Shown one piece after another: positions 1 through 64,000 of a stretch of DNA of 64,000 bases. Positions within the stretch are counted from its first letter, which is position 1; each line of letters opens with the position of its first letter. Position numbers and translations under genes: made by a program. The DNA comes from an uncultured Gammaproteobacteria bacterium (lineage in GTDB: Bacteria > Patescibacteriota > Patescibacteriia > Magasanikbacterales > GWA2-37-8). The stretch spans positions 396,537 through 460,536 of the forward strand of contig CAYHBZ010000002.1 of the NCBI GenBank assembly GCA_964355175.1, in the 5' to 3' direction. The notes beneath the pieces were generated by a model. It had not been told where the DNA came from and made no database searches. It saw only the letters and a program-made list of their open reading frames with translations.

Positions 1-1
1 T

Positions 2-574
2 TTGGGTACTACATTATTACTCCTGTTTGTGGAATGGAGTTTTTCCTGGGGTCTGGTAGCTTTGATCTATCTGATTTTTCCGTTTATCAGTTTTTGGCTG
101 TTACCGTCCAAGAGCCAGAACTTTTTGTCTTTTGTGCAAAAACCATATCGTCGTTGGCGATTTTGGATTACCTCTTTTGGGCTATATGGTATTTGGACCG
201 GCATATTTGCTTCGGTTTCTTTGCAGATTTTAAATATAAATTTTTGGTGGTTGTTAATTTCTGGCGCTGCCTTTACCGCCATAGTAAGTATGTGGTGGTG
301 GAAAGAGTATGGCATTGAGATGAAAGATAAATTGTGGTGGTGGGTCCTGGCAATCGGGGTATTCCTGTTGGAAATTTCCTGGGTTTTGTATTTATGGCCA
401 TTGGGATATTTTGTCAGCGCGCTGATGCTGGTGTGGCTGTGGTATGATATTTGGTTGATGGGCCGTTTTTATTTATTGCCAGCGGGCATTAATTGGAAGA
501 AACAAATTTCATTTTTCATTAGTAACGGGTTGTTGCTCTTGATTTTTTTGGCATTAATTGTTAAATGGAAGTAG
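2..574 (+). CDS. Trp-rich polytopic membrane protein, 5' partial at the window edge
   Basis: Long ORF running off the window edge. Several hydrophobic segments rich in W, L and F. No recognisable family. Confidence 0.45.
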   Translation: MGTTLLLLFVEWSFSWGLVALIYLIFPFISFWLLPSKSQNFLSFVQKPYRRWRFWITSFGLYGIWTGIFASVSLQILNINFWWLLISGAAFTAIVSMWWWKEYGIEMKDKLWWWVLAIGVFLLEISWVLYLWPLGYFVSALMLVWLWYDIWLMGRFYLLPAGINWKKQISFFISNGLLLLIFLALIVKWK

Positions 575-607
575 TATCTTGAATCAACATTAGAAATTAT
601 AAATTTT

Positions 608-1669
608 ATGACCATCCCTCCACACATTCCCGCACCTAGTTGCAATATCTCTACTCACAAACAATGGCAGAATATCAGGGTCCTATTGTTGGCCGTAATT
701 TTCGGTTTGTTTGCTGGACTCACCGGAGCCGCTATTATGCTTGGTTGGATCTGGCCTAGTATTGGGGTGGGAGAAAGTTGGATTGGGACTTCTGATAATT
801 TGGTATCTTCTCGTGACACTCTGTCCGATAATGTGCGCGCCGAGAGTGAAGATCGTTTGGGCACGGTCTATCGTGAGGTGGCCAGTAGCGGCGGACTGAA
901 TTATCTCAGTAATGACAAAAAAATCGGTGAAGCGGTTTTTATTTCCAGTGATGGTTGGATGGCGATGTATTATCCAAATTTTGACGGTAATTATAAAAAT
1001 TGGAAAGTGCTTTTGAAAAACGGCGCTTATATGGGTGTGCAAAAAGCGCTCCATGATAGCTATACCAATTTGGTATATTTAAAAGTTGCGGCCACTCAGG
1101 CCGGCGCTCAATTCAAGGTGGCCAATTTTAATGATCAGCTAAAATCCGGACAGGATATGTTTATCCACACTTCGGTCAATTGGCGTCATAGTTTTTTTAA
1201 TGATTACTCTGCCCAGGCTTTTGTTTATCCGCATTTGGATACCGCTCCGAGTATAGTGCTCAAGCTCAATGACAGCTTTGAAACCGGTAGCTGGGTAGTA
1301 GACAGCAGCGGTAAATTTGTTGGAGTAATGGCCGGCGGCAATAATGTGTTGCCAAATAATTATCTGACTACGGTATTGTCGACAGTATTGAGCAATCAAA
1401 AAATATTTTATCGCACTTTGGGAGTAAGCGGTTGGTTTTCTATTGAACAGCCGATAGTGGTGGGCTCCGAACGCCTCAACGGTTTTGCCGTATCTAAAAT
1501 TATCAGTGCCAAGGAACTAAAAGTAGGGGATGTTATTATGTCTATAAACGGACAGCTAGTGTCGCCAGATAATTTGTGGTATAATATTAACAATTATCAA
1601 AGTGTTAAATTACAAGTTTGGCGCAAAGGTAAGCTAATCGAGTTAGTGGAAACTACTAAACAAATTTAG
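608..1669 (+). CDS. Membrane-anchored PDZ-domain protein, HtrA/S1C-like, with no clear catalytic triad
   Basis: N-terminal TM helix. The C-terminus reads 'VGDVIMSINGQLV...' like a PDZ domain. The central region is trypsin-fold-like, but the GDSGGP motif is degenerate (GSWVVDSSG). Confidence 0.4.
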   Translation: MTIPPHIPAPSCNISTHKQWQNIRVLLLAVIFGLFAGLTGAAIMLGWIWPSIGVGESWIGTSDNLVSSRDTLSDNVRAESEDRLGTVYREVASSGGLNYLSNDKKIGEAVFISSDGWMAMYYPNFDGNYKNWKVLLKNGAYMGVQKALHDSYTNLVYLKVAATQAGAQFKVANFNDQLKSGQDMFIHTSVNWRHSFFNDYSAQAFVYPHLDTAPSIVLKLNDSFETGSWVVDSSGKFVGVMAGGNNVLPNNYLTTVLSTVLSNQKIFYRTLGVSGWFSIEQPIVVGSERLNGFAVSKIISAKELKVGDVIMSINGQLVSPDNLWYNINNYQSVKLQVWRKGKLIELVETTKQI

Positions 1670-1690
1670 TTTTTAATTTTTTGCTTTTTT

Positions 1691-2296
1691 ATGTTTGAAA
1701 TTTTGAGCCGTAGTTTTAAATTGATTTTAACTTGGGGAATTTTGGCGGCGGTATTATCGGCTGGTATTAGTTTGCTTTTTCCTTGGAAATATAGCGCGGA
1801 AAGTCAGGTGCTGATTATTTCACGCGATCGTACTGGTGTAGATCCATATACTCAATCCAAATCGGCTGAACGCATCGGTGATAACCTCACTCAGGTAATG
1901 CAGACAGCTGATTTTATGCAGAAAGTGATGGAAACACCCAACACCGCTTTTGACAAATCCCGTTGGCAGAATATGACTGATCGCAAAATGCGTAAACAGT
2001 GGAAACAAGATGTAGTTGGAGAGATGCAGTATGGTAGTAGTATTATGAAAGTGACTGTATATAGTACCAAAGATGATGTGTTGCCTTTGGCCAATTCGGT
2101 CACCGGTGCTGTGGTCACTCATGGTTGGGAATATGTCGGCGGTGATGTGGCTCTAAAAACTGTCAGCGCGCCACTCGTGTCCCGTTGGATTGCGAAACCA
2201 AATATTATTTTGAATGGACTTCTTGGATTTTTGGCCGGTGTAATTTTATCTTCGGCCTGGGTTATTAAATATCAGCGCCATTTGTTTGGCCGTTAA
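1691..2296 (+). CDS. Wzz/Cap8A-like polysaccharide chain-length determinant protein
   Basis: TM helices at the N- and C-termini flank a soluble domain, which is the typical Wzz topology. Lies next to the glycan genes. Confidence 0.45.
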   Translation: MFEILSRSFKLILTWGILAAVLSAGISLLFPWKYSAESQVLIISRDRTGVDPYTQSKSAERIGDNLTQVMQTADFMQKVMETPNTAFDKSRWQNMTDRKMRKQWKQDVVGEMQYGSSIMKVTVYSTKDDVLPLANSVTGAVVTHGWEYVGGDVALKTVSAPLVSRWIAKPNIILNGLLGFLAGVILSSAWVIKYQRHLFGR

Positions 2297-2636
2297 TTTA
2301 AATTATTTTATGACGGACCAGAATATCTCAAACGAACAATCCGACGCGCAATTATTGGGCGCCAAGCTTGGTTTATTTATTTCCTCAATGCCAATTGACG
2401 ACGCGGCCAAAGCTTCGATGGTAGAAGCGGCTCTTTTGATGAATGAACAAGAATTGACGGAATTCGTCAGCGCGCTCGAAACCCAATATGCTACTTTCAA
2501 AACCGAGGGTTTTAAAGAAGAATTAAAACAAAATTTGTCGGGAGTAAAGAATAAATTTGATGCCAAACGAGAAGCTCTGAAGAAAGAAGCTTTGGCCGAG
2601 ATGTCCGATTTGGAAAAAGAATTGGATAACTTATAA
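2286..2636 (+). CDS. Hypothetical protein
   Basis: ORF only. Acidic and helical. The start is probably the internal Met near 2310. Confidence 0.3.
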   Translation: MAVNLNYFMTDQNISNEQSDAQLLGAKLGLFISSMPIDDAAKASMVEAALLMNEQELTEFVSALETQYATFKTEGFKEELKQNLSGVKNKFDAKREALKKEALAEMSDLEKELDNL

Positions 2637-2642
2637 ATTTTT

Positions 2643-2834
2643 ATGGAGGAAAATGTTGATCAAACTAAAAAAGATTCCGACGAGCGTTACCAAAAGTTGG
2701 TACAAGCTTTTTTGGCGGTAGAGCAGGAATTAGATCAACTCAAATCCGAAGGTTTTAATATCAAACACGATATATTTAAAGCAATCGATCACAACAAAAA
2801 GAAAAAAATAATAGACTTCATAAGTAAATTATAA
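2643..2834 (+). CDS. Small coiled-coil hypothetical protein
   Basis: 63 aa ORF directly upstream of the giant gene. Charged, helical composition. Confidence 0.3.
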   Translation: MEENVDQTKKDSDERYQKLVQAFLAVEQELDQLKSEGFNIKHDIFKAIDHNKKKKIIDFISKL

Positions 2835-2838
2835 TTTT

Positions 2839-5800
2839 ATGGCTAGAAGTAATGCGGCCAAAAACCCCGCGCTCGAAACAGCAACGCCACCAGTGGTGCT
2901 GGTGGAAGACCTAAAAGAAAAGGAAATAAAACAAAAAAAAGAAATGAAGTTGGAAAAGATTGAGAGTGTCTTTGACGCGGCGAAGGAAAGGGTGAAAGGA
3001 AAAGAAGACCACCTGGCGGCGATGCACGCGGAATTGGTAGGTTTGCTTAATCAGATCCCGGATAAGGAAAATGGGGATTTTACGGTGCGATTACATAGAT
3101 TCGCGGATAGATTTGGAACTATTAAAAACCATTTAGATAATATGGTAGCCGAAAGCCAATTGCCGGAATTGGAATCGGGTGCTTTTGCGCCAGTGGATGC
3201 GACGGAGTCGTCGCCGGTGTCAAAGAGCAATAGTCATATTTCGGAATTAAAAAATTTCAAAGATACTAGTGGTGCTATTTTAAATGGGGCTGTAAATGAA
3301 AAAATAAAAGATAAACCGATTTTTCGCGGCAGCATGGTGTTTAAAAATGGTGACCATTATGTTGGTTTCTCTATTCTCTCAGCTGACGGATCTTATAAAT
3401 TTCACGGTGAAGGTTCTCTAGAAAAGGATGGGGGTAAGATGGCGCTTGAAGGTTTTTTTCAAAATGGCAAATTAAAAAATGGCCATCTGATTGAAAAATT
3501 AGCAGATGGTAGAACAAGAGTGGTATTTGCTGAAAATGAAAAAGCTGCGCGAGTTGAAACTGGATATTTTAATAGCAACAATCAGTTGGAAGGAGTGGGA
3601 GAAATTATTGATCAAAAACACGGTGTTAAAGAGCGTGGAGATTTTGTGAACGGCGAGCTTCGTGATGGTTATGTGGTAGATCTGATAAGCGGTAAACCGT
3701 TGGAAAAATGGGAAAATGGCAAACAAGTCGAAGCGGGAGAAAATTTACCAGCCGAAATCACTAATTCGGAAAAAAGTTTTGACAGAAGACTGGCTGCCAG
3801 AGAAAAAGAAAGAGAAATCAAAGTCGAAGAAGTTTTTGAAGCAGTCTCCGGTCTAGATGGTTTGGTAAACTTTGAGGATGTTTCCAATCAGGTTTTAAAT
3901 GGGAAAATCACTCACACGCCTAAAAGCGAACATATTTTTGACGGAGAAATAAAATCCGACAGTAGAGGCTATAAATACCAAGGCCAGGCTATTTTGGAAA
4001 GTGACGGTGTTTTCAGATTCCACGGCCAAGGAAAGCGTACCGCTGAGATGGCTTATGCAGGAAAGGTAGAACAGGAAGGTGAATTTTCCTATGGAACTTT
4101 TTTGAACGGTGTAGGAATATATACTGGCCAAGATATGGGCTACGGTGCAGATAAAGTTACAGAAAAAATGGAAAATGGCAAGACTGTAGAAAGAGTATTT
4201 TATCTTGAAAAATACAAAGATAAAAAGGATGTATTATTTGCCGGTCAGATGTTTGAAAAAGAATTTTCCAAAGACAATCTATATGTCGGTGAATTCACTA
4301 TGCCTAATGGCTCCGTATATAAAGGAGAGGCCTTTAAAAATAAAAAAGGTCAATTTGAATTGGTGAGCGGAAAGTCAGAGAGAATAAAATCCGCTACAGT
4401 GATAGATAAGTTTAAAGATTTATTTAGATTTGGTAGAAATAAAAAAGAAGAATCAAAATTAGCTACAGCCGAAGTTCAATCGGAAGTTGAGGCAGAAGCA
4501 GAACAGGCTCCGGAAGTTGTGGGCGAACAAGCGTTTCTTCTCGTCACTCCTGGAGGAGAAAATTACGCACTTAAAGGTATCGCCACTGATCAATCCGACG
4601 GCAGTAGGAAATTTAATGGAGAAATAAAAAATATTGATAACGGTGGTGAAGAGACTGGCTTCCAATATTCTGGTGAAGCAATTCTTTCTAGTAACAATGA
4701 AATAACTTTTCATGGCAAAGGAAAAAAGAGTGGCGCCTTTTTTGATGAAACCGGTGAATGGAATATGGGTGAGTTGGAAAATGGTGAAATCCATTCTAAA
4801 GATGGAGAACTTTTGAAAAAATATGTAAATGGACAAGAGGTGGCCGTGACCAAACCAGCTGAGAAGTCCAAAGAAAAAAGTTGGATCGGTAAAAAGTTGG
4901 AATCAGCCAAAGAGTCTGTAGCTTCCGCGTACAATTTTGTCACTACCAAAGAAGGAGCAAGGTTATCCAACCAAGCGGCCTATAAAATTGCCACTGGTTT
5001 TGTTGGTATTAAAATTGGAACGGATATAGCTTTGGCGGCCTATGCTGGCGCTTTGAATAAAGTTGGTGAAAAGGATTGGTTTTCGGAAGCTTTTAAAAAA
5101 CGATTGAAAGAGGAAGCGGCTGTAGCCGGAGAGTATAGTGATGTCTATAAACATCTGGGTGGTAGGGAGCAGATAGCTGCTATCAAAGCTGGATTTGCCG
5201 AATTTATGTCGGCCGTAAATCCAGAAGAAAATGAGAATGTGGAATTGAATCTGGTAGACGAGAAATATTCCGCTCTCAAAGCAAAAATCGAATCCTCCAA
5301 TAGAATCAACCAAGAAGCCAAAGGAAAATTTTTGGCTAAATTGGAAGAGATAAACCAAAAATTTGATCACAGAAATGAAAAGTTGGATGAACAGGAAGTG
5401 GCGGAAGCTAGCGCTTATATGAAAGCCTATATCGTAAATGATACGGCTGCTATGCAGATTGCCAGAGATAGTATCAGTGGCGTGGCCAAAGCGGTGATGG
5501 TTGGTGCCAGTGGCGGTAGCAGTCTTCTTTTGGCAGGAGCTATCGGCAGGGTGATGGGTATGGCCACTACCAAAGTAGTGGAGCGTGCGCAAAAAAGCCG
5601 CAGATTCAATGAACAAGCGGCATTGGAAAACAAAAAGACATTTAACGCCGCCGAGGATATCAAAGCCGCTTTGCTTGAGACAATGCACGGTTTGACTTTT
5701 AGTAAATTTAACGCGGGTAAAGATGTAAAGACCGGCAAAGATCTGGACAAGAAAGCTCTCTTTGCCAATTTTGCTAAATCGTTTGGTAATGTATTGATAA

Positions 5801-7815
5801 GCGCCGGTGTGGTGCTTGGTTTGGAAGGCAAGACTATCGGCAGTGCAATAAATGAGCTTGTCCATAAAATTTCCGGAGATGGATCAAATGCGGAATTTGG
5901 TCGTCAGATGGCGCAAAATGTTTCAGCCAAGGTTGCGGAAGCTAAAGGTGTAAATCTGGGTAAAATACCAGATAATGCTCCGGTCGCTGCCGCAATTGCC
6001 GCCGCCGAAGCCAAAGCAGCTGCTGTGGCAGCGGGCACAGCTTCAGATCATGTAGCGTCCAATGGTTTGGAAAACTCCGCCGATACCGGCGCTGGTGAAA
6101 ATTCAGCTTTGGAGACTTTCTACCAAGAGCATCCAAAATTATCGAGTGATGCCAAAGCTTTTTTTGATGATCTTGTAAAACAACATACTAAATTAAACAA
6201 TCCTGATTTTCTCAAAAAACTTTGGGAAGTTTCTGGTAATTCTAAATCTTCGCTTGATATCACCGGTGCCAAAGTACAGACCGCTATTTTCACCGAGATT
6301 ATTCACAGTGAGGGCAAGGAAGCGGCCGTAGCTTATTTGAAAGATGAAACTCATTTGCACGGTTTGGCTTTGCAAAAATTAGGAAAAGATGGCGTTGAAG
6401 CTTTTGTGGAAAGATATCTCAAAGGTGATGCTGGTGTGCAAGCCAAGTTGGAAAATAAATTATATGGGGCCATGAAAGCTGATATTGATACCGATCTTAC
6501 AAACAAAGGTTTTATCCAGAGACACGGTGATGGATCGGTTCGGGATGTCGGTGCGGCTAAAGGCCGACATTTCTTTGGGGTTGGTAAAGACGGCAAGCCT
6601 GTATTAGACGATGGTAAGGTTTCTAGGTTTACCCATCACAGCCCTGAACATTCGGTGGCCGGAAGTGGTAAAACAGCTTTGGACAAAATAGTATCCGGTG
6701 AAAAGTTACCTAAAGTTGGTTTACATGAACAAAAAATTGGCATTGGTCCAAATATTCAAAAAGGAATTCCAACTGGTTGGGCCGCCGCTAGTGAAGCAGG
6801 TCCAAAAGGGCAGGCTATGGTAAATGGTTTTATGGATGAACAGGGCCATGGAAGATTTTTAATTCATTCTACTGATCCTGGATCAGAATTTGATGTGGAT
6901 AGAGACATGCGCATGGTGGATTCTAATAGCGGCAAAATTTTTGATCTCGATGGAAATCATGTCGGTTATCTAAATGCTCCGATGGCAGAGAATACTCCAA
7001 CACCAGTGTCCGCAACTCCAGGCAGAGCTAGTTGGTCTAGTGGTGGAAATGGTTCTGAAAAAGGTAACGCCACCCAAAATGTAGTCAGAGCAGAAAGATC
7101 TGTTGATCACGGCGGCGGCGGTGCTCCGAAAGAACAAGCGGTAGTAGCTCCTGCAGAACAAGAACCTGCTCCAGAAGAGAAGAAGCCAGTTCGAGAAACA
7201 AGAGCACAAGTAAAAGCTCCCGGTATTGAAGACATGCTAAAAGCCGAACAAACTCTACAAGAAGATATGAAAGTTGGTAAATCCGTGGAGGCTGAACCTG
7301 TTCCGGTGGTAAAAGAAATTACTTCATTGGAGGATGGGCGTGAGGCGATTGCGGCTTTAGAATATTTGGACGGCGAAGAAAAAACTCGTTTGAGTAATTT
7401 TAGTTACTTACTCCAATGGCAACATGATCTCTATGGTCAAAACGGTTCAACTTTGCGCAACATGCTGGAAGGACAGGATGCGTTTGGTACTCTTGGTAAA
7501 GATCAGATCAATAGTATGATGGCCGAGTTGGCTCATAATAATGAACTGGCCAGTCGAGAGTTTATGAGAGCAGTATCAGATCATCAGCCGTATGATAAAA
7601 TTATAGAAAAATTGAATGATAAGATGCCTGGTTACGCGATGTTCCATGATGAGGATAATGCCGGCTTTGTCGATAAGATTATAAAAACGGATCTTTCGCA
7701 AAATGCAGGCGAAAATAAGGCCGCTTTTAGAGATTTGGAACTGGCAAGAGTGAAAGAAATGGTGGATCAGGCCGAGGTAAACAAGCTAATGCAGGCTCGA
7801 CAGGCAAAAAGATAA
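2839..7815 (+). CDS. Giant (1658 aa) protein with MORN-like repeats, coiled-coil and Ala/Gly-rich segments
   Basis: Uninterrupted 5 kb ORF. Repeated 'YxGxfxnGkxhGxGxx' units (e.g. YVGEFTMPNGSVYKGEAF) between about 3.3 and 4.7 kb. Hairpin/U-tract terminator at 7842-7870. Confidence 0.6.
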   Translation: MARSNAAKNPALETATPPVVLVEDLKEKEIKQKKEMKLEKIESVFDAAKERVKGKEDHLAAMHAELVGLLNQIPDKENGDFTVRLHRFADRFGTIKNHLDNMVAESQLPELESGAFAPVDATESSPVSKSNSHISELKNFKDTSGAILNGAVNEKIKDKPIFRGSMVFKNGDHYVGFSILSADGSYKFHGEGSLEKDGGKMALEGFFQNGKLKNGHLIEKLADGRTRVVFAENEKAARVETGYFNSNNQLEGVGEIIDQKHGVKERGDFVNGELRDGYVVDLISGKPLEKWENGKQVEAGENLPAEITNSEKSFDRRLAAREKEREIKVEEVFEAVSGLDGLVNFEDVSNQVLNGKITHTPKSEHIFDGEIKSDSRGYKYQGQAILESDGVFRFHGQGKRTAEMAYAGKVEQEGEFSYGTFLNGVGIYTGQDMGYGADKVTEKMENGKTVERVFYLEKYKDKKDVLFAGQMFEKEFSKDNLYVGEFTMPNGSVYKGEAFKNKKGQFELVSGKSERIKSATVIDKFKDLFRFGRNKKEESKLATAEVQSEVEAEAEQAPEVVGEQAFLLVTPGGENYALKGIATDQSDGSRKFNGEIKNIDNGGEETGFQYSGEAILSSNNEITFHGKGKKSGAFFDETGEWNMGELENGEIHSKDGELLKKYVNGQEVAVTKPAEKSKEKSWIGKKLESAKESVASAYNFVTTKEGARLSNQAAYKIATGFVGIKIGTDIALAAYAGALNKVGEKDWFSEAFKKRLKEEAAVAGEYSDVYKHLGGREQIAAIKAGFAEFMSAVNPEENENVELNLVDEKYSALKAKIESSNRINQEAKGKFLAKLEEINQKFDHRNEKLDEQEVAEASAYMKAYIVNDTAAMQIARDSISGVAKAVMVGASGGSSLLLAGAIGRVMGMATTKVVERAQKSRRFNEQAALENKKTFNAAEDIKAALLETMHGLTFSKFNAGKDVKTGKDLDKKALFANFAKSFGNVLISAGVVLGLEGKTIGSAINELVHKISGDGSNAEFGRQMAQNVSAKVAEAKGVNLGKIPDNAPVAAAIAAAEAKAAAVAAGTASDHVASNGLENSADTGAGENSALETFYQEHPKLSSDAKAFFDDLVKQHTKLNNPDFLKKLWEVSGNSKSSLDITGAKVQTAIFTEIIHSEGKEAAVAYLKDETHLHGLALQKLGKDGVEAFVERYLKGDAGVQAKLENKLYGAMKADIDTDLTNKGFIQRHGDGSVRDVGAAKGRHFFGVGKDGKPVLDDGKVSRFTHHSPEHSVAGSGKTALDKIVSGEKLPKVGLHEQKIGIGPNIQKGIPTGWAAASEAGPKGQAMVNGFMDEQGHGRFLIHSTDPGSEFDVDRDMRMVDSNSGKIFDLDGNHVGYLNAPMAENTPTPVSATPGRASWSSGGNGSEKGNATQNVVRAERSVDHGGGGAPKEQAVVAPAEQEPAPEEKKPVRETRAQVKAPGIEDMLKAEQTLQEDMKVGKSVEAEPVPVVKEITSLEDGREAIAALEYLDGEEKTRLSNFSYLLQWQHDLYGQNGSTLRNMLEGQDAFGTLGKDQINSMMAELAHNNELASREFMRAVSDHQPYDKIIEKLNDKMPGYAMFHDEDNAGFVDKIIKTDLSQNAGENKAAFRDLELARVKEMVDQAEVNKLMQARQAKR

Positions 7816-7841
7816 AAAATCTATATTGTAGTAATCATAGT

Positions 7842-7870
7842 AAAATCCCCTAATGTAGGGGATTTTTATT
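7842..7870 (+). terminator. Rho-independent terminator for the giant ORF
   Basis: aaaatcccctaatgtaggggattttt, a perfect 9 bp stem followed by a U-tract. Confidence 0.6.
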
Positions 7871-7925
7871 ATTATATATTTTTGGCTAATTTTAGCCAAA
7901 ATAATTGATTTATTGGCCATACCCC

Positions 7926-7954
7926 TTGACAAAATTCGTAGATGGTGCTATACT
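7926..7954 (+). promoter_or_regulatory. Near-consensus sigma70 promoter (TTGACA-17-TATACT) with no adjacent CDS
   Basis: TTGACA at 7926-7931, a 17 nt spacer, TATACT at 7949-7954. Followed by about 100 nt of nested hairpins, then the first 12-mer repeat and the high-GC array. Confidence 0.5.
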
Positions 7955-8072
7955 AATCAGTTAAAATCAAATTTAACACCACGAATTATTGCGCCAGGTT
8001 TTGAGAGAGGCCCTAGCAATACATATAGACAGCTAGGTTAATTCTCTCTCAAAGGAGAATTTTTTACTTGTC

Positions 8073-8084
8073 GTTCTTTACAAT
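8073..8084 (+). repeat. 12 bp direct repeat GTTCTTTACAAT, copy 1, at the 5' boundary of high-GC cassette 1
   Basis: Exact 12-mer, also present at 8940-8951 and 10397-10408. Each copy lies 75-170 nt upstream of a high-GC ORF. Confidence 0.55.
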
Positions 8085-8245
8085 AAATAGTGCTGAGCCC
8101 ACATGAGATCAAGAATTTCTTGATTTGATGCGGGTTCAGTGCACACAGCATTGACGTCCTCCGCGATTTTGCGGATTCGTTCAGTGCTGCGTACTGCAGC
8201 CAGGTCACGCGCCCACCTCAGTGGCGTTTCGTTCAGGAGTTTCCG

Positions 8246-8779
8246 ATGACCACCGCAAAGCACCCCGATCCGAACCATCCGGACCCCGGCACCACCGAAG
8301 AGCCCGTCGTCGACAAGGCGAAGGGCGACACGGTGGTGACCACGACGACCACCACGAGCGTTTCGTCGGCCGAGCCCATCAAGGCAAAGCCGGTGGCGAC
8401 CACCGACACCACGGCTGGCAAGACGGCGACCCAAGAGCCCAAGAAGGGTGGCTGGCCGCTCGGGACCATCGCCGGAGCTGTCGTGCTCGGTCTTCTGCTC
8501 CTCGGCGGCGTCTACTGGTTCGGCAGCCACAACAGCAGCACGCCGGTCGTCCCGCCCATCGCGGTCGCCGGTTGCTGTCTTCCCCAGGCCACCGTCGCGA
8601 GCCCCTGCTGCCCGCAACCGCCGGCTCCGCCCCCGCCGCCCGCCCCCGTCGTCAAGAAGAAGACGGTCGGCGAGTGCGTCGCCCAAGCCGTCGCCGGCAT
8701 GGAGGTCGCCCATGAGGACGACCGCCTCGCCGCGATGGACGGCGCCCGCGAAGAATGCGAGGAAGAATACGGCAAGTAG
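8246..8779 (+). CDS. High-GC hypothetical bitopic membrane protein with a Thr-rich N-terminus, one TM helix and a Pro/Cys-rich C-terminus
   Basis: About 68% GC ORF with RBS 'aggag' 8 nt upstream and a GC-rich hairpin downstream. The overlapping minus-strand ORF is judged a GC-shadow ORF. Confidence 0.5.
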   Translation: MTTAKHPDPNHPDPGTTEEPVVDKAKGDTVVTTTTTTSVSSAEPIKAKPVATTDTTAGKTATQEPKKGGWPLGTIAGAVVLGLLLLGGVYWFGSHNSSTPVVPPIAVAGCCLPQATVASPCCPQPPAPPPPPAPVVKKKTVGECVAQAVAGMEVAHEDDRLAAMDGAREECEEEYGK

Positions 8780-8939
8780 CCGTTCCTGTCTCGCGTCGCT
8801 ATGTCGGTTCGGCGGGCCCTCAGCAATGAGGGTCCGCCGGCCGACTGGCTCGAATAGGACCTTTGTAGATTCCACTAGGGAAACTCCAAAGGTCCCCTAG
8901 ATTACATTCTTTTGGAAACAAGAGGATGTTGATAGGAAA

Positions 8940-8951
8940 AGTTCTTTACAA
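8940..8951 (+). repeat. GTTCTTTACAAT, copy 2, at the boundary between cassettes 1 and 2
   Basis: Exact 12-mer. Followed by an 8 bp inverted repeat, ttcccacc...ggtgggaa. Confidence 0.55.
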
Positions 8952-9196
8952 TTAAAACCAACAAAATTTTTTCCCACCTAAAAAGAATTATTATTTATAG
9001 TAATTCACTCTCGGTGGGAAAAAGTGTGGCGGAAATTCCGTTGCATAGCCTCCGACAGAGTCCCAATTGGGGCAAGTGCCCCGCGTGCGGGCTACTCTGT
9101 TACAGCGACCATTTCTGGGAAGCTGACCGAACGGCCCGCACGGCCGGTGTTCCAGTGTCTTGGTTTCGTGGGGTGAAAGTCCCCTGGAGTACAGCG

Positions 9197-10192
9197 ATGA
9201 ACAAGAATTCGAAGTTCCACAACCTCAGCATCTTGCTGACCCTGGCCATGGGGATCATGGTCGCTTCCAATTCCTACGCCGACGTGGCCACGGCTCGCGC
9301 TCGTGCCGAAGCCGCTCGTAGCCAGGCCAATCGGGCTGAGGTGAAAGCGGTCGACGCACAGACTGCGGCCAACGCGGCCAAGACCGGCGCCACCAACGCC
9401 CAGACCGCGGCCGATCAGGCCAAGGTCGAAGCGACCGCGGTGGGCACCAAGGCGGCCACTGACCTCGCTACGGCGATCCGCGCCCTCAACGGTGCGGTCG
9501 GCGGTGCGCGTGCGGCAGCGGTCAACGGTGATCGTCAGCTCGAGCGCAAGTTCAAGGCGGAGGCCGAGCGCCTTCAGACCGAGATCGAAGCGCTCAAGAA
9601 GCGGGCGCAGCACGAGTGTGCGGCGTTCGATGACAAGGGCAGCCAGGCGGCCTGTCTGACCATGCTCGAGAAGATCAACGCCAAGAACGGCGAAGTCACC
9701 ATGCACGGGCAAGACAAGGACACGGAGGTCCAGATCGCCAAGGTGGGACAGCAGTCCAAGGTGGTCCAGGAGATCTTCGACAACGCAAACCAAAACATGG
9801 ACGCCATCAAGGCGATCCAAATGGGTTGCGTCAACCAGGCCTTCGTCGACAAGGACGGCGTCAGCAAGAGCAAGTGGGAATGCCCCAAGGACATGAAGCG
9901 CGGCCCGCAGTTGCGCTACGAGCTCACGAACGTCTCGAAGTACGGCGACCACAGCGTCGTCATCGAGCCGGCCGAGAGCGGTGGCAATTCCAAGTGGGGC
10001 AAAGTGCTCGGCTTCGGCGCCATCGGTGGTGCTGCTGGCGGTGCTCTTGGCTGGGCCTTCTTCCCGAACCATGAAACCATGGAAGATGGCAGCGTCATGC
10101 ACCGGAATTACACCGGTCTCGTCGCTGGCACGGCCATCGGTTTCGTGGTCACGGCGGTGGCCACCCTGGTCATCGAAGAACTGACCGAATAG
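9197..10192 (+). CDS. High-GC secreted/membrane protein with a signal peptide, an Ala-rich helical region and a C-terminal TM anchor
   Basis: Start chosen at MNKNSKFHNLSILLTLAMGIMVASNSYA, a signal-peptide-like sequence. The ORF track begins at 9014. Gly-rich TM helix at the C-terminus. Confidence 0.5.
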   Translation: MNKNSKFHNLSILLTLAMGIMVASNSYADVATARARAEAARSQANRAEVKAVDAQTAANAAKTGATNAQTAADQAKVEATAVGTKAATDLATAIRALNGAVGGARAAAVNGDRQLERKFKAEAERLQTEIEALKKRAQHECAAFDDKGSQAACLTMLEKINAKNGEVTMHGQDKDTEVQIAKVGQQSKVVQEIFDNANQNMDAIKAIQMGCVNQAFVDKDGVSKSKWECPKDMKRGPQLRYELTNVSKYGDHSVVIEPAESGGNSKWGKVLGFGAIGGAAGGALGWAFFPNHETMEDGSVMHRNYTGLVAGTAIGFVVTAVATLVIEELTE

Positions 10193-10396
10193 GTCAACGG
10201 GTGAGGAGATCACCCCAAAGGATTGCAAGTGTGTTGGTTCACTTGCGCCAAATCTCGGTGTAGCTTATCTTGTCCCGCATTCGCGGTACGAGAGAAAGTT
10301 CACTAAACCGGTGGCGTGAACGATGGCTCAAATAGAGCTGTCGGTCACGCCCCAACAACTATCTTCTGTTTTTCAAACAGGGGATTGAGTTGGTAA

Positions 10397-10408
10397 GTTC
10401 TTTACAAT
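10397..10408 (+). repeat. GTTCTTTACAAT, copy 3, at the boundary between cassettes 2 and 3
   Basis: Exact 12-mer. Followed by a 15 bp-stem hairpin, ttctcatacaggaca...tgtcctgtgtgagaa. Confidence 0.55.
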
Positions 10409-10641
10409 TTATTTCGTTAGATTTTCTCATACAGGACATAGGATATTTTTTGTATCTTGTGTCCTGTGTGAGAAGCCCCCAGTGGGGGTTGCCTGGGTGA
10501 AAACCCGACTAGGTCGGGGCGTTCGCTCCGGCAATTCCTCACTAGGGTGGTAAAAACGCCATCCGGACGGGTCAACTTCGACCTTTTCGGTAAAGTAGCA
10601 GTGTCTTTCTTTGTCCGCCCTTTAGTGGGCCGGAGGTTCTG

Positions 10642-12063
10642 ATGCGTAACCGGTTTCAATTGGTCGCGACTCTCGCGATGGCGGCTGCAGCCTGTGCAGC
10701 GTGTGGTGTCATCGAACATCCGGCCGATGCGGTCGTGATCGTGGTCGAAAAAGACGCCAGCAGCCAGGATGTCCAGCAGGACAACGGTCCGGCGCAGCAG
10801 CCCGAGATCGCGCAGACGGCCGACATCGCGCAGGACAACGGTCCGGCGACGAAGCCTGAGTGCGCGGTCGACAGCGACTGCGACGACAAGAACCCCTGCA
10901 CGACGGACGTCTGCGGCAGCAACGCCTGCGTCCACGTGGCCAACTCGGTCTCGTGCGACGACGGCAACGCCTGCACCAGCAACGACAAGTGCGGCTCCGA
11001 GAAGTGCTCGGGTGACCAGAAGGTCTGCGACGACAACAACCCCTGCACCGACGACGGCTGCGTCAGCGACGGCACCTGCCTGCACGGCGTCAACATCGTC
11101 AACTGCGACGACAGCGACGCCTGCACGGAAAAGGACCAGTGCGCCAACGGTAAGTGCGTCGGCCAGGTGAAGTCGTGCGACGACAAGGACAACTGCACGA
11201 CGGAATCGTGTGACAAGCTCAACGGGTGCTCGTCCACTCCGGTCGTCTGCCAGGACGCCGGGGATCCGTGCACGACGGAATCGTGCGACAAGGCAACGGG
11301 CAAGTGCTCGTCCACCACCGACTGCGACGACAAGGACGTCACCACGTTGGATGCCTGTGAACCGCTGCTCGAGACCGTGGGAATGGAGAAATGCCTCCAC
11401 ATCAAGATGCAGACCAAGTGCACCAAGAATGCGGATTGCGACGAGGACGGCGATCCGTGTTCGTTCGAGTTCTGTTCCCAGATCGGCTACTGCGCCAGCA
11501 AGTGGAAGTTGTGCGATGACGGAGACTACTGCACCCAGGACGAATGCGTCCCTCAGGCCGACTACGCCTGGTGCAAGAGCACTCAATACTCATGCGACGA
11601 CTACAACGCCTGCACGCTGGACTCCTGCACCAACGGCTACTGCCAACACAAGGGCAACGCCGCCATGTGCGACGACAAGGACTCCACCACCGCCGACTCG
11701 TGCAACCCTTCCCAGGGCTGCGTCAACACGCCGATTCCTCAACCCGGCGTGCCGAGCTCGACTCCTCCCTCGAATCCCTCGACCTGTGCGGCCTGGGGAG
11801 CGTGGATTTACTTGCCCACGGGCAACTGGCGCGGCGGCTATGACCTGACCGGTTCGTCTTCGCAAGAAACGGACCTGACAATCAGCGTCGACCAGTGGTA
11901 CGGCTTCAGCAACGCTCATTCTGTGTGGGCGTGGCTCAAGCCGTGGGGCAGTGCGGTACCGGCAAGCGTCAAGTGCACTGATCGGTGTGGTGTGGTCTTC
12001 CCCGCGAAGATCAGTGCCATGGCGGGTGGCTTCATCGCCATCTGCAGCACCGACCAGAAGTAG
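10642..12063 (+). CDS. High-GC putative lipoprotein with about 10 tandem Cys-rich repeats (C-D-D-x-N-x-C-T-x-D-x-C), resembling Myxococcales-type cysteine-rich repeats
   Basis: Signal peptide ending AAACAAC (lipobox-like). Repeated units 'CDDKNPCTTDVC' and 'CDDNNPCTDDGC'. RBS 'ggagg'. Internal DNA tandem repeats mirror the protein repeats. Confidence 0.6.
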   Translation: MRNRFQLVATLAMAAAACAACGVIEHPADAVVIVVEKDASSQDVQQDNGPAQQPEIAQTADIAQDNGPATKPECAVDSDCDDKNPCTTDVCGSNACVHVANSVSCDDGNACTSNDKCGSEKCSGDQKVCDDNNPCTDDGCVSDGTCLHGVNIVNCDDSDACTEKDQCANGKCVGQVKSCDDKDNCTTESCDKLNGCSSTPVVCQDAGDPCTTESCDKATGKCSSTTDCDDKDVTTLDACEPLLETVGMEKCLHIKMQTKCTKNADCDEDGDPCSFEFCSQIGYCASKWKLCDDGDYCTQDECVPQADYAWCKSTQYSCDDYNACTLDSCTNGYCQHKGNAAMCDDKDSTTADSCNPSQGCVNTPIPQPGVPSSTPPSNPSTCAAWGAWIYLPTGNWRGGYDLTGSSSQETDLTISVDQWYGFSNAHSVWAWLKPWGSAVPASVKCTDRCGVVFPAKISAMAGGFIAICSTDQK

Positions 12064-12330
12064 GCGGGGCTCAGGGGGTCTAACGGAAAAAGTTTTTGCT
12101 CTTTGGTAAAAGCAAACGGAAGGAGGTGTTCCTTTCGATAGGCCATTTCGGCCACCCATGCCAGAGGCGAGCGATCGCTAAAGGCTGGTCAACTAGGGGT
12201 GGTGTTGCTTCACCGCACACCACCCCGACCATCTCTAGCTCACAATATCTGTTGTGATCTGAAGATGGAAATAGCAATATGTCCATGACAAAAATACCAC
12301 CCTTCTCTCGGGCGGTTTTTTGTTTTTTAA

Positions 12331-12357
12331 GATTCCTCGCTACGCTCGGAATGACAA
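12331..12357. repeat. Half-copy of the short palindromic element family (gattcctc...ctcggaatgacaa)
   Basis: Matches the 3' arm of the full nested-hairpin element at 14847-14904. Confidence 0.4.
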
Positions 12358-12358
12358 C

Positions 12359-13741
12359 TTAGACCTTGGCACTCCAATAACCCCATACTGCCCACCACCA
12401 CCAGATCACCGGGGTGTGGTGAAGCATGTTATCAGAAGCACTCAAAGTGAGATAAACAAAGATGCTAGTGATGAATACAAAATTTGTCCAAGCATTTTTT
12501 TTGCCCCATTTTATTTCTCGATAAAGTAAACTGATAAAAATTCCAATATACAGAGCTAGGCCTATAAGTCCGGATTCAAACCCAATTTTGAGATAATCAT
12601 TATGGGCCTCGGAAGTGGAGTCCCAGATGTTTTCCACCCCTTTATTATCATCCCAAACTTTGGCAAAGCTACCATAGCCGTAGCCAGTGAGAGGGTGTTT
12701 GCTCCAAAGTGGAATTACTTTATTAAAAAGATCCGCGCGCCAAGAGATAGAGTCGGCTTCCATGTTGCGGCTGGTCATACGGGCCACGAGCGGGCTTTGC
12801 TGTAGGTTTACATTTAGGGTAGTTTTGAGCCAATAATTTATTGGGAAGAATAGTCCATACAATATTAAAATTCCGGCGGTAAAAATAATGGTTTTTTCGC
12901 GAGCATATTTGAGGCCAATAGCCAATAAAAATATGGCCAAACCAATCCAGGCAATGCGGGTATAGGTAAGAGCGATAGCTACGGCCAAGAATACCATGGT
13001 CAAAACATATAGTTCACCTTTGGATTCTTTAAATAAATTTGGTTTAAATTTGAGCAGTTTGCTGGCGTGCTCTAGGTAATTATGATATTTATGAAACAAA
13101 AATATAAATAAAATTAGGGAAAAAGTGGCTAGGATATTGGGGTGGGCGAAAGTGCCATAGATGCGATTGGGGGTGCCGTCGATATCCATGCCGGTTTTGG
13201 TAATAAACTGGTAAATAGCCAGTAAGAATGTGGCAATGCCGGAAGAAATAAACAACCAAAAGAAAATTTTATCAAAAAATTCACCGTGTTTGCGGCGTAA
13301 AATATAGCTCATTCCAAACAGGGCAAATAGGTTGGCGCCTTTGAGAGTTTCGGTGATAGTGGCCATTGTATCAAAGCTCCAGAAAAAAGTGGCGCCACTC
13401 CAGACTATAAAAGCTATCCATATTCCGGTCAAAGGAACATTTTTAAATTCGCTAAAATGTTTGTAAAAAAATATTACGGACCAGGCTAATAGTAACAATG
13501 ATACGGCCGCGTTGAGATTGAGGTGAATGGCGTTGTAGGAAAAAATGACATAGTCGCGCCAGTAGTCCATGGTCGGGCGGGCTAGCAATAGGGTGAGTAG
13601 GGCATAGTCGCCAAAGAACTTGTAGAGTACGATGACCACGATGGCCAAGAGGGCTAGGATATCGCCGCCGGTGGTGGGATTGAAAATGGTAAAAATTAGT
13701 AGTCCGCCGATGAGCCACTGGGTAAGGGAGAGCTTGTTCAT
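12359..13741 (-). CDS. O-antigen ligase/polymerase-like polytopic membrane protein (Wzy_C-like)
   Basis: 460 aa with 10 or more TM helices and a large periplasmic-type loop. Sits in the glycan cluster. Confidence 0.55.
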   Translation of the reverse strand: MNKLSLTQWLIGGLLIFTIFNPTTGGDILALLAIVVIVLYKFFGDYALLTLLLARPTMDYWRDYVIFSYNAIHLNLNAAVSLLLLAWSVIFFYKHFSEFKNVPLTGIWIAFIVWSGATFFWSFDTMATITETLKGANLFALFGMSYILRRKHGEFFDKIFFWLFISSGIATFLLAIYQFITKTGMDIDGTPNRIYGTFAHPNILATFSLILFIFLFHKYHNYLEHASKLLKFKPNLFKESKGELYVLTMVFLAVAIALTYTRIAWIGLAIFLLAIGLKYAREKTIIFTAGILILYGLFFPINYWLKTTLNVNLQQSPLVARMTSRNMEADSISWRADLFNKVIPLWSKHPLTGYGYGSFAKVWDDNKGVENIWDSTSEAHNDYLKIGFESGLIGLALYIGIFISLLYREIKWGKKNAWTNFVFITSIFVYLTLSASDNMLHHTPVIWWWWAVWGYWSAKV

Positions 13742-13802
13742 AATTGGGGTTAAGTGATTTGATTATAGCATAAATTTAAGGTAAAATATAGTAGTATATA
13801 AA

Positions 13803-13828
13803 TTGTCATTCCCGTGTAAACGGGAATC
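13803..13828. repeat. Partial copy of the short palindromic element (ttgtcattcccgtgtaaacgggaatc)
   Basis: Shares the TGTCATTCC arm with the copy at 14847. Confidence 0.4.
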
Positions 13829-13841
13829 TAAAATTAATGTT

Positions 13842-14840
13842 ATGTCCCATACCAAAATGCCGATTGACTGCGTGGTAGCGCTCACCTACAACTGTAACGC
13901 CCGCTGTACCATGTGTGATATTTGGAAAATAAAAAACTCTCCGGAATTGACTTTGGAAGATTTGGCCAAATTGCCCGACTCATTGCGTGATGTGAATATT
14001 TCGGGCGGTGAAACTTTTTTGCGTAAAGATTTGCCGGAAATTGTGGCCGTGATTAAAAAAGCTTGCCCGAAAGCGCGTCTGGTAATTTCATCCAATGGAT
14101 TTTTGCCGCCGGTGGTAGATAAGGCGATGGACAAAATTCTCAAAATCGCGCCGGATATTGGCGTGGCGATTTCTATTGATGGTATGGGTAAGATGCATGA
14201 TGAAATGCGCGGCACTCCGGGCGGATTTGATCGCTGTATGGAAACCATTCGTATTCTGAAATCCAAAGGCATGACCAACTTGCGCTTGGCTTTTACTATT
14301 ACCGAATACAATGCGGAACATTTTCCGCTAGTGTATGATCTGTCTCAGGAGCTCGGCATTCAATTCACACACAGTTTTGCTCAAAGCAGTGAATTTTATT
14401 TTGGCGGCAAACAAAATATTAATAATCCGCCGCGTGAATTGTTGGTGAAAGGCTATACGCATATTATTCGCAGTGAGCTCAAAAGCTGGAATGTGAAGCG
14501 CTGTTTGCGTGCCTTTTTTGCCAGCGGTATGTTTCGGTTTATTACGAGCAAAAATCCGGTGCTCGATAATGCGCCGGGTCGTGACTTTTTCTTTTTGGAT
14601 CCGGCCGGTGATATTTATCCGTCCGTAGTGCACAATTTTATTTTGGGTAATATTCGCAAGGTAGATAATTTTCGAGAATTTTGGCTGAACCCTGACACCG
14701 ATGAGCGCCGTAAAAAGGTAGATGCGCTCAAAGTACCGGTATGGATGATCTGCACCGCGCGTACGGCTCTATACAATCATCCGTTTGCCGTAGGTTGGTG
14801 GATTTTTAGACATAAATTTTTTGGATTTAATATTCAGTAA
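13842..14840 (+). CDS. Radical SAM domain protein
   Basis: CxxxCxxC motif 'CNARCTMC' near the N-terminus. The ATG at 13842 is preferred over the TTG at 13803, which lies inside the palindromic repeat. Confidence 0.65.
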   Translation: MSHTKMPIDCVVALTYNCNARCTMCDIWKIKNSPELTLEDLAKLPDSLRDVNISGGETFLRKDLPEIVAVIKKACPKARLVISSNGFLPPVVDKAMDKILKIAPDIGVAISIDGMGKMHDEMRGTPGGFDRCMETIRILKSKGMTNLRLAFTITEYNAEHFPLVYDLSQELGIQFTHSFAQSSEFYFGGKQNINNPPRELLVKGYTHIIRSELKSWNVKRCLRAFFASGMFRFITSKNPVLDNAPGRDFFFLDPAGDIYPSVVHNFILGNIRKVDNFREFWLNPDTDERRKKVDALKVPVWMICTARTALYNHPFAVGWWIFRHKFFGFNIQ

Positions 14841-14846
14841 CAACAA

Positions 14847-14904
14847 TGTCATTCCGAGTGTAAGGAGGAATCTTTAAGATTCCTCACTTTGTTCGGGATG
14901 ACAA
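14847..14904. repeat. Full nested-hairpin palindromic element (tgtcattccgag-tgtaaggaggaatc-tttaa-gattcctcac-tttgttcgggatgaca)
   Basis: Imperfect two-level palindrome immediately 5' of the GT4 gene start codon. Confidence 0.5.
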
Positions 14905-14911
14905 ATTATAT

Positions 14912-16108
14912 ATGAAAATAGTATTGGTCAATAAATTTTGGTTTTCTCGCGGGGGAGCGGAAAAGGTGGCTATCCTTACCAAGGAGCTACTGGAGCAAGC
15001 CGGTCATACGGTGGAAGTTTTTGGTATGCGTCACCAAGATAATTTATTTGAGAATAAATATTTTACCGATTTTATAGATTACAATCAGGCTTCTTTTTGG
15101 CAGAAAATAAAATTTGCCGGCCGAACGATATATAATTTTCAAGCCGCGCGCAATTTCGAAAAGTTGTTGAGTGACTTTCAGCCGGATGTTGTACACTTCC
15201 ATAATATTTACCATCAGCTATCTTGCTCAATTATTGGTGTGGCCAAAAAGATGAATATCAAAACGGTAATGACTTTGCATGATTATAAATTAATTAGTCC
15301 AAACTATAATCTTTATCATCACGGTGGCGTGTCGGCGGAGTGTGTGGGTGGAAAATATTATCGTTGTTTACTTCATAATTGTATGGAGGATAGGGCACAG
15401 AGTGTGTTGGCTACTATAGAAGCATATTTTGTGGACCTGATGGGGTATAAAAAAATGGTTGGAAAATATTTGAGCCCTAGTGATTTTCTGCGTACCAAAT
15501 TTATCAACGCGGGATTTGATAGTGATGAAATACAAGTCTTGCCAAACCCACTGAGGGCCAATGAATTTGTTTTGGCGGGAGCGACTTCAGATTATGTCGG
15601 CTATATTGGGCGCTTGGCACCGGAAAAAGGGGTAGAATATTTATTGCAGGCCGCTGAGCTTTTGCCTGATATTGATTTCAAAATTGCCGGGGCCGGGCCA
15701 AGCCGAAAATATTTAGAAAATCTAATTGAGAAAAATAAAATTAGTAATGTGGAATTGGTAGGACAAAAACACGGAGCGGATTTGCAGAATTTTATTTTGC
15801 AGTCCCGTCTGCTAGCTGTGCCATCGGTATGGCATGAAAACGCGCCGATGAGCGTGGTGGAAGCCAAGGCACACGGCAAAGTGGTAGTGGCCTTTGCGAT
15901 GGGCGGAATTTCTGAAATTTTACCGCCGGAATTATTGGTAAAACCAAAAAATGTTTCCGAGTTGGCGCAAAAAATAAAAACTTGGTATGAAGCCGGCCCA
16001 GAAAGATTATTGGATATGGGCAAGGAATTACAAGCTCAGGCGAAACAAAATAACAGTCCGGAAGTGTATTTGGAAAGATTGTTGAAAGTTTATAAAGATG
16101 AAAAATAA
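14912..16108 (+). CDS. Glycosyltransferase family 4 (GT-B fold)
   Basis: C-terminal 'EKG...' glycos_transf_1 signature with conserved E-x7-E-like region 'PSVWHENAPMSVVEA'. Confidence 0.7.
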   Translation: MKIVLVNKFWFSRGGAEKVAILTKELLEQAGHTVEVFGMRHQDNLFENKYFTDFIDYNQASFWQKIKFAGRTIYNFQAARNFEKLLSDFQPDVVHFHNIYHQLSCSIIGVAKKMNIKTVMTLHDYKLISPNYNLYHHGGVSAECVGGKYYRCLLHNCMEDRAQSVLATIEAYFVDLMGYKKMVGKYLSPSDFLRTKFINAGFDSDEIQVLPNPLRANEFVLAGATSDYVGYIGRLAPEKGVEYLLQAAELLPDIDFKIAGAGPSRKYLENLIEKNKISNVELVGQKHGADLQNFILQSRLLAVPSVWHENAPMSVVEAKAHGKVVVAFAMGGISEILPPELLVKPKNVSELAQKIKTWYEAGPERLLDMGKELQAQAKQNNSPEVYLERLLKVYKDEK

Positions 16109-18095
16109 ACTGATACTCTATAGGTCAGCCGTCGCGATATTTTTGGGGATTTTTATCTCAGTTTTTTGTTATTTCAATTCGTATGTTTATGGTGCTCCAA
16201 TTTTGGCCAACTATATTTTGGGTACATTGCCACAAGATAGCGACTCGATTGCCCAGCTGGCCAAATTTGATTTGCTCATAGTTTCCGCCGAGCAGGGAGT
16301 GGTGCGCAAAGCAGTTTTGCAAAAAGTGCGTGAACTAAATCCAAAAATAATTTTGTTGGCCTATGTGCCGTCGCAAAGCACCAATGATTCCTGGAAAGAA
16401 TATCCGGCCAATACTTTGTATGGAAATTTTCAGATGAATGATAACTGGTGGCTACGTGATACGGCCGGCCGTCAGATTTCTGATTGGCCGCGTCTGCACA
16501 ATGTTGATCTTAGTCAGGGTTGGTCCGATTACCTGATTGGTTATGTAAAAAATAATATTTTATCTCAAGGACTTTGGGATGGAATATTTTATGATATGTT
16601 TTATGACAGTATTGCGGATAGAAATCATGGCGATATTGATCTCAATCGTGATGGCATGAGAGATGATGCGAGTTGGGCCAACGCGCAGTGGGTGAGTAGG
16701 ATGAGTTATTTGCTCAGCGCCAGCCAACAGCGCCTCGGAGTGAAATATATTATGATCAATGGAAATTCGATTCCTTCTTTGCAAAGTATGGCCAATGGCC
16801 GTATGTATGAAAATTATCCGACTCCGTGGGAAGTTGGTGGTAGTTGGACCGGTATTATGACCGGTCTCAAACGCAATCAGTCGCTCAACGCCAAACCTCA
16901 GCTCTATGTCTTCAATGCTAATACGGCCAATACCGGCAATCAAAAAGATTATCGTCGGATGCGCTTTGGTTTTGCCAGCAGTTTGATGCTAGACAATGTT
17001 TATTTTAGTTTTGATTACGGGGATAGAGATCACAATCAGATCTGGTGGTATGATGAGTATGGTGTAGGGCTGGGAAATTCCGTTGCCAATCCAATTTCCC
17101 AAAACGGTCAGGTGCAATTTAATGCCAGCGATATTTGGCGTCGTGATTATGAGCATGGTATTGCTTTGGTCAATCCTAGTGGCAACACTCAGACGATTGA
17201 TCTAGGAAATGAGTACGAAAAAATTATCGGCAAACAAGATGCTTTTACCAACAACGGTGAAATCACTTCCAATGTTACTATTCCGGCTCGTGATGGATTA
17301 ATAATGCTCAAAACTTCCCAAACTTTACAAAATGTTTCTTTTAAAAATGGTAGTTTTGTCAGATTCTTTGATATGTTTGGCAAAAGAGCGCGTAACGGTT
17401 TTTTTGCCTTTGAAGATAGTAGTCCCGGTGGCGCAATAGTTTTTCGTGGGGATTTAAATAATGACAATACGGTAGAAAAGGTAATGTCTTCCCAGGGTAG
17501 ATTTCAAATTTTTAATACAGCGGGTCAGATTTGGTATGATAATTATCCATACAATGGTAATTATAATTCTGATCTTCGGTTTGCGGTAGGCCAGAGTTTT
17601 GGTCAAGAAAATCAGATATTAATTTCTCCGGCATCGGGTGGCAAGGCGGTTTTGTATAATTATCACGGGGGTGTGCTAAAGGATGATTTCTACCCTTTTG
17701 GTGCCAAATATAAAATGGGTTTTTATGGCGGTTTGGGACATTTTGATAGCTTGGACAGCTGGCAAATGGTTTTTGGATCAGGGGGAAAACAGGCTGGAGT
17801 AGTGCTTATTTATGATACCCAGGCAAACAAAGTGAAACAAAAGTTCTATCCTTTCAGTATAAAGTACTTGGGAGCGGTGAAAATTGCTGTCGGTAATTTG
17901 ACCGGTGACACCCATTCGGAAATAGTAGCTATGGCTAAGATTGGCCATAAAAATATTGTTCGAGTCTTTGATATGAAAGGTAAACAACTCTCTGAGTTTT
18001 CCGTCGGCGGTCCATTTGATGGGGGTGACCTAAATATCTATACTTCGGATATAAATTTCGATGGTTTCTCAGAACTGGTAATAGTAGGGGAATAG
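16098..18095 (+). CDS. Large membrane-anchored protein with a putative glycoside-hydrolase-like (TIM-barrel, GHL-type) domain and C-terminal FG-GAP-like repeats
   Basis: N-terminal TM helix. The 'FDLLIV...ELNPKIILLAY' region resembles the GHL families. C-terminal 'DINFDGFSELVI' units are FG-GAP-like. Confidence 0.35.
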   Translation: MKNKLILYRSAVAIFLGIFISVFCYFNSYVYGAPILANYILGTLPQDSDSIAQLAKFDLLIVSAEQGVVRKAVLQKVRELNPKIILLAYVPSQSTNDSWKEYPANTLYGNFQMNDNWWLRDTAGRQISDWPRLHNVDLSQGWSDYLIGYVKNNILSQGLWDGIFYDMFYDSIADRNHGDIDLNRDGMRDDASWANAQWVSRMSYLLSASQQRLGVKYIMINGNSIPSLQSMANGRMYENYPTPWEVGGSWTGIMTGLKRNQSLNAKPQLYVFNANTANTGNQKDYRRMRFGFASSLMLDNVYFSFDYGDRDHNQIWWYDEYGVGLGNSVANPISQNGQVQFNASDIWRRDYEHGIALVNPSGNTQTIDLGNEYEKIIGKQDAFTNNGEITSNVTIPARDGLIMLKTSQTLQNVSFKNGSFVRFFDMFGKRARNGFFAFEDSSPGGAIVFRGDLNNDNTVEKVMSSQGRFQIFNTAGQIWYDNYPYNGNYNSDLRFAVGQSFGQENQILISPASGGKAVLYNYHGGVLKDDFYPFGAKYKMGFYGGLGHFDSLDSWQMVFGSGGKQAGVVLIYDTQANKVKQKFYPFSIKYLGAVKIAVGNLTGDTHSEIVAMAKIGHKNIVRVFDMKGKQLSEFSVGGPFDGGDLNIYTSDINFDGFSELVIVGE

Positions 18096-18125
18096 CAGTT
18101 ATTTTAGCGGGTATTTGCTTGCATA

Positions 18126-18154
18126 TTGACAGGCGCTGGTTTTTTTGATTTAAT
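18126..18154 (+). promoter_or_regulatory. sigma70-like promoter (TTGACA-17-TTTAAT) for high-GC gene 4
   Basis: TTGACA at 18126-18131. Homologous in sequence to the promoter/5'UTR at 19331. Confidence 0.4.
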
Positions 18155-18306
18155 AATAAGTCGTTTGTTCTTTATTTGGCAGGATAATTTTGGATTAAAA
18201 TTTTTAATTCAGAGTTATCGTGCCAACTTTCTCAATGCGTGTCGGCGAAATGCGTCGATATGTAAAGAGAGGTGCGAGAGCCTACATGGTAGGCAGGAGA
18301 GCAGGA

Positions 18307-19122
18307 ATGGCAGACAGCAGCCACAACGTTACTCAGGTCGGCATCACCGTCGGGCCGCCCAACGCCGATCTCGGCAGTGTGGTGGTTCGTCAGGAGGCGG
18401 CCAGGGCGGATCTCAATGAGCGGCGTACGCATCTCAGCTTGGTTGTCAAGCCCTCGGTCGATGATCTGGTCGCGCGGCTGAATGTCGAGCGGCAGGAAGT
18501 CGACCGCATCGGCGCGCTGGTCGATGCGGTAGAGCGCGAACAGGCGAAGAGCGTCAAGCACTTCGAATCGACGCTCGGCGGGCAGGCGCGGCTCTGGAAG
18601 AAGGGTTTCGACGCCCATGAGCGCTCGATCTTCTGGGTCAAGCTCCTCGGCGTCGTCGGCCTGGTCCTGGTCGGTATCGTCCTGGTCCTGAACCTGTCGT
18701 CCTCCTCGGACATCTCCACGGCCAAGTCGGAAGCCATCTCGGCCAAGACCACCGTGGCGGAGTTCAAGAAGGCCACCCAAGGCGAGGTCGTCAAGATCAA
18801 GAAGAGGCTCGATGCCAACAAGCTCGACATGGATCAGCTCAAGGATCAGATCAAGGTCGTCGGGCTCAAGGCTGACAAGAGCGTCGTCACTCGCATGGGC
18901 GAAGAGCTCAAAGAAGCCAACATCGAGCAGGACGGTCGGATCCAGGACATCGCCACCGCGATCATGGGCAAGGCCGACATAGCCGATCTCAAGAGCGTGA
19001 GGAGCGCAGTCGCGCAGGTTCGCCGGGCCAACGGCAAGGTGAACACGAAGATGACCAGGCTCGAAGCTCAGGTCCTGGAGCTCAAGGCCCAACTCCAGGC
19101 CCAACAGCCCAAGACCATGTAG
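18307..19122 (+). CDS. High-GC bitopic membrane protein with one TM helix and a coiled-coil C-terminal domain
   Basis: ATGGCAGAC start with RBS 'aggagag'. The ORF track starts at 18220. TM helix 'VKLLGVVGLVLVGIVLVLNL'. Confidence 0.5.
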   Translation: MADSSHNVTQVGITVGPPNADLGSVVVRQEAARADLNERRTHLSLVVKPSVDDLVARLNVERQEVDRIGALVDAVEREQAKSVKHFESTLGGQARLWKKGFDAHERSIFWVKLLGVVGLVLVGIVLVLNLSSSSDISTAKSEAISAKTTVAEFKKATQGEVVKIKKRLDANKLDMDQLKDQIKVVGLKADKSVVTRMGEELKEANIEQDGRIQDIATAIMGKADIADLKSVRSAVAQVRRANGKVNTKMTRLEAQVLELKAQLQAQQPKTM

Positions 19123-19193
19123 TCCGTTCCCGATCTGTTCGGGCACTTGTAGTTTAGCCTTGATTTCTGAAGGCAAAAGCTCGGTGAGGACGC

Positions 19194-19300
19194 AAAATCC
19201 CCCCAAGGGTGTGTCGTTTACTCGACACTACCTGCTTAGTTCGCAAAAAATTGTTTGCTGAGCAGAATAAAAAATCCGCTATTATGGTGGATTTTTTAAT
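19194..19300 (+). repeat. Conserved ~110 nt structured 3' element, family M1, copy a
   Basis: Aligns along its length with 20125-20238. The internal hairpin changes from gtgtcg/cgacac to gtgccgac/gtcggcac with pairing preserved. Ends in a hairpin plus U-tract. Confidence 0.55.
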
Positions 19301-19330
19301 CTAAAATATGCTGTTTTTAGGTCAGTAGTA

Positions 19331-19359
19331 TTGACAAAGTAGGATTTTTATGTTTTAAT
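19331..19359 (+). promoter_or_regulatory. sigma70-like promoter (TTGACA-17-TTTAAT) for high-GC gene 5
   Basis: TTGACA at 19331-19336. The 5'UTR is homologous to that of gene 4 (shared ttgttcttt...attaaaattttt). Confidence 0.4.
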
Positions 19360-19504
19360 AGTTCATTAGATTGTTCTTTTTAATCAATTCGCGCGACAAT
19401 TATAAATTAAAATTTTTCAATTTATAATCGTCGTGCGAATTTCAGTTTATCAATGACGGCCAGTCGGAGGTTCCGATTGGTTCAGCTCTTTCTGCGAGGT
19501 GAGC

Positions 19505-20074
19505 ATGGTTGATTTCAATCCCCCGGATCCAGTGGATCCAGAGAAGAAAAAGAAGCCTTCGTCGGCTGTGGAGACAGACCACAATTGGGAAGCCTGGGCC
19601 AACGATAATTCGGTCGATGACGGCAGTCATCCTCTGCCTGGTGAAGCCGAATACGTCGGACGGTCCGACCTTCCCATGACACGGGCACAGAAAGAGCGCA
19701 TCGCCGCGATCGTAGTCGGTACGGCCTTCCTGGTGTTGGTTTTCTTTGTCATCAATTTCGCTATCGGCAACAAGCTCAAGCATTCTGAAGCGGCCTCGTC
19801 CAACGAGGCTGGCAAGCAGAGCGCTCAGGCAAGTGCCGAAGTAGAATTGAAGGCAGAAGAAGCCGCCTCAGAGCAGGATCATACGGTCTCGCTGCCGGAT
19901 CACGCTTCGCAGGAAGATGATCTGGACGATGCTCGCGCGACCATCAAGGTCGTCGGTTTGGAGAAACGGCGCGTTCGAGATCCAGAGATGGAGCGGATCG
20001 CCGCAACCATCAAGATCGTGCCACTGCGTGTCAGTCCTGTCGCGGTACCGCTTCCAGCGGCCGCTACTCAGTAG
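19505..20074 (+). CDS. High-GC bitopic membrane protein with one TM helix
   Basis: ATG at 19505, alternatively the GTG at 19499. TM helix 'IAAIVVGTAFLVLVFFVINFAI'. No family recognised. Confidence 0.5.
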   Translation: MVDFNPPDPVDPEKKKKPSSAVETDHNWEAWANDNSVDDGSHPLPGEAEYVGRSDLPMTRAQKERIAAIVVGTAFLVLVFFVINFAIGNKLKHSEAASSNEAGKQSAQASAEVELKAEEAASEQDHTVSLPDHASQEDDLDDARATIKVVGLEKRRVRDPEMERIAATIKIVPLRVSPVAVPLPAAATQ

Positions 20075-20124
20075 TAGTCAAACATACTTTGAACCTAAAA
20101 GTGTGTGAGACTCCTGAACAGGAC

Positions 20125-20238
20125 AAAAAATCCCCAAAAGGGTGTGCCGACTGAAAAGTCGGCACTACCTGCTTAATCAATAAAACATTGTTTATTGAGC
20201 AGAATAAAAAATTCACTTTGAAAGGTGGATTTTTTAAT
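20125..20238 (+). repeat. Family M1, copy b. Doubles as a convergent terminator for the minus-strand PLP-enzyme gene
   Basis: See copy a. Confidence 0.55.
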
Positions 20239-20245
20239 TAGTTTT

Positions 20246-21136
20246 TTATTGTCCGGTAATTAGGCACGCTACCGGTCCGTTAAATTTCCAATTATTTTTT
20301 ATGGCTTGATGTAATCCTGCCACGGCCAAAGCGCTGTTGGGTGAAAGTTTTATTTTTTCTGTTCTAGATGTCAGTTGTATTGCTGAGGTTATTTCTGTAT
20401 TGCCGGCTACCCAACCAAACCCACGATTTTGTTTTAACGCTTTTAGTACGGCTGGTTTTCTGAGTGCGATTTTATCCACTATCGCTGTTGCCAGAGATTC
20501 ATTTTCTATTTCACAGCGTAATTGTGAAAAATTTTGCGCCATTGGATGTACTGATGCGGTCTGTACTATATGTATCTGAATTTTTAATTTTAATTTTTTA
20601 AATCCTTCGTCGAGACCCAGAGCGGTAGTACCAGAAGAAGTCGGCACAAACACCGCGGACAGGTTTTTTATTTTGGATAATTCTTTGGCCAGTTCAAAAT
20701 ATCCAAGTAGAGCGATGTCATCGGTCGATTGACGCAGCCATAGCGCTCGATTATTTTTTTCTAACTGAAAAGCGGATTGTTTGGGTTTTTTTATTTGGGT
20801 CAGAGTGATATTTCTATCCACTAGTTTTTGTAATTTTTTTAGTTTGGCTAAATCTATTTTTTCACCCACAAAGATTTGCAGAGTAATTTTATTTTTACTT
20901 TTCTGGTTCAGTTTTTTGATATAGAACGCGCTGGCGAGAGCCGCGTTGCCGGAAGACGAAACTACAAAATCCTTTGTCCCTGTTTTGAGGTGAGCATCAA
21001 TCATGATTGGCAAAGAGCGGCCCTTGTGTGACAGTAGCGGGTGTAGATCTTCACGCTTAAAATACAGCGGCTGTGAGAGGCCGATGGTCTGGGCTAATTT
21101 GGGATGTTTGGTTTGGGGAGTGAGCATACTTGCCAA
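20246..21136 (-). CDS. PLP-dependent fold-type II enzyme (threonine synthase/TrpB-like family)
   Basis: 'SHKGRS' Lys-containing PLP motif region and glycine-rich 'VVSSSGNAALASA'. Confidence 0.5.
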   Translation of the reverse strand: MASMLTPQTKHPKLAQTIGLSQPLYFKREDLHPLLSHKGRSLPIMIDAHLKTGTKDFVVSSSGNAALASAFYIKKLNQKSKNKITLQIFVGEKIDLAKLKKLQKLVDRNITLTQIKKPKQSAFQLEKNNRALWLRQSTDDIALLGYFELAKELSKIKNLSAVFVPTSSGTTALGLDEGFKKLKLKIQIHIVQTASVHPMAQNFSQLRCEIENESLATAIVDKIALRKPAVLKALKQNRGFGWVAGNTEITSAIQLTSRTEKIKLSPNSALAVAGLHQAIKNNWKFNGPVACLITGQ

Positions 21137-21193
21137 AAGGCTAATTTTATGGTATGATTATGTTCGTTTCTCTTATATATTAATCTAATCTTT

Positions 21194-21358
21194 ATGTTAC
21201 TAGTTTGTCCAGAATGCAAGAACCAAATTGATTTGGTTTCCTACCCGGATCTAGAAGTGGGTCATGTGGTAGAATGTGAAATGTGTGGAATCACTTTAGA
21301 AGTGAACAATATGGACGGTGATCAGGTACAGGCTGGAATCGTAGACGAAGGTAAATAA
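21194..21358 (+). CDS. Small zinc-ribbon protein, LysW/ArgW-like (54 aa, absent from the ORF track)
   Basis: MLLVCPECKNQIDL...VVECEMCGITLEV, with two CxxC pairs and an acidic tail. A terminator follows at 21365-21400. Confidence 0.4.
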   Translation: MLLVCPECKNQIDLVSYPDLEVGHVVECEMCGITLEVNNMDGDQVQAGIVDEGK

Positions 21359-21364
21359 ACTTTT

Positions 21365-21400
21365 GGAAATCCCTCGACTTAGTCGGGGGATTTTTTTATT
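21365..21400 (+). terminator. Rho-independent terminator
   Basis: ggaaatccctcgacttagtcgggggattttttt. Confidence 0.55.
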
Positions 21401-21415
21401 TACAAACACTCTGTT

Positions 21416-21964
21416 TTATTCCGGGAATAATATTTTTTTGAATTCACCGAGTTTTTTATCCGCCTTTAGTTTGTTCAGATAAAATGATAGCCAATTGCGG
21501 CGCCAATCGCTGGTATAAAATTCCACGAATTCTTCAAAGGACATTTCTACCAATTTTATTTTTTCACCGTTGTCCAATTTTGGTTCGGATACTTTTTCAC
21601 AATCGTGGGCAATATATAGGTGCATATCCCAATCCATTTTTACCAAAGGCTGACAGCTATGGAAAAGTTTCCATTTTTTGCTGGCCAGTCCGGACTCTTC
21701 TTTTAATTCTCTTTTAGCGGCTTTGAGTGCCGGTTCATTTTTTTCACAGCGACCGCCTAGCAGTGATAATCCGCGTTTGATACCGGGCTGGGCTTCGTCG
21801 GCCATGATTATTTTATTACCTTTGATAGGAATTACTTGTACCGTATCCACTCGGCTAATCATTTCAAAAGTGGCGGTAGAGCCGTCAAACATTTTTTGCG
21901 GCCATTGGTAAATATCAAATATTTCTCCGGAAAATACCTTTTTGGCTTTTTTAGGTAACTTCAT
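21416..21964 (-). CDS. NUDIX hydrolase
   Basis: Nudix box 'GGRCEKNEPALKAAKRELKEESGL'. Confidence 0.6.
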   Translation of the reverse strand: MKLPKKAKKVFSGEIFDIYQWPQKMFDGSTATFEMISRVDTVQVIPIKGNKIIMADEAQPGIKRGLSLLGGRCEKNEPALKAAKRELKEESGLASKKWKLFHSCQPLVKMDWDMHLYIAHDCEKVSEPKLDNGEKIKLVEMSFEEFVEFYTSDWRRNWLSFYLNKLKADKKLGEFKKILFPE

Positions 21965-21969
21965 AAAAT

Positions 21970-23331
21970 TTATTTTATAACTTCTTCAATCATTCCGCGG
22001 AAACTATGACTGCCCATAAAGACGACAGCGTCATCTGGGCCAGGATTAGTTCTCAGGTAGTTTACCAGATCGGCATCATTTTCTATATAGCGCGTGTTGG
22101 TGTGGGTTTTGGCAATTATTTCGGCTAGTCCTGGTCCGTCTATGCTGCCTGGAGTTTTTACGGTGGTGAGGCGGGGGATTATTACTTCGTCGGCGCCATT
22201 AAAATGATTATCATATTCCGGAAAAGATTCGCTTTGGCGATTGCCGGTGTTGGGCTCAAATACGGCAAAAACTTTCCCTGGATAAATATTTTTGAGATTA
22301 TTTAAAATGGCTTGGGCCTTGGCGGGTGAGTGGGCAATATCATCATAGACATCCGCACTGTTTACAGTGGCGCCGCGTTTTTCTAGGCGTCGCTTTATTC
22401 CTTTAAAATTTTTAATTGCTTCAATGATGCGTTTTGGCTCTACTCCTAGTTCTTTGGCCATGATAAAAACCCCACAAATATTTTTAGCTGTAAAATCTCC
22501 CAGCATTGGCGAAGATAAATTAAAGTATTCGCCAAAATTTTCAATAGTAAAATCAACACTATTTTTAGTTTGGCTAATGTCTTCGTACATGTAGTTACTG
22601 TCGGTCGCGCCGTATTTTACTACCGGAGCCTTGGCGCCGGAAATTATTTTGCGAATATTTTCTTCGTCAATATTAGCGACTATCAAACCGGTTTCTGGTA
22701 CGGAAGCAATTAATTTTTCAAAGGCCTCTAAATATGATTCTTCGGTGGGGTAGACATCGGCGTGGTCCCATTTGATGCCGGTAAGCAAGAGGTGGGTAGG
22801 TTTGTAGGAAAAAAATTTGGCGCGCAGATCATCGCGACTGGTTTTGTATTCGTCACCTTCAATCACACTATATTCGCCACCCAAATCATCGGCGCTCAGA
22901 TCTAGAGAACTGGAAATCCCACCAAACATATAGGCTGGATCCAAGTTGGCTTCTTTGAGCACATAGGCGAGCATGGCGGTGGTGGTGGTCTTGCCATAAG
23001 TACCGGCACAGACGATAGAATTTTCTCTGATCAGATTTTGAGCGATTAATTCCGGATAAGAAACATGAGGAATGTTGTTCGCCAAAACATATTGCAATTC
23101 TGGATTATTGCTTCCAGCAACATTGCCCACTACTACCAAATCAGGTGTACCCATTTTTTCTGTGTGCCAGCCCGGATAGTATTCAATCTTATGTTCATTG
23201 AGGTGGGTTGAAACCGGCGGATAAAAACCAACATCACTGCCAGTGACTTTCCAACCTTTTTTCTGCCACAAAATCGCCAAGGCACTCATCCCAACTCCGC
23301 AGATACCGATAAAGTGTATGTGTTTGTTCAT
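21970..23331 (-). CDS. murC: UDP-N-acetylmuramate--L-alanine ligase (MurC) or Mpl-like Mur ligase
   Basis: 'IHFIGICGVGMSALA' N-terminus and 'GTYGKTTTTAM' P-loop. Confidence 0.6.
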   Translation of the reverse strand: MNKHIHFIGICGVGMSALAILWQKKGWKVTGSDVGFYPPVSTHLNEHKIEYYPGWHTEKMGTPDLVVVGNVAGSNNPELQYVLANNIPHVSYPELIAQNLIRENSIVCAGTYGKTTTTAMLAYVLKEANLDPAYMFGGISSSLDLSADDLGGEYSVIEGDEYKTSRDDLRAKFFSYKPTHLLLTGIKWDHADVYPTEESYLEAFEKLIASVPETGLIVANIDEENIRKIISGAKAPVVKYGATDSNYMYEDISQTKNSVDFTIENFGEYFNLSSPMLGDFTAKNICGVFIMAKELGVEPKRIIEAIKNFKGIKRRLEKRGATVNSADVYDDIAHSPAKAQAILNNLKNIYPGKVFAVFEPNTGNRQSESFPEYDNHFNGADEVIIPRLTTVKTPGSIDGPGLAEIIAKTHTNTRYIENDADLVNYLRTNPGPDDAVVFMGSHSFRGMIEEVIK

Positions 23332-23717
23332 AATTCATTTGTTGAGGCCAGTAGTTTTATTTGTTTTTTATAGATTAGTACTGGAACTAATATCACTAGC
23401 ACTGGTGTTGTCAATAAAAATATTATGTATATTATTGCTGGAAAACCTTTTAGATGTACAATGGGTAGTACAGGTAATAAAATTAAATTATACTCAAAAT
23501 TGTTAAATAACGCCTGGCCAAAAGTACATTCGTTTGATTCTTCCTTTCCCCAATCATAACAAGAGTACGTATTATTTTTATTTAAATTAGATAATTTTTG
23601 AGAGTTTTTATTTGGCCAAGAAATTATTAACGCTACTGTAAAAAATATTATTAAAAATGAGGCAAATATTTTATAAATTATAATTTCAGTTGCCGCTAAA
23701 GCCTGTTTGTTTAACAT
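23328..23717 (-). CDS. Small membrane protein, hypothetical
   Basis: Two hydrophobic helices. Overlaps its neighbours by 4 nt on each side. Confidence 0.3.
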   Translation of the reverse strand: MLNKQALAATEIIIYKIFASFLIIFFTVALIISWPNKNSQKLSNLNKNNTYSCYDWGKEESNECTFGQALFNNFEYNLILLPVLPIVHLKGFPAIIYIIFLLTTPVLVILVPVLIYKKQIKLLASTNEL

Positions 23718-24127
23718 AAAATTTTGTTTAAATCCCCATTTAAAACAGTCGGTTTCATCGCAATAATCTCTGTTTCGTAATAAGGCATTTTTGGAATTGG
23801 GTTCAAAAGATAAATTGGTTTTTTCAAAATATACGCAAAACCCATTTCTAAAAAACTATTACCGCCAATGTATCCAGGGATGTCGTGTTTTTCAATATTT
23901 AACACCAAAACTTTGTCGCATTTTTCAATTACACTCCAATGTTCGCGCATCGCGTCTTTTTCGTATTTGTGAAACAATTTTAATTTTTCTTGTTCGTCTT
24001 CACTTAGTCCCAAATATTGATTATTGAAACTAGAAGCAAACGCCTCATGTCCGGCGGCACGAAAAAAATCTTCTGCCTCTCGAGCTTTCTGTGCGTGTTG
24101 CATGCTGTGACAAATCGCTATCCTCAT
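23711..24127 (-). CDS. Nucleoside 2-deoxyribosyltransferase-like protein
   Basis: 'KCDKVLVLN...GYIGGNSFLEMGFA' pattern of this Rossmann-like family. Confidence 0.35.
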   Translation of the reverse strand: MRIAICHSMQHAQKAREAEDFFRAAGHEAFASSFNNQYLGLSEDEQEKLKLFHKYEKDAMREHWSVIEKCDKVLVLNIEKHDIPGYIGGNSFLEMGFAYILKKPIYLLNPIPKMPYYETEIIAMKPTVLNGDLNKILC

Positions 24128-24128
24128 A

Positions 24129-24830
24129 TTATTTCAACTCTTTCTTCAGGCTGGCCAAATCCGCATGCCAGCTATTACCATCAAACCACTCCAATCCAGC
24201 AAATTGCAATTTGTAAGTGTCAGTGGGGCGAGAAGCAGAGCCGAGATAAATATATTTTTTATCAGCTTCTTGCGCCAGGACTATAGCTTTGAGCATCATG
24301 CCTAGGCCTAAATTTTGGATTTTGGAATCCAAATGATAAAAAGGATAACAATAATGCAAAGTATTTTTGGTTTCCAGAGCAATACAATATCCAATAGGAT
24401 ATCCGTTGGCATGTTTATCGTCTGAATCTTTGAAAGCAATGTGTTTCAGTATCTTTATAGGAGCAAAATAATTCAGCACCCTGTTAAAATTACTTTTTTC
24501 TTTATCCGTAATCAATTCTTTTATTTTTTGAGCGGAAAAAGTTTTCTCACCAAATTTTCTGGAATAAAAATCTTTGCCAAGTTTGTGGATAGTCCAGTCG
24601 TAGTCAGGATAGGGAATAATACTAGCGCTTATTTCCACGCTCTCCACATGTTTGAGTACCCGGCGATTTTCACTATTCAGTTTAAATTTATCCAAATTAA
24701 TTCTCAAACTACGCGTCTGATACATATCACCCCTGCCAGTACGAGTAAACAAAAATCCCTCATCATAAAGAGTCTCAATATTTTTATCAGAAAAATCGTC
24801 AATGGTTTTTGTCTTCCAAGTCAGGTACAT
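24129..24830 (-). CDS. Arginyl/leucyl-tRNA--protein transferase-like (ATE/Bpt C-terminal domain-like) protein
   Basis: Weak similarity only. Start chosen at the internal Met MYLTWK. The ORF track extends to 24872, into the palindromic element. Confidence 0.3.
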   Translation of the reverse strand: MYLTWKTKTIDDFSDKNIETLYDEGFLFTRTGRGDMYQTRSLRINLDKFKLNSENRRVLKHVESVEISASIIPYPDYDWTIHKLGKDFYSRKFGEKTFSAQKIKELITDKEKSNFNRVLNYFAPIKILKHIAFKDSDDKHANGYPIGYCIALETKNTLHYCYPFYHLDSKIQNLGLGMMLKAIVLAQEADKKYIYLGSASRPTDTYKLQFAGLEWFDGNSWHADLASLKKELK

Positions 24831-24841
24831 ATTTATCAGAA

Positions 24842-25007
24842 TTATTAGACGGTATTTTTTTACATTGAACAAGCGAGGAAATAATTTGTGAGCCGTGAGG
24901 CGTGGCTAGCCCTGCTGTTTGAGGAGCCGAGCGACGAGTTCAGGGCTAGAGCCGAGTGGGTTGCAAATTATCCGAGCGGTTCACTGTAAAAAAATACCGT
25001 CTAATAA
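24842..25007. repeat. Long palindromic intergenic element, family M3, copy a
   Basis: 19 bp perfect terminal inverted repeats (ttattagacggtatttttt / aaaaaataccgtctaataa) flank a GC-richer core that is homologous to 35929-36104. Confidence 0.55.
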
Positions 25008-25028
25008 TTCGCAACTATGTAACTGTAA

Positions 25029-26141
25029 CTAGTAAAACACCGCCCAAATCCCCACAACCACCATAAAAGCATGAATAATCCAAAACCGCATCACAATCTT
25101 TTCTTCACTCCACCCCTTAAATTCAAAATGATGGTGCAACGGCGCCATTTTAAACAAGCGTTTTCCCAGCAAGCGGCGTGACATTATTTGTAAAATGACA
25201 ACCGCGGTTTCCAAATAAAAAATAAAACCAAAAAATGGAATGAATAAAGTTTTATCAATCGCGATCATATTTATCGCCAGCAATGCGCCTAATCCGAGCG
25301 ACCCCACATCGCCCATCTGAAAGCGTGCCGGTTTGACATTGAAATAAGTGTAAGCTAAAAGTGCTCCTGCCACCGTGGCATTGAGCGGTGCAAAAGCGGT
25401 GCGGCCTTCAATCCAGCTCACTACGGTAAGACCAACAAAAGTAATAATCAAAGATCCGCCAGCCAAACCATCCAGACCGTCCGCGATATTCACGGCGTTG
25501 GCCGTAAACATTACAAAGAAAATAATCAAAGGAATAATCAGCCAACTGACATCGAGGCGACCATCAAATGGTACGGCCATGGTATGCCAATGATTGTCTA
25601 ATTTAGTGTATACCCACCACGCCGCCACCGCGCCGGCGGCAAATTGTAATAATAATTTTTCATGCACCTGGACACCGCGTCCCGGATGTGAACCGAGGAT
25701 ATGAGCGAATCTTTTAAATACCGCCCATGGCAAAGTGATGATATGCCATAATCTGGTATACCAATGACGATGGACCTTGATCAGGGTAAAAGTTTGAGAA
25801 AGGGTGCGAAGACGACGCTTGGCCCCAAAAGTATTGAGCAGATCATCGGCCGCGCCGAGCAATGCGGCGATACCCATCACGCCTATTGGTACATAGGTAT
25901 ATTTACGACTCCAATTGAAAAGCATGGTGATGGCGGTGACTACTATTATTACCAGCAGCCCGCCCATTATTGGTGTGCCTACTTTTACTTGTCGGTCGCC
26001 ATAGAGAGTGAAATCATATTCAGAGCGACGGGTAATTTTGAATTTATAAAGTAATTTGGTCAGCAAGGGTGCCAACAAAAAAGAGAGGGCGCAAGCCCCG
26101 ATAAAAAACAGTAAAGATGTTTCTAAAAGACTAATAGACAT
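25029..26141 (-). CDS. mraY: Phospho-N-acetylmuramoyl-pentapeptide transferase
   Basis: 'NAVNIADGLDGLAGG' and 'MAPLHHHFE' motifs. Confidence 0.85.
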   Translation of the reverse strand: MSISLLETSLLFFIGACALSFLLAPLLTKLLYKFKITRRSEYDFTLYGDRQVKVGTPIMGGLLVIIVVTAITMLFNWSRKYTYVPIGVMGIAALLGAADDLLNTFGAKRRLRTLSQTFTLIKVHRHWYTRLWHIITLPWAVFKRFAHILGSHPGRGVQVHEKLLLQFAAGAVAAWWVYTKLDNHWHTMAVPFDGRLDVSWLIIPLIIFFVMFTANAVNIADGLDGLAGGSLIITFVGLTVVSWIEGRTAFAPLNATVAGALLAYTYFNVKPARFQMGDVGSLGLGALLAINMIAIDKTLFIPFFGFIFYLETAVVILQIMSRRLLGKRLFKMAPLHHHFEFKGWSEEKIVMRFWIIHAFMVVVGIWAVFY

Positions 26142-26190
26142 GGCTAAATATTAGCTTAAATTCAAGGAAAAATCAAGTTTTTGCGAAAAA

Positions 26191-27483
26191 CTAATCACTC
26201 CACTCCTTGGTTTGGCGCACCAATAATTTGGGAGCGTCGAGTGGTTCGGCCATCACTTCTTTGACAATTTTTTCCATGCGCATGCTCTGGGATCCTTTGA
26301 TGAGTACCACATCGCCTTGATTTAATTTTTCTTGAAGAAATTTTCCGGCCGTTTTGCTATCGGCAAAAGAGGCAATTTGATTATCATCCATTCCGGCTTC
26401 GCGCGCGGCGATAGCCGTATGTTTACTGGATTCGCCCACGGTAATCAGGAAATCTATTCCTAGTTCGGCAGTCTTTAAACCCACTTCACGATGAGTATTT
26501 TCCGTTTCTGATCCGAGTTCCAACATATCCGCCAACACCGTAATGCGTTTACCACCATCGTGGGGGGTGATTTTTGATAAAGTATAGAGCGCCGATTTTA
26601 CCGGCTCCGGACTGGAATTGTAGGTATCGTCGATGAGTAAAGTGTTTTTAATTCCATTGATAATGCACATGTGTCCAGGCAGTGGCTCTATTTTTCGAAG
26701 TGCGATAGCGGCTTCTACTACATTAATACCTAAGATATGTCCGACTGCTACCGCGGACAAAGCCGAAGGAATAAGGTGGACAGCGATTGCTCCCGGTAAA
26801 AACATCGGAACAATATTGCCGTCGTAATTTAGTTTGAAATTTAAGCCCGATGGCCAGCCGGTTTTTTCGTCGATAATAATATTGATATCAGTAGCCTGGA
26901 AAGTAGCACCATCTTTAAAACCAAAAGTGACCACTTCGGCTTTGGTGGTATTGCCATTTTGCATTACCATGTCATTGTCATAATTTAAAACCGCAAAACC
27001 ATCGCGTTGTAAATGTGAAATGATAATACGTTTTTCTTGAGCGATTTTTTTAATGGTTTTGAAAGTCTCGGTATGAGCGTGAGAAATATAAGTAAGCACA
27101 CCAATTTTACAAGGAGCAAGTTCGGTAAGGTAAGCAATATCTCCCGGTTTGTCAGCGCCCATTTCCAATACCAAAATTTCGGGATAATTTTTGTCGGTAA
27201 CGAGAAGCAGCTCAATGGCTTTTATTATCACCATTATCCAGCCGAACACTGAGCTATTTGGAGATTTTTCTACGCCAATAATTGCCAGCGGTATGCCAAT
27301 TTCGTTGTTGTAATTTTTAAAACTTTTGCGAACATTAAATTTGCTTTTCAAAACTAAATAGATTGCTTCCTTGGATGAAGATTTTCCAATCGAGCCGGTA
27401 ATGCCAATCACATCTGGATGATATTTCTGGATAATTTTTTTGGAGAGTGATCGTAGTATCAAATTTAAGAAATTTCTAAACAT
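26191..27483 (-). CDS. murF: UDP-MurNAc-tripeptide--D-Ala-D-Ala ligase
   Basis: Mur ligase P-loop 'GITGSIGKSS' and 'DDTYNSSPEP' (MurF DDSYNANP-like). Lies between ftsI and mraY. Confidence 0.75.
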   Translation of the reverse strand: MFRNFLNLILRSLSKKIIQKYHPDVIGITGSIGKSSSKEAIYLVLKSKFNVRKSFKNYNNEIGIPLAIIGVEKSPNSSVFGWIMVIIKAIELLLVTDKNYPEILVLEMGADKPGDIAYLTELAPCKIGVLTYISHAHTETFKTIKKIAQEKRIIISHLQRDGFAVLNYDNDMVMQNGNTTKAEVVTFGFKDGATFQATDINIIIDEKTGWPSGLNFKLNYDGNIVPMFLPGAIAVHLIPSALSAVAVGHILGINVVEAAIALRKIEPLPGHMCIINGIKNTLLIDDTYNSSPEPVKSALYTLSKITPHDGGKRITVLADMLELGSETENTHREVGLKTAELGIDFLITVGESSKHTAIAAREAGMDDNQIASFADSKTAGKFLQEKLNQGDVVLIKGSQSMRMEKIVKEVMAEPLDAPKLLVRQTKEWSD

Positions 27484-27499
27484 ATTCTATAGGGTTATT

Positions 27500-29227
27500 T
27501 TATTTATCATTTGGTACCGCGTAGTATTGCAGAGCAAAAGTAAGTAGATCACGAAATATTGGTAGGGTAGTCTGCTCCGCCCACTGACGCTGGGGCTCTT
27601 CATATTTTACCACCAAAACAAATTGTGGGTTAGAGGCGGGTGCAAAACCAGCAAAGGTGTGGTTGGTGCGATCCACACTATATTTGCCCGCTTCGGCAAT
27701 TTGAGCGGTACCGGTTTTGCCGGCCACATAATAGCCAGGGATCTTGGCAGCGCGGTAATGGTTTTCCACCACTGATACTAGCATACCACTAACTAACTTG
27801 GCAGTGCGAGCCGAGATTACGGATTCGGAAGTCAAAGGGGAAGTGATTTCTTTTTTCCCATCGGGATAGTGCACTTCCGAAATGATATATGGTTTTGGCA
27901 TGAGGCCTTGGTTCGCTATAGCAGAATAAGCGGAAGCGAGTTGCAATGGAGTAGCGGTGAGACCCTGGCCAAATGATCCTACGGCGGCATAGATCTGACC
28001 TTTTTTGTCCAGCGAAGAAATATCCGCACCAGATTCAGGAGATAGTTCAATGCCGGTTTTTTGGCCAAAGCCAAATTTTTTAGCGTAATCAGACAAGCGT
28101 TCGTGACCAAGTTTATCGGCCACAAACATCATCCCGGTATTTACCGAGTTTTCCAAGACCTGAGTCATATTTATAGTGCCGTAACATTTATTTTGAGCGT
28201 TGCGAATTGGGAAGCCGCCATACACGCGCACGCACGGATCGGTAAAAGTGGTGTTGGGTGAAATCAGGCCGAGGTCTATGCCGGCCGACATAGTGATAGG
28301 TTTAAAAACCGATCCTGGTTCATAAGGAGTAAAAATAGCGGTGTTGTTGTACTGTCGAATATCTTTTACTTGTGAATAATCGTTCGGATTAAAATCCGGC
28401 AGACTGCACATCGCTAGGATAGCGCCGGTCTTTGGATTCATCATTACCAGTGACGCGCTTTTGGCTTGGTATTCTTCCAAACCTTTTTGTAATAGCAAAC
28501 AAGCTTTGTATTCTAGGCTACGGTCTATGGTTAGCACTATGTCCGCGCCGTCTTGAGCGTTCACTTGAGAATGGTCTGACATGGCTACCAAACTACCAAA
28601 AGCGCCGCGTTCACCAATGGCAAAACCTTTGCGTCCGGATAAAATTTTATTCCAATAACCTTCGGTGCCGTAGCTGCCGATTTGTTCGGTGCCGCTGTCG
28701 TCTAGTCGGCAAAAGCCCAAAATTGGACCGGCTAAATTTTGTTCGGGATAATAACGGTATTCCTGTTCGTTGGCATAAATTCCCGGTAATTTTTCCGTTT
28801 TTAATTTTTCGTAAGTATCACTATCAATTTTTTTGGCAACCGGTTCGTAGAGGTCGTTACTTTTGGATAATTTTTTATTTAAAATTTCTCGATCGGTTTC
28901 TGGCAAGTTTAATATTTTTATTAATTTGTCCACGGTCATGGCTATCTCTTCCGGTTTTATATTTTTGGGTATAGCATAAATTAGATAATATTGGCGATTG
29001 ATAGCCGCCGGGAAAAGAGTTTTGGTGCGAGTATCTTGGAAAAATATTTCTCCGCGTTTGGGGTGAAGTTGTTTGTAAATTTCATGGCTGTTTAGTGCCA
29101 GAGTGTGATAATAATTATATTGTACTATTTGCAACAAAAATAATTTGATAATTATTATCAAAGCTACCGCTAAAAAGAAAACAGCGATAAAACGTAAACG
29201 GTTATCAGTTTTTTCTTTGTGCGTCAT
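27500..29227 (-). CDS. ftsI: Penicillin-binding protein 2/FtsI transpeptidase
   Basis: N-terminal TM helix. SxxK 'SVFKP', SxN and 'KTGTAQ' motifs. Confidence 0.85.
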   Translation of the reverse strand: MTHKEKTDNRLRFIAVFFLAVALIIIIKLFLLQIVQYNYYHTLALNSHEIYKQLHPKRGEIFFQDTRTKTLFPAAINRQYYLIYAIPKNIKPEEIAMTVDKLIKILNLPETDREILNKKLSKSNDLYEPVAKKIDSDTYEKLKTEKLPGIYANEQEYRYYPEQNLAGPILGFCRLDDSGTEQIGSYGTEGYWNKILSGRKGFAIGERGAFGSLVAMSDHSQVNAQDGADIVLTIDRSLEYKACLLLQKGLEEYQAKSASLVMMNPKTGAILAMCSLPDFNPNDYSQVKDIRQYNNTAIFTPYEPGSVFKPITMSAGIDLGLISPNTTFTDPCVRVYGGFPIRNAQNKCYGTINMTQVLENSVNTGMMFVADKLGHERLSDYAKKFGFGQKTGIELSPESGADISSLDKKGQIYAAVGSFGQGLTATPLQLASAYSAIANQGLMPKPYIISEVHYPDGKKEITSPLTSESVISARTAKLVSGMLVSVVENHYRAAKIPGYYVAGKTGTAQIAEAGKYSVDRTNHTFAGFAPASNPQFVLVVKYEEPQRQWAEQTTLPIFRDLLTFALQYYAVPNDK

Positions 29228-29228
29228 G

Positions 29229-30233
29229 TTAACTGATATTTTTTAGGAAATCTTTTAAGACCAGTTCTGGCTTTGCTCCGTTCCAAACAATTTCATGGAC
29301 AACTTTGGCTAGCGGCATGGTGACGCGGTATTTTTTGGCCAAAGCCAAAACGGTTTTGCAAGTTTCGACACCCTCTACGGTTTGGCCGATAGCTTTGGCA
29401 GCTTGTTCTTTGTTTAAATATTTTGGCAAACAGGCGCCAAAGCGACGGTTGCGGGAATGCTCGGACATCGCGGTGCCGATGAGATCGCCGAGTCCGGCCA
29501 AATCATAGACGGTTTTTTCGTGTCCGCCCATTTTTTTCACCAAGGTGGAAATTTCTTTGAGGGCGGAAACAAAAATTGCGGCCTTGGTATTCATCGGATA
29601 GTCATAACAGTCGCACAATCCGATAGCGATAGCATAAACATTTTTGAGAGAGCCGGCTACTTCGGTGCCAACCAAATCATCACTTTTTATCAGACGCAAA
29701 TTATCATTTTCCAAAACTTTTTTGGTGAGCGCGACGGCGGATTTGGCGCCGGCAATATTCATGGCGGTAAAATAATTTTTTACCATGTCGGTCGCTACGG
29801 CCGGACCGGAAATTACCACAATATTATTTCGCAGGTTGGATGGTAAATTGCGAGATATTATTTTGGAGACAGTGGATAGACTCATGCTGTCGAGCCCTTT
29901 GGAAGCATTAACGCAGACAGTTTTTTTGGAAAGATAAGGGGAAATTTTTTTTGTCACCTCGCCAATAAATCCACTCGGCACGGCTAAAAATATTATGTCA
30001 GTTTTGGAAACAGCAGTGAATAATTCTTTTTCTACTTTGATGTTTTTGGATAATTTTATTCCCGGTAAATATTTTTTATTTTCACCAGTTTGGCTGATCT
30101 GATTTAGTGGTTCTACATCACCTTCGTAGTTCCATAGTCTTGCTACGAAGCCATTGTTGGCAATTATATTTGCCAAAGCGGTGCCCATGTTGCCGGCACC
30201 GAGCACAGTGACTGAAATATTTTTTGTTGCCAT
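29229..30233 (-). CDS. gpsA: NAD(P)H-dependent glycerol-3-phosphate dehydrogenase
   Basis: 'VLGAGNMGTALA' Rossmann motif and GpsA-length protein. Confidence 0.85.
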   Translation of the reverse strand: MATKNISVTVLGAGNMGTALANIIANNGFVARLWNYEGDVEPLNQISQTGENKKYLPGIKLSKNIKVEKELFTAVSKTDIIFLAVPSGFIGEVTKKISPYLSKKTVCVNASKGLDSMSLSTVSKIISRNLPSNLRNNIVVISGPAVATDMVKNYFTAMNIAGAKSAVALTKKVLENDNLRLIKSDDLVGTEVAGSLKNVYAIAIGLCDCYDYPMNTKAAIFVSALKEISTLVKKMGGHEKTVYDLAGLGDLIGTAMSEHSRNRRFGACLPKYLNKEQAAKAIGQTVEGVETCKTVLALAKKYRVTMPLAKVVHEIVWNGAKPELVLKDFLKNIS

Positions 30234-30242
30234 ATTAGATTT

Positions 30243-31292
30243 TTAAACTTTATCTTTATTGGCCAACTGTCCGCAGGCGGCGGCGATATCCAGACCTTGT
30301 GAACGACGCACGGTGCAGACAATATCTTTGTCGTTCATTTTTTGTTGCCAATGTTTGATGGTTTCCATCGGAGTGGTACCAAAAAAATCATTACTGCTAG
30401 CCGGATTGTAAGGGATCAGGTTCACGCGTACGGAGCCCATTTTGTGAACTAGTTTTATGAGAGCGTCGAGATTTTTTGGAAAATCGTTGACGCCACCAAG
30501 CATGATATATTCAATGCCGATAAAATGCGTGCGACTAGGAAAGGCTTTGTGATAACGGCGCGCCCAGTCTACCAAAAATTCCAAAAAGTCACTGCGGTTG
30601 GAAGGCATGATGGAAGTACGGTTTTCGTTGATGGCGCTGTGGAGTGACAAAGCAAAACGGACCGGTGGCCAATTTTTATCATCTACCATTTTGTCCATCG
30701 TAGTGGCCAAGCCGACGGTGGATACTGTAATTTTGCGTGGACCCATTTTGGCGGCCTTGATCAAAATATTAATAGCCTGTTTTACATTGTTATAATTTAA
30801 GAGTGGCTCACCTTGGCCCATAAAAACAATGTTATCTACTTCACCTTCGTTATTTTTCCATAGTATTTGTTGCCAGTAGCGCATCTGATCCACAATTTCG
30901 CGATAAGTAAGATTGCGCGCAAAACCCATTTTACCGGTAGCACAAAAAGTACAGGCCATCGGACAGCCAACTTGAGACGATACACAAATAGTATAGCGCG
31001 GACGATCCCCAGGAATCATTTTTTTGCTCACACGCGGCATCAGCACACTCTCGATTACTTTGCCGTCACTAAATTCTAGCAAGGCTTTGCGAGTGCCGTC
31101 GATTTTGCTCTGCAATAATACTTTTTCTTTTACTGTCACCCAAGGAATGTCCTTGAGCTTGGCGCGTAGATCTTTGGATAGGGTAGTGATCTCTTCAAAC
31201 GAATTTATTTTTTTATCAAACCAGGATAAATAAATTTGTTGGCGGCGAAAGGCCGGTTCGTCTTTGAGGATTTCTTCTAAATTATCGTTCAT
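30243..31292 (-). CDS. rlmN: 23S rRNA/tRNA m2A methyltransferase RlmN (radical SAM)
   Basis: 'CPMACTFCATG' cluster. Confidence 0.85.
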   Translation of the reverse strand: MNDNLEEILKDEPAFRRQQIYLSWFDKKINSFEEITTLSKDLRAKLKDIPWVTVKEKVLLQSKIDGTRKALLEFSDGKVIESVLMPRVSKKMIPGDRPRYTICVSSQVGCPMACTFCATGKMGFARNLTYREIVDQMRYWQQILWKNNEGEVDNIVFMGQGEPLLNYNNVKQAINILIKAAKMGPRKITVSTVGLATTMDKMVDDKNWPPVRFALSLHSAINENRTSIMPSNRSDFLEFLVDWARRYHKAFPSRTHFIGIEYIMLGGVNDFPKNLDALIKLVHKMGSVRVNLIPYNPASSNDFFGTTPMETIKHWQQKMNDKDIVCTVRRSQGLDIAAACGQLANKDKV

Positions 31293-33793
31293 ATTTTTTT
31301 AGGTCTTAAGGCCAATCCGGTCAAGATCATAGCGGATATGGAAATGGTGATTAAAGCTAAGAATTGATTTTGATTTATTTTTACAAGGTGAAATATTTCT
31401 CTGAGCTGTGGTATCGACATTATGAGCGTGAGAGCTATGATTGTTAGTACCCAAATGCTCATCAACAGGAAATTATGTTTTATTTGTTCCCATTCGCGGG
31501 TGACCATTATTAGTGTGACCTGGGTGATGGTGAGCGAGGCAAAAGTAAAGGTGCGGGCCATATCAGTATCATGTCTATAAAGGGCGTGGTAGCAGTAAAA
31601 ACTAGCCGCCACGGCCGTGATAGCCAATCCTTGAATAATAACTTTTTTAAATAGTTTGGGATTTATTAGCGGTTCTTTAATTGGTCGGGGTTTTTCGGTC
31701 ATGAGGCCTTTGCGGGCTCGATCGCGTTCAAATCCTATTACGGAAGCGGGGTCGCAGAATAATTCCAGGAATACTACATTGATAGGGAAGAAGACCAATG
31801 GTTCGCCCAGGATCAGAGGAAATATAGCCATAGCCACTATCGGAATATGAAAAGAAAATAAAAAGACAAAAGCTTGGCGCAGATTATCATAGATGCGACG
31901 TCCTTCTTGTATGGCACTGACGATAGTATTGAAATTATCATCAAGTAAAACTATGCCGGCAGCGGCCCGAGCCACTTCGGTGCCTTTTTCGCCCATAGCG
32001 ATACCGATGTTGGCTTTTTTTAGAGCAGGGGCATCGTTCACTCCATCGCCGGTCATGGCTACAATTTCACCTTGTTTTTGCAGAGCTTCCACAATTTGAT
32101 ATTTTTGTTCCGGTTTGACACGAGAAAAAATATCGTGGTTTCGGACAATTTCGTCGAATTGATCGGCGGAAATATTTTCCAATTCATGGCCGATAATTAT
32201 TTTTTCGTTGTGTTTTAGTCCAATAGACACGGCGATATTTTTGGCGGTCAGATGATTATCACCGGTAATCATGATTACACGGATGCCGGCTTTTTGACAG
32301 ATGTCGATAGCTTCCTTCACATTAGCGCGCGGCGGATCGCTCATCGCTAGCAAGGCCACAAATTCCAGATCATATTTTTCAATTTGTTTTTTGTCTCCCA
32401 GATTTTTTTGGGCAATCGCGATTACGCGGTAGCCTTGTTCAGCCAAAGCTTCGTATTTTTTTTGGATTTCATCTTTTTCGATGACGGATAAATTTGATTT
32501 GGCAATAATAGATTCGGGAGCGCCGGCACTATATTGAACTGAAATTTTTTCAGGATTTTGAAATAGGTGATGAAGAGTCTTGGTGGTGGATTCAAAGGGG
32601 TGGGTCTCGAGATGAGCGTGTTCGTTGAAATGGTTGGTGGTATCAATGCCGAGACTGGTGGCAAATCTCTGCACTTCTACTTCCATCGGATCGGCGGCGA
32701 TGCGTTCGAGCGACAATAGAGTTATTTTCATTAATTCCTTTAGATCTTCTCTGTTGGTCGCAAAATCTTTTTTACTATAGTTTTTATTTTGATAAAAAAT
32801 TTCTTCCAAAGACATTTTGCCTTCAGTGAGCGTGCCGGTCTTGTCGGTGCAAATTACGGTAGCCGATCCCAAAGTTTCTACCATCGCCATTTCGCGCACC
32901 AAAGCTTTTTGTTTGGTCATGCGCCATACGCCCATGATGAGAAATACACTGAACACAATCGGAAATTCTTCCGGTATCAGAGCCATAGCCAAAGTGACCG
33001 AGCCGAGTAGTCCATTTACCAAAGAAGTTTTTAAAGCAATTAAAATACCGACCAAAAAAGAGGTGCTGATGGCGATGATAGCCACGCTCTTTATTAGTCG
33101 GCGAATATTTTTTTGTAGAGGAGTGTCCAAGCGTTCGATATTTTCCAATAAATTTCCCAGTTTGCCATAGGCAGTATGGGCGGCCGTGTCGGTGACCAAC
33201 AGGTAACCTTCGCCTTGAGCGATTAAAGTTCCTTGAAAAAGTTTATTTTCTTCGGTTATTTTTTGCAGGTCTTGGGTGGAATTTTTGGAAACTACTATCG
33301 ATTCACCGGTTAGCATTGATTCGTCTACCAATAAACCGACCGAATCTAGCAAAACACCGTCCGCCGGAGCTTTGTCGCCGGCATTTAGATACACCAGATC
33401 ACCCGGTACTAAATTTTTTATTTCAGTTTTTTGGATTTTTTCATCGCGAAATACGCGGCAAAAATCTACTACAATTTTATCCAATGCTTCGATGGCTTTG
33501 TCCGTGCGTCTTTCTTGAATAAATTCAATAATTAAAATTGGAACAATTGAAACCAGCAATATGATGGTATCCACATGGTCGCCCAAAAAAAGATAGGCCA
33601 AAGCGGCTATAAACAATAACAAGATCATCGGCTCGGAAATTATCTTGGCCAGACGCTTGAAACTACTTTGTTTTTTCTTGGCGGGACGCAAATTCAGACC
33701 GTATTTTGCCAAGGCAATTTTATATTGCTCAGAAGACAGGCCTTTGTATTTTGTTTTTAACGCTAAAACTGCTTCCAAAATTTCGGTATTCAT
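31289..33793 (-). CDS. P-type cation-transporting ATPase (type II, Ca2+/Mg2+-like)
   Basis: 'DKTGTLT' and 'GDGVNDAPAL' motifs. 834 aa with 10 TM helices. Confidence 0.85.
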   Translation of the reverse strand: MNTEILEAVLALKTKYKGLSSEQYKIALAKYGLNLRPAKKKQSSFKRLAKIISEPMILLLFIAALAYLFLGDHVDTIILLVSIVPILIIEFIQERRTDKAIEALDKIVVDFCRVFRDEKIQKTEIKNLVPGDLVYLNAGDKAPADGVLLDSVGLLVDESMLTGESIVVSKNSTQDLQKITEENKLFQGTLIAQGEGYLLVTDTAAHTAYGKLGNLLENIERLDTPLQKNIRRLIKSVAIIAISTSFLVGILIALKTSLVNGLLGSVTLAMALIPEEFPIVFSVFLIMGVWRMTKQKALVREMAMVETLGSATVICTDKTGTLTEGKMSLEEIFYQNKNYSKKDFATNREDLKELMKITLLSLERIAADPMEVEVQRFATSLGIDTTNHFNEHAHLETHPFESTTKTLHHLFQNPEKISVQYSAGAPESIIAKSNLSVIEKDEIQKKYEALAEQGYRVIAIAQKNLGDKKQIEKYDLEFVALLAMSDPPRANVKEAIDICQKAGIRVIMITGDNHLTAKNIAVSIGLKHNEKIIIGHELENISADQFDEIVRNHDIFSRVKPEQKYQIVEALQKQGEIVAMTGDGVNDAPALKKANIGIAMGEKGTEVARAAAGIVLLDDNFNTIVSAIQEGRRIYDNLRQAFVFLFSFHIPIVAMAIFPLILGEPLVFFPINVVFLELFCDPASVIGFERDRARKGLMTEKPRPIKEPLINPKLFKKVIIQGLAITAVAASFYCYHALYRHDTDMARTFTFASLTITQVTLIMVTREWEQIKHNFLLMSIWVLTIIALTLIMSIPQLREIFHLVKINQNQFLALITISISAMILTGLALRPKKI

Positions 33794-34000
33794 ATCGGAT
33801 ATTCTATCAGAAATAAGGGTATTTTACAAGGAATAAAAAATACCCTACCAAAGGTAAAGTATTTTTATAATAATGCCTATTTTACCGAGATCTCCTGTTA
33901 AATTTTTACCAATATATTTGATAAAGATTTAGCATTGGGAGATCTTGGTGGACCGCGACCTCCCAACGCCAGACTTGCGTCGGTCTGTCGGTAGGCGAGT

Positions 34001-34354
34001 CTACCAGGCGCCCATGGGCTGAGACGTAGGCTTGGCGACTTCCAGTTCCTGGGCCGTGGCCAGACGCGCTCCGGCACAGGTGCCCAGCACCCACTGGATC
34101 ACGAGCAGGTCACCGACCTTGGTCTCCTTGGGGACGAACAACGGGAAGCCGCTGCGGTCCTCGTCGGCTCCGCGCTTGTGTTCGTTCTCTGCGAAGTAGC
34201 GATGGCCGCTCTTGTCGCTACGTCCGAGCACGTAGAAGATCGGAGTCTCCGGATGCTGGTCGGCGTTGTTGCTGTCGCGACGGATGAGTTTGCCTTGGGG
34301 TACAAAGATACCGACACCGGTTTCGAGCCGGAAGACACCGTGAAAGATAAGCAT
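34001..34354 (-). CDS. High-GC hypothetical protein (117 aa)
   Basis: High-GC ORF with RBS 'aaggac'. Has its own TTGACT-17-TATATA promoter at 34401-34429 (minus strand). Confidence 0.45.
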   Translation of the reverse strand: MLIFHGVFRLETGVGIFVPQGKLIRRDSNNADQHPETPIFYVLGRSDKSGHRYFAENEHKRGADEDRSGFPLFVPKETKVGDLLVIQWVLGTCAGARLATAQELEVAKPTSQPMGAW

Positions 34355-34400
34355 TGATTGTCCTTGAGTTGCATCAACCGAAACGCTCGGCTGATATGAT

Positions 34401-34429
34401 GTATATACACTGATTTTAGCAAAAAGTCA
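34401..34429 (-). promoter_or_regulatory. sigma70 promoter TTGACT-17-TATATA (minus strand)
   Basis: On the minus strand, TTGACT corresponds to plus-strand 34424-34429 and TATATA to 34401-34406, with a 17 nt spacer. Confidence 0.45.
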
Positions 34430-34502
34430 ATGGTAAATTGGTTTTTTGAGATAATAAAATAAAAAATCCCCTATTTTATTAGGAGATTTTAGTTTTAATT
34501 TT

Positions 34503-35912
34503 TTAAGAAAAATATTTTTTTTCCAGCGATTTTATTTTTTCACTCAGTTGGTCTATGGAAAGTGGTGGATTAATCTGAGATTTTTCTAGTAACTCGATTA
34601 TTGTTTTTAGCAGTTGTTTGGCGCCGGGTATAATATGATTATTACGATCTTCCGCGTATGATAAGCGCAGATAGCCACTTCCGCCACTGCCAAAATCGCT
34701 GCCTGGTATGGCCGCAAAGCCTTTTTCTTGTAGTAGCCAGCGGCTGAAATCTTTATCATTTTTTATTTTTAGATCTTCAGCCACATATTTTAATTTCAAA
34801 ATGTTTTCAATATTTGGAAACAAATAAAAAGCGCCCTCGGCTTGATTTGGTAAGATAAAAGGGGAGAGCAGTGAGAGAGATTCGAATAAAAATTTACCTT
34901 TTTTCTCGTACTCGGCAAAATCGGTTTGTAAAATTGGTTCAATTTTTTCGCGTACCGATGGATAGTGGCATCCGTCCAAATCGACATCGCCAAAAATCGT
35001 GCCCGCCACAATCTGGTTGGCGCGACTGACACAACTCCATTTATTTACTGCGAGTTGTCCGAAAATTTCTATGAGCCACTCGGGTGCTATCACAAATCCC
35101 ACACGCCAGCCGGTCATCGCATAATTTTTGGAACAACCATTGAGATTGATAGTAAAATCAAGCATGCCCGGCACCGATAAAATGCTAAAATGCTTGCGAC
35201 CGTCAAAAGTAATTTGATCGTAAATGTCATCAAACACCACCATGAAGCGATATTTTTTGGCCAGTTCGGCCACAGCGCGCAATTTTTCTTCGCCCATCAT
35301 CATGCCGGTCGGATTTTGCGGCGTGTTGAGAAAAAGTAATTTTATATTTTTATTTTCCAATAAGATTTTTTCCAAATCCGATACATTAAAATCCAAAGTT
35401 TTATCATCCGGATTTTGTCGGGCTGTCCATTCCAAAGGTTTTTTGCGCGTATAAAAATTAGAGAGCGAAGCGTAGATAGGATACGAAGGATTTTGGACAA
35501 TAATTTGATCATCTTTATTCACCAAAGCTTGCAAAGATAATTCAATTGCCGGTTTGCCGCCCGGTTCAAGCAAAATATTTTCTTTTTTAATTTCCACCCC
35601 ACGCGTAGTCGTCCAAAATCGCGCAATGTTTTCGCGCACCTGCGGATACCCCAAGAAATGCCCATATTTGGTCTGCTTATCTCGAAGAGCCTGAATCGCC
35701 ACCTCAATAATCGGTTCCGGAGTCTTTGGACCAGTATCCCCAATATGAAATTTATAAACAGTCAAAAACTTTTTCGAAGCCTCCACTTTCGCCACCTCCA
35801 CCCCAAAAGCAAACGAAGATTCATCCCCCAAAAAATTCAAATCACGATTATAATCCACCTTCGGAGACATTTCATCATTATTCAAAAATTTCGCAGACAA
35901 TTTCATATCCAA
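34503..35912 (-). CDS. Class I/II PLP-dependent aminotransferase
   Basis: AAT-like fold features. 469 aa. Confidence 0.7.
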   Translation of the reverse strand: MDMKLSAKFLNNDEMSPKVDYNRDLNFLGDESSFAFGVEVAKVEASKKFLTVYKFHIGDTGPKTPEPIIEVAIQALRDKQTKYGHFLGYPQVRENIARFWTTTRGVEIKKENILLEPGGKPAIELSLQALVNKDDQIIVQNPSYPIYASLSNFYTRKKPLEWTARQNPDDKTLDFNVSDLEKILLENKNIKLLFLNTPQNPTGMMMGEEKLRAVAELAKKYRFMVVFDDIYDQITFDGRKHFSILSVPGMLDFTINLNGCSKNYAMTGWRVGFVIAPEWLIEIFGQLAVNKWSCVSRANQIVAGTIFGDVDLDGCHYPSVREKIEPILQTDFAEYEKKGKFLFESLSLLSPFILPNQAEGAFYLFPNIENILKLKYVAEDLKIKNDKDFSRWLLQEKGFAAIPGSDFGSGGSGYLRLSYAEDRNNHIIPGAKQLLKTIIELLEKSQINPPLSIDQLSEKIKSLEKKYFS

Positions 35913-35928
35913 TTTAAAGTATAAAGAA

Positions 35929-36104
35929 AATAAATATTTCCCCTGAACGAGCCGCTGAAAATCCGAGCAAATAATTTGTGAGCCGACGAGGCGTCTCTGG
36001 CCGTGCTGTTTGAGGAGCCGCGCGACGAGTTCACGGCCAGAGTCTCGACGGGTTGCAAATTATGCGAAGATTTTCACAGGCGAGAGAAGGGGAAATATTT
36101 ATTT
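35929..36104. repeat. Long palindromic intergenic element, family M3, copy b
   Basis: 16 bp perfect terminal inverted repeats (aaataaatatttcccc / ggggaaatatttattt). Core 'aaataatttgtgagccg...ctgtttgaggagccg.gcgacgagttca...ggttgcaaattat' shared with copy a. The inner stem changes (ctagccctg/cagggctag versus ctctggccgtg/cacggccagag) with pairing kept. Confidence 0.55.
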
Positions 36105-38324
36105 GATAATAGCACGAAGAATTTTAGATTCAATTTCCGGCGGAGTCAAATGCGCCAATTCATAAACCTCATCCACATTCCCAGACTTCAAATAAGTATC
36201 AATACAAATAGAGCGCTTCTCATAATTCTTCGGCAACATGAAAGGATACAAAAATCCTTTCCAGCCATTGTGCAAAGCCACCACCAATTCACGCTCATGA
36301 TCCGGCAAAATTTGTTGAGCCACGCGCTCGTTGGTATGGCGTAGTTCTTCAAATAACTCCGGAGAAGTGACGCAAATAATTTTTACATCATAATCTTTTT
36401 CCAAATTTGGCAGAATCTCCAGAGTGTTAAACAGCATATGCGCGCCACAAATCGCCAATACAGTTTTTTGTTGGCCGTTTTCTTTGAAAGGTTTGTAAAC
36501 ATAGGCGCCCCAAGTGGCCGCGATAGCTGGCGGCACATCACCGCCGCGTTTGATTACCGGAGTATCCGGACGCATGGCCGAGAGCGCGATTGGTTCACCT
36601 TTTTCTAGAGCATAAAATAACATTTCTACCATTTCATTGGCATCCATTGGTTTGTATACTTTTATTCCTGGAATAGCATTATACAAACTCATCCAGTACA
36701 AACCCTGATGAGTAGGGCCGTCTTCACCAGTTTCCGGGCCGTCATGGGCCGCGTACATTATGAAGAAGCCTTTGTGAGCGGGGAAGAGATGGTTGTTAAT
36801 TACCGCCAAGCGCACACAGTTGGCTATCATGGTAGTGAACACAGCATAAGTACCAAATACGGAAATAGGATGAAATCCGCCCGGCAAAATATCCTGGGTC
36901 AAAGTCGCGCTCATCATCGCCATGTTTTGCTCGGCAATACCAAAGCGAATACCGCGACCCAAAGGATTTTTTGGCGTAATTAAGCCATAGACATTTTCCG
37001 CTGCCGCCGTGAGTACGGATCCGGAAAGATCGCCCGCACCGGCATAAAAAAAGGCGGTTTGAGTCATGAGCCATTTATACCACGCGCCCGCGGCTTTGCG
37101 AGTCGCTACTTTTGACCCCTCTTCAAAAATTAATTCCGGTGGCAAAGTTTCCGGGCGGCGCACGGAGGTGGGATTTACCAAGGCGCGTCCGTTTAGAGCC
37201 AGAGCCATTTGGCGTACCAATTCAGATTCCGGTTTTATTTTTTTAGCGGCAATATCCAATTTTTCCAAAACATATTTTTCATCTTCCGGTGAAATATTTT
37301 TTAGGATCACTTCAATATCTTTTATCGCTTCACCTTTTATTCCCGGAATATCAAAGCCGAGATTTTTCATGACTTCGATGTATTCTTCATGTTTTATCGG
37401 AGCACCGTGACTGGCCGCGGTATTTTCTTTACTGCCATATAATTTACCTTTTAGCGTGTGGCAAATTATTACCGTTGGTCTGTTATTATTAAAAATTTTT
37501 GGTGCGAGGCGATAGGCGTACATTACTTCAAGTACATTATGTCCATCTACTTCGATCATATTCCAGCCCATGCCACGCCAATGATCAATATAAGTAGAAT
37601 TCATCGCTTCTTCTATCGGGCCATCAATACCAAAATGGTTGTAATCCAAACTGACGATCATATTATCCGTACCGGTAGCGGCCAAGACATTGCGGGCTTC
37701 ATAAGTCATACCTTCTTCGCTTTCGGCGTCACCCATCATTACATATACTTTAGTTGGCAAGCCACAAGATTTGTGGACTATTGCCATACCGCCGGCCCCA
37801 GAAAAGCCGTGACCAGATGGGCCGGTAGAGGTGTCGGCTAAGGGATAATGGCCCTCAGCGTGGCCTTGTGGGCCATCAGTGTGGCGAAAGCGTAAAAGAT
37901 GTTCTGGGAAAACCGGCTGAACCACCGCTTCCGAAAATTGTCGGCCACTGCGGCGTAGAATTTCATAGATTAGAGAATTCATCGCGAAAAGACCGGGCGT
38001 ACAATGTCCCGCGCTCCAAATAATACGATCGCGTCCGGAATTTTTAGGATTGATTGGGTCAAAAGCTAAATTTTCTCCCAGCACCAAAGCCAATAGTTGC
38101 TCTACTTTGCCGCTACTGCCACCGGGATGTCCGCTTTGACCAGCTTCGACCGCCACAAAAATAAAAGCACGCAAAATCTGAGCCAAATGTTGCAGTCGCT
38201 TCACATCTACTCCGGGAAGATCCGTTAAATCTGTGCCGGATAAATTTATGTAGTTTCCGTTTACCCTGTTTTTATCTTTGGAAAATTTTTTCCAATCTTT
38301 TTCTTCAAACAAATTCAAACTCAT
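36099..38324 (-). CDS. tkt: Transketolase
   Basis: 'GHxG' ThDP region and 'EDGPTHQG' motif. 741 aa including an N-terminal extension. Confidence 0.85.
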   Translation of the reverse strand: MSLNLFEEKDWKKFSKDKNRVNGNYINLSGTDLTDLPGVDVKRLQHLAQILRAFIFVAVEAGQSGHPGGSSGKVEQLLALVLGENLAFDPINPKNSGRDRIIWSAGHCTPGLFAMNSLIYEILRRSGRQFSEAVVQPVFPEHLLRFRHTDGPQGHAEGHYPLADTSTGPSGHGFSGAGGMAIVHKSCGLPTKVYVMMGDAESEEGMTYEARNVLAATGTDNMIVSLDYNHFGIDGPIEEAMNSTYIDHWRGMGWNMIEVDGHNVLEVMYAYRLAPKIFNNNRPTVIICHTLKGKLYGSKENTAASHGAPIKHEEYIEVMKNLGFDIPGIKGEAIKDIEVILKNISPEDEKYVLEKLDIAAKKIKPESELVRQMALALNGRALVNPTSVRRPETLPPELIFEEGSKVATRKAAGAWYKWLMTQTAFFYAGAGDLSGSVLTAAAENVYGLITPKNPLGRGIRFGIAEQNMAMMSATLTQDILPGGFHPISVFGTYAVFTTMIANCVRLAVINNHLFPAHKGFFIMYAAHDGPETGEDGPTHQGLYWMSLYNAIPGIKVYKPMDANEMVEMLFYALEKGEPIALSAMRPDTPVIKRGGDVPPAIAATWGAYVYKPFKENGQQKTVLAICGAHMLFNTLEILPNLEKDYDVKIICVTSPELFEELRHTNERVAQQILPDHERELVVALHNGWKGFLYPFMLPKNYEKRSICIDTYLKSGNVDEVYELAHLTPPEIESKILRAIIK

Positions 38325-38680
38325 ACGGTAATTGTATACTCTTTGCCTTCACGCACTTTGCGTTTATCTTTTTTATCTTTTTCGCGTTGCATTACTTTGT
38401 GTTTTTTTAGCTCACTTTCCAGATAATCGCGTACTTTGTCTATCGCTTTGTAAACATCTTTTTCATTTTTGGAAGCAAACAGGTCGTTGCCCGGCACTTC
38501 CAGTTTACATTCGCATATAAAAATTTTTCCTTTCAAGTGGTGGTTGGTTTCTAAACCCACTCGTACTTGAGCGCGCATTATTTTATCGTAAAATTTATCC
38601 AAACCATTAATTTTCTTTTCTACGTATTCTTGAATAGAGGAGGTGAGCTCGATTCCTTTGCCGGTAATTTGGATTTGCAT
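38321..38680 (-). CDS. hpf: Ribosome hibernation promoting factor
   Basis: 'MQIQITGKGIELT..' RaiA/HPF fold signature. Confidence 0.8.
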   Translation of the reverse strand: MQIQITGKGIELTSSIQEYVEKKINGLDKFYDKIMRAQVRVGLETNHHLKGKIFICECKLEVPGNDLFASKNEKDVYKAIDKVRDYLESELKKHKVMQREKDKKDKRKVREGKEYTITV

Positions 38681-38708
38681 AGCATTAGGGCTAGTGAATT
38701 AAAACTTT

Positions 38709-39650
38709 TTATTGGACTATTTCTACTTCCGGTTCGATATTTAATTTAAACTTATTATACGCTTTTTCTTTCATTATTTCAACAATTTTTAGCACATCTT
38801 CCTGTTTGGCGTTGTTGAAGTTGATCACGAAGTTTCCATGTTCGTCGGATACTTTGGCGCCGCCGATGGTGAGGCCTTTGAGATCCAGTTGTTCCATTAC
38901 CCAGCCCACCGGTATCATACCGCGTTCACGGAATAGCTCTGGTAATTCTTCTTTATTTCCCGGCCATTTGGATATTTGGATATTTTTGAAGAAACTTCCG
39001 GCTGATGGGGTATGTGGGTAGCGTCCGGATCTTTGCTTCATATAGGTAGTGGCGCGTTGCATTATTTCTTTTTTGTCGCCAGGCTTCAGCTTGAACCAAG
39101 CGCGTAGTACAATGTCACCATTAAATTTGAAATGACTTTCGCGGTAATCAAATCCACACTCGGAATTTTGTAATTCAATCACTTCGCCGTCACGCCAGAT
39201 CTGTACTTTTTCCATACAGGTGGCAATATTTTTGCCCATGGCTCCGGCATTGCCGCGCACCGCTCCGCCTACCGTACCTGGCACGCCCACGCCCCATTCC
39301 AGTCCTTCTAGGCTATGAGCCAGAGATAAATTTATTAGAGTACCAAAGCCTACCCCAGCATCGGACATGATGGTGGTGTCGTCTGCCATCTCTACTTTTT
39401 TGGTTTGAATTTTTACGGTGACGCCCTCGATATCTCGGTCCGGCATGAGTAAATTACTACCGCCTCCCAAGATAAAAAAGTCTACGCCATTATTTTTGAG
39501 ATAATTCAGCAAGCCAACCAATTTTTCGGTATCGGTCACGGTGACCAACCGCTGGGCCATTTCTCCCACCGCAAAAGTAGTCATTTTTTTGAAAGATACG
39601 TTGGTCTTTACGTCACCAAAATTTTGTAATTCTTTGTACAGGTCATCCAT
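38709..39650 (-). CDS. murB: UDP-N-acetylenolpyruvoylglucosamine reductase
   Basis: FAD-binding 'GGGSNLL' motif and MurB C-terminal domain. Confidence 0.85.
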   Translation of the reverse strand: MDDLYKELQNFGDVKTNVSFKKMTTFAVGEMAQRLVTVTDTEKLVGLLNYLKNNGVDFFILGGGSNLLMPDRDIEGVTVKIQTKKVEMADDTTIMSDAGVGFGTLINLSLAHSLEGLEWGVGVPGTVGGAVRGNAGAMGKNIATCMEKVQIWRDGEVIELQNSECGFDYRESHFKFNGDIVLRAWFKLKPGDKKEIMQRATTYMKQRSGRYPHTPSAGSFFKNIQISKWPGNKEELPELFRERGMIPVGWVMEQLDLKGLTIGGAKVSDEHGNFVINFNNAKQEDVLKIVEIMKEKAYNKFKLNIEPEVEIVQ

Positions 39651-39659
39651 AGTATATAA

Positions 39660-39688
39660 TTGCCAAAAGGTGGTTATTTTAGTATAAT
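39660..39688 (+). promoter_or_regulatory. sigma70 promoter TTGCCA-17-TATAAT. The implied TSS is about 7 nt before the ATG, making the mRNA leaderless
   Basis: TATAAT at 39683-39688 and ATG at 39696, with no SD sequence between them. Confidence 0.45.
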
Positions 39689-39695
39689 CTCCTAT

Positions 39696-40901
39696 ATGCC
39701 ATTTTCTCTAAAACAGCCAATAATTTATGTAGCGCGGGATCTAGAGCGAACTCTGGGATTACCTCTGAGTACCCCTGGCAACTATATTATCTCAAATTTT
39801 ACTTCCTTTGCCAATAGTTTGGCCAGAGGGCATAAAAATGTTTTATTAATCAAAAATAAGGCGCTTTTGGATACCAGGGATCTGCTCACACATCCAAAGG
39901 CCGAGAAGTTTATCGCGGGTTTAAAAAATCCCGGGATTTTGGTTTTTAAAAATACGCCACTATTGGAAAAAATCTGTGTTCAAAAAGGATACCGACTGCT
40001 AAATCCTAGTGCTGAGCTGGCCAATACCGTGGAAGAAAAAGTCACTCAGGTAAAGTGGCTGGGAAATTTGAGAAAATTTTTGCCACCGCATGAAATAAAA
40101 CCATCCAAAGAAATAAAATGGAAAGGTAAGAAATTTATTTTACAATTTAACCATGCCCATACCGGCAACGGCACTTTGCTCATTACCAATGAAAATCAGC
40201 TCAAAGAAGTGCAAAAAAATTTTCCCGACCGACCGGTGCGCGTGACCAAATATATCGATGGTATTATGCTTACCAATAATAATGTGGTGGCCGATAAAAA
40301 AATATTGTGTGGAAACATCAATGTGCAACTCACCGGCATTCTTCCTTTTACTATTCGGCCGTTTGCCACTGTCGGCAATGATTGGGCCTATCCTCACAAA
40401 ATTTTAAATAACGCGCAAAAAAAGAGCTATGAAAAAATAGCCAAAGCCGTGGGGGAGAGATTGTATCAAAATAATTGGCGCGGGCTATTTGGGATTGATG
40501 TTATTTTTGAAAAAAGCACCGGCAAATTATTTTTAATTGAAATCAATGCGCGTCAACCGGCCAGCACCAGCTTTGAATCTATTTTGCAGATGAGAAAAAA
40601 TAAAATAGGGCTGACCACTTTTCAAGCGCATCTTTTGGCTGTGACCGGTATGAAAATCGGCGGCAAACTTACGACCATAAAAAATGGCGCCCAGATCACT
40701 CAAAAAGTTTTGGATAAAAAAATTGATAATAAAAAATTGAATAAGGAAGTGGCACGATTGCAGAAAGCAGGTTTTGGTGTATTTAAGTATGACAATACGG
40801 AAGTTGAATCGGATTTTGTGCGTATGCAATCGAACCAGGGGATTTTGGAAAGTGAAAATGTTTTAAATAGCGTCGGTAAGAAGCTAATATTGAATATATA
40901 A
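39696..40901 (+). CDS. ATP-grasp fold enzyme (peptide/amide ligase-like)
   Basis: 'VRVTKYIDG', 'LFGIDVIFEKSTGKLFLIEINARQ' and other ATP-grasp signature regions. Start at ATG 39696 rather than the TTG at 39660. Confidence 0.6.
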   Translation: MPFSLKQPIIYVARDLERTLGLPLSTPGNYIISNFTSFANSLARGHKNVLLIKNKALLDTRDLLTHPKAEKFIAGLKNPGILVFKNTPLLEKICVQKGYRLLNPSAELANTVEEKVTQVKWLGNLRKFLPPHEIKPSKEIKWKGKKFILQFNHAHTGNGTLLITNENQLKEVQKNFPDRPVRVTKYIDGIMLTNNNVVADKKILCGNINVQLTGILPFTIRPFATVGNDWAYPHKILNNAQKKSYEKIAKAVGERLYQNNWRGLFGIDVIFEKSTGKLFLIEINARQPASTSFESILQMRKNKIGLTTFQAHLLAVTGMKIGGKLTTIKNGAQITQKVLDKKIDNKKLNKEVARLQKAGFGVFKYDNTEVESDFVRMQSNQGILESENVLNSVGKKLILNI

Positions 40902-40920
40902 GAATGATACAGAATTTATT

Positions 40921-41718
40921 ATGTTATCTACAAAAGCTCAAAAAGTTTTAAATGATTATTTCAATCTTCCCTTTGAAGGTTTGTCTGGCGTGCGTTGTCC
41001 TTATTTTAATAATGCCCGCCTCAAACAGCGCGCGCAATTGCGGGTGTTGGTAGGCAAAGGATCCCCGGCCGAGATTGTGGAGGAGGCCAAAATTATTTCC
41101 GTGCAATACCATGCGGGATTATTTGATAAAGCCGGACATTGCTGTCTGCATAATGAGCACACCGGTGAAGAAATTACTGCGGAGCAATTGCGTAAATTTT
41201 TAATCGATAATAATCTGGGGATTGAATGTTCCGGTTTTATCACTCAGATTCTGCGCGCGCACTTTTTGGAAACCCGGGATGTGGATATAGCGCGTAAGTT
41301 TTTTATAGTTTCGCCGCGACATGTTTTCCGCTATTTTATTTCTCTTTTGCGCCCGGTAGAAAATATCGGTGTAAAACATTACAGCGATGATCGCAATACC
41401 AAGAAAATTTCTTGGAACGAGGCTCAAACCGGCGATGTGGTGGTAATGCTCGAAGCCGGTGCCAAAAATAACTTCAATCATATTTTGCTGATTACCGAAA
41501 AAACTGCTGATGTTATCAAATACGTCCATGCCCGCACCTGGGATAGTGAAGGCAGATATGGTCATGGCGTATCTCTAGGAGAAATAAAAATTTCCCAACC
41601 CGTCGGTTCGCTACTGGATCAGCGCTGGGTAGAGCAAGGATTGGAAGGAGAAAAAAATGAAACTTTTGTGGAAGCCAAGCAGGCAAAAATTTTGGAAGTA
41701 AGGAGAATAAGATACTAA
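40921..41718 (+). CDS. Hypothetical protein whose C-terminal half is NlpC/P60-like (papain-fold Cys...His) and whose N-terminus is Cys/His-rich
   Basis: 'ECSGF' followed by 'GDVVVMLEAG' and 'NHILLITE', the order seen in NlpC/P60 amidases. N-terminal 'RCPYF...HCCLHNEH' may bind metal. Confidence 0.35.
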   Translation: MLSTKAQKVLNDYFNLPFEGLSGVRCPYFNNARLKQRAQLRVLVGKGSPAEIVEEAKIISVQYHAGLFDKAGHCCLHNEHTGEEITAEQLRKFLIDNNLGIECSGFITQILRAHFLETRDVDIARKFFIVSPRHVFRYFISLLRPVENIGVKHYSDDRNTKKISWNEAQTGDVVVMLEAGAKNNFNHILLITEKTADVIKYVHARTWDSEGRYGHGVSLGEIKISQPVGSLLDQRWVEQGLEGEKNETFVEAKQAKILEVRRIRY

Positions 41719-41719
41719 T

Positions 41720-42946
41720 ATGGATAAGAGAAGATTTGTAGATATTAATGCCATCGGCATTGATCCCAACAAAGATGTAAGTAAAAAATTTGTAAATGTC
41801 GGTCCTTTAGAAATATTTTTTGGTAAAAAAGAACAAAAAATTACTCAAGCCGATGTTGCGGCCTATGCTCGAGAAATTTTGTCTGTTTGTAAAAGATTTG
41901 TCGATAGTAATCAGTCCGATTTAGGTATTTCTTTTTTGATTCATTCTCTATCTACCGATAAATTATTTGCCGATCTTGGATTTACCGCCACCTCACTGTT
42001 TTATTATCCCCGAAAGGAAGATTTTGAAGAGAATGCCGATGTCGCTTTAAACAGATTGCGCGCCGGGCTAATGGAAGAAATTAAAAAACAGCTTAATTCT
42101 AGTGAAGAATTTGCCAATTTGAATCAAGATGATATTTTCATGAAAAATTTTAGTGCCAGTGATTTTGGTGTAGAAAATGAGGTTGGAGAAATTACCAATA
42201 TTCCAGGGAAGCAATTTTATTTTAAAAGATTGAAGTTAAAAAATTTGGATAGAGAAGATTTGGAAAAACTTAATAGAAGCCGTTTAGAATTTTTGACCAA
42301 GGCTCAGGAAGATAAGAAAAAAGGTACATTGCCTCCATCTATTTTGCTTCCTCAGTCTGCCAGTCCCGAGTCCACTGAATTACTTAGTGTGAAGCGTGAA
42401 ATGTTTGTCTTGAATGATTTAATTCAAGTAATAAAAAGTAATAAAGGAATTGACCACAAAAAAGTGTTAGAGGATTTATCAGTGGCTGTCCAAATGATTT
42501 TGGATGCCGCGCGCGGCTGTCTTTATATTCAGGAGCAGGGTTTTGTTTTGATGGATATCGATCGATATAATATTGGTTATGATATGCAAGACAAACACGG
42601 GATTATGTTTGATTGGGATTGTATGGCCAAAATTGGCGATGAAATCGGGGATGATAGATTGCATAAAGCGCCTTTGTATAGGGATGATAAATTTAAGTAT
42701 GGTAAATATGCCCATGCTCAGGAAATGGTTTTTCAATTAGGTGTGGCCCTCAAAGAAGTCGCCAACCTGGGTAAAAATTATTTATCGGATAAAGTTTTTG
42801 GAGAGCTTTACGCTCTATCTTTAATGATGGTAAAATTTGATGGGAGAGAGGGGCAAACAGATGTCACACCTTTATCCTCCAAGATCGGTCAGCCCGATTT
42901 GAAGCGGGTAATAGAGGTGCTAGAGGAAAATCATAAGGAAATATAA
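41720..42946 (+). CDS. Hypothetical protein with a divergent protein-kinase-like C-terminal domain
   Basis: 'VLMDIDRYNIGYD...IMFDWDCM' resembles the HxDxxxxN catalytic loop plus a DFG-like motif. Confidence 0.3.
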   Translation: MDKRRFVDINAIGIDPNKDVSKKFVNVGPLEIFFGKKEQKITQADVAAYAREILSVCKRFVDSNQSDLGISFLIHSLSTDKLFADLGFTATSLFYYPRKEDFEENADVALNRLRAGLMEEIKKQLNSSEEFANLNQDDIFMKNFSASDFGVENEVGEITNIPGKQFYFKRLKLKNLDREDLEKLNRSRLEFLTKAQEDKKKGTLPPSILLPQSASPESTELLSVKREMFVLNDLIQVIKSNKGIDHKKVLEDLSVAVQMILDAARGCLYIQEQGFVLMDIDRYNIGYDMQDKHGIMFDWDCMAKIGDEIGDDRLHKAPLYRDDKFKYGKYAHAQEMVFQLGVALKEVANLGKNYLSDKVFGELYALSLMMVKFDGREGQTDVTPLSSKIGQPDLKRVIEVLEENHKEI

Positions 42947-42950
42947 TTTT

Positions 42951-43454
42951 ATGTCATTTTATTTTACTCTATTGGCCTGTGTAGTGTTGTTAGGGTTTAT
43001 TTTTTCACCATTGTTTTTGGGTGTGCCATTTTTGCCGACCCATCGTCGTCAAGCTCGCAAGATGATGGAGTTGGCAGAAATAAAGCCCGGTATGAAAGTG
43101 ATCGATTTGGGATCAGGGGCTGGCCGGCTGTTGTTTATGGCAGCGAATCAAGGGGCGACGGCTATTGGCTATGAACTCAATCCATTTTTGGTTATTTGGA
43201 CAAAACTAATGATTTTATTAAAAGGCAAAAGGGGACAAATAAAAGTTTTTTATAAATCAATTTATGACGCGGATATCGCTGATGCCGATGCTATCATGAT
43301 GTTTTTGTATCCACCTCACATGAAAAAATTGGAAAGTAAGATATTTAACGAGGCCAAGCCGGAAGTGAAGATACTATCATATGTTTTTCAATTCCACAAT
43401 TATACACCGATAGCCAATGAGCAGGGGATTTTTATTTATAAAAAAACACTATAA
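42951..43454 (+). CDS. Class I SAM-dependent methyltransferase with an N-terminal membrane anchor
   Basis: 'VIDLGSGAGRL' motif I. Confidence 0.6.
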   Translation: MSFYFTLLACVVLLGFIFSPLFLGVPFLPTHRRQARKMMELAEIKPGMKVIDLGSGAGRLLFMAANQGATAIGYELNPFLVIWTKLMILLKGKRGQIKVFYKSIYDADIADADAIMMFLYPPHMKKLESKIFNEAKPEVKILSYVFQFHNYTPIANEQGIFIYKKTL

Positions 43455-43541
43455 ATATTGACCAAACCGTTTTTTTGTTGTAGTATTTGGAAATATTTGG
43501 CCCGTGAGACACTTCGTGTCCGGTCGGGCCGGCATTCACTT

Positions 43542-43616
43542 GGCCCGTTCGTCTATCGGCTAGGACATGGCCTTCTCAAGGCTAGAAGAGGGGTTCGACT
43601 CCCCTACGGGCTACCA
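43542..43616 (+). tRNA. tRNA-Glu(CTC)
   Basis: Hand-folded cloverleaf with acceptor GGCCCGT/ACGGGCT, anticodon loop TTCTCAA, T-arm AGGGG-TTCGACT-CCCCT and an encoded CCA. A promoter-like TTGACC-17-TAGTAT lies upstream. Confidence 0.65.
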
Positions 43617-43665
43617 CAAAAACACTCTCCTTAAATAGGAGAGTGTTTTTGTTTTGAATTTTTTA
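43617..43665 (+). terminator. Rho-independent terminator after the tRNA
   Basis: aaaaacactctcc-ttaaata-ggagagtgttttt, a perfect 13 bp stem. Confidence 0.65.
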
Positions 43666-43737
43666 ACCAATGTGGTGTGGCACTGAAGACGGCCCGTGGA
43701 TTTTTTTTGGCTGGTTGTAAAAAAGTACAATGTATAT

Positions 43738-43977
43738 TTAGTTTCCGTTTGTCTGTTGTGTCGCCGGTGCTGGAGATGGTTGCGGAGTCGGCAATTGAAC
43801 GTTAATATTGGTAGTAGGTTTTTGCGTTGGTTTTTGGTAATTTCGTATCATAGGCAAACCGTAGGCGAAAAACACAAAAAAGAGAGAGGCTAAAATCAGA
43901 ATAGTAACCACAACGGCAGCCACTCCGGAAGAAGAATTATCGTTGCCTCCAGCTGGGGTATTTACTATAGTTGTCAT
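43738..43977 (-). CDS. Small membrane protein with a Pro/Thr-rich tail
   Basis: One TM helix. Co-oriented with the ArsR gene. Confidence 0.3.
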   Translation of the reverse strand: MTTIVNTPAGGNDNSSSGVAAVVVTILILASLFFVFFAYGLPMIRNYQKPTQKPTTNINVQLPTPQPSPAPATQQTNGN

Positions 43978-43997
43978 ATATTTTTAGTTAGAATAAA

Positions 43998-44336
43998 TTA
44001 AATTTGTTTTGCTATTTTTTCAGATTGCTGAATCGTTTTAATAACCAGCTTAACGATCGGGCTGCTGTGTTCAAGTTTGGCAAAAACTTTTTCCCCTTTC
44101 CTTTCCTTTTGGATAAGGTTGGTATTAGTTAAGATTCTCAAATGTTGCGACGCTAAAGATAAGGAAATGTCCAAAATTTGCGCGATATTAGTAATGGAAA
44201 GCTGTGGCTGTTTGAGGAGAATCCGAAACATTCGATATCGATTAACGTCGCTTAGAACTTTAAAGACCAGTGTCATTCTTTTGTCAGTTTCGCTAAATAT
44301 TTTACGATTTTTTAGAATTTCTTTTTTTTCAAGCAT
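43998..44336 (-). CDS. ArsR/SmtB-family transcriptional regulator
   Basis: wHTH 'ITNIAQILDISLSLASQHLRIL'. Confidence 0.7.
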   Translation of the reverse strand: MLEKKEILKNRKIFSETDKRMTLVFKVLSDVNRYRMFRILLKQPQLSITNIAQILDISLSLASQHLRILTNTNLIQKERKGEKVFAKLEHSSPIVKLVIKTIQQSEKIAKQI

Positions 44337-44493
44337 AGATGTTTAAATTTAATACTTGTTTAATATTTAAAGTGGACGCCTGATTGGATAACCTGTCAAG
44401 GATTCACATCGGTATGGTTGCTTTATTAGTGGAGTTTTTTTAATCTCAGAAAGCTTCACGTCTTTCCGTTGACTTTTCAAAATACTGTTATCA

Positions 44494-44522
44494 TTGACAG
44501 GTTTCCGTTTTAGATATATAAT
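44494..44522 (+). promoter_or_regulatory. Consensus sigma70 promoter TTGACA-17-TATAAT
   Basis: About 160 nt upstream of the DUF3494 gene. Lies in the divergent region, which also holds the 13 bp inverted repeat aatacttgtttaa / ttaaacaagtatt (candidate ArsR operator). Confidence 0.5.
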
Positions 44523-44682
44523 TGAATAGTTAAACAAGTATTTAATTATAATTATCTATGCTCGATGATAAAGAATTGCGAAAAGCACGCCGGATACTGA
44601 GCAAAACTAATAAAAACATGGCGGTGGCATTAAAGATAGCATAAGAGAGTGGATTTAGTAGCTAATTAATTGAAATTATTAT

Positions 44683-45738
44683 ATGAAAAAAAGTAAAAAA
44701 ACAGCAGTGTTCTTTCTAGTAGCCCTTTCGTTCGCGCTTGGGCTTGTCGGTCCACTGGCCGCATTGGCTGGTCCAACCAAGATTGAACTTTTGTCGGCCG
44801 ATAATTTTGCCATCCTTGCCGGTTCCACCATTACCAACATTGGATCGAGCATCGTTGGCGGAGATCTTGGCTTGAGCCCGGGTACCGCGGTCACCGGGTT
44901 TCCACCGGGAATTGTGAACGGAACCCAGCATGTGGCTAATGCCGTTGCCGCTCAGGCGCAGTTAGATGTCACTACCGCTTATACGACAGCGCTTGGATTT
45001 GCGTCTATTTCCACTATACCAACCGAACTTGGCGGAACGACTAAAACCCCTGGTGTTTATGATTCCGCGGCTGGGACTTTTGGAATCACTGGTACACTAA
45101 CGCTCGACGGTGAGGGTGATGCGAACGCGGTGTTTATTTTTAAAACCGCTACCACTTTTATCATGGCCGCAGGGAGTAAGGTGGTTCTTGTGAACGGCGC
45201 GCAAGCGTGTAACATCGTTTGGCAAGTAGGTAGTTCAGCGACGCTTGGAACAAATTCTACGTTACAAGGCAGTATTCTAGCGTTTACTTCCGCCACGCTT
45301 AATACTGGCGCACATGTCCAAGGGCGAGTATTAGCTCGCAATGGCGCCGTTACTTTAGATTCTAGTACTGTTACCAAAGCTACTTGTGCTGTGCCTGTTG
45401 TGGAACCAATTGTGGTATCAGCGCCTCAGCCCACATCGACTCCTAATTTTTCGACATCCACTCCTACATCCGTGATAATACCATCGTTTTCAACTTCAAC
45501 ATCAATGCCAGCGCCCAGCACAACACCATTGGTATTCTCAGCCACTGTGACAGCTTCGCCTACACTGAATGTTGCTCCGCTTGTGTCTACATTTATTCCT
45601 GATTTTCCCAATACCGGTCTTTCTCCACAAGAGACAAGTATGTGGTGGGGTAGTCGATTGTTTGTCGCTAGCGCGCTTTTGATTTTGACTTTATTGTTGG
45701 TAATCTTAAAAAAACGTTCATCATCTTTGGGTGTTTAA
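44683..45738 (+). CDS. Secreted DUF3494 (ice-binding-like) domain protein with a C-terminal sortase sorting signal (FPNTG, hydrophobic helix, KKRSS)
   Basis: Signal peptide followed by 'FAILAGSTITNIGSSIVGGDLGLSPG', typical of DUF3494. C-terminal 'FPNTG' plus TM helix and basic tail. Confidence 0.65.
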   Translation: MKKSKKTAVFFLVALSFALGLVGPLAALAGPTKIELLSADNFAILAGSTITNIGSSIVGGDLGLSPGTAVTGFPPGIVNGTQHVANAVAAQAQLDVTTAYTTALGFASISTIPTELGGTTKTPGVYDSAAGTFGITGTLTLDGEGDANAVFIFKTATTFIMAAGSKVVLVNGAQACNIVWQVGSSATLGTNSTLQGSILAFTSATLNTGAHVQGRVLARNGAVTLDSSTVTKATCAVPVVEPIVVSAPQPTSTPNFSTSTPTSVIIPSFSTSTSMPAPSTTPLVFSATVTASPTLNVAPLVSTFIPDFPNTGLSPQETSMWWGSRLFVASALLILTLLLVILKKRSSSLGV

Positions 45739-46342
45739 TATGTCTAGTCGTGTAAAGATGAGTCTCGTTGCCTTAGTTGTTTTTTTCTTCATTCTCGGCC
45801 TGTCTGTCTCTGAACTCTATACGAAGGTACCTTTGTCCGCAAATACGCTTGCAACCTCGACGCAGTTGATAGTCCCATCAGAGCAAACGCTTCTAGGCTT
45901 GCCGATACATCTCACGATCCCACGGATCCATGTCGATGCCTCCCTTGAATATGTTGGCCTCACAGCGACCGGGGCAGTGGATGTGCCAACAGTGCCAGCG
46001 AATCCAGCCTGGTACTCGCTGGGGCCGCGTCCGGGGCAAACTGGCAGTGCGGTGATTGTCGGGCATTTCGGCTGGAAAAAAGGGATGCCAGCGGTTTTTG
46101 ATGATTTGTCTACTCTGCGTAAGGGCGATAAGTTGTATGTCAAAAATGAACACGGAGCGACTACTACTTTTATAGTACGCGAGTTGCGAAGCTATAGCGC
46201 GCATGACAGTGCTGTGGAGGTATTTAGCTCTAGTGATGGGAAAGCGCATCTGAATTTGATCACCTGTGAAGGAACTTGGAATAAAATTGAGGAGAGTTAT
46301 TCAAAGCGACTGGTGGTATTTGCTGATTTAGAAGATAGATAA
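45731..46342 (+). CDS. Sortase (transpeptidase)
   Basis: N-terminal TM helix, catalytic His region and 'LNLITCEG' (TLxTC motif). Confidence 0.75.
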   Translation: MFNMSSRVKMSLVALVVFFFILGLSVSELYTKVPLSANTLATSTQLIVPSEQTLLGLPIHLTIPRIHVDASLEYVGLTATGAVDVPTVPANPAWYSLGPRPGQTGSAVIVGHFGWKKGMPAVFDDLSTLRKGDKLYVKNEHGATTTFIVRELRSYSAHDSAVEVFSSSDGKAHLNLITCEGTWNKIEESYSKRLVVFADLEDR

Positions 46343-46696
46343 AATTTGATGGTTATTTTTAATAAAAGGTGTATAATAAAATATAGAGCTAGTGTTAATG
46401 GTTAAAGGTCGGAAATTTAATTTATTAACTTATAATTGTATGATACAATTTTTTGATCCACCAGCAGAGGAATTGGAAAAAGAAGCTCGTGAACATACCA
46501 AAGAAACAGTAAAAGAAGCAGTAGAAGAAGGGGCTAAAGAAGGTAAAGAAGAAGGAGAAAGAGAAGCAAAAGATGATATCCATAATGAAGAATAATGGAG
46601 AAAAATCTAAATAAAAAATCAGTCATATTGTGGCTGATTTTTTATTTTCTTAATTATAAGTATTGACAAAAATCCTAGCATTTTTTGACTAGGCAC

Positions 46697-46725
46697 TTGA
46701 CCAATTTTCAAAAACCCCTTATAAT
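46697..46725 (+). promoter_or_regulatory. sigma70 promoter TTGACC-17-TATAAT for hup
   Basis: Hexamers and spacer counted directly. Confidence 0.5.
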
Positions 46726-46765
46726 TGTTATAGTAAATTTAATTATTAATTAATTTTATCCATAT

Positions 46766-47047
46766 ATGGCTAAAATGACAAAGTCAGCGATCATCGCTTC
46801 TCTTGCCGAATCCACTGGTTTGAGCAAGAAACAGGTAGACGGTTTACTCGGTGAAATGGCCACTTTGGCTTACAAGGAAGTCAAAAAGAGTGGTGAATTC
46901 GTAGTTCCAGGTTTGGGCAAATTGGTGAAAATCAAGAGAGCTGCTCGTCAGGGACGCAACCCAGCTACTGGTGAAACTATCCAGATTGCCGCCAAGACTG
47001 TGGTGAAATTCCGCGTTGCTAAGGCTGCCAAAGAAGCTGTATTGTAA
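46766..47047 (+). CDS. hup: DNA-binding protein HU
   Basis: 'GFGKF..R.ARNPKTGE'-type sequence 'RAARQGRNPATGETIQI'. Terminator at 47063-47094. Confidence 0.85.
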   Translation: MAKMTKSAIIASLAESTGLSKKQVDGLLGEMATLAYKEVKKSGEFVVPGLGKLVKIKRAARQGRNPATGETIQIAAKTVVKFRVAKAAKEAVL

Positions 47048-47062
47048 TTTTTACAACAATCA

Positions 47063-47094
47063 AAGAATCCCGACTAGTCGGGATTCTTTTTTTA
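47063..47094 (+). terminator. Rho-independent terminator
   Basis: aagaatcccgactagtcgggattcttttttt. Confidence 0.6.
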
Positions 47095-47104
47095 TGGTAA
47101 AATC

Positions 47105-47485
47105 TTGTCACCGTTAATTTATAAAAATCATTTTATGCAAGACCTACAGCAGATCTTCAATCACATTCAGGAAATCAAAAAAAAACAGAAAGATATTAAA
47201 GCCGCTTATCGTGATGCTTTGGCCGCCAGCAGTGAATATAAAAATTTAACCGACAAATCCAAAGAATTACGCGGGCGCAAAAAAGAAATTGAAATGTCGG
47301 TAAAGTCGGATTTTTCTAGTGAGTTTCAAAAATTGGATGATTACAAAGTAGATTTGGAATCAGATATGACCATGCTCTCGGATGCCGCTATGACCAAACT
47401 AATGAAAGGTGAGACGGTGCAGGTCACCGATGAGTATAATACTAATTACGAACCGGTATTCAGCGTGAAATTTAAAAAAGCATAA
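47105..47485 (+). CDS. Hypothetical protein
   Basis: ORF only, charged and helical. Confidence 0.3.
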   Translation: MSPLIYKNHFMQDLQQIFNHIQEIKKKQKDIKAAYRDALAASSEYKNLTDKSKELRGRKKEIEMSVKSDFSSEFQKLDDYKVDLESDMTMLSDAAMTKLMKGETVQVTDEYNTNYEPVFSVKFKKA

Positions 47486-47514
47486 TTGTCTTGGCAAAAT
47501 CGTAGTTAATATTT

Positions 47515-48708
47515 ATGAATAAACAAAAGTGGACCATTGCCTTTACGGTACTGATGGATGTGATTGGGCTTGGTATCGTATTGCCGTCGTTGCCTTTTTA
47601 TATTGCCAGATTTGGCGGCTCGGCCGTGGAAATTACTTATCTATTTGCCGCTTACGCGGTTTGTTCGTTTTTAAGTACGCCGATGTTGGGCGCACTTTCT
47701 GATCGTATTGGTCGTCGTCCGGTGTTGATGGCTAGCATTGGTAGTACGGCCATAGGTTGGCTGGTATTTGCTTCGGCCAAAGCTTTGCCGATTTTATTTT
47801 TGGGTCGCATTATTGATGGTTTGGCCGCCGGTAATTTTTCTACTGCCCAAAGTTATTTGGTGGATATATCCAAGGATGAAGTGGATAGAACCCATAATTT
47901 GGGAATGATTGGTGCTTTGTTTGGAATTGGATTTATTATTGGCCCAATACTTGGCGGTGTGCTGGGCGCTATTTCGCCATCGCTGCCTTTTTGGGTAGCG
48001 GGTGCTTTGGCTGGTTTGAATTTTATTGCCGCTTATTTCTTTTTGCCTGAAACCAATCACAATCGCAATACGGACAAGATGTCTATTAATCCTTTTCGTC
48101 CGATAGTGCGCGCTTGGGCTAATAAGCAGTTACTTCCTTATTTTATAGTTTGGTTTTTATTTGGCGTGGCCGTGTCGGGTGTTTTTTCAATAAACTCTAT
48201 TTATTTCGCGGATAGATTTGGTTTTAACGCCTTTACTATCGGTGTCATCATGGCGATACAGGGAGTAATTATGGCCGTAAACCAAGTGGTCTGGCTCAAG
48301 CGTTTCTGGCTGTATCGTTTCAAAGAGCCGCAGTTGGTATTGATGATGTTCTTGGCGTTTGCGGTTGGTTATGTTTTGATGGGAATGTATTATGCTATTT
48401 TCTTTTTTACCGGAATTTTATTTTCTGTTTTCGCGCAGTCCATTTTGCGGGCGGTGTTTACTAGCGAAGTAATTGGTTTGGCGGAGCCAAAAGTAAAAGG
48501 CGAAGTGATGGGTATTCTGGGTTCGGTGACATCTTTGGGAATGGTGGTGGGGCCACTGATTGCTGGTGTGGTTTATAGCTACCGAGATAATCTTTCTTTT
48601 ATAGCCAGCGCGGTCTATATGTTTATTGCTTTTGTAATAATTTATCGCCATCGTCAGAAATTGACCAATGTGGTGCCTGACGAAAATGCCGAAGTGAATG
48701 TAGTTTAA
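47515..48708 (+). CDS. MFS transporter
   Basis: 12 TM helices and 'GRIIDGLAAG' motif A-like loop. Confidence 0.75.
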   Translation: MNKQKWTIAFTVLMDVIGLGIVLPSLPFYIARFGGSAVEITYLFAAYAVCSFLSTPMLGALSDRIGRRPVLMASIGSTAIGWLVFASAKALPILFLGRIIDGLAAGNFSTAQSYLVDISKDEVDRTHNLGMIGALFGIGFIIGPILGGVLGAISPSLPFWVAGALAGLNFIAAYFFLPETNHNRNTDKMSINPFRPIVRAWANKQLLPYFIVWFLFGVAVSGVFSINSIYFADRFGFNAFTIGVIMAIQGVIMAVNQVVWLKRFWLYRFKEPQLVLMMFLAFAVGYVLMGMYYAIFFFTGILFSVFAQSILRAVFTSEVIGLAEPKVKGEVMGILGSVTSLGMVVGPLIAGVVYSYRDNLSFIASAVYMFIAFVIIYRHRQKLTNVVPDENAEVNVV

Positions 48709-48778
48709 ATTTAAACCTGCCATTTTGGCAGGTTTTTTAATAGTTGATCTTTGATTTTTTTAGGTATATTATAGAGCC

Positions 48779-49879
48779 ATGTCCAATTTTAGATTTAAAT
48801 TTTATCGGAATACTTCCGACGCTCTGGCCGCCATGCGTGAGGCGATTTTGGGCGCGCAAAAATCTATTTACTGGGAAATTTATACTTTGATAGATGACCA
48901 GGTCGGCGGTCAATTTTTGGATATACTATGCGACAAGGCCCGAGCTGGAATGGAAGTAAAGGTAATAGTGGATGGAATTGGGAGCTTTGAGCTGTCGCGT
49001 AGTGGCTTTGATCGTCTGTTGGCGGCAGGTGTGGATGTGGTTACTTATAATCCGTTATTTCGCGGCTGGTCTTTGCGTGGCTGGATGCGTTCTTTTTGGT
49101 ATAGGAACCATCGCAAAATTTTGGTGGTGGATGAAGATATAGTATTTATCGGCGGAGTAAATGTGGCTCATATGTATGCCGCTTGGGATGATCTGCATGT
49201 GCGTCTCACCGGCCGAGTGGTGTCGCCGCTATTGCGATCTTTTGCCCAATCCTATGTGCGCGGCGGGGGAGATAAAAATAAAGTCAAACATCTTTTGCGA
49301 CTGCCTTTTAAAAAAGAATGGGAAGAGTTTAAAAATCGCTATAGTTTTATTTTGAACTCACCTTTGCAAAATAAAAAGCCGCGCGCGCAAAAAGTTTTTT
49401 TTAATAGTTTGGCCAAAGCCAAAACACGTTTTAGTATCTTGACGCCGTATTTCGTGCCGGATAAAAGTTTTTTTAAATTGGTAAAAGAAGCCAAAGCGCG
49501 CGGGGTAGTGGTAGAATTATTTTTGCCTATTCGCCAGGATAAAAAATATTTGGAGTGGGTATTGGGTTTGTATTCTACTATCGCTCACAAAAAAGGCATT
49601 GATGTGTATCTTTCCGAGAAAATGCATCATGGCAAAGCAATGATTGCCGATGATGTGGTGGGTTTTATTGGGAGCACCAATTTTACCTATCGTAGTTTTT
49701 TTATCAACGATGAAGCTGGGATTGTTTTTCATGATACTGCCATGATTAGAGAGCTCAGTACTGTCTTTGAAGATTTGCGTCATACTAGTATCAAATTAAC
49801 TGAAAAAAATTATTTGCATCACGGTTGGCTAGGAAAAATTAAAGATTGGCTGGGTAAAAAATTTGGAGATTTAATATGA
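48779..49879 (+). CDS. Phospholipase D-family enzyme (cardiolipin synthase-like)
   Basis: Two HKD motifs, 'HRKILVVDEDIVFIGGVN' and 'HGKAMIADDVVGFIGSTN'. Confidence 0.7.
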   Translation: MSNFRFKFYRNTSDALAAMREAILGAQKSIYWEIYTLIDDQVGGQFLDILCDKARAGMEVKVIVDGIGSFELSRSGFDRLLAAGVDVVTYNPLFRGWSLRGWMRSFWYRNHRKILVVDEDIVFIGGVNVAHMYAAWDDLHVRLTGRVVSPLLRSFAQSYVRGGGDKNKVKHLLRLPFKKEWEEFKNRYSFILNSPLQNKKPRAQKVFFNSLAKAKTRFSILTPYFVPDKSFFKLVKEAKARGVVVELFLPIRQDKKYLEWVLGLYSTIAHKKGIDVYLSEKMHHGKAMIADDVVGFIGSTNFTYRSFFINDEAGIVFHDTAMIRELSTVFEDLRHTSIKLTEKNYLHHGWLGKIKDWLGKKFGDLI

Positions 49880-51129
49880 CAAACTTCGCGCCTTTACCGG
49901 ATAGAATGCGTCCGCAAAATTTTGAAGAATTCTTTGGGCAGGAAGAAATTGTGGGCAAAGGGAAAATGCTCAGGAATCTAATTGAATCGGATCAATTGTC
50001 TTCGATAATTCTTTGGGGACCGCCGGGAGTGGGCAAGACTACTTTGGCGCAAATTATTGCCAAACAAACCAAAGCCCATTTTGTTTCCATTTCGGCCGTA
50101 ATGGGCGGCAAAGACGAATTACGCAAAGCCGTGGAAGATGCCGAATATCATCGTCGTTTGGAAAATAAACGCACGGTCTTATTTATTGATGAAATCCATC
50201 GCTGGAACAAAGCTCAGCAGGACGCACTTTTGCCGTATGTAGAAAAAGGTTTAATAATTTTGATTGGCGCTACTACTGAAAATCCTTCTTTTGAAATTAT
50301 CGGCGCTTTGCTTTCGCGCTCGCGGGTTTTTATTTTGAAATATTTGGAGAAAAAAGATTTGGTAAAAATTATCAATCAAGCTTTGGCTGATAAAGAGCGG
50401 GGGCTTGGAAATCTGAATATTAAAATTGAGAAAAAAGAAATAGAGATGCTGGCGGATTTGGCTTCAGGTGACGCGCGCGCCGCGCTCAATAGTCTAGATT
50501 TGGCCGTGAAATCCAAAAGTAATGTCGCCAACAAAGCTGTCATCCCGAACAAAGTGAGGGATCTTATAAAAATTACCGCCGAAGACATCAAAGAGGCTCT
50601 ACAAAAAACTCATTTGGTTTTTGATAAAAAAGGCGAAGAGTTTTATAATCTAATTTCAGCCTTGCATAAAAGTATGCGTGGCAGTGACGCGAATGCGGCA
50701 ATTTATTGGCTCGCTCGCATGCTCGAGGGCGGAGCAGATCCACTATATATCGCGCGTCGGGTATTGCGTTTTGCCAGCGAAGATATTGGTATGGCTAATA
50801 GCGAAGCGATGATCCAGGCCAACGCCGCCTATGATGCCTGTCATAAAATTGGTTTTCCGGAATGCAGTGTGCATTTGGCACAGGCGGTAGTGTATTGCGC
50901 AAAATCCAAAAAATCTAATTTGCTATACAGTGCCTACAACGAAGCCAAAGTGGATGCGCTGGCCACTTCACATTTGGGTGTGCCTATCCATCTGCGCAAC
51001 GCGCCGACGAAATTTATGAAAGAGATTGGGTATGGCAAAGATTATAAATATAATCCGGATTTTGATGAGCCGGTGGAGCAGGATTATTTGCCGAAGGAAT
51101 TGAAAGGGAGGAAGTATTTCGGAAAATAG
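49876..51129 (+). CDS. rarA: Replication-associated recombination protein A (AAA+)
   Basis: '[11 protein letters not shown]' and MgsA-type C-terminal domains. Confidence 0.85.
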
Positions 51130-51142
51130 CGATAAAAAAATA

Positions 51143-51318
51143 AAACAAAAAAATACCGTGCAATTTTTACCTGATAAAAGTTCGCATAATTGGCTATAAA
51201 TTTTCGTTACGGCTCTAAGGGTAGAGCCGTTGCCCTACGGGGCACCACTCAAATTTATTTAACGCCAATTAGGGGCTCACTTTTATGTGGTAAAAATTGC
51301 ACGGTATTTTTTTGTTTT
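51143..51318. repeat. 176 bp palindromic element with 30 bp perfect terminal inverted repeats between the convergent rarA and tsaE genes
   Basis: aaaacaaaaaaataccgtgcaatttttacc at 51143-51172 pairs with its reverse complement at 51289-51318. The inner core (ggctctaagggtagagcc, gttgccctacggggcacc) is hairpin-rich. Confidence 0.5.
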
Positions 51319-51745
51319 ATTTTTTTATCGTTATTTTCCTCTGATTATCTTCGGAATGCTCGATGGTGATGGTTGTGGTTTTTTTGTCTTTTAATAGGTT
51401 GGCAATTTTTTCTGGCCATTCTATGATGCAGAGTGTGTCAGGCTTGCCGAGATAATCTTCTGCGCCAATTTCGATTAATTCTTGCTCGTCTTTCAGGCGG
51501 TAGGTATCAATGTGTACTAGAGTTTTTATTTTTTCTAAATCTACCGGATAGGTATTTAGTAGGGTGAAAGTGGGGCTGGTGATTTCATATTTTATTTTTA
51601 ATCCGATAGCCAAGCCTTTTACTAGGGTGGTTTTACCGGCGCCAAGCTCGCCTTCCAATAATAAAATATCGCCACCTTGTAGCTGGGTGGCTAATTTTTT
51701 ACCGAATTCAGTGGTTTCCTCGGTTGTTTTGGTGATTATTTCCAT
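51317..51745 (-). CDS. tsaE: tRNA t6A37 biosynthesis ATPase TsaE
   Basis: 'GELGAGKTT' P-loop and YjeE-size protein. Confidence 0.75.
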   Translation of the reverse strand: MEIITKTTEETTEFGKKLATQLQGGDILLLEGELGAGKTTLVKGLAIGLKIKYEITSPTFTLLNTYPVDLEKIKTLVHIDTYRLKDEQELIEIGAEDYLGKPDTLCIIEWPEKIANLLKDKKTTTITIEHSEDNQRKITIKK

Positions 51746-51785
51746 ATGGGGTCTGGCGGGTTGTAAGTTTTAGTTTAGAAAAAAA

Positions 51786-52001
51786 TTAATTTCTTTTTTT
51801 CAAAAACATTGTTTTTAATACAAGGGTGGTTTTTCCATCGCGGCATTCAATTGTTTCGGTGTCATCTGTAATTCGGATATTTTTAAAAACGGTTCCAATT
51901 TTATAAGTAGTGGAAGAACCTTTTAGTTTTAAATCTTTATTGAGTTGCACAGAATCGCCCTCATTTAGTACATTGCCGTTGCAATCTTTTGTTTCTGACA
52001 T
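51786..52001 (-). CDS. PhnA/YjdC-like small protein
   Basis: C-terminal PhnA-like beta-rich domain 'GDSVQLNKDLKLKGSS...'. Internal Met start preferred. Confidence 0.4.
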   Translation of the reverse strand: MSETKDCNGNVLNEGDSVQLNKDLKLKGSSTTYKIGTVFKNIRITDDTETIECRDGKTTLVLKTMFLKKRN

Positions 52002-52155
52002 AGGTTTATAATTAATTTTTATAAAAAATATCACTAATTTATGTCGTTATTGTGATACAAATACACTCTAGTGTCAAGTTTAACTTTTAGAATCATTAGG
52101 TTTGCTTTTTTGCCAAGTATTTTGTATAATAGCCACATCGTTTTTATAGAAATTT

Positions 52156-52455
52156 ATGTCTTTATCCATTGAAGAAGTACGAAAGATTGCTCTGTTGGCT
52201 CGTCTGAAATTGACTCCGGCCGAAGAAAAGCGTCACGCCGAAACCATTTCCACGGTTTTGGATTTTGTTGCCCAATTAAATGAAGTAGATACAGAGGGGG
52301 TAGAGCCGACCGCGCAGGTGACCGGGCTGGAGGATGTGTCGCGCGAAGATTTGTCGCGTGATTGTGCGCACAAAAAAGAACTTTTGGCGCAGATGCCGAT
52401 GGTAGAAAATAATCTATTAAAGGTGCCGGCTGTTTTTAAAGATAGTGAAGAGTAG
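52156..52455 (+). CDS. gatC: Glu/Asp-tRNA amidotransferase subunit C
   Basis: GatC-typical N-terminal sequence. Overlaps the gatA start. Confidence 0.8.
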   Translation: MSLSIEEVRKIALLARLKLTPAEEKRHAETISTVLDFVAQLNEVDTEGVEPTAQVTGLEDVSREDLSRDCAHKKELLAQMPMVENNLLKVPAVFKDSEE

Positions 52456-53884
52456 ATTTATGAAATTAAATGAACTTACAATTAAAGAAGCTCGCTCTGG
52501 TTTGGATAGCAAAAAATTTACAGCGGTAGAATTGACCGAGGCTTGTCTAAAAAGAATAAACGAAAGAAATAAAGAAATCAACGCGTTTATTACGGTGTCG
52601 GATGATTTGGCCCTAGGGCAAGCTCGCGCGGCAGATAAATTAATTAGCGCCGGGAAACAAATGCCGCTTACAGGTATTCCTTTTGCCGTGAAAGATGCTA
52701 TTTGTACCGCTGGTGTACGCTCTACCGCTTCGGCCAAAATTCTTGATACTTATACGCCGCCATATAATGCCACTGTAATTCAGAAAATTTTGGATCAGGG
52801 TGCGGTGATGATTGGTAAAACAAATTGTGATGCTTTTGGTCATGGAGCCAGTAATGAAAATAGTATGTATGGCTCGGTAGCCAATCCGCATGATCTGACC
52901 AAAGTATCCGGTGGTTCATCTGGCGGTTCAGCCGCGGCGGTGGCCGATAATATGTGTTTGTTTGCGATTGCCGAAGATACTGGTGGATCTATTCGTCAGC
53001 CGGCTAGTTTTTGTGGCATTGTGGGTTTGCGTCCTAGTTATGGTCGTAATTCTCGTTTTGGTATTATGCCGATGGCTTCTTCTTTTGATACTGTCGGTCC
53101 AATGACCAAAACCGTGGAGGATATGACCGTAGTAATGCAGGTGATGGCTGGACAAGATGAACTGGATGCTACGACCGTGCCAGAAATTGTGCCGGATTAT
53201 TCCGCAGAATTTGAAAAAGATATTACCGGTTTGCGCGTCGGTGTGCCACGAGAATATTTTGAAAATGAAAGTATCGACGCGGAAGTAAAACAAGCAATGG
53301 AGAAACAGATAAAAAATTTAGAATCGCAAGGTGCAAAAATTATTGATGTATCTTTGCCAATGACCAAATACGCCATTTCTGTTTATTATATTCTGGTGCC
53401 GAGCGAAGATAGCTCTAATTTGGGACGCATGGATGGTGTGCGCTATGGTGTGCGCGCGGATGGAAAAGATTTATTGGATCTCTATGCCAATAGTCGCGAG
53501 CAGGGTTTTCCTGAAGAAGTAAAGCGTCGTATCTTAATCGGTACTTACGCTTTATCGGCCGGATATTATGATGCTTATTACAAAAAAGCTCAGCAGGTGC
53601 GTACTTTAATTCGTCGTGATTTTGATCGTGTGTTTAGTGAAGTGGATGTGTTGATCACGCCAACCTCACCATTTGCCGCTTTTAATATCGGTGAAAAATC
53701 CAGCGATCCTATGCAAATGTATTTGGCAGATGTGTTTGTGTCTCCGGCTTGTAGTGCCGGCATCCCGGGTATTTCCGTGCCCGCCGGTATGACCAAATCC
53801 GGTTTGCCTATAGGCGCTCAGATTATGGGGCCGCGTTTGAGCGAAGGTTTGGTAATGCGTGTTGCTAATAAAATTAAAATTTAA
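52445..53884 (+). CDS. gatA: Glu/Asp-tRNA amidotransferase subunit A (amidase)
   Basis: Amidase signature 'GGSSGGSAAAVA'. Confidence 0.85.
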   Translation: MKSRFMKLNELTIKEARSGLDSKKFTAVELTEACLKRINERNKEINAFITVSDDLALGQARAADKLISAGKQMPLTGIPFAVKDAICTAGVRSTASAKILDTYTPPYNATVIQKILDQGAVMIGKTNCDAFGHGASNENSMYGSVANPHDLTKVSGGSSGGSAAAVADNMCLFAIAEDTGGSIRQPASFCGIVGLRPSYGRNSRFGIMPMASSFDTVGPMTKTVEDMTVVMQVMAGQDELDATTVPEIVPDYSAEFEKDITGLRVGVPREYFENESIDAEVKQAMEKQIKNLESQGAKIIDVSLPMTKYAISVYYILVPSEDSSNLGRMDGVRYGVRADGKDLLDLYANSREQGFPEEVKRRILIGTYALSAGYYDAYYKKAQQVRTLIRRDFDRVFSEVDVLITPTSPFAAFNIGEKSSDPMQMYLADVFVSPACSAGIPGISVPAGMTKSGLPIGAQIMGPRLSEGLVMRVANKIKI

Positions 53885-53889
53885 TTTCT

Positions 53890-55311
53890 ATGCCAAAAGC
53901 CAAAGTAAAAACTTTTCCGCTGAAATCGCTAGGCACTATGCCGATGCCAGAGCCGCTTGAGGTGACCATGCCTATCATGACCATCACCTCGCCGACTGAG
54001 CGTATTTTGCCGCCGGAAAATTTTACTACGGCTGGTGAAGTGGTGAATTTTCGTGATAGTTGGAGAATTTTCAAAATTATCAGCGAGTTTATTGACGGCT
54101 ATGATTTTCTCAAACAATTCAAACGCGAAGTTACTATTTTAGGTTCGGCGCGTTTGCCAAAAAATGACCACTATTACAAAGAAGCACAGGAGCTCGGCTA
54201 TATGTTGGCCAAGCATGGCTTCACTACTATTACTGGTGGTGGTCCGGGCATCATGGAAGCCGCCAACCGTGGCGCGTTTGAAGGCGGCGGTGAAACTGTG
54301 GGTATTAATATCCAATTGCCATTTGAACAGCGCATCAATCCTTATGTGAAACATTCGGTCGGTTTTTATTATTTCTTTACTCGCAAGGTGATGCTCACTT
54401 CGCCGGCCAATGCCTTTGTGTTTTTCCCGGGCGGTTTTGGTACGCTTGATGAATTTTTTGAAGTAGTGGATTATATGGAGCTTGGCTATATGCCGAAGTC
54501 GCCGATAGTTTTGGTCGGTCGTACTTTTTGGGATCCGGTAATTAAATTTTTAAGAGAAAATTCTAGCGGTTTAGTGCACTGTGTATCGGAAGAAATTATC
54601 GATAGCTGGAAAGTAGCCCATACGGCGCAGGAAGCTTTTGAATTTATCAAGGATTCAGAAGACAGACCAAATGATTTTGATACTACCCCTGATCAAATCC
54701 AATCTAAAGGCGGGCCAGATTGGCGCGTATTTCGTATCATGGCCGAATTGGTAGATGGTTTTGAATTTTTGGCCACGATGAAAAATGAAGTCACTGTTTT
54801 TGGCACCAAAAGTATTTTACCAGGATCTTCGTACTATCAAGCCGCTCAGGCGACCGGAGAATTATTGGCAAAAAACGGATTCTCGGTTATTACCGGCGGG
54901 GGAGCCGGCACGATGGAAGCGGCCAACCGTGGCGCGTTTGAAGCGGGTGGTGAAAGTGTCGGTATGACTATTGTGCGTGAGAATGCTATTCAGAATAATA
55001 ATTATCTCACGAAATCAATTGGCTTTTCTTTTCCATTTGTGCGCAAATTAATTATTACCGCCCCTTCCAAAGCCTTTATATTTTTCCCGGGCGGTTTTGG
55101 TACGCTTCATCAATTATTTGAACTCCTTACTTTGCAAGAAACCGGGAAGATGCCTTTGACTCCGGTAATTTTGTTTGGCCGAGATTTTTGGCATCCAATG
55201 ATTGAATACTTCCATATGCTCTATGGTAACTTTAAGACCATCAGCATGGTAGATCAGAAATTGGTAAATGTTGTAGACAGGCCGGAAGAAATTTTGAGAT
55301 TTATCAAATAA
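53890..55311 (+). CDS. Tandem LOG-family (TIGR00730, cytokinin riboside 5'-monophosphate phosphoribohydrolase-like) fusion protein
   Basis: Two full copies of 'ITGGGPGIMEAANRGA...PGGFGTL.E'. Confidence 0.7.
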   Translation: MPKAKVKTFPLKSLGTMPMPEPLEVTMPIMTITSPTERILPPENFTTAGEVVNFRDSWRIFKIISEFIDGYDFLKQFKREVTILGSARLPKNDHYYKEAQELGYMLAKHGFTTITGGGPGIMEAANRGAFEGGGETVGINIQLPFEQRINPYVKHSVGFYYFFTRKVMLTSPANAFVFFPGGFGTLDEFFEVVDYMELGYMPKSPIVLVGRTFWDPVIKFLRENSSGLVHCVSEEIIDSWKVAHTAQEAFEFIKDSEDRPNDFDTTPDQIQSKGGPDWRVFRIMAELVDGFEFLATMKNEVTVFGTKSILPGSSYYQAAQATGELLAKNGFSVITGGGAGTMEAANRGAFEAGGESVGMTIVRENAIQNNNYLTKSIGFSFPFVRKLIITAPSKAFIFFPGGFGTLHQLFELLTLQETGKMPLTPVILFGRDFWHPMIEYFHMLYGNFKTISMVDQKLVNVVDRPEEILRFIK

Positions 55312-55312
55312 T

Positions 55313-56116
55313 ATGATTCCATATTTCCAAGCCAATGCTTTTGCGATTGGGCCAATCACTATCCAAGTGTGGGGGTTGATGGTGTCACTTGGAATGTTGG
55401 TAGGATTGGTGATTTCTTATAAATATGCCCGTCGATATTTTTTGTCCGAACAGGTCATTTTGGATTTAGCGCTCTGGAGTATTATTGGCGGATTTATCAT
55501 GGCTCGAATTTTCCATATAATTTTTTACGCGCCGGATTATTATCTTTTACACCCGTCGGAAGTAATTTATTTTTGGCAGGGTGGAGCTTCGTCTATTGGT
55601 GGATTTGTCGGAGCCGCTTTGGCGATTTATATTTTTGCCAAAATAAAAAACTTTTCTTTTGTTGAGTTGCTGCCATATTTTGATGTGATGGCGGTGGGAT
55701 TGTGGATTGGATGGGCGATAGGGCGTATCGGCTGTTTCCTTATTCATGATCATCCAGGCACATTATCGCATTCGTTGTTGGCAGTGAGGTTTCCGGATGG
55801 CGCTCGATTTGATTTGGGTTTGTTTGATTCCATTTTAGCTTTTTTCATATTTTTTATTTCTGTTTTGTCTTTTAAAAAATTGGTTAAAATCCGTTATGGC
55901 CTGATATCCAAACTATCTTTTATGATATATGCTTTCGCGCGTTTTTGGTTAGATTTTCTGCGCGCATCGGATTTGAGTCAGTCTGATATGCGTTATGCCC
56001 ATCTCACGCCGGCGCAATGGGGGATGGCTGTGATTTTTATAGGATTGACTTTTTCTCTCTTTTTTGATAAAATCAAGTCCGATGTCATCCCGAATGAAAT
56101 GAGGGATCTTAAATAA
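55313..56116 (+). CDS. lgt: Prolipoprotein diacylglyceryl transferase
   Basis: Polytopic protein with 'GRIGCF' signature. Confidence 0.8.
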   Translation: MIPYFQANAFAIGPITIQVWGLMVSLGMLVGLVISYKYARRYFLSEQVILDLALWSIIGGFIMARIFHIIFYAPDYYLLHPSEVIYFWQGGASSIGGFVGAALAIYIFAKIKNFSFVELLPYFDVMAVGLWIGWAIGRIGCFLIHDHPGTLSHSLLAVRFPDGARFDLGLFDSILAFFIFFISVLSFKKLVKIRYGLISKLSFMIYAFARFWLDFLRASDLSQSDMRYAHLTPAQWGMAVIFIGLTFSLFFDKIKSDVIPNEMRDLK

Positions 56117-56121
56117 TCACT

Positions 56122-56206
56122 GGAGAGGTCGCATAGTGGCCGAGTGCGCCGCCTTGGAAAGGCGGTATACCGCAAGGTATCGAGGGTTCAAATCCCTCTC
56201 TCTCCG
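56122..56206 (+). tRNA. tRNA-Ser(GGA)
   Basis: Hand fold with anticodon loop TTGGAAA, long variable arm and T-arm GAGGG-TTCAAAT-CCCTC. No encoded CCA. Hairpin terminators at 56236-56270 and 56300-56330. Confidence 0.7.
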
Positions 56207-56405
56207 CTGGGTCACGCTTATATGAGCAAAGGGTTCATATTCCAAAAACATCTCGACTAAGTCGGGATGTTTTTTTACCAGATAAAAAAATAATTCTTCA
56301 TAAAAACACACCGTCGGGTGTGTTTTTATATTGACAAAAATGTATTTTTAGTATAGGCTCTAGCCTGATCGTTCTCGCGGATTTCTCGCGCTACAGGAGG
56401 ACATC

Positions 56406-56774
56406 ATGGCAGATTCTCTGCCGTTCCAAGAAGATCTGCGTAAGCCATTCCACATCTCAGTCTGCGACCGGATCGCTCTCTGCCTCACGGCAATGAGCAT
56501 CTCCGGTGGAAGGGAGATCCCGCTCGGCATCCAGGAGGTGACCAGAGACCTGGATCTCTTGGACAAGACCAAGGTCCCGGCCAAGGAACTGCCCAGTGTG
56601 ACAAAGGCCCTCTACGGCCTGCGGGTGATGTACGGCCCTCTCATGCCGACGGTTTCTCAGCGCCTGACCCAATCGATCGACCTCTTGGTCGTGTATCAAG
56701 AGGAGCTGGCCGAGGATGGCAAGCTGGATCGCGACCTCGTGTGGTTGCCGCCTGTCGTCGACCCGGTAGCCTAG
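56406..56774 (+). CDS. High-GC hypothetical protein (122 aa)
   Basis: RBS 'aggagga' 6 nt upstream. Long imperfect hairpin plus U-tract downstream (56890-56960). Confidence 0.45.
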   Translation: MADSLPFQEDLRKPFHISVCDRIALCLTAMSISGGREIPLGIQEVTRDLDLLDKTKVPAKELPSVTKALYGLRVMYGPLMPTVSQRLTQSIDLLVVYQEELAEDGKLDRDLVWLPPVVDPVA

Positions 56775-57041
56775 CTGGTCTGTAGATTTTCACCCGGTCT
56801 TCGTCTATGTCCGGGTTGAGAGGTGTTCATACACCACTCCGTCCCGACTTAGTCGAGACGTGAATCACCGCAAGGTAGTGACGAGAACATCAGACATTCA
56901 GACTGTTCGCGCTCACTTAAGATTATAACTTGATTATAGTTTTAAGTGACGAACAGTCTTTTTGTTTTTTCTAAAGGATATTTTATAGATACGGATGGCA
57001 ATACTTTTGGTTTGCATCAGCCGGATGAAAAGGCGGCATAA

Positions 57042-57070
57042 TTGACTTTTTTGAATTTAATCGCTAAAAT
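57042..57070 (+). promoter_or_regulatory. sigma70 promoter TTGACT-17-TAAAAT
   Basis: Counted directly. About 35 nt upstream of the ATG at 57106. Confidence 0.5.
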
Positions 57071-57105
57071 GGTGTTCAGCCATTTTGGCTTTTTGGAGTT
57101 TCGCC

Positions 57106-57327
57106 ATGAGTGTAAAATATCGTCCGGGAACCGGCAGGGAGCCGCGCATCTTCCATGAGAGTATGGGCTTGCCCAGCCGGACGGTCGTTCAGATCGACTG
57201 GTGGACCTGTCCGAACCTGATCGTGAAGGATGAGCAGTTCGGAAATCGCGAACTCTGTGACTTTCAGAACCCGTCTTGGGAACACAAGTGCCAGGGTTGC
57301 GGTGCCGATCGTCCCGATAAGTCCTAG
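57106..57327 (+). CDS. High-GC small protein with a C-terminal RanBP2-like zinc-finger motif (W-x-C...C-x3-N-x6-C-x2-C)
   Basis: Start at MSVKYRP; the ORF track begins at 57085. 'DWWTCPN...CDFQNPSWEHKCQGCGADRP'. Confidence 0.5.
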   Translation: MSVKYRPGTGREPRIFHESMGLPSRTVVQIDWWTCPNLIVKDEQFGNRELCDFQNPSWEHKCQGCGADRPDKS

Positions 57328-57335
57328 GAGGACTC

Positions 57336-57456
57336 ATGCGTATCCGCGCACCCCCGCCTTAAAAAAGGCACAGGGAAGTAGCGGAATAAAAACCGCCGCC
57401 AACCTGTTTTGTTTCCAAATACAATTGGAGATGGGATAGGCTGGCGGTTTTTTGTT
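57336..57456 (+). other. Module M2, copy a: mini-ORF MRIRAPPP-stop followed by a terminator hairpin with a conserved loop
   Basis: RBS 'aggagga' overlaps the upstream TAG. The 9-codon ORF spans 57336-57362. Hairpin aaccgccgcc...ggctggcgg plus U-tract at 57388-57456. Confidence 0.5.
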
Positions 57457-57511
57457 TGACTTCCAGAGAGGGATTTGATAGTTTTGATGGGCGCAAATTT
57501 CGCGCCAACCA

Positions 57512-57925
57512 GTGAGGAACACAATGACTTGTGGTCAACGTCGCAAACTGCGTCTTGATATGATCGTGGTCAAGGGCTGGAACGGTCGTCGCCTCTCCAA
57601 GGGGTGTCGGAAGTACATACGCCGTCACCTGCCTCTGGAATGGCAGGCGATCGAGGATCGTGCTCAACAGGAGCGTGAGCTGGTGCGGCAGATCGAGCTG
57701 CACAAGGCGGCTGCTCGCAACAAGCAGACGGCTACGCGGCCGAGCTTCTCCGCGCCGTCGTTCGCTACGGCGAAGCCTGCACCGGTGCCGGTCAAGCCTC
57801 CGCGGGATCCATGGTGGACCTGCAAGGCCGAAACCAAGGGAGGTTATTTCTCCGGCGCCTGCAACGAGCTGAACTACAGTAATACCTCCTGCACCTACTG
57901 TGGTGCGGCTCGCCCGGCAGCGTGA
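57512..57925 (+). CDS. High-GC protein with a basic N-terminus and a C-terminal RanBP2-like zinc-finger motif (paralogous C-terminus to 57106)
   Basis: 'PWWTCKAETKGGYFSGACNELNYSNTSCTYCGAARP'. Confidence 0.5.
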   Translation: MRNTMTCGQRRKLRLDMIVVKGWNGRRLSKGCRKYIRRHLPLEWQAIEDRAQQERELVRQIELHKAAARNKQTATRPSFSAPSFATAKPAPVPVKPPRDPWWTCKAETKGGYFSGACNELNYSNTSCTYCGAARPAA

Positions 57926-57931
57926 GGAATC

Positions 57932-58054
57932 ATGCACTACTCCACCGGACCGCCTTGAAATATAGGTGGGCAGGGCGGAGGAAGATTACATCGACCACCA
58001 AACTGCTTTGTATGAAAATTTTTTATATAGAGCAGAGTGGTCGATGTTTTTTTA
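57932..58054 (+). other. Module M2, copy b: mini-ORF MHYSTGPP-stop followed by a terminator hairpin with a conserved loop
   Basis: RBS 'gaggaa'. ORF spans 57932-57958. 11 bp perfect stem acatcgaccac/gtggtcgatgt plus U7. Confidence 0.5.
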
Positions 58055-58064
58055 TTTGAAATAC

Positions 58065-58093
58065 TTGACAAAAGCTCTATTTTTGTCTATAAT
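58065..58093 (+). promoter_or_regulatory. Consensus sigma70 promoter TTGACA-17-TATAAT
   Basis: Perfect hexamers with a 17 nt spacer. Confidence 0.55.
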
Positions 58094-58197
58094 CATTAGT
58101 TAATTAATGGTCATCATATGATGCACGCCCAAAGAGGTTGGTCGTGTTTCATACCGTGATCCGTTAAGGAACATGGGCAACTCGCGTAGGGGGAAAT

Positions 58198-58746
58198 ATG
58201 TTGGAAATCATTTTGGAACCGAAGCTCAAGAACAAGTTCCTGACCGCTCGGGTCAAGGCGCATTGCGGGGTCATGACATGGTCGTTTTGCACCGCTGAAG
58301 GCGGTGTGGCGATCATCGAAGCGTTCGTCCGCGAACGCGTCTGGGGCTGGCAGGAAACTCGTCCGCTCTGCCGCCAGATGGAAGCGACTTTCCCCAAGGA
58401 TGCCAGCAAGTTGGCCGCCTGGCTCAACATGTTCGAGTCCTCCTCGTGCGATGTGGCCGTTCAGCCCATCCATCTCGTGGATCAAGCCGGCGCTTCCCTC
58501 GCTATCAGTGGCAACCAGCTGCATGATGGTGTGGTCGCTACGATCGGTACGGCCGTCTGCATGCTGGATCACTACCTCGTTCGCGGGGTGTTGCGCAACG
58601 GCGACTGCATCTCCGCGACGCAGCAGATGCTCCAGGCTGGCATGACCGACGTCATTTCGGAAAAGGCGTTTCGTGCTTTGACCGGTGGCATTCCGCTGTC
58701 CGGTTTCAACGAGTACGACTACCGTCGGATGGTCGGTCAACTCTAG
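58198..58746 (+). CDS. High-GC hypothetical protein (182 aa, Cys-containing, soluble)
   Basis: RBS 'aggggg'. The overlapping minus-strand ORF is judged a shadow. Confidence 0.5.
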   Translation: MLEIILEPKLKNKFLTARVKAHCGVMTWSFCTAEGGVAIIEAFVRERVWGWQETRPLCRQMEATFPKDASKLAAWLNMFESSSCDVAVQPIHLVDQAGASLAISGNQLHDGVVATIGTAVCMLDHYLVRGVLRNGDCISATQQMLQAGMTDVISEKAFRALTGGIPLSGFNEYDYRRMVGQL

Positions 58747-58763
58747 TCAAAGAGGAGGAGAAC

Positions 58764-58892
58764 ATGGTTTCTATCCGTGCTCCGCCCCGATAAAGGGCGA
58801 TAGGAAGGAGTACGGAGACAAAGAAAGCCGCGCACCAACCTATTTTGTTTCTAAATTTTTGGAAATAGAATAGGGTGCGTGGCTTTTGTTTT
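58764..58892 (+). other. Module M2, copy c: mini-ORF MVSIRAPPR-stop followed by a terminator hairpin with a conserved loop
   Basis: RBS 'gaggaggag'. ORF spans 58764-58793. Stem gccgcgcacc/ggtgcgtggc plus U-tract. Confidence 0.5.
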
Positions 58893-58947
58893 CCCCTATA
58901 CAAAACCTCATTTTTTGTGTAGGATAAGGGTTGATAACTTAATCAAT

Positions 58948-59919
58948 ATGTACGAAATAGTCTTATTTTATAAATACATTCACATAGCCGATCCGGAAGC
59001 CTTGATGAAGGCTCAGCGACAGGTGTGTACCGACCTTGGTCTCAAAGGCCGTCTTATTATTGCTACCGAGGGAGTCAATGGTACTTTTGAAGGTACTAAA
59101 GAAAATATTGCCAAATATATTGCCATCCTCAAAAAAGATGAGCGTTTTAATAATATTCATTTTAAATTAAGTTCCGGTACGGGGGGTGCTTTTCCTAGAT
59201 TATCTATAAAAGTGCGCAATGAAATTGTGAGCTCTCATCTTGGTGAAAAAGATATTGATCCTCGCACTACGACTGGTAAATATCTACAAGCCGAAGAATT
59301 ACACGAATGGATCCATGGTGGCAAAGAATTTTATATCGTGGATATGCGTAATGATTATGAATTTGAAGTTGGCCGCTTTGCCGGTTCGATTTTGCCACCG
59401 CTGAAAAATTTTCGTGATTTATCTGGAATTTTGCCGTCTCTAAAAAGTCTCAAAGATAAAACTGTGCTTACGGTTTGTACTGGTGGTGTGCGCTGTGAAA
59501 AGGCGTCAGGGTTTTTGGTAGACAATGGTTTTGCCGATGTGTATCAGCTGTACGGTGGTATTGTGACTTATATGGAAAAATATCCAAATGAAGATTTTAA
59601 AGGCGCACTGTATGTTTTTGATGGTCGTGTCACCATGGGTTTTAATTTGACTGATCCAAAACACGAAGTGGTAGGGAAGTGTTGGTTGTGCAAAAATCCC
59701 GCTGAAAAATATTTGGATTGTGCCTTTTTACACTGTCGCGGCAAGCGTCACTTTCTCTGCTGTCAGAGTTGTGAAAAAACCAAACAAGGATATTGTGGCA
59801 CAATTTGTAAATTGAAAGAAAAATTAGGACCAGTATCGTTGACCATTGAACGTTTTTACTATAAAATAAGTAGTGTAATCAAAAAATACCATGTCCAAAA
59901 AAACCACTCTACAAATTAA
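58948..59919 (+). CDS. trhO: Rhodanese-domain tRNA U34 hydroxylase TrhO (YceA/UPF0176 family) with a Cys-rich C-terminal extension
   Basis: 'MYEIVLFYKYIHIADPE...GRLIIATEGVNGT' start and rhodanese active-site Cys 'CTGGVRCEKA'. Confidence 0.7.
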   Translation: MYEIVLFYKYIHIADPEALMKAQRQVCTDLGLKGRLIIATEGVNGTFEGTKENIAKYIAILKKDERFNNIHFKLSSGTGGAFPRLSIKVRNEIVSSHLGEKDIDPRTTTGKYLQAEELHEWIHGGKEFYIVDMRNDYEFEVGRFAGSILPPLKNFRDLSGILPSLKSLKDKTVLTVCTGGVRCEKASGFLVDNGFADVYQLYGGIVTYMEKYPNEDFKGALYVFDGRVTMGFNLTDPKHEVVGKCWLCKNPAEKYLDCAFLHCRGKRHFLCCQSCEKTKQGYCGTICKLKEKLGPVSLTIERFYYKISSVIKKYHVQKNHSTN

Positions 59920-60658
59920 AAATCTTCAAGCTTCAATCGATGGTATTAAAATTCTCAACGGTGTTTCTTTAAATGTCACTTCTGGTGAAGTGCATGTGAT
60001 AATGGGGCAAAATGGCTCTGGAAAATCCACTCTGCTTTCGGTACTCATGGGCCATCCTAGATATGATGTCGATGGCGGCAGTGTGATGCTCGACAAAAAA
60101 AATATTTTGAAAATGTCTCCGGATGAGCGTGCTCACGCTGGATTGTTTTTGGGTTTTCAGCATCCGCAAGTTGTGGCCGGTGTATCGTATGGAAATTTTT
60201 TGCGTACTGCTCGCAATACTGTAGCGACTGCCCGTGACAAAAAAGCCGCTGCAATTTCTCCAATGGATTTTTCCAAAGCCATGAAAGAAGAAATGGGCCG
60301 ATTAAAAATTGATCCAATTTTTATTTCTCGTTCTGTAAACGAAGGATTCTCGGGCGGTGAAAAGAAAAAATCCGAAGTGTTGCAGATGGCGATGCTCGAG
60401 CCCACAATCGCATTTTTAGATGAAATAGATTCTGGATTGGATATTGATGCTCTAAAAATTGTCGCCAAAGAATTAGTCGCACTTCATAAAAAACAAAAAA
60501 TGGCTTTGATTGTAGTAAGTCACAATCCAAAATTGATTGCGCTATTGTCTCCAAAAAAAGTACATGTAATGTCCAAAGGTAAAATAGTGAAAAGCGGTGG
60601 CAAAGATCTGGTAAAAAAAATTGAAAAAGGCGGCTACGACGCGTTTCTAAAAAAATAA
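59891..60658 (+). CDS. sufC: Fe-S cluster assembly ATPase SufC
   Basis: ABC ATPase Walker A 'GQNGSGKSTL'. Sits in the suf cluster. Confidence 0.85.
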   Translation: MSKKTTLQIKNLQASIDGIKILNGVSLNVTSGEVHVIMGQNGSGKSTLLSVLMGHPRYDVDGGSVMLDKKNILKMSPDERAHAGLFLGFQHPQVVAGVSYGNFLRTARNTVATARDKKAAAISPMDFSKAMKEEMGRLKIDPIFISRSVNEGFSGGEKKKSEVLQMAMLEPTIAFLDEIDSGLDIDALKIVAKELVALHKKQKMALIVVSHNPKLIALLSPKKVHVMSKGKIVKSGGKDLVKKIEKGGYDAFLKK

Positions 60659-60667
60659 TTTTGGCCT

Positions 60668-62086
60668 ATGGCCGTACCTCAAAAAACCAAAAAGCTTCTT
60701 GCCAATACCGGTGACTCTTCCGCTTTTAGTTTCAAAACAGAAACTAAAAGTGTTTTTCAATCTCAGCGTGGTCTTACCGAGCGAGTGATTCGTGAAATTT
60801 CCGCTTTCAAAGATGAACCGCAGTGGATGCTCGACTATCGTCTCAAAGCCTATAAAATTTTTCTAGAAAAATCTATGCCGACTTGGGGCGCGGATTTATC
60901 CGGCATTGATTTTGAAAATATTCGCTACTATGTGCGTCCGCAAGATAAAGCCAAAACCAAATGGGAAGATGTCCCGTCTGAAATTAAAGATACTTTTGAA
61001 AAATTAGGCATCCCCGAAGCCGAAAGAAAATTTTTGGCTGGTGCGGGCGCGCAATTTGAATCGGAAATGGTATATCACTCGGTACAAGAAAGCCTTTCTA
61101 AACAAGGTGTGATTTTTGAGTCCACTGATGATGGGTTGAAAAATCATCCTGAACTTTTTAAAAAATATTTTGGTACAATTATTCCAGCGCATGATAATAA
61201 ATTTTCCGCACTCAATTCAGCGGTATGGTCCGGTGGATCTTTTATCTATATTCCCAAAGGTGTGCATGTAGAATTACCACTACAAGCATATTTCCGTATC
61301 AACACTGAAAACATGGGTCAGTTTGAGCGTACCTTAATTATTGCCGACGAAGGCAGTAGTGTGCACTATGTAGAAGGCTGTACCGCTCCGACTTATTCCT
61401 CTGATTCTCTACATAGCGCGGTGGTAGAAATTATTGTAAAAAAAGGCGCGCGTGTGCAATATACTACTATTCAAAATTGGTCTAGTAATGTTTATAATCT
61501 GGTGACTAAGCGTGCCTTTGCGCATGAAGACGCTGAGATGTTTTGGCTAGATTGTAATTTGGGATCCAAAGTGACGATGAAATATCCAAGCATTATTTTG
61601 GGAGGCCGTCGCGCCAAAGGTGAAATTCAGTCCTTGGCTTTTGCGGCGCACGGTCAACATCAGGATGCGGGTGGTAAAGTAATTCACTTGGCTCCGGATA
61701 CTAGCTCCACAATTATTTCCAAATCTATTTCCAAAGATAACGGTCGCTCTACTTATCGCGGACTCGTAAAAGTAGTGAAGGGTGCCACCAATGTAAAAAC
61801 TCGTGTGGTTTGTGACGCGCTCATGCTTGACGCGTCTTCTCGCTCCGATACCTATCCTACTATGGATATTAAAGAGCAAGATGTAGCCGTAGCGCACGAA
61901 GCCACTGTGGCCAAAATTGGCGAAGAAGAATTATTTTATCTCATGAGTCGTGGACTCACCGAAGAACAGGCGGCGACAATGATAGTAAATGGTTTTGCCG
62001 CTCCGATTGTAAAACAGTTGCCGATGGAATATGCGGTTGAGCTTAATCGTTTGTTGGCGCTGGAAATGACCGGATCAGTTGGATAA
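60668..62086 (+). CDS. sufB: Fe-S cluster assembly protein SufB
   Basis: Length and conserved SufB C-terminal region. Confidence 0.85.
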
Positions 62087-62702
62087 TTTTATGAAACAAG
62101 AAATTCGTTTTATTGAAACTATACCGGACGAAACTATTACCTTGGCTCCCAAGGCTGATTTAGTTTTGGTAGCACTGGTGACTAAAGGTTGGGAAGGTAC
62201 GCGTGAATTTAAAGTAGATGCTTCCGGGGAGGGAAGTATCTTTAGAGGAATATTTTTTGTGCTGGGAGAAAAGAGTGATTCCTTTTTGTTAAACATTACC
62301 ACTATTCATAGTGCCAACGATACTCTGATTCATACCCGCATGCGCGCGGCTCTCACCGATAGCGCGGTTTGTAATGTGTCGGGTGTAGCTAAAGTACAAG
62401 AAAAAATAATTGGCGCTGATTCGTATTTCTCTCACCATACATTATTGCTCTCGGGAAATTGCTCCGCTAAAGCGGCACCAAATTTGGAAATAAAAAGTGA
62501 TAGTGTAAAAGCCGGACATGCCGCCAGTGTGGGTAAAGTAGATGAAGAAGCTTTGTTCTATTTATTATCTCGTGGTATTAGCCGGAAAGACGCGAAAGCA
62601 TTATTGGTGCAAGGATTTTTTGAAACTGAAATGAGTGAGATTGAAGATGAATATATTAAAAGCGCTATTCGCGAAGCTCTCACTAAATTTCTTTTTAAAT
62701 AA
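62079..62702 (+). CDS. sufD: SufD-like protein (short, 207 aa)
   Basis: SufBD C-terminal beta-helix domain similarity. Confidence 0.6.
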
Positions 62703-62704
62703 TT

Positions 62705-63925
62705 ATGCCTCTCAATATCCAAAAAGATTTTCCAATTCTCAAACGCCGCATCAATGGCAAACGATTGGTGTATTTGGATAACGCCGCTACTTCTCAAAAA
62801 CCAAAAGTAGTTTTGGATGCTTTACAAAATTTTTATACTACGATGAATGCCAATATTCATCGCGGTGTGCATACATTGTCCGAAGAATCCACGGCCGCCT
62901 ACGAAGCGGTGCGTGAAAAAACTGCCAAATTTATCGGCGCTAAATCTGCCGGTGAAGTTGTATTTACCAAAAACGCGACCGAATCTATCAATTGTGTGGC
63001 CGTCAGCTGGGCCAAGAAAAATATTAGAAAAAGGGACGAGGTAATCGTGAGTGCGCTGGAGCACCATGCGAATCTAGTGCCGTGGCAAGAACTTTGCCGT
63101 GAAACTGGAGCGGTGCTAAAAATCATTCCATTGACCGAAGATTTTTTATTGGATATCGAAGGATTTCAAAAATTATTAAACCTCAATACTAAATTGGTTT
63201 GTGTCGCCGGTATGTCCAATGTTACCGGCAGTATTGTGCCAATAAAAGAAATTATTGAACTATCCCATGTTGTAGGAGCAAAAGTTCTAGTAGATGCTTC
63301 TCAAAGTATCGTGCATAGCGCGGTAAATGTGCAAAATATTGGTTGTGATTTCTTAGTTTTTTCTTCTCATAAAATGCTCGGCCCGATGGGAGTGGGTGTT
63401 TTATATATTAAAGAAAGTTTGATTGCCGCAATGGATCCGTATATGTACGGTGGTGATATGATTGAAACCGTAGATCAATATACTTCCAAATATAAAACTG
63501 ATTATTCCAAATTTGAAGCTGGTACACAAAATGTGGCGGATGTGATTGCTTTTGGTGCGGCTTTAGATTATCTTAAAAAAATTGGTATGAGCGCGATTGA
63601 AAAGCATGATCGTGAATTGCTTGTTTACGCCAAAACTCAATTTAGTAAATTTAAACAAGTAAAATTATTTAGTCCAAAAAATATTAAAAATTGCGGACCA
63701 GTATTATCGTTTGTAGTAGCTGGTGTGCATCCGCATGATATTGCTAGTGTATTTGATAGCGAAGGCGTGGCGATTCGTGCCGGTTTTCACTGTGCGGAGC
63801 CGCTAGTGCGTCGCTTGGGCGTGGCTTCTACTGCCAGAATGAGTTTTTATCTGTATAATACCAAAGCGGATGTCGATGTGGCCATGAAAGCTCTGCAAAA
63901 AACTCTTAAGATTTTTAAGGTTTAA
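62705..63925 (+). CDS. sufS: Cysteine desulfurase SufS
   Basis: 'SSHKMLGP' PLP-Lys and 'RAGFHCAEP' active-site Cys. Confidence 0.85.
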   Translation: MPLNIQKDFPILKRRINGKRLVYLDNAATSQKPKVVLDALQNFYTTMNANIHRGVHTLSEESTAAYEAVREKTAKFIGAKSAGEVVFTKNATESINCVAVSWAKKNIRKRDEVIVSALEHHANLVPWQELCRETGAVLKIIPLTEDFLLDIEGFQKLLNLNTKLVCVAGMSNVTGSIVPIKEIIELSHVVGAKVLVDASQSIVHSAVNVQNIGCDFLVFSSHKMLGPMGVGVLYIKESLIAAMDPYMYGGDMIETVDQYTSKYKTDYSKFEAGTQNVADVIAFGAALDYLKKIGMSAIEKHDRELLVYAKTQFSKFKQVKLFSPKNIKNCGPVLSFVVAGVHPHDIASVFDSEGVAIRAGFHCAEPLVRRLGVASTARMSFYLYNTKADVDVAMKALQKTLKIFKV

Positions 63926-63930
63926 TTGAT

Positions 63931-64000
63931 ATGGATCTTTATTCCGAAAATATTTTGGATCATTATCAAAATCCGCACAACAGCGGTGAAATTAGCGATC
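63931..64000 (+). CDS. SufU/IscU-like scaffold, 3' truncated by the window edge
   Basis: 'MDLYSENILDHYQNPHNSG' is typical of the NifU/SufU N-terminus. Confidence 0.5.
   Translation, partial: MDLYSENILDHYQNPHNSGEISD

Follow-up and report, generated by a model that had tools for sequence, protein, structure and literature searches.

The question raised by this locus is why three high-GC genes should each be followed, 3' of the stop codon, by the same arrangement: a mini-ORF, then purine-rich sequence, a long hairpin and finally a U-tract. All three copies (modules m1, m2 and m3) lie in the window, i.e. the whole 64-kb stretch of DNA that was analyzed. Their presence and coordinates, as given in an earlier note, were confirmed, whereas their anatomy had been misread in part. 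The upstream genes are as follows:

57106 to 57327, + strand: 73-aa high-GC orphan gene with a C-terminal zinc ribbon; precedes m1

57524 to 57925, + strand: 133-aa high-GC orphan gene with a C-terminal zinc ribbon as in the 73-aa gene; precedes m2

58198 to 58746, + strand: 182-aa high-GC orphan gene; precedes m3

The GC content of these genes is ca. 55–60%, compared to ca. 41% for the genome. Searches of Pfam, NCBIfam and PADLOC yielded no function for the proteins beyond a weak match to the RanBP2-type zinc ribbon, which was found for both the 73-aa and the 133-aa genes. Only two homologue clusters were found for the 73-aa gene, and five in 5.8 billion for the 182-aa gene. The latter is truly protein-coding, as differences at the third codon position dominate (e.g. 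17/11/56 at positions 1/2/3). The genes are located in an island between tRNA-Ser and trhO that contains copies of the tRNA 3' end, and each island gene has its own promoter.

Each module opens with a Shine-Dalgarno sequence (SD) and a mini-ORF:

57326 to 57331, + strand: m1 SD, AGGAGG, overlapping the TAG stop (57325–57327) of the 73-aa gene; kept as GAGGA in the orthologue L048

57336 to 57362, + strand: m1 mini-ORF, MRIRAPPP-stop, read from the sequence

57924 to 57927, + strand: m2 SD, GAGG, overlapping the TGA stop (57923–57925) of the 133-aa gene

57932 to 57958, + strand: m2 mini-ORF, MHYSTGPP-stop

58752 to 58760, + strand: m3 SD, GAGGAGGAG, starting 6 nt past the TAG stop (58744–58746) of the 182-aa gene

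58764 to 58793, + strand: m3 mini-ORF, MVSIRAPPR-stop

Overlap of the SD with the upstream stop, which had been claimed for all copies, was found in m1 and m2 and not in m3. The m1 orthologue (L048/L049) encodes MRIRAPPPY-stop, with two synonymous changes (GCA>GCG and CCC>CCA) and the stop one codon on, in frame. The m2 orthologues are MRYSTGPP-stop (L020) and MKHPTGPP-stop (L044); their N-terminus is variable, TGPP is constant, and an ACC>ACT change is synonymous. Those of m3 are MVSIRAPPQ-stop (L020, and L044 with a GTG start), MYSIRAPPR-stop (L046) and MVSIRAPP-stop (L047). AGGAGG is unchanged in five m3 orthologues, and the linker 5' of it varies. RAPP is present in m1, m3, the L028 module and all of their orthologues, 0–2 codons ahead of the stop; the core of the m2 class is TGPP, without the RxPP motif. 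The distance from the main stop to the putative stall site is 26, 27 and 38 nt in the three modules.

A chance origin of the three modules is excluded. Among the 108 SD-preceded ORFs of 4–15 codons in the window, only the three module ORFs have a PP(X0–2) ending, with none of the other 105 ending in PP. The six frames of the 64 kb contain five RAPP tetrapeptides, two of which are in module mini-ORFs, and a motif search found the hairpin motif nowhere else in the window. Read-through or a frameshift that would fuse main ORF and mini-ORF was considered and rejected, since the frames are inconsistent (+2, 0, +2). Hairpins are present where they might couple the two ORFs structurally, from the 3' end of the main ORF to the SD/AUG of the mini-ORF, and they are no better than those of shuffled sequences (z −1.2 to +1.0).

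The stretch after the mini-ORF had been taken for a purine-rich spacer. Purine-rich it is; rather than a spacer, however, it is the 3' arm (R2) of a hairpin (H1) of which the mini-ORF is the 5' arm:

57343 to 57385, + strand: m1 H1, mini-ORF codons 3–8 paired with purine-rich R2, stop codon in the apical loop (−19.8 kcal/mol, z = −3.1)

57940 to 57980, + strand: m2 H1 (−20.4 kcal/mol, z = −2.6)

58774 to 58816, + strand: m3 H1 (−22.2 kcal/mol, z = −3.2)

H1 is found in every class despite different sequences (−19 to −26 kcal/mol, z −2.6 to −3.3). It begins at +8 to +11 of the ORF, the CCN codons of which constitute its C-rich arm, and the stop codon is located in the apical loop in every class. 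Changes in R2 of the m3 orthologues (A>G, C>U) retain the pairs as wobbles. As modeled, this fold is one that a ribosome on the mini-ORF must open.

The second hairpin (T) follows, and a comparable structure was located behind a fourth gene of the island:

57388 to 57455, + strand: m1 T, with an 11-bp lower stem, a 3-nt CAA bulge, a 16-bp G·U-rich upper stem and a U-tract (covariance model, 68 bits)

57987 to 58051, + strand: m2 T, architecture as in m1, upper-stem sequence different and compensated (78 bits)

58824 to 58889, + strand: m3 T (84.5 bits)

56899 to 56963, + strand: terminator of the fourth island gene (122 aa), a stem-bulge-stem like T of unrelated sequence, without a mini-ORF (33 bits)

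T is a 27-bp hairpin with an invariant 3-nt bulge (CAA) on its 5' side. The earlier note had described a conserved loop of ca. 38 nt; this stretch is instead paired, forming a 16-bp G·U-rich upper stem closed by a loop of 3–6 nt. Sequence conservation of this stretch in all copies did not hold up either, as the upper stem of m2 is not conserved in sequence and is compensated instead. The lower stems differ entirely between copies, yet they covary. In the alignment of T, 97.8% of cells are paired (82.7% in shuffles, 36–50% in slid controls), with compensatory changes at 13 of the 27 pairs. The full fold is confined to the RNA of the + strand (−36 to −39 kcal/mol vs. −22 to −24 kcal/mol on the − strand). 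The hairpin is flanked by an A-tract and a U-tract, and its lower stem is GC-rich. With a stable GC-rich stem and a U-tract at the 3' end of a gene, and with the support of covariation, T is predicted to be a strong intrinsic terminator. Only tRNAs reached the gathering threshold in Rfam, where the hairpins received sub-threshold, chance-like matches. When the window was searched for diverged copies of T with the covariance model, only the three modules, the terminator of the 122-aa gene and unrelated long hairpins in island 2 were returned.

Further copies and conservation in relatives, named by the earlier note among the points that bear on its proposal, were found in part. The 11 mini-ORF modules compared, which come from the window plus five groups of related Magasanikbacteria-like contigs, are a small sample that represents four paralogue classes of one narrow lineage. 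In more distant relatives (L032/L036, L041, L042 and L043), H1, the GGGAAGCAGCGG element and T are kept and the mini-ORF is absent. Pattern scans of genomes and metagenomes yielded the module from two species and from five metagenome loci, which carry four different sequences, and from nowhere else; the family therefore appears to be either narrow or undersampled. None of the homologues of the Cys-rich protein of L042 that were searched for further modules carried one. The module tracks the upstream gene and not the downstream one, as the downstream neighbors differ in L048 and L028; an m2-type module in L044 sits after a different gene.

The substitution pattern indicates that the module is under selection. 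Pairwise differences per site among five m3 orthologues were 0.12 from SD to start, 0.10 in the mini-ORF, 0.076 in R2 and 0.046 in T; in the flanks, they were 0.43 (linker before the SD) and 0.28 (stretch past the U-tract). Third codon positions of the 182-aa gene showed 0.25–0.41 differences among orthologues. In all 11 mini-ORF modules, the SD, start codon and frame are intact (ATG is replaced by GTG once), and the peptides have (I)RAPP or TGPP as their C-terminal core. All five core nucleotide changes among orthologues (GCT>GCA, GCT>GCC, GCA>GCG, CCC>CCA and ACC>ACT) are synonymous and at the third position, the probability of which we calculated as (1/3)^5, or ca. 0.004. Between the paralogues m1 and m3, the RAPP codons (CGN GCN CCN CCN) are distinguished at all four third positions and at no other (1 in 495, by our own calculation), and L028 encodes RAPP via a third codon set in another helix register. 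Outside the core, the variable sites are codons 2–4 and the codon after PP (V/Y, H/R/K, Y/H, S/P, R/Q/stop), and relocation of the stop codon stays in frame. The synonymous-only core changes and the third-position pattern of m1 and m3 suggest that selection acts on the mini-ORF peptide; the mini-ORFs apparently behave like conserved, translated units.

The same data bear on a reading in which only the RNA matters: H1 and T would form a tandem terminator or stabilizer, perhaps bound by protein at the bulge and the conserved upper-stem strand, and the ORF would be a by-product of the C-rich arm. The CCN codons do coincide with that arm, and the whole module is constrained as RNA, with the result that the conservation of the ORF is partly confounded. 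The relatives that keep H1, the GGGAAGCAGCGG element and T without an ORF fit this reading, as does the terminator of the 122-aa gene, in which the stem-bulge-stem geometry is matched and no ORF is present. However, the three-base periodicity of the core changes is not expected of a helix arm, and several of these synonymous changes break H1 pairs without compensation. For one and the same RAPP peptide, the coding sequence lies in three different helix registers. Moreover, the SD and start are conserved beside a freely varying linker, the ATG>GTG change still leaves a start, the stop moved in frame, and the PP ending is absent from 105 of 105 other SD-preceded mini-ORFs in the window. We regard the RNA-only reading as unlikely, albeit one to be kept in mind. 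The mini-ORF is probably a genuine, unusually short RAPP-type stalling ORF within a 3'-end RNA module, with translation and stalling both being inferred.

RAPP is a documented arrest core that has a variable N-terminal module, and the IRAPP of the mini-ORFs, correctly pointed out before as an arrest motif of this type, matches the core of ApdP (QSKCI-RAPP). As in the RAPP-type peptides (ApdA, ApdP, ApcA; SecM with RAGP; CruR/DUF2946), a strictly conserved R-A-P-P is positioned near the stop after a variable N-terminus, an Ile is found ahead of RAPP (cf. ApdP, and GIRAGP in SecM), and the ORF lies over an RNA structure whose fold would depend on ribosome occupancy. In contrast to the ca. 70–150 or more residues of the known peptides, the mini-ORFs have 8–10 codons, with no signal peptide, transmembrane segment or sensing domain. 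Their place is after a gene, whereas the known ORFs head a sec/yidC or metal operon; an intrinsic terminator comes next instead of an SD-masking helix or a Rho site; and the m2 class features TGPP in place of RxPP. According to published work, the RAPP motif alone is insufficient, with about five or more upstream residues contributing (5–12 in ApdP/ApdA); only 2–4 residues besides fMet are found ahead of RAPP in the mini-ORFs, which is short of this N-terminal segment. A minimal RxPP was sufficient in one selection study, and the short N-terminus therefore does not exclude stalling.

Two other classes of elements are similar in layout. In attenuators (trp/his leaders; cat/cmlA/erm), a short SD-led ORF likewise occupies strand 1 of a 1:2 hairpin, and a downstream 3:4 terminator with a U-tract offers its strand 3 for pairing with strand 2, which in the module is a candidate pairing. 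Drug-dependent leader peptides have 5–9 residues, a length similar to that of the mini-ORFs. Unlike attenuators, the module is at the 3' end of a complete gene and has no regulatory codon runs, and its downstream genes mostly have their own promoter. Its 2:3 pairing is weak and covers part of strand 3, and its terminator is ca. 17–25 kcal/mol stabler than that pairing. The 3' stabilizers or retroregulators, such as the Bacillus thuringiensis cry1Aa terminator and lambda sib, along with long, strong intrinsic terminators, share with T a very stable hairpin (ca. 27 bp) with A- and U-tracts, directly past an accessory coding region and common to unrelated genes. What the module has in addition is an upper-stem strand conserved in sequence, a bulge that never varies, another conserved hairpin and a mini-ORF that is both embedded and conserved.

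In the Magasanikbacteria-like (CPR) host, each module is a conserved RNA cassette of two hairpins, found at the 3' end of an accessory gene specific to the lineage; we tentatively read it as a read-through switch, a reading that may well fail in one part or another. Since the SD overlaps or closely follows the main stop, ribosomes ending the main gene would re-initiate on the mini-ORF, whose 8–10 codons end in (I)RAPP or TGPP, 0–2 codons before the stop in the H1 loop. A pausing ribosome would come to a halt either at RAP/P, ahead of peptide-bond formation, or at Pro-Pro-stop. It would thereby hold H1 melted and free R2, which could then pair collinearly with the 5' arm of T. Termination at T would be lowered while the upstream gene is translated, resulting in partial read-through; this last step is a guess to which we commit ourselves. 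With no ribosome, H1 and T would both form, and transcription would stop. A ribosome caught on the mini-ORF would thus convert “mRNA being translated” into a refolding of the terminator region, with read-through or an altered 3'-end fate as the outcome. It is rather doubtful, but conceivable, that the mini-ORFs are shorter than any other natural RAPP-type arrest ORF known (a chain of six to seven residues at the stall site) and that they constitute a new class of portable, 3'-terminal, translation-coupled, ribosome-sensing switch in unrelated CPR orphan genes.

The proposal of translation-controlled termination was borne out in its attenuator-like layout; it is weakened by a T that stays intact with a ribosome footprint in place, a weak pairing of R2 with the 5' arm of T, promoters after T, relatives with H1 and T that lack the ORF, and the few residues ahead of RAPP. 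No antiterminator was found in the minimum-free-energy folds with a ribosome footprint on the ORF, and T stayed at about −37 kcal/mol. The duplex between R2 and the 5' arm of T is collinear in 15 of 15 instances, and its pairing energy is −12 to −20 kcal/mol (z +0.1 to −2.6 vs. shuffles). In its RYAGG and a GC-rich stretch, R2 resembles part of the T 3' arm. Between m2 and L020, three sites changed together: R2 (GCAG>GUAG), the 5' arm of T (CUGC>CUAC) and its 3' arm (GCAG>GUAG). This single co-variation event is suggestive of a link of R2 with both arms. The 3' arm of T, via the free upper stem, may possess a large toehold from which to displace R2.

As for the promoters, one was located in the window directly behind m2:

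58065 to 58093, + strand: consensus promoter TTGACA-17-TATAAT (12/12), starting 10 nt past the m2 U-tract; conserved in L044, L046 and L047

Between T and the next gene, no promoter matching at least 9/12 positions was found after m1 or m3, where there are only 8/12 look-alikes. Extended −10 or 11/12 promoters were identified by eye 3' of T in L028, L032, L041 and L042, and in L048 T is followed by a second terminator. Given these promoters and the second terminator, control of read-through seems unnecessary in most contexts. A regulated downstream gene devoid of its own promoter was not found for m2 and most relatives; m1 and m3 could have one. Pairing of each gene's 5' UTR with its 3' module was no better than in shuffles. 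Conditional read-through at T is possible.

Many of these results could also arise if the mini-ORF stalls ribosomes and T is constitutive, with the stalled ribosome or the opened H1 acting on the upstream mRNA. It could do so through stability or processing of the 3' end, through exposure of the GGA/GGAGG-rich R2 to a nuclease or binding protein, or through decay dependent on collision or rescue. The conservation of the ORF is equally applicable here, and the great stability of T, together with its A- and U-tracts, is the hallmark of a strong terminator. Promoters directly after T in most contexts, the association of the module with the upstream and not the downstream gene, and the structured 3' UTR cassettes of other high-GC genes in the window point the same way. 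Against this, no particular site for a nuclease or protein was pinpointed, the distances of 26, 27 and 38 nt from main stop to stall site give no consistent collision geometry, and the mimicry of the T 3' arm by R2 across the family is left unexplained. We consider this reading improbable, though by no means fanciful, and retain the read-through switch as our working interpretation.

It is very improbable that the module is a mobile or recombination repeat (a MITE/REP-like palindrome or an integron attC-like element) marking cassettes inserted beside tRNA-Ser: the island between tRNA-Ser and trhO with its tRNA 3'-end copies, and the imperfect palindrome with an extrahelical bulge after each of three same-orientation orphan genes, do recall such elements, but R''/R' boxes (RYYYAAC...GTTRRRY) are absent (the 5' side has RYYAAC with CAA bulged and no GTT partner), the G·U-dependent fold is specific to the RNA strand and 12–17 kcal/mol weaker on the other, the genes have promoters of their own rather than being promoterless, the lower stems are fully different yet covary, unlike those of recent repeat copies, and there are only three copies in 64 kb. 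The first three of these grounds led to the rejection of the attC or MITE reading. A phage origin was likewise rejected, because no true module copy was present among the first 120 IMG/VR pattern matches listed.

Should ribosomes stall on the mini-ORFs, the RAPP core would need hardly any nascent chain ahead of it, which bears on the question of its N-terminal context. Arrest-peptide regulation would then also take in CPR bacteria and unannotated ORFs shorter than 10 codons, which are invisible to proteome-based surveys, and it would occupy a position in which no arrest peptide has been described, inside the terminator module that follows a gene. A tiny ORF in a hairpin arm upstream of a long terminator may be a new, very short ribosome-sensing switch. 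Even with an inert ORF, there would be a covariation-supported, strand-specific, bulged terminator with a sequence-conserved strand, common to unrelated orphan genes; these features make the module a candidate signal for protein binding or processing in a lineage about which little is known. Further high-GC genes in the window have conserved, structured 3' UTR cassettes of their own.

Three islands of 50-62% GC lie in the window, which is otherwise a ~41% GC chromosome segment. The third carries four orphan genes on one strand (122, 73, 133 and 182 aa), and a module with a mini-ORF follows each of the last three (m1, m2 and m3, respectively). The trhO-type gene that borders the island has UPF0176_N/Rhodanese/Rhodanese_C domains.

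Third island, site of the modules: between tRNA-Ser(GGA), 56122-56207, and the trhO-type gene
57336-57362, + strand: m1 mini-ORF, MRIRAPPP-stop
57932-57958, + strand: m2 mini-ORF, MHYSTGPP-stop
58764-58793, + strand: m3 mini-ORF, MVSIRAPPR-stop

All three modules were present as the earlier note had described. Among the 108 ORFs of 4-15 codons preceded by a Shine-Dalgarno (SD) sequence in the window, just these three end in Pro-Pro plus zero to two residues, and six-frame translation gives five RAPP tetrapeptides, two of them in the mini-ORFs; the modules are not a product of chance. The other three RAPP matches lie out of frame or on the non-coding strand of high-GC genes. The six-frame scan of the 64-kb window yielded no RAPP in a credible protein-coding frame, consistent with the reported avoidance of this motif in bacterial proteomes.

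The terminator hairpin (T) was derived as a consensus from an alignment of 15 instances. Its lower stem (11 bp) is separated by an invariant 3-nt bulge on the 5' side (CAA) from a 16-bp upper stem, which is capped by a loop of 3-6 nt; a U-tract follows T. The 38-nt sequence previously taken for a conserved loop is base-paired on folding: the lower stems do differ wholly between paralogues, as proposed, but the conserved part is itself a stem, the U-rich 5' strand of which is nearly invariant. Compensatory changes were found at 13 of the 27 pairs, and 97.8% of alignment cells were paired, compared to 82.7% in shuffles and 36-50% with slid partners. Because of the many G·U pairs in the upper stem, the full fold forms only as + strand RNA (-36 to -39 kcal/mol, versus -22 to -24 kcal/mol for the other strand). 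The 3' UTR of the 122-aa gene (56775-56965) is structured over ~190 nt and is kept at two related loci (L044 and L048). Its terminator (56899-56963) matches T in geometry (10-bp stem, 3-nt 5' bulge, 16-bp stem) in unrelated sequence, which hints that the geometry itself is recognized by something.

The purine-rich segment between mini-ORF and terminator (R2) had been regarded as a spacer; it pairs with mini-ORF codons 3-8 (R1), and together they make up a second hairpin, H1 (-19 to -26 kcal/mol, z -2.6 to -3.3). The apical loop of H1 always contains the stop codon of the mini-ORF, and the SD and start codon are outside the helix.

Pattern scans of public genomes placed the closest relatives among Candidatus Magasanikbacteria MAGs of the candidate phyla radiation (CPR). 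Orthologous modules were found for m1 (L048/L049), m2 (L020, L044/L045; terminator only in L047) and m3 (L020, L044/L045, L046, L047). L028 is an independent paralogue (MSARAPPPL-stop), and L050-L053 belong to the strain of the window itself. At five metagenome loci with four distinct sequences (L032=L036, L034/L042, L041, L043), the same T and GGGAAGCAGCGG element recur, together with an H1, downstream of Cys-rich lipoprotein-like genes. The main-ORF stop there is 1-14 nt ahead of H1, and neither an SD-AUG mini-ORF nor Pro codons were found. Hence, H1 plus T is the older and more widely shared unit, and a mini-ORF marks a single subfamily of it.

Constraint on the mini-ORF was gauged from five m3 orthologues.

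Mean pairwise differences per site by region, five m3 orthologues
Linker, main stop to SD: 0.43
SD to start: 0.12
Mini-ORF: 0.10
R2: 0.076
T: 0.046
After U-tract: 0.28

Third positions of the 182-aa gene differ by 0.25-0.41. The SD, start codon (ATG; GTG once) and frame were kept in 11 of 11 mini-ORF instances; L048 has lost the stop and acquired another one codon later, in frame, and in L047 the codon following Pro-Pro has become a stop. All five orthologue changes in the four core codons (RAPP or TGPP) are synonymous, third-position changes (chance ~0.004 by our own calculation), and some break H1 pairs without compensation. In the core, the m1 and m3 paralogues differ at every third position of CGN GCN CCN CCN and nowhere else (1/495); L028 uses a third codon set, and the RAPP codons of these three classes occupy different helix registers. 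Codons 2-4 and the codon after Pro-Pro vary freely. RAPP arrest peptides have been described as having just such a strict C-terminal core and free N-terminal part; the ApdP sequence is QSKCI-RAPP. From these patterns, translation of the mini-ORF with constraint on the peptide is likely, with the caveats of a small sample and of an RNA-level constraint that also acts on the whole module.

The two-hairpin 3' module with its embedded mini-ORF is real and selected, and the mini-ORF very probably encodes a predicted RAPP-type stalling peptide: core motif and conservation pattern match such peptides, and the layout resembles a leader-peptide attenuator. However, all characterized RAPP peptides have a far longer nascent chain, and the module differs from both systems in lacking a sensing domain, in following a gene, in its weak antiterminator and in the frequency of downstream promoters. 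Literature searches turned up RAPP peptides only in the form of annotated proteins encoded ahead of sec/yidC, metal or other genes, and returned no 3'-terminal mini-ORF of this kind.

The output proposed in the earlier note, control of read-through at T, was upheld in part. With RAP in its P site, a ribosome would occupy R1 and the loop as well as the beginning of R2, and on geometric grounds H1 would then have to open. R2 mimics the 3' arm of T (RYAGG in all classes, 8 of 10 nt in relatives without the ORF), and its GC-rich stretch matches the own lower stem in each paralogue; a collinear duplex of R2 with the T 5' arm can therefore be drawn in 15 of 15 instances, and three linked changes, one in R2 and one in each T arm, separate one pair of orthologues. 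This duplex is weak, however (-12 to -20 kcal/mol, z +0.1 to -2.6). Folds with the ribosome footprint imposed still kept T intact (about -37 kcal/mol), and the free upper stem would serve as a toehold from which the T 3' arm displaces R2. Moreover, a 12/12 promoter directly follows T of m2, good promoters follow T in L028 and the ORF-less loci, and another terminator follows it in L048; only after m1 and m3 is the promoter look-alike before the next gene no better than 8/12. Conditional read-through is accordingly rated as possible, and an effect on the 3'-end fate of the upstream mRNA is about equally plausible. Readings as attC sites or repeat elements fail on the R boxes, strand specificity and promoters.

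Apart from a weak RanBP2-type zinc ribbon, Pfam, NCBIfam and PADLOC gave no match for the four orphan genes. That ribbon (WWTC-x-C-x-N-x-C-x2-CGA-RP) is C-terminal and common to the 73-aa (57106-57327) and 133-aa (57524-57925) proteins. In L044, the 73-aa-like gene bears a module of the m2 type, suggesting an exchange of modules or gene ends. Among 5.8 billion proteins, five homologue clusters were found for the 182-aa protein and two for the 73-aa protein. Orthologues of the 182-aa gene differ mostly at third positions (e.g. 17/11/56), and it is thus truly coding. Its ~100-nt 5' UTR (58094-58197) is almost invariant in L044, L046 and L047, compared to 25-40% difference at synonymous sites, and is a candidate cis-regulatory leader.

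The tRNA-Ser 3' end (56188-56201) recurs as a perfect 14-nt inverted copy at 57465-57478, between the m1 terminator and the 133-aa gene, and as a degenerate direct copy just past the tRNA (56230-56243); both resemble scars left by integration or rearrangement of the island. Orphan genes of 55-62% GC in this 41% GC CPR genome occupy 8000-12300, 18200-20100 and 56350-58890, every one with AT-rich, host-type promoters and terminators; some encode Cys-rich Dicty_CTDC-like or secreted proteins. In the second island, genes 18220-19122 and 19506-20074 share a ~110-nt multi-hairpin 3' UTR cassette (19123-19310 and 20075-20250, 79% identity) that ends in its own terminator and differs from the H1-T module; structured 3' cassettes common to neighboring orphan genes thus seem a general habit of the genome. 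Three exact copies of GTTCTTTACAAT (8073-8084, 8941-8952, 10397-10408; chance expectation 0.5), each upstream of a first-island high-GC gene, are likely a shared promoter or operator element. Finally, TTGACAAAA...ATTTTTGT...TATAAT with a palindromic spacer is common to island-gene promoters and the look-alike before trhO (58065-58093, 58897-58925, 56331-56359) and is possibly a common operator.
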